From the IMG/VR virus record IMGVR_UViG_3300028414_000637: 20,000 bases of DNA; one strand, 5' to 3'. Below the pieces are notes generated by a model. The model was not told the origin of the DNA and made no database searches. It saw only the letters and a program-made list of their open reading frames with translations. Below are positions 1 to 20,000 of this stretch, in pieces. How positions within the stretch are numbered: the stretch's first letter is position 1; every line of letters starts with the position of its first letter. Made by a program: the position numbers and the translations under genes. The stretch is from an uncultured virus (IMG/VR IMGVR_UViG_3300028414_000637). Its lineage: Duplodnaviria; Heunggongvirae; Uroviricota; Caudoviricetes.

Positions 1-273
1 GAATACATCAATGAAGGTTGGTATACGCATAGTGGTAATGGTCTAGGGTGTTATTATACTGTAGATTTTGCATGTCCAGACAGAGATAACCAACTTTGGT
101 TAGTACATGATATGTTACATGGTGATATGTACTTAGTTGCATATTGTGATGGATATATCTTAAATAGAGCAAACGGCCAAGTATGTGAATATGAAAAGCA
201 CAAAAAAGACTTGCATATTATGGAAAAGTTTGATAAAAAGAAGATTAATTCGACTCTTAAGGATCGGAAATAA
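1..273 (+). CDS. Hypothetical phage protein, 5'-truncated by the window edge
   Basis: Frame 1 is open from base 1 to TAA at 271-273 (EYINEGWYTHSGNGLGCYYTV...KDRK). Not in the ORF track because it has no start in the window. Confidence 0.75.
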   Translation, partial: EYINEGWYTHSGNGLGCYYTVDFACPDRDNQLWLVHDMLHGDMYLVAYCDGYILNRANGQVCEYEKHKKDLHIMEKFDKKKINSTLKDRK

Positions 274-311
274 ATACATATATAATTAACAACATAAATA
301 CGAGAAAGCAA

Positions 312-617
312 ATGTTAAAAACAAAACAATATAAAGAAGGCGATATTGTCACATTAGTAATGACTGGTGGACAAGAATTGCTAGGTAAGTTTGTAAGTGA
401 AAACGGTACAGATTTTGTCGTTAAAAAACCATTGACTTTGGTCTTTGGACAACAGATTTCGTTTCAGCCATTTACTGTAACAGGTGATAGTGAAGGCGAA
501 GTTGTATTACGTGATGATAAAATAGTTTCTGTTTTGCAAACAAACAAAGAAACGACCAAAGCGTATCAATCTGCAACAAGCGGATTAGTTACACCAGACT
601 CAGGATTAATAACGTAA
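312..617 (+). CDS. Conserved small phage protein, possible Sm/LSm-like beta fold
   Basis: 101-aa ORF preceded by ATAAATA (294-300) and GAGAAAG. The pattern GDIVTLVMTGGQELLGKFV..KKP resembles Sm-like proteins of T4-like phages. Confidence 0.6.
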   Translation: MLKTKQYKEGDIVTLVMTGGQELLGKFVSENGTDFVVKKPLTLVFGQQISFQPFTVTGDSEGEVVLRDDKIVSVLQTNKETTKAYQSATSGLVTPDSGLIT

Positions 618-910
618 TGCCAAGTGCCGCAAGAACAACAGATAGTACATCAGCACACTCACCCTGTGGACCAGGTACGTGCGATGCAGGTTCTGAAAAT
701 GTAATCATCAATGGATTAAATGCATTTAGAGTGAATGACAAGGATACACCACACGGTGTACCGCCTTTTTGTACACCACATGTAACTCCTCTTGTTGTAG
801 GTTCGCATAATGTTTTTGTCAATGGGCGTCCATTGGGAAGAGTAGGCGATTCGTTTTCATGTGGCATTAAAGTTGTTTCTGGGTCAGGAAATGTTATTGT
901 AAATAGTTAG
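617..910 (+). CDS. PAAR-domain tail spike tip protein (T4 gp5.4-like)
   Basis: MPSAARTTD, GSENVIING..AFRVND, H..PFC.PH, GSHNVFVNGRPLGRVGD and CG..VVSGSGNV give three PAAR-type repeats with Zn-binding His/Cys. TAATG overlap with the upstream gene. Confidence 0.93.
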   Translation: MPSAARTTDSTSAHSPCGPGTCDAGSENVIINGLNAFRVNDKDTPHGVPPFCTPHVTPLVVGSHNVFVNGRPLGRVGDSFSCGIKVVSGSGNVIVNS

Positions 911-919
911 GATAATAAG

Positions 920-2650
920 ATGGCTAGTGAAGCAGAAATTGAAAGACTATATCAAGAATTTGTAAATAGAGGCGGAGGACAATACACGTTTTCAAACGTA
1001 AATACCACGCCTGCACAGTATTATAGTACAACATCATCTGCATCACTTACACCAGGGCAAGAAGCATTATTGATAGCAAGACAAGAACAGTTTAATAGAC
1101 AGTCTGCATTATCAACTATTGCCAGTGAAGTTGCAGGTAACAACTTTACAAATCCATATATTGGAAGAGCAGATAATAGTATCGGCATCATAAACAACTT
1201 TGCACTAAACCCAACGTTAGCAAATGTTACAGCGTTAGCAGGTGCTTTTGGGTCCTTTAGTGCTATAGAGCAAACAGCAATTTTTGCCGGCATATTAGAA
1301 TTAACAGGTGTTGATGTAGGTAATGTAATTAAAGTATTGGGTATAGGGGCATTAGGCCTTGCACTATTTAATTCTTTAAAAACACATACGACAGGACAAA
1401 TGAGTGATTTGCCGAAAACACTATCAGATGCTAGTGCTTTAGCTGGAATGAATTCTCAGTTTGGCGAACAAAAAGATAGTTGTTCGTTTTTTAATGAAAT
1501 ATTAGGAGTGCTAAGTGGTGGGTTTGATGGCACAATGGATTTTATTGATAATGCATTTGATAAATTAGGTGGGTTTTTACAACAATCAGGCATATCAGGA
1601 ATTATAGACCAAATTACTAGTGCGATAAGTGGTGCAGGAGGCATTATAGGTGATGTAATTAATGCAGTATCTGGTGTTATAAATTCAGCGACATCGGCAC
1701 TCAGTGGTATATTAGGGCAGATAGGAAGTATGGTAGGAAAAGTAACAAATGCGATTGCAGATGTTACAAACCAGATTGCAATGGAAGCCCAAAAGTTATT
1801 AGGTTTAGCAAGTGAATTACTTTCAAAAGCATTGGCATTATCAATGGCGGCGGCGGCATTAGATCCATGTCAAATGGCAGTAATACTTAATACAGGAAGT
1901 AATGAAATGAAAGGTGCAGTTAATAAACTTAATGCACCGATGAATGCACTTTCATCTATTCCTACATCTATTGATAGTAGGGCGGATGCTGGTACTGTTA
2001 TTAAAACAATGGACCAAGCAAAACAAGAAGCATCACAATCTCCTGGAGTCCCACAATCACCATTTACTGAAACTGCAAAATTACATAAACCATTAGACGC
2101 ATATTTGCATAATTTATTTGCAGAAGTTACGGGTATATTCGGAGACACTTTTGATACTATTAAGAATGCAGTAGGAGGAACAGTGCTTTCAGCTACACCT
2201 AAAACTGGCTCATTGCCATCGACATCAACTAATACACCAAAGACAACACCAACAATTATATCAAGTGATGCCTGGAGGCAATGGCAAGGAGCATATTCTA
2301 ATACATTGTTAGAATTAAAAAGAGATATAAAACATCTAAAGATGTTTATTAACCAAGCAGTTGCAACAAAAACTTTTTCTACAGAAGAATTAAAGCAACA
2401 AGCAATCATACTTTCTGAACAATTAGCACAGGATGAAACATCGGTTTCAGTAGAATTAAAATCAGCTAATTCTCAGCTAGTTTATGAATCAGAAGGAAAT
2501 AAATTTAGAATCGATAGCAAAGAGCAAAACAAACTAGAACTTTTGAATTCTAAAGTCGCACCACATACAACTAGACTGATAAATCGTATCAAACGAAATT
2601 ATGCCAGTGCAGTAGTGCAGTGGAACTCTATAGACCAAAATGTTAGGTAA
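920..2650 (+). CDS. Large Gly/Ala/Ser-rich protein, probably virion (baseplate/tail)-associated
   Basis: 576-aa ORF directly after PAAR, with AGGA RBS. It has a hydrophobic segment, amphipathic repeats in the middle and a coiled-coil-like C-terminus. Confidence 0.6.
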   Translation: MASEAEIERLYQEFVNRGGGQYTFSNVNTTPAQYYSTTSSASLTPGQEALLIARQEQFNRQSALSTIASEVAGNNFTNPYIGRADNSIGIINNFALNPTLANVTALAGAFGSFSAIEQTAIFAGILELTGVDVGNVIKVLGIGALGLALFNSLKTHTTGQMSDLPKTLSDASALAGMNSQFGEQKDSCSFFNEILGVLSGGFDGTMDFIDNAFDKLGGFLQQSGISGIIDQITSAISGAGGIIGDVINAVSGVINSATSALSGILGQIGSMVGKVTNAIADVTNQIAMEAQKLLGLASELLSKALALSMAAAALDPCQMAVILNTGSNEMKGAVNKLNAPMNALSSIPTSIDSRADAGTVIKTMDQAKQEASQSPGVPQSPFTETAKLHKPLDAYLHNLFAEVTGIFGDTFDTIKNAVGGTVLSATPKTGSLPSTSTNTPKTTPTIISSDAWRQWQGAYSNTLLELKRDIKHLKMFINQAVATKTFSTEELKQQAIILSEQLAQDETSVSVELKSANSQLVYESEGNKFRIDSKEQNKLELLNSKVAPHTTRLINRIKRNYASAVVQWNSIDQNVR

Positions 2651-2655
2651 TATTA

Positions 2656-3360
2656 ATGATAGGTATTTTTGGAGATAGTTTTGCACATGAGAATGGCGCC
2701 ATAGGCTGGCCAACTATATTATCGCAACTAAGCGATGAACCACAAGAAAACTTTGCACTATATGGAACTTCATTGTCTTATTCATATAGAAAACTTTTAG
2801 ATAATATCGATAGATTACAAGAGTATTCTAAAATTATTTTTATATGTACTGAACCAGGCCGACTGCATTTAATCAATAATAGTACAAACCATGAATTACT
2901 TTACAATTCTCGTAATGCTACAGAATCTATGGCTTTAAATAATCAATTTAAATTTTCTAAATTTAACATTTCAAATGATGAAAAAGTTAATCTGCAAGTA
3001 TTACATGCGGCACATACTTTACGTGTTCATTATCCTGATACATTTGATTTCGTTGATGATGCAGTAAAACGTGCAGTGAGTTCTTTACACGATAAAACAT
3101 TGATTTTAAATACTAGGGAATTAGCTAACATCAGTAAATTAGATATGAAAGATATGATGCCAACTATAGATATATGGGAAGATTCCAGTCTAGGAAGAGT
3201 GTGTCATATGAGTCATCAACAAAATAAAGAATTAGCAAGATACATAAAAAGATATTTTGATGATGGACTTGATGTGCATAGTACACTTATTGATGCAAAA
3301 ACACACTATACAGAATCGGCAACTCTGGCTCAAGCAGGCCTTAGGATGACAGCACCATGA
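2656..3360 (+). CDS. SGNH/GDSL-like hydrolase or acyltransferase family protein
   Basis: N-terminal IGIFGDSFA, then W, NFA..GTS, and a C-terminal CHMS..QN motif. Confidence 0.6.
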   Translation: MIGIFGDSFAHENGAIGWPTILSQLSDEPQENFALYGTSLSYSYRKLLDNIDRLQEYSKIIFICTEPGRLHLINNSTNHELLYNSRNATESMALNNQFKFSKFNISNDEKVNLQVLHAAHTLRVHYPDTFDFVDDAVKRAVSSLHDKTLILNTRELANISKLDMKDMMPTIDIWEDSSLGRVCHMSHQQNKELARYIKRYFDDGLDVHSTLIDAKTHYTESATLAQAGLRMTAP

Positions 3361-4022
3361 AAAATAAAAAGTTAATCTGGATATTTGGACAAACATCAGA
3401 CTTTAGTAAAGAAATTATTAGACAGCAACAAATTAGATATAATGATGATGTTGAGATATTTGGTAGAGACAATTTTGTATTTGTTGATACTCAAGGTTGT
3501 GTAGAAAAAGTATCAAGGATGAAAGTACCAGATTATATAATCATAAATCAAAAGTGTGATTTTTTACCAAAGGATGAACCTCCTCACTGGAATCAAGGAC
3601 TTAAACATATAAACCAACATCAGGACCCATACTCATGGAAATGGTCATACCCAGTAACAGTTATTAATACTATATCACACGTTCTTAATGAAGTGCAATC
3701 ATCAAATAGACGTAGTGGTAAAAAAGATATAAATGTTATATTCATTACAAGTTCTATCACTGTAACTGATAAGACTGCCGCATATAAATTTAAGTATAAA
3801 GATTATATTAGTATAAGACAGATGCAACAGCAACAATGGATGGCATGTAGCAAAGAGAATATGAAAATAGCATGTATGAGTCCGTCATACTTAGATGAAA
3901 CTAATATAGAAGAATATGCAGGCCGTGTAGTAAATAGTGTACATACGACAATAATGGATAATCATATATTAGATTTAAGTAGAAATACTGATGATCCAAT
4001 GCCATGGATAAAACTCTCTTAA
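3357..4022 (+). CDS. Degenerate short-chain dehydrogenase/Rossmann-like protein
   Basis: IWIFGQTSDFSKEI (degenerate nucleotide-binding loop), IIINQ and VIFITSS. ATGA overlap with the upstream gene. Confidence 0.45.
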   Translation: MKNKKLIWIFGQTSDFSKEIIRQQQIRYNDDVEIFGRDNFVFVDTQGCVEKVSRMKVPDYIIINQKCDFLPKDEPPHWNQGLKHINQHQDPYSWKWSYPVTVINTISHVLNEVQSSNRRSGKKDINVIFITSSITVTDKTAAYKFKYKDYISIRQMQQQQWMACSKENMKIACMSPSYLDETNIEEYAGRVVNSVHTTIMDNHILDLSRNTDDPMPWIKLS

Positions 4023-4050
4023 ATGATAAATAGATATAAGGAGTTTAATT

Positions 4051-4746
4051 ATGCGTATTGAAGAAATTTTAAAACCAATGGAAGAAGGCGTCAATGACCC
4101 TCATATTTTTAAAGCAGTATTTTTTGCTGGAGGCCCAGGCGCAGGTAAAACTTTTGTTGCTAAAAAATTACTAAAAGGTACTGGACTTAAACCTATAAAC
4201 TCTGATGACATTTTCGAGTTTATGATGGGCAAAGCAGGTAAAGAATTAACTCCTGACAATATCTATTCAGATGAAGGACAAAGAATTCGTAATCGTGCTA
4301 AAGAGATTACTGCGAATAAAGAAGCATCACATATCGCAGGAAGATTAGGACTTATAATTGATGGTACTGGCAAAGACGTTGCAAAAGTATCAAAAGCACA
4401 AGAACAGTTACATCAACTTGGTTATGACACTATGATGTTGTTTGTAAACACAAGTGAAGAAGTTGCACAGAAACGTAATCAGGATCGCCCAAGAAGTCTT
4501 CCTAGAGAACAAGTTAATAAGATGTGGAATTCAGTACAACAAAATCTTATGAAGTTTCAGCAACTATTTCGTGCAGGCAACTTCCACATTGTAGATAATT
4601 CTGGCGGACTTGAAGATCCAGAAAGAGCAGAAAACTTTTCAAAAGTTAACAATCAAATTGATAAGTTTCTTATTCAACCACCGTCTAAGCGTCAAGCAAA
4701 GCAGTGGATACAAGACGAAAAAACAAAACGCAATACTGGTCCATAA
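4051..4746 (+). CDS. Zeta-toxin-like / AAA_33 P-loop kinase
   Basis: Walker A AGGPGAGKT, INSDD, LIIDGTG and A..RN..R.R lid. AAGGAG RBS, with ATAAATA at 4026-4032. Confidence 0.8.
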   Translation: MRIEEILKPMEEGVNDPHIFKAVFFAGGPGAGKTFVAKKLLKGTGLKPINSDDIFEFMMGKAGKELTPDNIYSDEGQRIRNRAKEITANKEASHIAGRLGLIIDGTGKDVAKVSKAQEQLHQLGYDTMMLFVNTSEEVAQKRNQDRPRSLPREQVNKMWNSVQQNLMKFQQLFRAGNFHIVDNSGGLEDPERAENFSKVNNQIDKFLIQPPSKRQAKQWIQDEKTKRNTGP

Positions 4747-4752
4747 TAACTA

Positions 4753-4781
4753 TTGACATTCCTCACTAAATATAGTATTAT
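4753..4781 (+). promoter_or_regulatory. sigma70-type promoter
   Basis: TTGACA (4753-4758), 17 bp, TATTAT (4776-4781), upstream of the glycosyltransferase. Confidence 0.7.
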
Positions 4782-4806
4782 TAGTATATAACTATGTAGG
4801 TGAATA

Positions 4807-5661
4807 ATGGATCAAAACATACTAGAAAAATTTCAAAATTATCGCAAAAATATTGACTTAGAGTTTATTTCAAAAACTCACGTTCATTATTGTACCCCTT
4901 GTTATGGTGGACAAATCACAGAGCCTTTCTTTCGTAGTTGGACTAAGGCACATATGATGTATACTAGACACGAAATACCTTACTCAGTTACAACTAGTGC
5001 AAATGAATCGTTGATATCAAGAGCCCGTTGTCATATGGTTGCGTACTTTATGGCTAATCCAAAAGCAACACATTTAATGTTTATTGACGCTGATGTTAAT
5101 TTTGATTGTATTGATATCTTACATATGTTGCAACATGATAAAGATATTATAGTCGGTGCATATCCAAAAAAAGATTTAGATTGGAGAGGCATAGAACGTA
5201 GAATACTAGGTGGCCGTGCGGATACATTAGAAGATTTGAAACAAGCAGGCGCCAATTATGCATTGAATTTTGATTGGAACATAGAAGAAGACAATTCACG
5301 TAAAATAAAAACTAAAGATGGGTTGGTAAAGTTACGTGACGCGGCAACTGGTTTTATGTTGATAAAACGTGAAGTAATTGAAAAAATGATTTCCGCTTAT
5401 CCTGATTTGTATTTTAATAATGATTTGAATATGGATGAAGAATTTGCTAAATGGACTTATCTATTTTTTGATTGTATGCATGAACAAGATACAAAGCGGT
5501 ATCTATCAGAGGACTACGCATTTTGTCGTAGATGGCAAGCATTAGGTGGTGAAGTTTGGCTAGACCCACTAATCAATTTAGACCATGTAGGGCACTTTAC
5601 CTTTTCTGGTAATGTTGGTAAAATATTTCAACAAAATTCTTCAATCGAAGATGACATATAG
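4807..5661 (+). CDS. GT-A fold glycosyltransferase (phage GT2-like)
   Basis: TPCYGG, ESLISRAR, THLMFIDAD (DxD), GAYPKK, ATGFMLIKR, YLSEDYAFCRRW and LDHVG. Confidence 0.85.
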   Translation: MDQNILEKFQNYRKNIDLEFISKTHVHYCTPCYGGQITEPFFRSWTKAHMMYTRHEIPYSVTTSANESLISRARCHMVAYFMANPKATHLMFIDADVNFDCIDILHMLQHDKDIIVGAYPKKDLDWRGIERRILGGRADTLEDLKQAGANYALNFDWNIEEDNSRKIKTKDGLVKLRDAATGFMLIKREVIEKMISAYPDLYFNNDLNMDEEFAKWTYLFFDCMHEQDTKRYLSEDYAFCRRWQALGGEVWLDPLINLDHVGHFTFSGNVGKIFQQNSSIEDDI

Positions 5662-5686
5662 TAAAAGAGGCCTAAGCCCCTTTTAC
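5661..5686. terminator. Bidirectional intrinsic terminator between convergent genes
   Basis: The minus strand reads GTAAAAGGGGC-TTAG-GCCTCTTTTAC, a stem with A/T tails on both sides. Confidence 0.7.
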
Positions 5687-5736
5687 TTTTTTGTACCATT
5701 GATGAAATCTAATTCTTCTTCTGTGTAAGGCCACAT
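5683..5736 (-). CDS. 17-aa microprotein MWPYTEEELDFINGTKK
   Basis: The ATG lies 1 nt after the stop of the preceding ORF, with GGAAG upstream. It ends in the terminator. Confidence 0.5.
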   Translation of the reverse strand: MWPYTEEELDFINGTKK

Positions 5737-5737
5737 A

Positions 5738-5872
5738 TCAAAAACTTCCATACATGTTGTGTTTAAATTCAGAAATCTCATTGGCTTTTTTATAATAGCC
5801 TCTACTTCTTAGTTCTCTAATTGCCATACAGTAACTTCTGTATTCCATTGCTTTTATAAATCTTTTAAACAT
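5738..5872 (-). CDS. 44-aa microprotein MFKRFIKAMEYRSYCMAIRELRSRGYYKKANEISEFKHNMYGSF
   Basis: Overlaps the stop of the upstream ORF and has a GAGAA RBS. Shares an A..EL...GY.K.A motif with the neighbouring ORF. Confidence 0.7.
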   Translation of the reverse strand: MFKRFIKAMEYRSYCMAIRELRSRGYYKKANEISEFKHNMYGSF

Positions 5873-6053
5873 CATTTTCTCTTAACATTAATGCTTTAGC
5901 TTCTTTGATATACCCTTGACGGTACAACTCACTTGCCGCTCTTGCACGACCGGCACTCTCACCAAACGCCCATATTGCCATAACCGCTGTTGTAAGAGCC
6001 ATCTTTATTATTTCACATATTCTGCATGTGCTTCTAATTATCATCGTATTCAT
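5865..6053 (-). CDS. 62-aa small protein with a GRARAASEL..GY..EAK.LML motif
   Basis: The ORF track gives 5865..6062. The start is moved to 6053 because of a TAATG overlap with the upstream ORF. Confidence 0.75.
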   Translation of the reverse strand: MNTMIIRSTCRICEIIKMALTTAVMAIWAFGESAGRARAASELYRQGYIKEAKALMLRENDV

Positions 6054-6223
6054 TATACCCATCCCTTAAGATTATGATTTACTGTAGTTTCACGCCTTTG
6101 TAATACTCGTTGTCTACGCTCTAAGTCAACTAAGTCGTGCGAACTAGCCAAGTAATCATATTCTATTTGTTCTATTGTTCTTGGTTTTAATTTCTTTAGT
6201 AATTTTAAAATAAACTTAAGCAT
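6053..6223 (-). CDS. 56-aa DUF3563-like small protein
   Basis: MLKFILKLLKKLKPRTIEQIEYDYLASSHDLVDLERRQRVLQRRETTVNHNLKGWV. The YLA.S.DL.DLERR.R.L motif is typical of DUF3563. GGAAGGA RBS. Confidence 0.7.
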   Translation of the reverse strand: MLKFILKLLKKLKPRTIEQIEYDYLASSHDLVDLERRQRVLQRRETTVNHNLKGWV

Positions 6224-6416
6224 TAAAATTCCTTCCGATATGTCCTAATCCGTGATATCCTTTTGGTCCATCACCTGTTTCTATCATTACTTGATAGGCA
6301 TACTGCCAATCATTCTTGTATTCTGTTTTGGCCCAAAGCATCATGTCCTTTTGCAACTTATTAGAAGTTCTGGACGAAAAGACACTCACAAGGCCGCTGA
6401 AAAAGTTCAACGTCAT
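6216..6416 (-). CDS. 66-aa hypothetical protein (WAKTEY..DWQYAY motif), first gene of the microprotein operon
   Basis: GGAGAA RBS upstream of the ATG; overlaps the next ORF. Confidence 0.75.
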   Translation of the reverse strand: MTLNFFSGLVSVFSSRTSNKLQKDMMLWAKTEYKNDWQYAYQVMIETGDGPKGYHGLGHIGRNFNA

Positions 6417-6444
6417 TTACGTTCTCCGTATAAAATAAATTTTC

Positions 6445-6561
6445 TTTGTGCTTGAGGAAAGCAATACCCCGGTCTTTTCCGGCGTCATTCGTTTGTTGTG
6501 GCAGTCTGCGCCTGCCCTGGTCTTTCCCAGTGCCAATACAAGAAAGGACTTCTTGTATCAC
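6445..6561 (-). ncRNA. Structured GC-rich 5' leader or small RNA upstream of the microprotein operon
   Basis: Minus-strand hairpins: GATACAAGAA/TTCTTGTATT (6535-6559), CTGG-GAAAGA-CCAG (6517-6530), GGCAG/CTGCC (6500-6516) and CCGG-AAAAGA-CCGG (6469-6482). Confidence 0.55.
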
Positions 6562-6564
6562 TTT

Positions 6565-6578
6565 TATTTATATAAATA
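6565..6578. promoter_or_regulatory. Palindromic T4-late-type promoter (TATAAATA on both strands)
   Basis: TATTTATATAAATA is a perfect palindrome. The minus-strand copy sits just upstream of the structured leader. Confidence 0.55.
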
Positions 6579-6686
6579 TACACGAATAAATGATGAATTA
6601 ACAGTGTTTTTTCGACATTCCCGCTATGTCCTAAATGCAAAGCTACTTGCATACCTCGATAACCTCACTGCATATCAAAATAACTA

Positions 6687-6715
6687 TTGATTTTTTATAT
6701 TAAATATGTTATTAT
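6687..6715 (+). promoter_or_regulatory. sigma70-type promoter for the yggX operon
   Basis: TTGATT, 17 bp, TATTAT with an upstream TG. Confidence 0.5.
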
Positions 6716-6744
6716 AACTAAGTAATATTACAAAAGGAGACAAT

Positions 6745-7029
6745 ATGCCAAAAGTTTTTTGTTCAAAGTATAATGAAGAATTGCCCGGATTAGAAAAAGC
6801 ACCATTTCCGGGAGAAGCAGGTAAACGAGTACTTGAGAATGTCTCAGAAAAAGCATGGAATGAATGGTTAAATTTTCAAACTATTTTGATAAATGAGAAT
6901 AGACTAAATTTAATGGATGAAAGTGCTAGGGCATTCTTGTCAGAGAATAGAGATAAGTTCTTATATGAGCCAGGCGAACTTGCTATGCCTGAGCAATATA
7001 GGGATCCTAATATCCCTGACCTAAGATAG
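6745..7029 (+). CDS. yggX: Fe(II)-trafficking / oxidative damage protection protein (YggX family)
   Basis: VFCSKY..ELPGL..PFPGE.GKRV.ENVS..AW.EW...QT.LINE.RLNL matches YggX. AAAGGAG RBS. Confidence 0.92.
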   Translation: MPKVFCSKYNEELPGLEKAPFPGEAGKRVLENVSEKAWNEWLNFQTILINENRLNLMDESARAFLSENRDKFLYEPGELAMPEQYRDPNIPDLR

Positions 7030-7040
7030 AAAGATAGTAA

Positions 7041-7655
7041 ATGGAAATTTCGATACAAAGTGAAAAAGTTCCCGTATGGGAATTAAGTAATGTAACATTA
7101 CCAAATTTAGACGTACCTGCATTATATAACAATAGTACGGAAAAATTACTTCCAATGAGTCAAAAACGTGAGCCTATGGACTTAGTTGAAGGCAATGATA
7201 ATCATCTAAAATTCCAAACAGAATGGCTTAGACATTGTGACACTATTCAGACATTTTTAAAGGATGGATCCGCATATAAAGAATGTATTGAATTACAGCC
7301 TATGTGGCCTAATGGTTTTGCAAGATTTGATTGGCCTAGACATTTAAGCTGTATACAAATAATGCATGACAGAGACGGTTTTAGTATGGGGTCTCATATT
7401 GATAACAGGACAGTAGTTGGAGTAGTTATTGTAAATTTACAAGATAATCCTATTGGTTCTGGTACATCATTTCATAGGTATACGGATCCTCATAATGTCG
7501 AAGACAGTTGGTATCAAGGACCTACTAAAAAAGGCACAGGCGTATTCTTTCTCAATAATTGGAATACCTGGCATAGTGTAAATAATAGCGGTGGTGGTGA
7601 TAGACTAATTGCATATAACATTATACCATTATCGAATATGTTTCAACTTAACTAG
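7041..7655 (+). CDS. 2OG-Fe(II) oxygenase-like protein
   Basis: HxD (SHIDNR), GTSF, distal His (WHSV) and R (DRL). Confidence 0.7.
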   Translation: MEISIQSEKVPVWELSNVTLPNLDVPALYNNSTEKLLPMSQKREPMDLVEGNDNHLKFQTEWLRHCDTIQTFLKDGSAYKECIELQPMWPNGFARFDWPRHLSCIQIMHDRDGFSMGSHIDNRTVVGVVIVNLQDNPIGSGTSFHRYTDPHNVEDSWYQGPTKKGTGVFFLNNWNTWHSVNNSGGGDRLIAYNIIPLSNMFQLN

Positions 7656-7663
7656 GTGAATTG

Positions 7664-8065
7664 ATGAAAAAGTTAGTATGGAAAGTACATCTTGTAGCAG
7701 ACCACGTTAATGCAGGAGGAACTGTTAGTGGAGGAAGGCTATTTGATATGGCTGATGTATCGGCATACACTATGATTAATGAAACATTTTTAACAGAAAG
7801 ACCGGACATTGCGGTAGTTACAAATAGTGCGGATGTTAAGTTTGTTGCTCCTGCATATGCATATGGCTTTATAGAATCCTATGCTGAAATTATAGAAGTA
7901 ACACCTGCAAGAATAAATGTATCAATTACGATGCAATACCGAGACAATAGAAGTTTAGATTGGTATGACTGTTTTGTGGGAACTTTTAGTTTTACATGTT
8001 TAGATAAAGCGACTCGCAAAGTTTATAAAATGTCAAAAGAGGAAATGAATGAAATTAAAAGCTAA
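7664..8065 (+). CDS. Hotdog-fold acyl-CoA thioesterase (YciA-like)
   Basis: HVNAGGTVSGGRLFDMAD, VVT, VKFVAP and FSFTCLD. Confidence 0.8.
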   Translation: MKKLVWKVHLVADHVNAGGTVSGGRLFDMADVSAYTMINETFLTERPDIAVVTNSADVKFVAPAYAYGFIESYAEIIEVTPARINVSITMQYRDNRSLDWYDCFVGTFSFTCLDKATRKVYKMSKEEMNEIKS

Positions 8066-8963
8066 AGTTTTAGTTACCGGCGGAGCAGGATTTATAGGAA
8101 CAGAGTTGGTAACCCAACTGTTGTCTAATGGGTATTCGGTTACAATACTAGATAAAAAAGATAAGCCCGAGAATATAGATAGTAGGGTAAAATATATTCA
8201 AGGAGATTTACAAAATGCGGCACGTTGTGTTATGGCATGTGCGGGACAAGAGTTTATAATTCATTTAGCCGCAAAGCCTCGTATACCAGAGAGTTTCCTC
8301 AATCCAGATGAATACTTTGATAATAATGTAACAGGTACACGTAATATTCTAACAGCCGCAAGTGCAGTTAGAGTACGTAAATTTGTGTTTGCAGGCAGTA
8401 GTTCAGTATATGGAAATAATCAAACACCCCATAAACCTTATCACAAACCAGACCCACTCAACTACTATGCTATGACTAAGTTGTTTGGCGAACATCTATG
8501 TAAACAATACAAGAATATGTTCGATTTAAATTATAATATTCTACGTTTTTTCACAGTGTATTCAGAGAACCAACCTAATTCTAATACAGGCGGACTGATG
8601 ATAGGTAAATTTGGTAGACTTGCTAACGAAGGAGAGCCGTTAACGGTTCATGGCGACGGAGAATATAAGAGAGATTATATACATGTTTCTGATGTAGCAA
8701 AGGCCTGCATAGCGAGTATTGAATCAAAAGTAAGAAATGAAATATTTAATGTTGGTACAGGTACGAACATATCAGTAAATGGTGTAGTAGATATCATTAA
8801 GAAGTTTAAAGATGTTAAGGTATTACATGAAGCAAATCCAAGAGGATATGCTAGGGATACTCTAGCAGATATAAGTAAAGCAAAGAAGCTATTGGGATGG
8901 GAACCAAAGATAGAACAAGTACAAGGAATAACAAACACATACAAGAGGATATTTAATGAATAA
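8049..8963 (+). CDS. NAD-dependent nucleotide-sugar epimerase/dehydratase
   Basis: VLVTGGAGFIG, HLAA, SSSVYG, YAMTK (YxxxK), RDYIHVSDVA and FNVGTG. Confidence 0.93.
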   Translation: MKLKAKVLVTGGAGFIGTELVTQLLSNGYSVTILDKKDKPENIDSRVKYIQGDLQNAARCVMACAGQEFIIHLAAKPRIPESFLNPDEYFDNNVTGTRNILTAASAVRVRKFVFAGSSSVYGNNQTPHKPYHKPDPLNYYAMTKLFGEHLCKQYKNMFDLNYNILRFFTVYSENQPNSNTGGLMIGKFGRLANEGEPLTVHGDGEYKRDYIHVSDVAKACIASIESKVRNEIFNVGTGTNISVNGVVDIIKKFKDVKVLHEANPRGYARDTLADISKAKKLLGWEPKIEQVQGITNTYKRIFNE

Positions 8964-9279
8964 ACAGATTGAACCTATTAGAGAAAAACTAGATGAAAAG
9001 ATTAAACAACTTAACTCTAGTAGGGTATTTAAAAAGGTCACACCTAAATATGATTTATCTTGGTATGTAAAATGGGCCGCATCAGTATTGATATTGGTTG
9101 CTACCTGTGCCAGAGCAACAGGTACTATACCACAGGTAGATTTGTGGTTCGGATTGTTTGGGACGATGGGTTGGTTTTGGGTAGGAATGTTATGGCACGA
9201 TAGAGCATTGATAATGCTTAATGGTGTTCTTGTTACTTTAATTTTTTCCGGCCTCTTAAACTTCTATTTCGGAGCCTAG
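8956..9279 (+). CDS. Small membrane protein (DUF6552-like)
   Basis: DLSWYVKW and GW.WVGMLWHDRALI.LN motifs, with three hydrophobic helices. Confidence 0.65.
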   Translation: MNKQIEPIREKLDEKIKQLNSSRVFKKVTPKYDLSWYVKWAASVLILVATCARATGTIPQVDLWFGLFGTMGWFWVGMLWHDRALIMLNGVLVTLIFSGLLNFYFGA

Positions 9280-9280
9280 T

Positions 9281-10156
9281 TTGTTAAGAAAGGCATATAT
9301 TCCACCTGGAGCAGGTATGAACTTCATAGCATTCCATTGCCTACATCTTGCTGATATCAATAAAATTATTAATTACAAATCGCATGTAAATGAATATTCC
9401 TGTGATTTTCAAAAATCTACATTATGGCCTTGGGATATCACACGGGAAATTAATGAATTTGAAATGTTATATCCTGATATAGTCTCTAGTCTGAAAAGTT
9501 TTAGAAATAAAATGTCTAAAGAACAATTCATCAAACTTGCCTTAAAACATAGAATAACAGCCGCTGGGATACGTGTTATACAAAAGAAATATTATTGGCT
9601 ACCTATACATGATTACTCTATATTTTACTTGAGTTTTTATGGCAAAGATCCAGAATTTGATTTATATTTAGATGAACTTATGTCTCTTTGTTGGAAGATA
9701 CACAGTGACGCAGGAGAGAGTCTTATATCTCTTACTCATTATGAGTTACCTAGAAATAATTATAACGTAGATACTATGCAAATTGATATCGAAGACTGCG
9801 AAGAATTTGTGTCTAATTTACTTTACGTGAAGCATTTAACACCAGCTAATAAAGACGAACCATTGCCTGAACTATCTACGGAACCTCGTAAGTTTATTAG
9901 ACATGAAAAATCTAATGTAGATATCACTATAAGTTATAGAAAAATATTTATGGAGCAAAATGTAAAAGAACTAAGGAGGCTATATGACTTTTTTGGAATT
10001 GAAAACCATTTCCATAATAATGTAACTGAAATTGTAAAAGCATTTAGAGAATATAATCTTACAAATTTAAATTTAATTAGTTCTTTTGATTTTTCATCAG
10101 CACCTGGTTATGATAAAACTTTTATTCACGCTTGGGCAGAAAGGCATAAAAAATGA
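9281..10156 (+). CDS. Paralogue 1 of a tandem sulfotransferase-like/P-loop-like family
   Basis: TTG start with GGAG RBS. N-terminal YIPPGAGMNF; C-terminal ISYRKIF..ELRRLYDFF..F......AFREY..N. Confidence 0.55.
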   Translation: MLRKAYIPPGAGMNFIAFHCLHLADINKIINYKSHVNEYSCDFQKSTLWPWDITREINEFEMLYPDIVSSLKSFRNKMSKEQFIKLALKHRITAAGIRVIQKKYYWLPIHDYSIFYLSFYGKDPEFDLYLDELMSLCWKIHSDAGESLISLTHYELPRNNYNVDTMQIDIEDCEEFVSNLLYVKHLTPANKDEPLPELSTEPRKFIRHEKSNVDITISYRKIFMEQNVKELRRLYDFFGIENHFHNNVTEIVKAFREYNLTNLNLISSFDFSSAPGYDKTFIHAWAERHKK

Positions 10157-11079
10157 GAAGTTTAAAAGAGTTATATATACCATCAAATGTAGATAAATTT
10201 TTATCACATATGGCATTGTATTGTGAGCCAACTGGTACACTATTTAGGAATGCGATTGGCAAGAATAATCAATATAATACTCCTACAGAACTTTCGCCTT
10301 TTATTTTTAATGATGATGTTATTAAAAGAAAAATTAAATATGCTGAGTCACTGCCCGGTAAAAATTGTCCAATGTGTAATTATAATTTGCAATCATCTTA
10401 CGATTGGTGGTATAGGTCAGATACATGGCACATAGATAAAGTAAGACACGAATATCCGAATGCATGGGGACATTCTCAATCATTCTTATCAGGTAAAAAA
10501 GTTGATATTGCTGAATTTGTTGAAAGGCACCGAGATAAATTTAACAGTGATAAACGTGAATTGCTATTGCAAAAATCTTGGGATGAAATAGGACTATATG
10601 ATGTATCTTACTATCTTATTCCATTACTTGGATTTGAGGAAGAGATTGATAGATGGCTGACCCTTTGTATGAAACTAAGATATCAAATTATGATGAAGTC
10701 TGGTATAGATGTAAAGAATATTACTTATGTGCATCCGGCCCACCATTTCACTAAATTAGTAAAGCCAGCTGGAATCGATATGAAAACATTGGCTATTTCA
10801 ATTTCTAAAGATGCGACATTGGTAAATGAGATAAATTCTATGAACAATACTAACGATTTAAATTTTATGAAGTCTTGTGATGATGCAAATGTAAACTTAT
10901 CTGATGACTCTATAGATTTTAGAGATATATTTATTGATATTAAACCTGATGCGATTAGAGAAGTATATAAGTTTTTTGAAAATGAACATGTATTTGATAG
11001 TAAACCAAGTTACATAGCCAGTAAGTTTAAATCATACCATGAAATTAATTTAGGATTATTAGAAGATGCTAAAATCTGA
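10153..11079 (+). CDS. Paralogue 2 of the same family (degenerate N-terminal loop)
   Basis: C-terminal IDFRDIF..AIREVYKFF..F......KFKSYH..N aligns with both neighbours. It also carries a CPMC insertion. Confidence 0.55.
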   Translation: MRSLKELYIPSNVDKFLSHMALYCEPTGTLFRNAIGKNNQYNTPTELSPFIFNDDVIKRKIKYAESLPGKNCPMCNYNLQSSYDWWYRSDTWHIDKVRHEYPNAWGHSQSFLSGKKVDIAEFVERHRDKFNSDKRELLLQKSWDEIGLYDVSYYLIPLLGFEEEIDRWLTLCMKLRYQIMMKSGIDVKNITYVHPAHHFTKLVKPAGIDMKTLAISISKDATLVNEINSMNNTNDLNFMKSCDDANVNLSDDSIDFRDIFIDIKPDAIREVYKFFENEHVFDSKPSYIASKFKSYHEINLGLLEDAKI

Positions 11080-12118
11080 TAAACTAAAATTGTTAATTGT
11101 GGCACCAGGTGCGGGCAGTAACTTTCTAGGTATGAGATTGGGACTAAATGTAGCAGGTCATGTTAATCCTGATAAAATGCATGAATTCTTTTCGAACAGA
11201 GAATGCAGTAGTATATCTGATAAGGTAAGAGAACATTTCGGTATAGAAAATATAGGCGATAATATATGGGGAACAAATTACACTGAAAATGACCCAGAGA
11301 ATTTCGATAGCTATATGGAACATACATTCCCAAAAGCTATGAAAATCTGTAATAGATTTGATACTAGTAACGTTTATTCTGATATAAAGTACATAAATAA
11401 TTTGTTGGCTAGATTTGATAAAGTTAATAACGTGCATACTGACAAAGTATTAAACAATGCGATGATACATTCTTTAGAAAAGTTGCAATGGCACAAGTAC
11501 ACTCCTTTATATAGGGAACCTATTTATTGGCTGAGTAGTTTAGAAGCCTCAATGAATGAATATTATAATAGTCAAAAAGACTTACCAAAGTCTCATCTTA
11601 ACAGACAGCCTATTGACACACCACAGTGGAAAAATGTATATAAGTTTATACAAGAATTCAATACTATCGCTTTCGAATGTCATAAATTAGAGGATGAAAC
11701 ACTTCATTCAATAGAACACTATCTGCCTTTGGCTATAAATACACGTGATAAACTATCAGATATAGCTAATATATGCGTTGTACATACAGAACAAAGTGTA
11801 TGTAGTTTTGTAACAGATATATTAAATTTGAAACATATGCGGGAAACCATTTTAAATAACCAAAAAACTATAGCGTACATGTTGCCTTCAAATGATGATG
11901 AATGCAAACATGCTGATAATGTAGTAAGCTATAGAAAGATGTTTTATGATAATGACCCAACAGAGATACGTAAGCTATTTGTATTTTTTGATAAAGGAGA
12001 ATACTTTGATAAAAATAGAGAAACAGAAATAAAAGCATTTAAAGATTATCATTTGGGTAATGTAGATTTTTATGTAAATAATTGGTTAGATAACAGCGAG
12101 GAAATACATGCAACTTGA
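11066..12118 (+). CDS. Paralogue 3 of the same family
   Basis: N-terminal VAPGAGSNFL; C-terminal VSYRKMF..EIRKLFVFF..F......AFKDYH..N. Confidence 0.55.
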   Translation: MLKSDKLKLLIVAPGAGSNFLGMRLGLNVAGHVNPDKMHEFFSNRECSSISDKVREHFGIENIGDNIWGTNYTENDPENFDSYMEHTFPKAMKICNRFDTSNVYSDIKYINNLLARFDKVNNVHTDKVLNNAMIHSLEKLQWHKYTPLYREPIYWLSSLEASMNEYYNSQKDLPKSHLNRQPIDTPQWKNVYKFIQEFNTIAFECHKLEDETLHSIEHYLPLAINTRDKLSDIANICVVHTEQSVCSFVTDILNLKHMRETILNNQKTIAYMLPSNDDECKHADNVVSYRKMFYDNDPTEIRKLFVFFDKGEYFDKNRETEIKAFKDYHLGNVDFYVNNWLDNSEEIHAT

Positions 12119-12623
12119 GTTGATTAGTGAAACAGATAAAAGATTAAGACAAACTTGTGTTAAACATGAAATAGATGCGGCGACTGAAGGCCTAGTATAT
12201 GATATGATTGCAAAAATGCAAGAACACGATGGTATAGGATTAGCGGCACCACAGTTAGGTGTTATGGAACAATTATTTGTTATAGGACACAAAGATGTTG
12301 GTTTTGTTGTTTGTATAAACCCAACATGGGCACCAACAACAGAAGCAAAATTAGAATCATTCCAAGAAGGCTGTTTAAGTTTTCCACATCTAGCACTAAC
12401 AATAGAACGATACAATCAGGTACATTGTACATTCACTAATCTAAAAGGTGAAACAAAGACACAGTTATTTAATGGCGTATGGGCCCAAGCAATACAACAT
12501 GAACATGACCACTTGATGGGCATAACATTTGATAAAAGAGCAAAGACAAGCCAATTAAGTAGAGCCCAGGCAGTTCGTAGAGAAAAAATAAAAAGAATTA
12601 AGAAAAAGAACAAGGACAAGTGA
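12108..12623 (+). CDS. def: Peptide deformylase
   Basis: All three signature motifs are present: GIGLAAPQ, EGCLS and QHEHDHL. Confidence 0.96.
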   Translation: MQLELISETDKRLRQTCVKHEIDAATEGLVYDMIAKMQEHDGIGLAAPQLGVMEQLFVIGHKDVGFVVCINPTWAPTTEAKLESFQEGCLSFPHLALTIERYNQVHCTFTNLKGETKTQLFNGVWAQAIQHEHDHLMGITFDKRAKTSQLSRAQAVRREKIKRIKKKNKDK

Positions 12624-13549
12624 TGGATTATTCTAACTATACATTATTAAGTTTAGGATGTAGTTTTACATTTGGTCAGGGTACTATTGCTGATTATACA
12701 GGTGGTCCAGAAGAAAGAGAAGTTTGGCGCAATGCATGTAATGAACTTTCTTATACTTCACATGTTGGTAAACGTTTAAAGTTTAGAAAAGTTGTTAACT
12801 TAGGTACACCTGCAGGCAGTAATGAACTTGCATTACTTAATATGAATACTTGGTTAGACAAAAACAAAGGCGAGAATGTTTTTATATTATTCAGTTTAGC
12901 TGATCCACAAAGAGAAATATTCTTTAAAAAAGTAAAAGATTATGGCGATAAGAGACTTAATGTTGATTCGTTAGAAGTTTTTAATGCATCGCACCCACAT
13001 AATATTTCACCAAAAGCAATAGAGAGTTTTTACACAGAAATTAATACTGAGATTAATATGACATTCAAAAACTGGCTATTTAGAAAGCATTTAAGTTCAG
13101 TATTGAAGTATAGAAACTTACCACACTTAGTATTTCACTCATTTGATCCTATGGATATTAGAGTTAATAAACTAAAAAACAAATTTAGATTAGCACAAGG
13201 ATCAACACATTGGCATAGTTTAGACATTATACCAGACTTTAGAGAGTGGATGAAAAGAATAGAAGATGAACCTACATTTGCTAACTACCTAAGTATTAAT
13301 CACATTAATGCTCTTAGTAAAGATGTATTTGGAAAAGCAATACATAATAGGTCCATATACTCAATATCAGATTACTTACATAGTGTATGTAAGACACACA
13401 AAGATGCATTTTTTACAGGTGTAGGCGACAACAAAGATAAGTATGCAGTAAGAGAGCATATGTCATGGCATGACGGTACGCATTATAATGCTACCGCTCA
13501 GAGAATATTGGGACAGTTATTGGTCTCAGAAATGCACAAAACTAACTAA
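12620..13549 (+). CDS. SGNH/GDSL-like protein
   Basis: LGCSFTFGQG, NLG..AGSN and C-terminal DGTHYN...Q..LG (DxxH). Confidence 0.65.
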   Translation: MMDYSNYTLLSLGCSFTFGQGTIADYTGGPEEREVWRNACNELSYTSHVGKRLKFRKVVNLGTPAGSNELALLNMNTWLDKNKGENVFILFSLADPQREIFFKKVKDYGDKRLNVDSLEVFNASHPHNISPKAIESFYTEINTEINMTFKNWLFRKHLSSVLKYRNLPHLVFHSFDPMDIRVNKLKNKFRLAQGSTHWHSLDIIPDFREWMKRIEDEPTFANYLSINHINALSKDVFGKAIHNRSIYSISDYLHSVCKTHKDAFFTGVGDNKDKYAVREHMSWHDGTHYNATAQRILGQLLVSEMHKTN

Positions 13550-13606
13550 AAATCAACTAAATACAATAGGGTATTATGTCAATACTCTTAAAATAAGGAG
13601 ATTAAT

Positions 13607-13768
13607 ATGATGAAATGGATAAAAGATAGAACAAAAGAAAGAACATCATGGGACGGTGCAGTATGTATCGGACTAGGATTAATGATTCTATTCATGGCAC
13701 CATTAGCCAAGATTGCGGCAGGTATTGCTGTAGCTTGGGGTGTTTGGACAATCTGGAAATCAGAGTAA
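13607..13768 (+). CDS. 53-aa two-helix membrane protein (KERTSWDG motif)
   Basis: MMKWIKDRTKERTSWDGAVCIGLGLMILFMAPLAKIAAGIAVAWGVWTIWKSE. Strong TAAGGAG RBS and CTAAATA at 13557-13563. Too short to appear in the ORF track. Confidence 0.8.
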   Translation: MMKWIKDRTKERTSWDGAVCIGLGLMILFMAPLAKIAAGIAVAWGVWTIWKSE

Positions 13769-13785
13769 GATTGTGAACTTCTTGT

Positions 13786-13998
13786 ATGACACCTAGTTTT
13801 CGAAAAGAAGCATATCGAAGATTTTGGCTTGTAAAAGGCCATTTAGGTTGTCATACATGGCAAGATAAAGAAATAATAGCTATGCACGATAGCTATTTTA
13901 GAAGATTATGGAATAACGAATCCCAATGTTTAGAAGAATATGAAGAAGGATTTGAGAAAGCGTATGAGGAATTAATTGGAAAATACAGTCCCACCTAG
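13786..13998 (+). CDS. Hypothetical protein
   Basis: 70-aa ORF in the operon direction. Confidence 0.65.
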   Translation: MTPSFRKEAYRRFWLVKGHLGCHTWQDKEIIAMHDSYFRRLWNNESQCLEEYEEGFEKAYEELIGKYSPT

Positions 13999-14215
13999 AT
14001 TAATACTTTTGTCTGAGTTTTTAGACCAGAGCAAAAGAAAAGAAGATGAAATTCACTTTTATGAAAAGGAACTCAAAAAGATTGAAGAAAAACTATATTG
14101 GCTACGTAGAGAAAAAAATCTAACAGAAACGATTATTAATATAATCACTCAGGAAAAAGTTGTCGATATTAAAGAAGAAATGGAAAAAAGATATATATCA
14201 GAAAAAGAAGAATAG
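13976..14215 (+). CDS. Hypothetical coiled-coil protein
   Basis: TTG start after GAGGA; charged heptad-like sequence. Confidence 0.65.
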   Translation: MENTVPPRLILLSEFLDQSKRKEDEIHFYEKELKKIEEKLYWLRREKNLTETIINIITQEKVVDIKEEMEKRYISEKEE

Positions 14216-14258
14216 AAACTGATATAGATAAATAAACAGGAAAGAAAAAGGCGAAGTT

Positions 14259-14636
14259 ATGGATTTATTTTTATTTTACCTTGCAGTAAGTTTAATCATT
14301 ACTTCGGGACTAATCATATATTTTAGGGAGCATTTACGAAAACAAATAGGTTGGTATTTACTGGGAATGGTTGCATTCATGGTAGTTACAAACTGGGATG
14401 AATATTGGTGGATGCTGTTTTTTAGTTTTGTTGTTTTTTTAAAAACTCCACCTTTTAGCATTGAAGACAAACTTATGGATAAAGCAAGTAGGTCTGATAA
14501 CAAAGTTAAAAGATGGTCAGGAAGACAACATTGGACAGTGAAAACTGTCTTGTACATTATGGCTTGCGGGATAATGAGTGCCTTAATTACTTGGTTGAAA
14601 AATGATGGTTATTTTCATTTTTTCTTCTTTGGGTAG
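14259..14636 (+). CDS. Hypothetical membrane protein
   Basis: 125 aa with 3-4 hydrophobic segments; ATAAATA at 14228-14234. Confidence 0.65.
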   Translation: MDLFLFYLAVSLIITSGLIIYFREHLRKQIGWYLLGMVAFMVVTNWDEYWWMLFFSFVVFLKTPPFSIEDKLMDKASRSDNKVKRWSGRQHWTVKTVLYIMACGIMSALITWLKNDGYFHFFFFG

Positions 14637-14665
14637 TTGACACTGGAATTTACTTGTGCTATAAT
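14637..14665 (+). promoter_or_regulatory. Perfect-consensus sigma70 promoter with extended -10
   Basis: TTGACA (14637-14642), 17 bp, TATAAT (14660-14665), with TG at 14657-14658. Confidence 0.85.
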
Positions 14666-14672
14666 ACAACTT

Positions 14673-14702
14673 ATGTTACCCGAGTTGGGTAGCATTTTTT
14701 TT
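14673..14702 (+). terminator. Terminator-like hairpin in the leader of the exported protein gene
   Basis: ATGTTACCC-GAGTT-GGGTAGCAT running into an 8-T tract (14695-14702), immediately before the AAGGAGG RBS. Confidence 0.55.
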
Positions 14703-14716
14703 AAGGAGGACTACTT

Positions 14717-15073
14717 ATGAAAAAAGTAACACTAACAGGTCTGCTAGTTGCGGCCTTATTTACAACATCAGCGATGGCTGAAGGAACGTCTGTATCAGAC
14801 GATATGACGTTTTCTCTATCACTTGAAAGAGCGATTGAGGCAAATACACAAAACGGTGAGTTTTCAGTAGCAAAACCACTATTTGGTATCACTGCATCTT
14901 ACGGTGCAAAATGGGACATCGATGCTGATGGAAAAGATTTTTTAGATTTGAACAAGCAAATGTTAAACTTTTCATTCCCGCTACAAGATAATGTAACAAT
15001 TTATCTTAAAAATGATTTGAACGATTCATTCGAAAGAACTGAATCAGTAATCGGAACATCAATTACATTTTAA
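14717..15073 (+). CDS. Exported small beta-strand protein, outer-membrane-protein-like
   Basis: Signal peptide MKKVTLTGLLVAALFTTSAMA, alternating beta-strand pattern and C-terminal aromatic residue (VIGTSITF). Confidence 0.65.
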   Translation: MKKVTLTGLLVAALFTTSAMAEGTSVSDDMTFSLSLERAIEANTQNGEFSVAKPLFGITASYGAKWDIDADGKDFLDLNKQMLNFSFPLQDNVTIYLKNDLNDSFERTESVIGTSITF

Positions 15074-15081
15074 TTAATGTA

Positions 15082-15112
15082 TTGACTTATATACGTTTAT
15101 CGTGTATAAATA
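15082..15112 (+). promoter_or_regulatory. tmRNA promoter (sigma70 overlapping T4-late TATAAATA)
   Basis: TTGACT (15082-15087), 17 bp, TATAAA(TA) (15105-15112). Confidence 0.7.
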
Positions 15113-15116
15113 ATAT

Positions 15117-15402
15117 TGTAGACGTTGAAGCAACGTAGACGTATTCTGGACTGGGGGGCAGTACCCCACAGCTCCACCATAATTACTTTGTAGCGTAAAA
15201 ACTACAAATTTACGGCATAGAGTAATTATGATGGGGCTGAACTAGGATCGACAGGTGCGAAAGTGAAGTGGAGTTTACCGGATGACTGCGTTATTGGTCA
15301 AAAACTATAATTGCAAACGCAAATTATGAGCCAGAAATGGCATTAGCGGCTTAGTTTTAAGCACGTAGGGGTTGATGGCTTACCTGGCAACAGAAAAGTC
15401 AT
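15117..15402 (+). ncRNA. ssrA: Circularly permuted two-piece tmRNA (alphaproteobacterial type)
   Basis: The acceptor piece ends in a T-arm plus CAGCTCC-A-CCA (to 15179). The intervening segment is 15180-15232. The coding piece starts GGGGCTG at 15233, giving a G3.U alanine identity pair. Tag frame 15313-15354 encodes ANANYEPEMALAA*. The 3' end has ACCTGGCAACAGAA. Confidence 0.93.
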
Positions 15403-15432
15403 ATTTTAATTTGGGGTTAATAAAGAAAATAT

Positions 15433-15771
15433 ATGGCATACGTAGTAAACGAGAATTGTATTAAATGTAAATATACTGATTGTGTTGAAGTTTGCCCAGT
15501 AGATTGTTTTTACGTTGGCGAAGATATGTTAGTAATTAACCCAGACGAATGCATTGACTGTGGTGTGTGCGAACCAGAGTGTCCAGCAGATGCAATCATT
15601 CCAGATACATCGCCATTGTTCACGCAACGGTTGTATGATATAAATGAGAAATGGTCACAGCAATGGCCTGTCATTACAGAGAGAGAAGACCCTCTTCCAG
15701 ATGCAGACTCACTAAACCCTGCAATGGGATATACAGGAGATAAGACAAAGTTGTTAGACGATTATGACTGA
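15433..15771 (+). CDS. fdxA: 7Fe ([3Fe-4S][4Fe-4S]) ferredoxin, FdxA family
   Basis: [47 protein letters not shown]. Confidence 0.93.
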
Positions 15772-16711
15772 TAACGAAAGTCTTTGGAAAGAAGCACCTA
15801 ATTGGTCCCACAGACACCTAACTTCATACGAACATTATCTAACTGTAACTAAACGTGCAGATGCAGAGTCAGGGCAAAAGACCTGGATATATCGAGGCAC
15901 AATAAAAGATATATGGATAAATCTTTTTGGATTTGATGATGATGGCATTCGCCGTAATATACATGGCAGTATTGTACATGTAATAGATGAATTATTTTCT
16001 AATAGTAATAAAGTTTGGAGCAATGAAGATTGGCTTAACACTGAACATTCACGTGATGATTTGTTAACCAAACCAAATGCGTTTTATCACATATTAGAAG
16101 AATTAAGAAATGGCCAAAAAATATATGACCCTTTAAATTTAGTTTGGTTTCCTGATTGGTATATGCCCGGTATAGTGGCGGAACAGAAACCTACAAGACC
16201 CATAACTCAATTTGAACCTACATTTAATACCGGCATTGCAAAAACAAGATGGAAAGCCCATATAGAACAAATGCAACAAGAATGTTTTAGTCATTTAACA
16301 GTACGTGGCAGATGGCAATTACATCCTGGTAACACAAGAATGCAATTAGCAAATGTATATGAAGGCAAAGTAAACGCAATCATAACAGATTATTCAAATG
16401 GTTATATAAAATCATTTTATCCAATGGTTGATGAAATGCATTTACATAAATTTGATGTTACAGGGAGAAAATTATCACTGGGCTATACAGGTAATGATGA
16501 TTTTAGTCCACGCTCAGTCACTAGAACATTATCTCCTAAAAATACAAGGGCTAAATATAGAGAAGTACAGGGAGCCGCTATAACAGTAAACTTAGCTAAA
16601 CCTACTACTTATATGCCACCTCGTTGTTATGAAAAGGTAGGCAATGAAGTAAAAGTAAACGGTAGCACAGTACTCAGAAATAATAATGGATTTTGGGAGT
16701 TAGTATTATGA
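15764..16711 (+). CDS. Hypothetical protein
   Basis: 315-aa ORF overlapping both neighbours. [10 protein letters not shown] motif weakly recalls ParB/Srx-like folds. Confidence 0.65.
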
Positions 16712-17250
16712 TAATAACTAAAAAAGATTATGGTTATCCTGTTTGGGTAGTGGAAGATGTATTCAAATTAGGTCTTGAGGATGCAGTATTAAAACAGTCT
16801 AATGATTTGCCATTTATTCCAATGGAAGGCAAACGTACAGACAAGACGGGCAAGAGAAACTGGATGAACCAGTCAAGTCATTCGTCTTTCCTAGAAGTTT
16901 GTGAATATTTTGACAGTAGACTTATGAAAGAAAAGTTTAGTGAAATTTGTGAAAAAGACTTTACAAATTTAGGCACACGAATCGAACTATGCAAAGATGC
17001 AAAAGGAAGTTGGTTACATAATCATTTTGATGATAAAGCAAAACTATTTACTTTACAGATATACCTATCAGACACAGACACAAGTACAAGTTTCATGAAA
17101 ACAAATACTCCTGCTAGAAAGAATTCTGGTTGGTTCTTTGCAAATACTGGAACAGAACTACATGGATTGAAGCCTTTGCTAAACAACAGAGTAAGTATTA
17201 TTGTAAACTATTGTGATGAAACCTGGAGAGATAGGACAGTAATCGTATGA
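16708..17250 (+). CDS. 2OG-Fe(II) oxygenase-like protein
   Basis: WLHNHFDD (HxD), LQIYL, LHG and RVS..VNY. The start is placed at the ATGA overlap (16708). Confidence 0.75.
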   Translation: MIITKKDYGYPVWVVEDVFKLGLEDAVLKQSNDLPFIPMEGKRTDKTGKRNWMNQSSHSSFLEVCEYFDSRLMKEKFSEICEKDFTNLGTRIELCKDAKGSWLHNHFDDKAKLFTLQIYLSDTDTSTSFMKTNTPARKNSGWFFANTGTELHGLKPLLNNRVSIIVNYCDETWRDRTVIV

Positions 17251-17969
17251 AGTATAAAAATAGTAATCAACGAACAAAAGATTATCTTTCTAAGTTTGAT
17301 AAAAACAAAGTTTTGCAAAACTTAGTTGGAACTGATACTCCCATAATATTAGACATTGGTGCAAATATAGGACAAACAGTAGATAAGTTAAAGACTATAT
17401 GGGAACATGCAGTAATACATTCTATAGAGCCTTTACCAGATGCATATCAACAATTATACTTAACAAAAGGTAGATTACCCGGCGTTCATGTATATAATAC
17501 AGCAATTGGTTCAACAAATGGTTGGCAAGATTTTAATATTAATAAACACCAGCCTATGCTCAGTGGATTTTATAAATTAAATGCAGACAGCAAGGATAGT
17601 ATTGCTATCAATAAACCAGAGAAAGCCCATAAGAATTTCTTAGAATCTGAAACTATACAATTTCCAGTTATAACGTTAGATAAATTTACAAGTGAAAATA
17701 ATATAGATTACATAGATATGATTAAAATGGATGCTCAGGGAGCCGAACCAGAGATATTAGAAAATGGAATTGAAACACTAAAGAATACCCGAATCGTTCT
17801 TACTGAATTATCATTTTATGACTTATATGAAAAGCAGTGTAGTTTTTATGATATAGAAAAAACCCTGATTCCCTTGGGTTTTGAATTATTCGATATCGCA
17901 CATGTTAGTAAAAACCCAATGAATGGTCGTACAGATTGGGCTGATTTAATTTATATTAAAAAAAATTAA
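17247..17969 (+). CDS. FkbM-family SAM-dependent methyltransferase
   Basis: ILDIGANIGQ, SIEP, TLD.F, IDMIKMDAQGAE and TELSF. Confidence 0.9.
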   Translation: MKYKNSNQRTKDYLSKFDKNKVLQNLVGTDTPIILDIGANIGQTVDKLKTIWEHAVIHSIEPLPDAYQQLYLTKGRLPGVHVYNTAIGSTNGWQDFNINKHQPMLSGFYKLNADSKDSIAINKPEKAHKNFLESETIQFPVITLDKFTSENNIDYIDMIKMDAQGAEPEILENGIETLKNTRIVLTELSFYDLYEKQCSFYDIEKTLIPLGFELFDIAHVSKNPMNGRTDWADLIYIKKN

Positions 17970-17977
17970 AAAAGTTG

Positions 17978-18006
17978 TTGACAATACCGAATCATTATGC
18001 TATATT
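17978..18006 (+). promoter_or_regulatory. sigma70 promoter driving the structured RNA
   Basis: TTGACA (17978-17983), 17 bp, TATATT (18001-18006), with TG extension and an A-rich UP-like tract. Confidence 0.8.
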
Positions 18007-18012
18007 AATAAC

Positions 18013-18229
18013 ATAAGCATCAGAGAGTTTAGCGACTCAATGATTGTAGTGCAAGGAAGAGGCTGTTACCAGACGGTCGAACTTGACTAGTTAGGGGTGG
18101 TACCCAGGTTCAAAGCTGAGAGGCTAAGAGTCACATCGTTCTACCGAACGGAACTAGGTTCCCTGGATTCAGAATGGTATCTGTGTCGAGGGGTTGGGGG
18201 TGTAACCAAGTCCCTCCTACTTTGCTTAT
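18013..18229 (+). ncRNA. Unassigned highly structured ncRNA (~217 nt)
   Basis: GC-rich island with no credible ORF. The ends pair (ATAAGCA/TGCTTAT; GTAG/CTAC) and enclose several hairpins, including a GAGA tetraloop. Confidence 0.7.
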
Positions 18230-18263
18230 ATTTTCTGATTACAATACCAAGTAATCAAAAATT

Positions 18264-18330
18264 AAGAGACGGTTGGCAAACCATATTTTACTCACTTTCA
18301 TTTTATATTGCTGACTGTCTCTTTTTTATT
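18264..18330 (+). terminator. 16-bp hairpin with 28-nt loop and T tail (terminator and/or antisense-type sRNA)
   Basis: AAGAGACGGTTGGCAA (18264-18279) pairs with TTGCTGACTGTCTCTT (18308-18323) using G-U pairs, followed by TTTTATTT. Confidence 0.6.
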
Positions 18331-18497
18331 TCCCCAACTTATCAACAACTCAATTAAAAAGTGTATTGATTTAATATCTTTTTTGTGTTACATTCATAAA
18401 TATGAAAGTAACAATAAGGTTACAACCAGGCATCAATCGAGCCTGGTCTAATTATGTGAGCAACGTGGTAAAGACGTTAAGCAGAAGGAGATAAAAA

Positions 18498-19460
18498 ATG
18501 GATGCACTCACCCTATGGATGGCAATAGGTTTTCTATTTGCCGCATATTCAGTAATAGCAAACGATTCAGTACAAACTCTTGGTACTTGGATTGCATCAA
18601 ATAACGAAAAATTTAATTGGAAGATAATGTGGGGAGCCGCAAGTGCGGTACTGCTTTATACTTTGTGGTATGGTTGGACAACTAATGGTGGAGATATTAG
18701 TTACGGACGATTAAACAAAATTCCATTTCAAGAGATTCAATGGTATCATGCCGCCGCACCAGGCTTACTATTGATATTAACAAGAATAGGTGTACCAGTA
18801 AGTACAAGTTTCTTAGTGTTAAGTGCATTTGCTAGTACATTTATATTAGAGAAGATGCTAGTCAAATCAATGATGGGTTATGCAGTTGCGGCTGTGGCGG
18901 CATATGTAATCTGGATTGGTGTTACTAAAATACTTGACGAAGCAAAACCAGTCGCTGAAAATCATAAAATGTATTGGCGAGTAGGTCAGTGGATAACAAC
19001 TGGCTTTTTATGGTTCACTTGGTTATCACATGATATGGCAAACATTGCCGTATTCTTACCAAGACAAATCCCATTTGATTTAATGGTAATGGTAAGTGCA
19101 GTATTTGTATTTGGCTTAGGTTATATATTTTATACTGGTGGTGGTAAAATACAAAACATCGTAATTGAAAAACATAATACACGTTATGTAAGAAGTGCTA
19201 CAATAATTGATTGTGTATATTTTCTAATTCTTTGGTTCTTCAAGGAACTGAATGATATACCAATGTCAACAACTTGGGTATTCGTAGGATTACTTTGTGG
19301 CCGTGAACTTGCTATGGCAACAATTACTGGTAAAGAAAAGTTTAAAACTGTTTTCCCTCTTGTGACCAAAGACTTCATAAAGATGATGATTGGCTTAGGT
19401 GCAAGTGTTGGTGTAGTTTTATCTATTCACTATATAATCGTTCCTAACGGTTTGCACTAA
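18498..19460 (+). CDS. PiT/PHO4-like inorganic phosphate (or anion) transporter
   Basis: Multi-pass membrane protein with duplicated PiT-like signatures IANDSVQT..., GVPVSTS, SHDMANIA and IPMSTT. AAGGAG RBS. Confidence 0.7.
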   Translation: MDALTLWMAIGFLFAAYSVIANDSVQTLGTWIASNNEKFNWKIMWGAASAVLLYTLWYGWTTNGGDISYGRLNKIPFQEIQWYHAAAPGLLLILTRIGVPVSTSFLVLSAFASTFILEKMLVKSMMGYAVAAVAAYVIWIGVTKILDEAKPVAENHKMYWRVGQWITTGFLWFTWLSHDMANIAVFLPRQIPFDLMVMVSAVFVFGLGYIFYTGGGKIQNIVIEKHNTRYVRSATIIDCVYFLILWFFKELNDIPMSTTWVFVGLLCGRELAMATITGKEKFKTVFPLVTKDFIKMMIGLGASVGVVLSIHYIIVPNGLH

Positions 19461-19577
19461 GAAGATAAATAACTTTATAGAACAAAACTAATAACTAAGT
19501 ACGCATAGGATTTTAAAAAAGGTATAAGTGTGTCGGACACTGCGTAACACATTCTGACATTCCACAAAACAAATTTT

Positions 19578-19611
19578 AATGGAGCCCATTCTTCGGAGTG
19601 GGTTTTCCATT
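19578..19611 (+). terminator. Stable C(UUCG)G hairpin / terminator
   Basis: AATGGA-GCCCATTC-TTCG-GAGTGGGT-TT-TCCATT. Confidence 0.75.
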
Positions 19612-19642
19612 TGTATCTGTAACATAAATGATAAATACATAT

Positions 19643-20000
19643 ATGCGTTATTCAGATATCATAGAAGGTAAACTTACTAAAAAGGATCTTATTAAAGATA
19701 ATAAGAGACTAGCCAACTTTATTCGAAAATACGAAACAGGACAACTGTTTGTAGCATTAGGTGGTGATAAGCCTACGATTAAATTAAAAAAAGACGATGA
19801 AGTTCTAGCTAATCTAAAGCAAGGTATTATACCTGATAAATTTGCAACACACGACGGAAGAGTAGTACGACTTACAAGTTTAGAAAAAACAAGTGAATTT
19901 GGAGGCAAAGGCGCAGGTTTTTCTACACGTGATGAGGATGCGGCACTTGGTAGTATTGGTGAAATGTTTGCAAAATTAAAAGGTGATAAGGCAGAAATAC
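19643..20000 (+). CDS. Hypothetical phage protein, 3'-truncated, possibly a head-packaged late protein
   Basis: MRYSDIIEGKLTKKDL...LEKTSEFGGKG..., open to the window end. ATAAATA at 19631-19637. Confidence 0.75.
   Translation, partial: MRYSDIIEGKLTKKDLIKDNKRLANFIRKYETGQLFVALGGDKPTIKLKKDDEVLANLKQGIIPDKFATHDGRVVRLTSLEKTSEFGGKGAGFSTRDEDAALGSIGEMFAKLKGDKAEI

Follow-up and report, generated by a model that had tools for sequence, protein, structure and literature searches.

A divergent manA-family RNA behind a near-consensus promoter in an uncultivated marine phage, and comparative evidence on whether it is a stand-alone gene

The 2010 report that described the manA motif (PMC2864571) drew on marine metagenomes, T4-like cyanophages, and two gamma-proteobacteria, and its accessible text rates the motif as probably cis-regulatory and probably a riboswitch, located in potential 5′ UTRs; the accessible portions of its supplements give the seed alignment and contain no discussion of a free-standing gene or of pelagiphages. 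The structure of the motif was revised in Rfam 14.3 (PMC7779021), and the type label of the family in Rfam is 'Cis-reg'. A preprint ('Structural assemblies for an RNA world', bioRxiv 10.64898/2026.07.01.735769) reports, in its accessible text, cryo-EM of manA RNAs as pentamer-based decamers and a 60-mer cage; these assemblies are held by intermolecular kissing loops, L5-L7′ together with L8-L9′ or L3-L8′, and also by a GNRA contact between L6 and P6′, and were seen in vitro, with other manA sequences and at high RNA and Mg concentrations. We found no description of manA as a free-standing gene, or of manA in pelagiphages, in a literature search whose scope lay mainly outside subscription journals.

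Here we describe a structured RNA lying behind a near-consensus sigma70-type promoter at 18013-18229 (+) of a 20-kb window, by which we mean the whole 20,000-nucleotide stretch of DNA that was analyzed. The source record is an uncultivated virus of 101,626 bp with a CheckV completeness of 28%. An original prediction, made from the letters of the window, had taken this stretch for a stand-alone, promoter-driven, multi-domain structured RNA belonging to no recognized family and expressed early in infection.

Family membership and relatives

The RNA and its match to Rfam are as follows.

18013-18229, + strand: manA-family RNA of about 217 nt, running from the 5′ strand to the 3′ strand of the outer helix P0; Rfam match at 18028-18226

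An Rfam cmscan search at gathering thresholds matches RF01745 (manA) at 18028-18226 (+) with 55.5 bits against a gathering score of 55.2 (E 5.7e-12); the match spans model positions 1-192 of 192, and the words typical of the family (the GGUGGUA loop, the UACC-type loops, and AGUG after the closing helix) are matched in the alignment. The novelty of the RNA is thereby removed, since the original prediction had itself proposed this search and had named a match to a known Rfam family as the outcome that would remove it. The rest of 17900-18520 holds nothing else in Rfam at E values up to 1, and specifically no ribozyme family, apart from a match to mir-6 on the long hairpin that we attribute to chance (27.5 bits compared with a cut-off of 58); nor were any tRNA genes called at the RNA stretch. 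As had been noted originally, the region is richer in GC than its surroundings (0.47 at 18000-18199 compared with about 0.28-0.35 in the flanks).

Because the margin over the RF01745 cut-off is thin, membership was tested independently on relatives of the RNA. A comparison of the whole window with 50,697 phage records returned a sole nucleotide match, the manA RNA in Pelagibacter phage Mosig EXVC030M, which lies in an unannotated intergenic stretch at 108165-108391 of MT647606, is 74-75% identical to the window RNA, and reaches 64.0 bits with the RF01745 model. In the same records tblastn gave no match to two proteins encoded in the window, of 576 and 320 aa. Two blocks invariant between the window and Mosig served as a search pattern, which matched at least 119 viral-contig loci, and the RNA was recognized among these by blastn and then by a covariance model (R1) built for this analysis. 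Among the matches listed, R1 finds the RNA in 44 of 121 sources: 42 viral loci, two of which are truncated at the end of a contig, as well as Mosig and the window. The remaining 77 lack the RNA and match the pattern by chance. In cellular genome contigs, which gave at least 120 pattern matches, none of the 100 tested loci (L122-L221) matches R1. The closest relative among the matches listed is L087, which is 90% identical to the window RNA and whose contig is L267. When 20 of the related loci were scanned with Rfam, all 20 gave full-length manA matches at 45.3-72.6 bits; 12 reach the gathering score, and 8 (about 40%) fall below it at 45.3-54.7 bits, which suggests that manA is under-annotated in marine viromes.

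We therefore regard it as virtually certain that the RNA at 18013-18229 is a divergent member of the manA family. It resembles RF01745 in i) the order of its helices; ii) its GGUGGUA, UACC, and GNRA loop words; and iii) its origin in marine phages. It differs from the model by an extra outer helix, P0, and its clade differs from typical manA in scoring at the edge of the RF01745 model, in its non-cyanophage setting (the pelagiphage Mosig, and an uncultivated phage without a close cultured relative), and in a gene order that is mostly promoter, RNA, and terminator rather than the 5′-UTR setting described for manA.

Fold, covariation, and coding potential

The helices of the RNA, with hairpin loops counted such that the GNRA loop becomes L6 (an inferred count that serves to match the names in the preprint), are as follows.

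18013-18019, + strand: 5′ strand of P0, ATAAGCA, pairing with TGCTTAT at 18223-18229; outside the Rfam model
18021-18042, + strand: P1 hairpin, CA..GAGT / ACTC..TG, with a purine-rich internal loop
18046-18049, + strand: 5′ strand of P2, GTAG, pairing with CTAC at 18217-18220 and closing the multi-helix core
18052-18085, + strand: P3 arm, CAAG 18052-55 with CTTG 18082-85 and GGCTGT 18061-66 with ACGGTC 18073-78; loop L3 TTACCAG 18066-72
18087-18157, + strand: long-range helix, CTAGTT 18087-92 with AACTAG 18152-57, with three hairpins (P5-P7) inside
within 18087-18157, + strand: P5, GGG with CCC; loop L5 GTGGTA 18097-102
within 18087-18157, + strand: P6, GGTTC with GAGTC plus AGCT with GGCT; GNRA loop L6 GAGA 18118-21
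within 18087-18157, + strand: P7, CGTTC with GAACG; loop L7 TACC 18142-45
18161-18193, + strand: P8 arm, CCCT 18161-64 with GGGG 18190-93 and CAGA 18170-73 with TCTG 18180-83; loop L8 ATGGTA 18174-79
18196-18216, + strand: P9 hairpin, GGGGG 18196-200 with CCCTC 18212-16; 11-nt loop L9 TGTAACCAAGT 18201-11

The folding energy of the single sequence is unremarkable (z -1.41), so that the case for this fold rests on comparison with the relatives. RNAalifold, run on 32 distinct complete sequences aligned with MAFFT, with duplicates and two truncated copies left out, predicts 49 pairs, and compensatory changes occur in 32 of these. A second, model-guided alignment comprises 34 distinct sequences (44 minus 8 duplicates and 2 truncated copies); being fitted to the model it favors structure, and in it standard pairs occupy 94.9% of 2063 cells compared with 74.9% in 500 shuffles, none of which reaches the observed value. 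Sliding the partners by 1-3 columns lowers pairing in the 34 sequences to 33-48%; 47 of the 61 pairs change on both sides, as anticipated by the original prediction, which had called for a search for covariation among homologs; and the covariation score is 0.542 compared with 0.178 in shuffles. The independent result from MAFFT and RNAalifold has the same architecture as the model-guided alignment.

P2 is paired in 100% of cells and 3 of its 4 pairs change on both sides; in P3 the CAAG/CTTG helix is 100% and the GGCTGT/ACGGTC helix 97.6% paired; the helices of the region 18087-18157 are 97.6-100% paired; in P8 the values are 98.5% for CCCT/GGGG and 93.3% for CAGA/TCTG; and P9 is 100% paired, with 2 of 5 pairs changing on both sides. 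The P1 hairpin is found at its place in every relative (at least 5 bp in 26 of 32, and 4 bp in 6), and the proposal of a GAGT/ACTC hairpin near the 5′ end stands to that extent; the hairpin varies in length and sequence, however, and its inner part misaligns, with only 54.5% of cells paired. P0 is paired in 87.7% of cells of the model-fitted alignment, and all 7 of its pairs change on both sides, as in AATGC/GCATT (Mosig), TAAGTAG/TTACTTA (L035), and ATAGCAA/TTGCTAT, which is one pair shorter (L117); inspection by eye of the L087 strands indicates the same shortened pairing as in L117. The longest helix between 5′ and 3′ ends averages 6.6 bp compared with 5.4 bp when the tails are shuffled, which is not above chance in AT-rich DNA, and length alone is therefore no evidence for P0.

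Seven of the helices originally proposed covary, including ATAAGCA/TGCTTAT, GTAG/CTAC, CAAG/CTTG, GGCTGT/ACGGTC, GGTTC/GAGTC with AGCT-GAGA-GGCT, and CGTTC/GAACG. Two others do not hold up: only 64.7% of cells pair in CTAGG/CCTGG and only 68.2% in GAGGG/CCCTC with TTGG/CCAA, and when both helices are combined with the two loop pairings suggested at the same time into one structure, the covariation score is 0.092 compared with 0.091 in shuffles. Their places are taken by helices that are 98-100% paired and covary, namely CTAGTT/AACTAG, CCCT/GGGG, and the P9 pairing of GGGGG 18196-200 with CCCTC 18212-16.

The window also has an open frame of 86 aa with a GTG start at 18097-18357, and the stretch might accordingly be read as protein-coding. 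We give this reading next to no probability and reject it: the aligned frame has at least one stop within the RNA in 21 of 34 sequences, the stop in L087 (90% identical) falling already at codon 7; the product has no Pfam match; and the substitutions in helices are compensatory. The codon-level conservation of this frame that the original prediction had seen as a threat to a noncoding RNA is thus absent, in support of a noncoding RNA.

Promoter, terminator, and neighboring genes

Three features flanking the RNA bear on how it is expressed.

17978-18006, + strand: sigma70-type promoter, -35 TTGACA 17978-83, 17-nt spacer, TG 17998-99, -10 TATATT 18001-06
18236-18327, + strand: 3′ module, hairpin 18236-57 with UACC in its loop, 16-bp stem 18264-79/18308-23 with a 28-nt loop, T run 18322-27
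18498-19460, + strand: next gene, 320 aa, outside the RNA and starting 269 nt after it

The promoter scores 11 of 12 and has a TG before the -10 hexamer (extended -10). It is one of only three sites of at least 11/12 in the 20-kb window, where promoter-like matches overall are not commoner than in shuffles (74 compared with 95.3), and it would place +1 at about 18012-18014, on the first bases of P0. An A-rich tract is visible by eye at 17958-17973, upstream of the promoter. Of 37 distinct contexts of the RNA among the matches listed, 26 have the hexamers, compared with 14 of 261 background windows from the same loci; 25 of these 26 recurring promoters end at offsets 47-50 of a 58-nt search window, and the spacer sequences differ among relatives while the -35 and -10 hexamers recur. 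The near-consensus sigma70 promoter of the original prediction is confirmed. A promoter is absent from a sub-clade of five contexts, in three of which (L004, L066, and L044) a permuted tmRNA gene identified by Rfam scan lies directly upstream of the RNA; the remaining two have the same upstream sequence as this group, and three of the five have, 27-28 nt past the RNA, an ORF preceded by a ribosome-binding site.

An intrinsic terminator follows the RNA in 22 of the 36 contexts with enough flanking sequence, compared with 22 of 261 background windows; in 20 of these 22 contexts its start lies no more than 3 nt from the 3′ end of the model. The terminator stems have no sequence in common between loci. 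Two further terminators, in L107 and L120, were seen by eye where the rule missed them or the flank was short. Most relatives depart from the 5′-UTR position on which the 'Cis-reg' type is based, and since that position concerns context and not fold, membership in manA is left intact. Neither Mosig nor L097 has a terminator, and in both a rubrerythrin ORF begins 25 nt beyond the RNA. The terminator rule finds no canonical terminator at the window's own locus, where the 3′ module (dG -27.2, z -6.63) may be an atypical, leaky one. L087 has the same 3′ layout with different stem letters, the stems being 14-16 bp and the loops 28-29 nt across both loci. A 15-mer word from the loop of the module occurs in 116 viral loci, and among these the module itself only in L353 (an identical copy) and L267; in the remaining loci the word belongs to an opposite-strand ribosome-binding context, and these were set aside.

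In the window, the next gene (18498-19460) probably encodes a phosphate/sulfate-permease-type membrane protein: the product has an Atlas feature score of 0.99 to the 'phosphate/sulfate permease family', which we take as a lead only, and no Pfam or PHROG match. A structured leader (18395-18500, z -3.96) precedes this gene, and a late-promoter-like ATAAATA word can be made out by eye at 18396-18402. A phage tmRNA lies 2.6 kb upstream of the RNA. Elsewhere the neighborhood varies: the downstream gene is of the mannose-6-phosphate-isomerase/cytidylyltransferase type, the namesake of the motif, in L016, L003, and L013, a radical SAM/SPASM protein in L030, rubrerythrin in Mosig, and a member of one of several unknown families in other contexts; in L073 the RNA sits between tRNA-Leu and tRNA-Trp, in L010 it is followed by tRNA-Thr, and in L267 the next gene is a convergent tRNA-Asn; and in L035 the ORFs that come next are encoded on the opposite strand. 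Many of the downstream genes have an ATAAATA-type word of their own (by eye), and some are preceded by their own freshwater-2 leader (RF02980) in Rfam.

These contexts bear directly on whether the RNA is a riboswitch or other cis-regulatory leader that regulates read-through into the permease-like ORF in response to a sensed metabolite. The order promoter, aptamer, terminator, and gene is formally that of a riboswitch; the family is rated a probable cis-regulator and riboswitch, in potential 5′ UTRs, in the accessible text of PMC2864571; an ORF lies within 25-28 nt of the RNA in Mosig, L097, and the tmRNA-linked L004, L066, and L108; and in three loci the namesake gene lies downstream. Against this, i) in minimum-energy folds of whole transcripts, P0 and the terminator coexist in 17 of 20 relatives, and in these 17 thermodynamic predictions the body of the RNA never pairs with the terminator region, so that the mutually exclusive aptamer and terminator structures of a riboswitch, or any anti-terminator pairing, are not predicted there; ii) the terminator stems lack a common sequence; iii) what follows the RNA belongs to at least six unrelated families, or is a tRNA gene, or lies on the opposite strand; iv) many of the genes that do follow have their own late-type promoter word or freshwater-2 leader; and v) no manA ligand is named in the accessible text of either PMC2864571 or the S-CREM1 paper. 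We consider a riboswitch improbable. A promoter and a terminator of the RNA's own in most contexts, the unrelated downstream genes, and the lack of a predicted switching fold together point, for the clade, to a free-standing RNA gene that probably has a stand-alone function; in most relatives promoter, RNA, and terminator form a complete unit, in keeping with the stand-alone RNA originally proposed.

Marine RNA libraries contain the stretch: in 24 RNA-Seq runs from seawater or marine samples, 48-97% of the words sampled from 17900-18500 are present. These runs consist of assembled contigs, which do not show transcript ends, strand, or level, and the depths that follow are per-contig means that also sum the RNAs of relatives and are not expression measures. 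Within 17000-19600, contig depth over the RNA is 2461 in run X1 (an exact 110-nt piece), 294 in X2, 39 in X5, and 618 in X7, and over the upstream methyltransferase gene 4.35, 5.3, 4.2, and 6.2, respectively. Contigs start at 18036 (X1, a loose end), 18030 (X2), and 18023 (X5), just past the predicted +1, and that of X7 ends at 18319, by the T run; this hints, weakly, at an abundant transcript with its start near 18013. Contigs of three of the four runs reach the downstream ORF (X2 18030-19438, X1 18177-18719, and X5 18023-18759), so that transcription is not cleanly stopped here before the next gene, and the window RNA may share a transcript, at least in part, with the permease-like gene. Of the discrete transcript that the original prediction expected in metatranscriptomes, the presence of the stretch is borne out and its separation from what follows is not.

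The same bridging contigs would suit a riboswitch, and they would equally suit a passive 5′ module, that is, a co-transcribed stabilizing or processing element with neither ligand nor trans function. P0 would bury the 5′ end of the transcript in a helix, and a helix-buried 5′ end is a known way to slow 5′-end-dependent decay; contigs span the RNA and the ORF in three of four runs; and loci of the Mosig type have no terminator between RNA and gene. Yet 20 of 36 contexts have a terminator that starts within 3 nt of where the RNA ends, 60 conserved base pairs and invariant loops would be needless for a simple stabilizer, and (weakly, from contigs) depth in X7 falls 8- to 30-fold after about 18320 and in X1 drops about 4- to 10-fold between the RNA core and the contig entering the ORF. 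We think a passive module quite unlikely, and prefer the free-standing RNA gene.

Loops, self-association, and possible roles

The hairpin loops are more strictly conserved than the stems in the 34 sequences. L5 GUGGUA is invariant (34/34); L6 is a GNRA loop in 31 of 34, GAGA in the window; and 32 of 34 have UACC or CACC in L3. Complementarity of at least 4 nt is found between L5 and L7 in 28 of 34 sequences, between L3 and L8 in 27, and between L8 and L9 in 19; more generally, GGUA-type and UACC-type loops are complementary over at least 4 nt in 24-32 of 34 sequences in each of the four combinations. The two TACC and two TGGTA stretches for which pseudoknots had been suggested are indeed hairpin loops, complementary in 83-94% of cells. 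None of the loop pairings tested on the 34-sequence alignment shows covariation, and the partners, as well as the choice between contacts within and between molecules, are therefore not assignable from sequence.

Under this loop count, L5 GUGGUA, L7 UACC, L3 UACC, and L8 AUGGUA are the complementary sets of the original prediction, and they carry the names of loops that make contacts in the preprint. The manA oligomers described there (of the pho34_A767 pentamer type) and the window RNA both belong to RF01745, and the GNRA loop on a long P6-like arm and the GGUA and UACC loops of the window RNA would fit the L6-P6′, L5-L7′, and L3-L8′ contacts. Complementary, potentially kissing loops and a GNRA L6 are thus found throughout much of the clade, and by analogy with the in vitro results we tentatively suggest that the RNA could self-assemble in cells, which we hold possible at somewhat less than even odds.

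Phages carry other noncoding RNAs of this general kind. GOLLD and ROOL are large, ornate, phage-borne RNAs, often located beside tRNA genes and reportedly forming RNA-only multimers; they are several-fold larger than the manA RNA and belong to unrelated Rfam families, and Rfam scans give no sequence or model match to either at the window RNA.

Conserved loops that do not covary are also what would be expected if their partner were not RNA, and the RNA might instead bind protein in trans as a sponge or decoy, roles that the original prediction had considered, possibly in translation or ribosome rescue, with the loops as protein or ribosome contacts. The translation-related neighbors are suggestive in this respect: the tmRNA 2.6 kb upstream in the window, the tmRNA directly upstream in L004, L066, and L044, and the tRNA genes that flank the RNA in L073 and come after it in L010 and L267. 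Clusters of RNA genes in phages can, however, reflect shared processing or hot spots of insertion, and the complementarity of GGUA and UACC loops in 24-32 of 34 sequences is more simply explained by RNA-RNA kissing of the kind seen by cryo-EM in other manA RNAs. To a protein-binding role we assign a low probability.

The reading that we favor, with a probability of roughly 0.6 when taken as a whole, is that of a structured RNA that is transcribed from a host-type promoter, acts in trans, and associates with itself. The sigma70 form of the host RNA polymerase would start at about 18013 from the extended -10 promoter, and since that promoter is host-type and near-consensus, the RNA would presumably be made early; the first seven bases of the transcript would pair with the last seven in P0, closing a compact multi-helix fold; an intrinsic terminator within a few bases of the RNA in most relatives suggests a discrete RNA of about 220-260 nt that would act in trans; the RNA would not be a leader that switches the next gene; and the folded RNA would associate with its own copies through the complementary GGUA and UACC loops and the GNRA loop, like the manA RNAs of the preprint. 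The core of the original prediction, a promoter-driven, multi-domain, structured phage noncoding RNA, is upheld by covariation in 34 sequences and by a promoter in 26 of 37 contexts.

We wish to stress that the window locus alone is an ordinary finding, one more member of a known family; its interest lies in the clade. Since 2010, manA has been catalogued as a riboswitch candidate without a ligand, and the clade provides comparative evidence against that label, in an arrangement as a stand-alone gene that agrees with the RNA-only manA assemblies recently described in vitro. It may be that manA-type RNAs in general are not riboswitches at all, but abundant, early, independent RNAs that form RNA-only multimers or cages in the cells infected by pelagiphages, giant marine phages, and cyanophages, and that often travel with tmRNA or tRNA genes; we regard so broad a generalization as doubtful. 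If it were true, the window locus would be a natural, highly expressed viral RNA nano-compartment or scaffold. The clade extends the range of manA beyond the cyanophages to a cultured SAR11 phage, Mosig, where the RNA had gone unannotated, and Mosig provides a tractable system in which to ask what a manA RNA does.

tmRNA genes linked to the manA RNA

In the window, a permuted tmRNA gene precedes the manA RNA by 2.6 kb and is flanked by a 118-aa ORF on one side and a ferredoxin gene on the other; ARAGORN gives the tag peptide as ANANYEPEMALAA, and the permuted alpha-type architecture may hint at an alphaproteobacterial host. Immediately 5′ of ORF 14717-15073 and the tmRNA lies a unit (14637-14703, +) in which a hairpin begins 7 nt past a promoter, and which may act as an attenuator or give rise to a very short transcript. 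In a promoter-less sub-clade of related viral loci (L004, L066, and L044), the manA RNA begins about 10-13 nt past the end of a permuted tmRNA gene, suggesting that the two are co-transcribed and then processed. Loci L100/L108 and L101 have upstream sequence in common with this tmRNA-linked sub-clade.

Promoter, hairpin, and tmRNA features
Window 14637-14665 (+), sigma70 promoter, perfect 12/12 match with TG
Window 14673-14703 (+), terminator-like 10-bp hairpin, then a T run
Window 15065-15445 (+), permuted alpha-type, two-piece tmRNA (RF01849, 123.3 bits; RF04321, 116.4 bits)
L004 1109-1653 (-), permuted tmRNA and manA RNA
L066 822-1335 (+), permuted tmRNA (822-1115) and manA RNA (1127-1335)
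L044 552-1337 (+), permuted tmRNA and manA RNA

Other structured RNAs beside manA

When 20 related manA loci were scanned against Rfam, two further structured RNAs appeared: i) the freshwater-2 motif (RF02980), which reaches at least the gathering score in 7 loci and falls slightly under it in 2 more, lies directly past the manA terminator and serves as leader to a small, conserved gene whose products (129-153 aa, beginning MGRP..NK) belong to no family; and ii) the glutamine riboswitch (RF01739) precedes the manA RNA by about 130-270 nt in 5 loci, placing manA in a structured-RNA-dense block in these phages. In L073 the manA RNA sits within a same-strand tRNA array, yet retains its own promoter and terminator.

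Rfam matches and tRNA array (freshwater-2 coordinates are examples; further loci exist)
Freshwater-2: L055 1405-1488 (+); L014 1408-1491 (+); L022 1423-1505 (+); L050 1410-1486 (+); L006 956-1039 (-)
Glutamine riboswitch: L014 840-889 (+); L055 842-889 (+); L050 904-951 (+); L029 1464-1513 (-); L006 1556-1603 (-)
tRNA array: L073 775-2347 (-), order Ser, Gly, Thr, Leu, manA, Trp

The 3′ module and a second copy

The module directly after the manA RNA consists of a hairpin, with UACC once more in its loop, and then a long stem whose loop spans 28 nt; stem sequences differ between the window and its closest relative, L087, and part of this 28-nt loop is kept. On the minus strand, a loop word resembling a ribosome-binding site precedes a frame of 9 codons (19 in L087). 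A separate IMG/VR record (L353) repeats RNA and module without a single difference, and the same phage population has therefore been assembled more than once.

3′ module features
Window 18236-18327 (+), 3′ module
L087 85-205 (-), counterpart
L353 260-592, manA RNA and 3′ module, 100% identical

Protein genes in the window

Four auxiliary genes lie near the manA RNA, and two further products are PAAR-like and tape-measure-like. Two window proteins queried by tblastn had no match among cultured phages (50,697 phage records).

Protein genes
617-910, PAAR-like protein
920-2650, tape-measure-like protein
8049-8963 (+), nucleotide-sugar epimerase
12108-12623 (+), peptide deformylase
15433-15771 (+), 4Fe-4S ferredoxin
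17247-17969 (+), FkbM-type methyltransferase
18498-19460 (+), membrane protein, 320 aa

The membrane protein, encoded by the first gene past the manA RNA, matched neither Pfam nor PHROG; a short conserved stretch of its gene (18528-18608) is matched by RNA-Seq contigs of other organisms. The ESM Atlas groups the protein with mostly viral clusters of the "phosphate/sulfate permease family" (feature score 0.99), and the gene may be a phage auxiliary gene for phosphate uptake.
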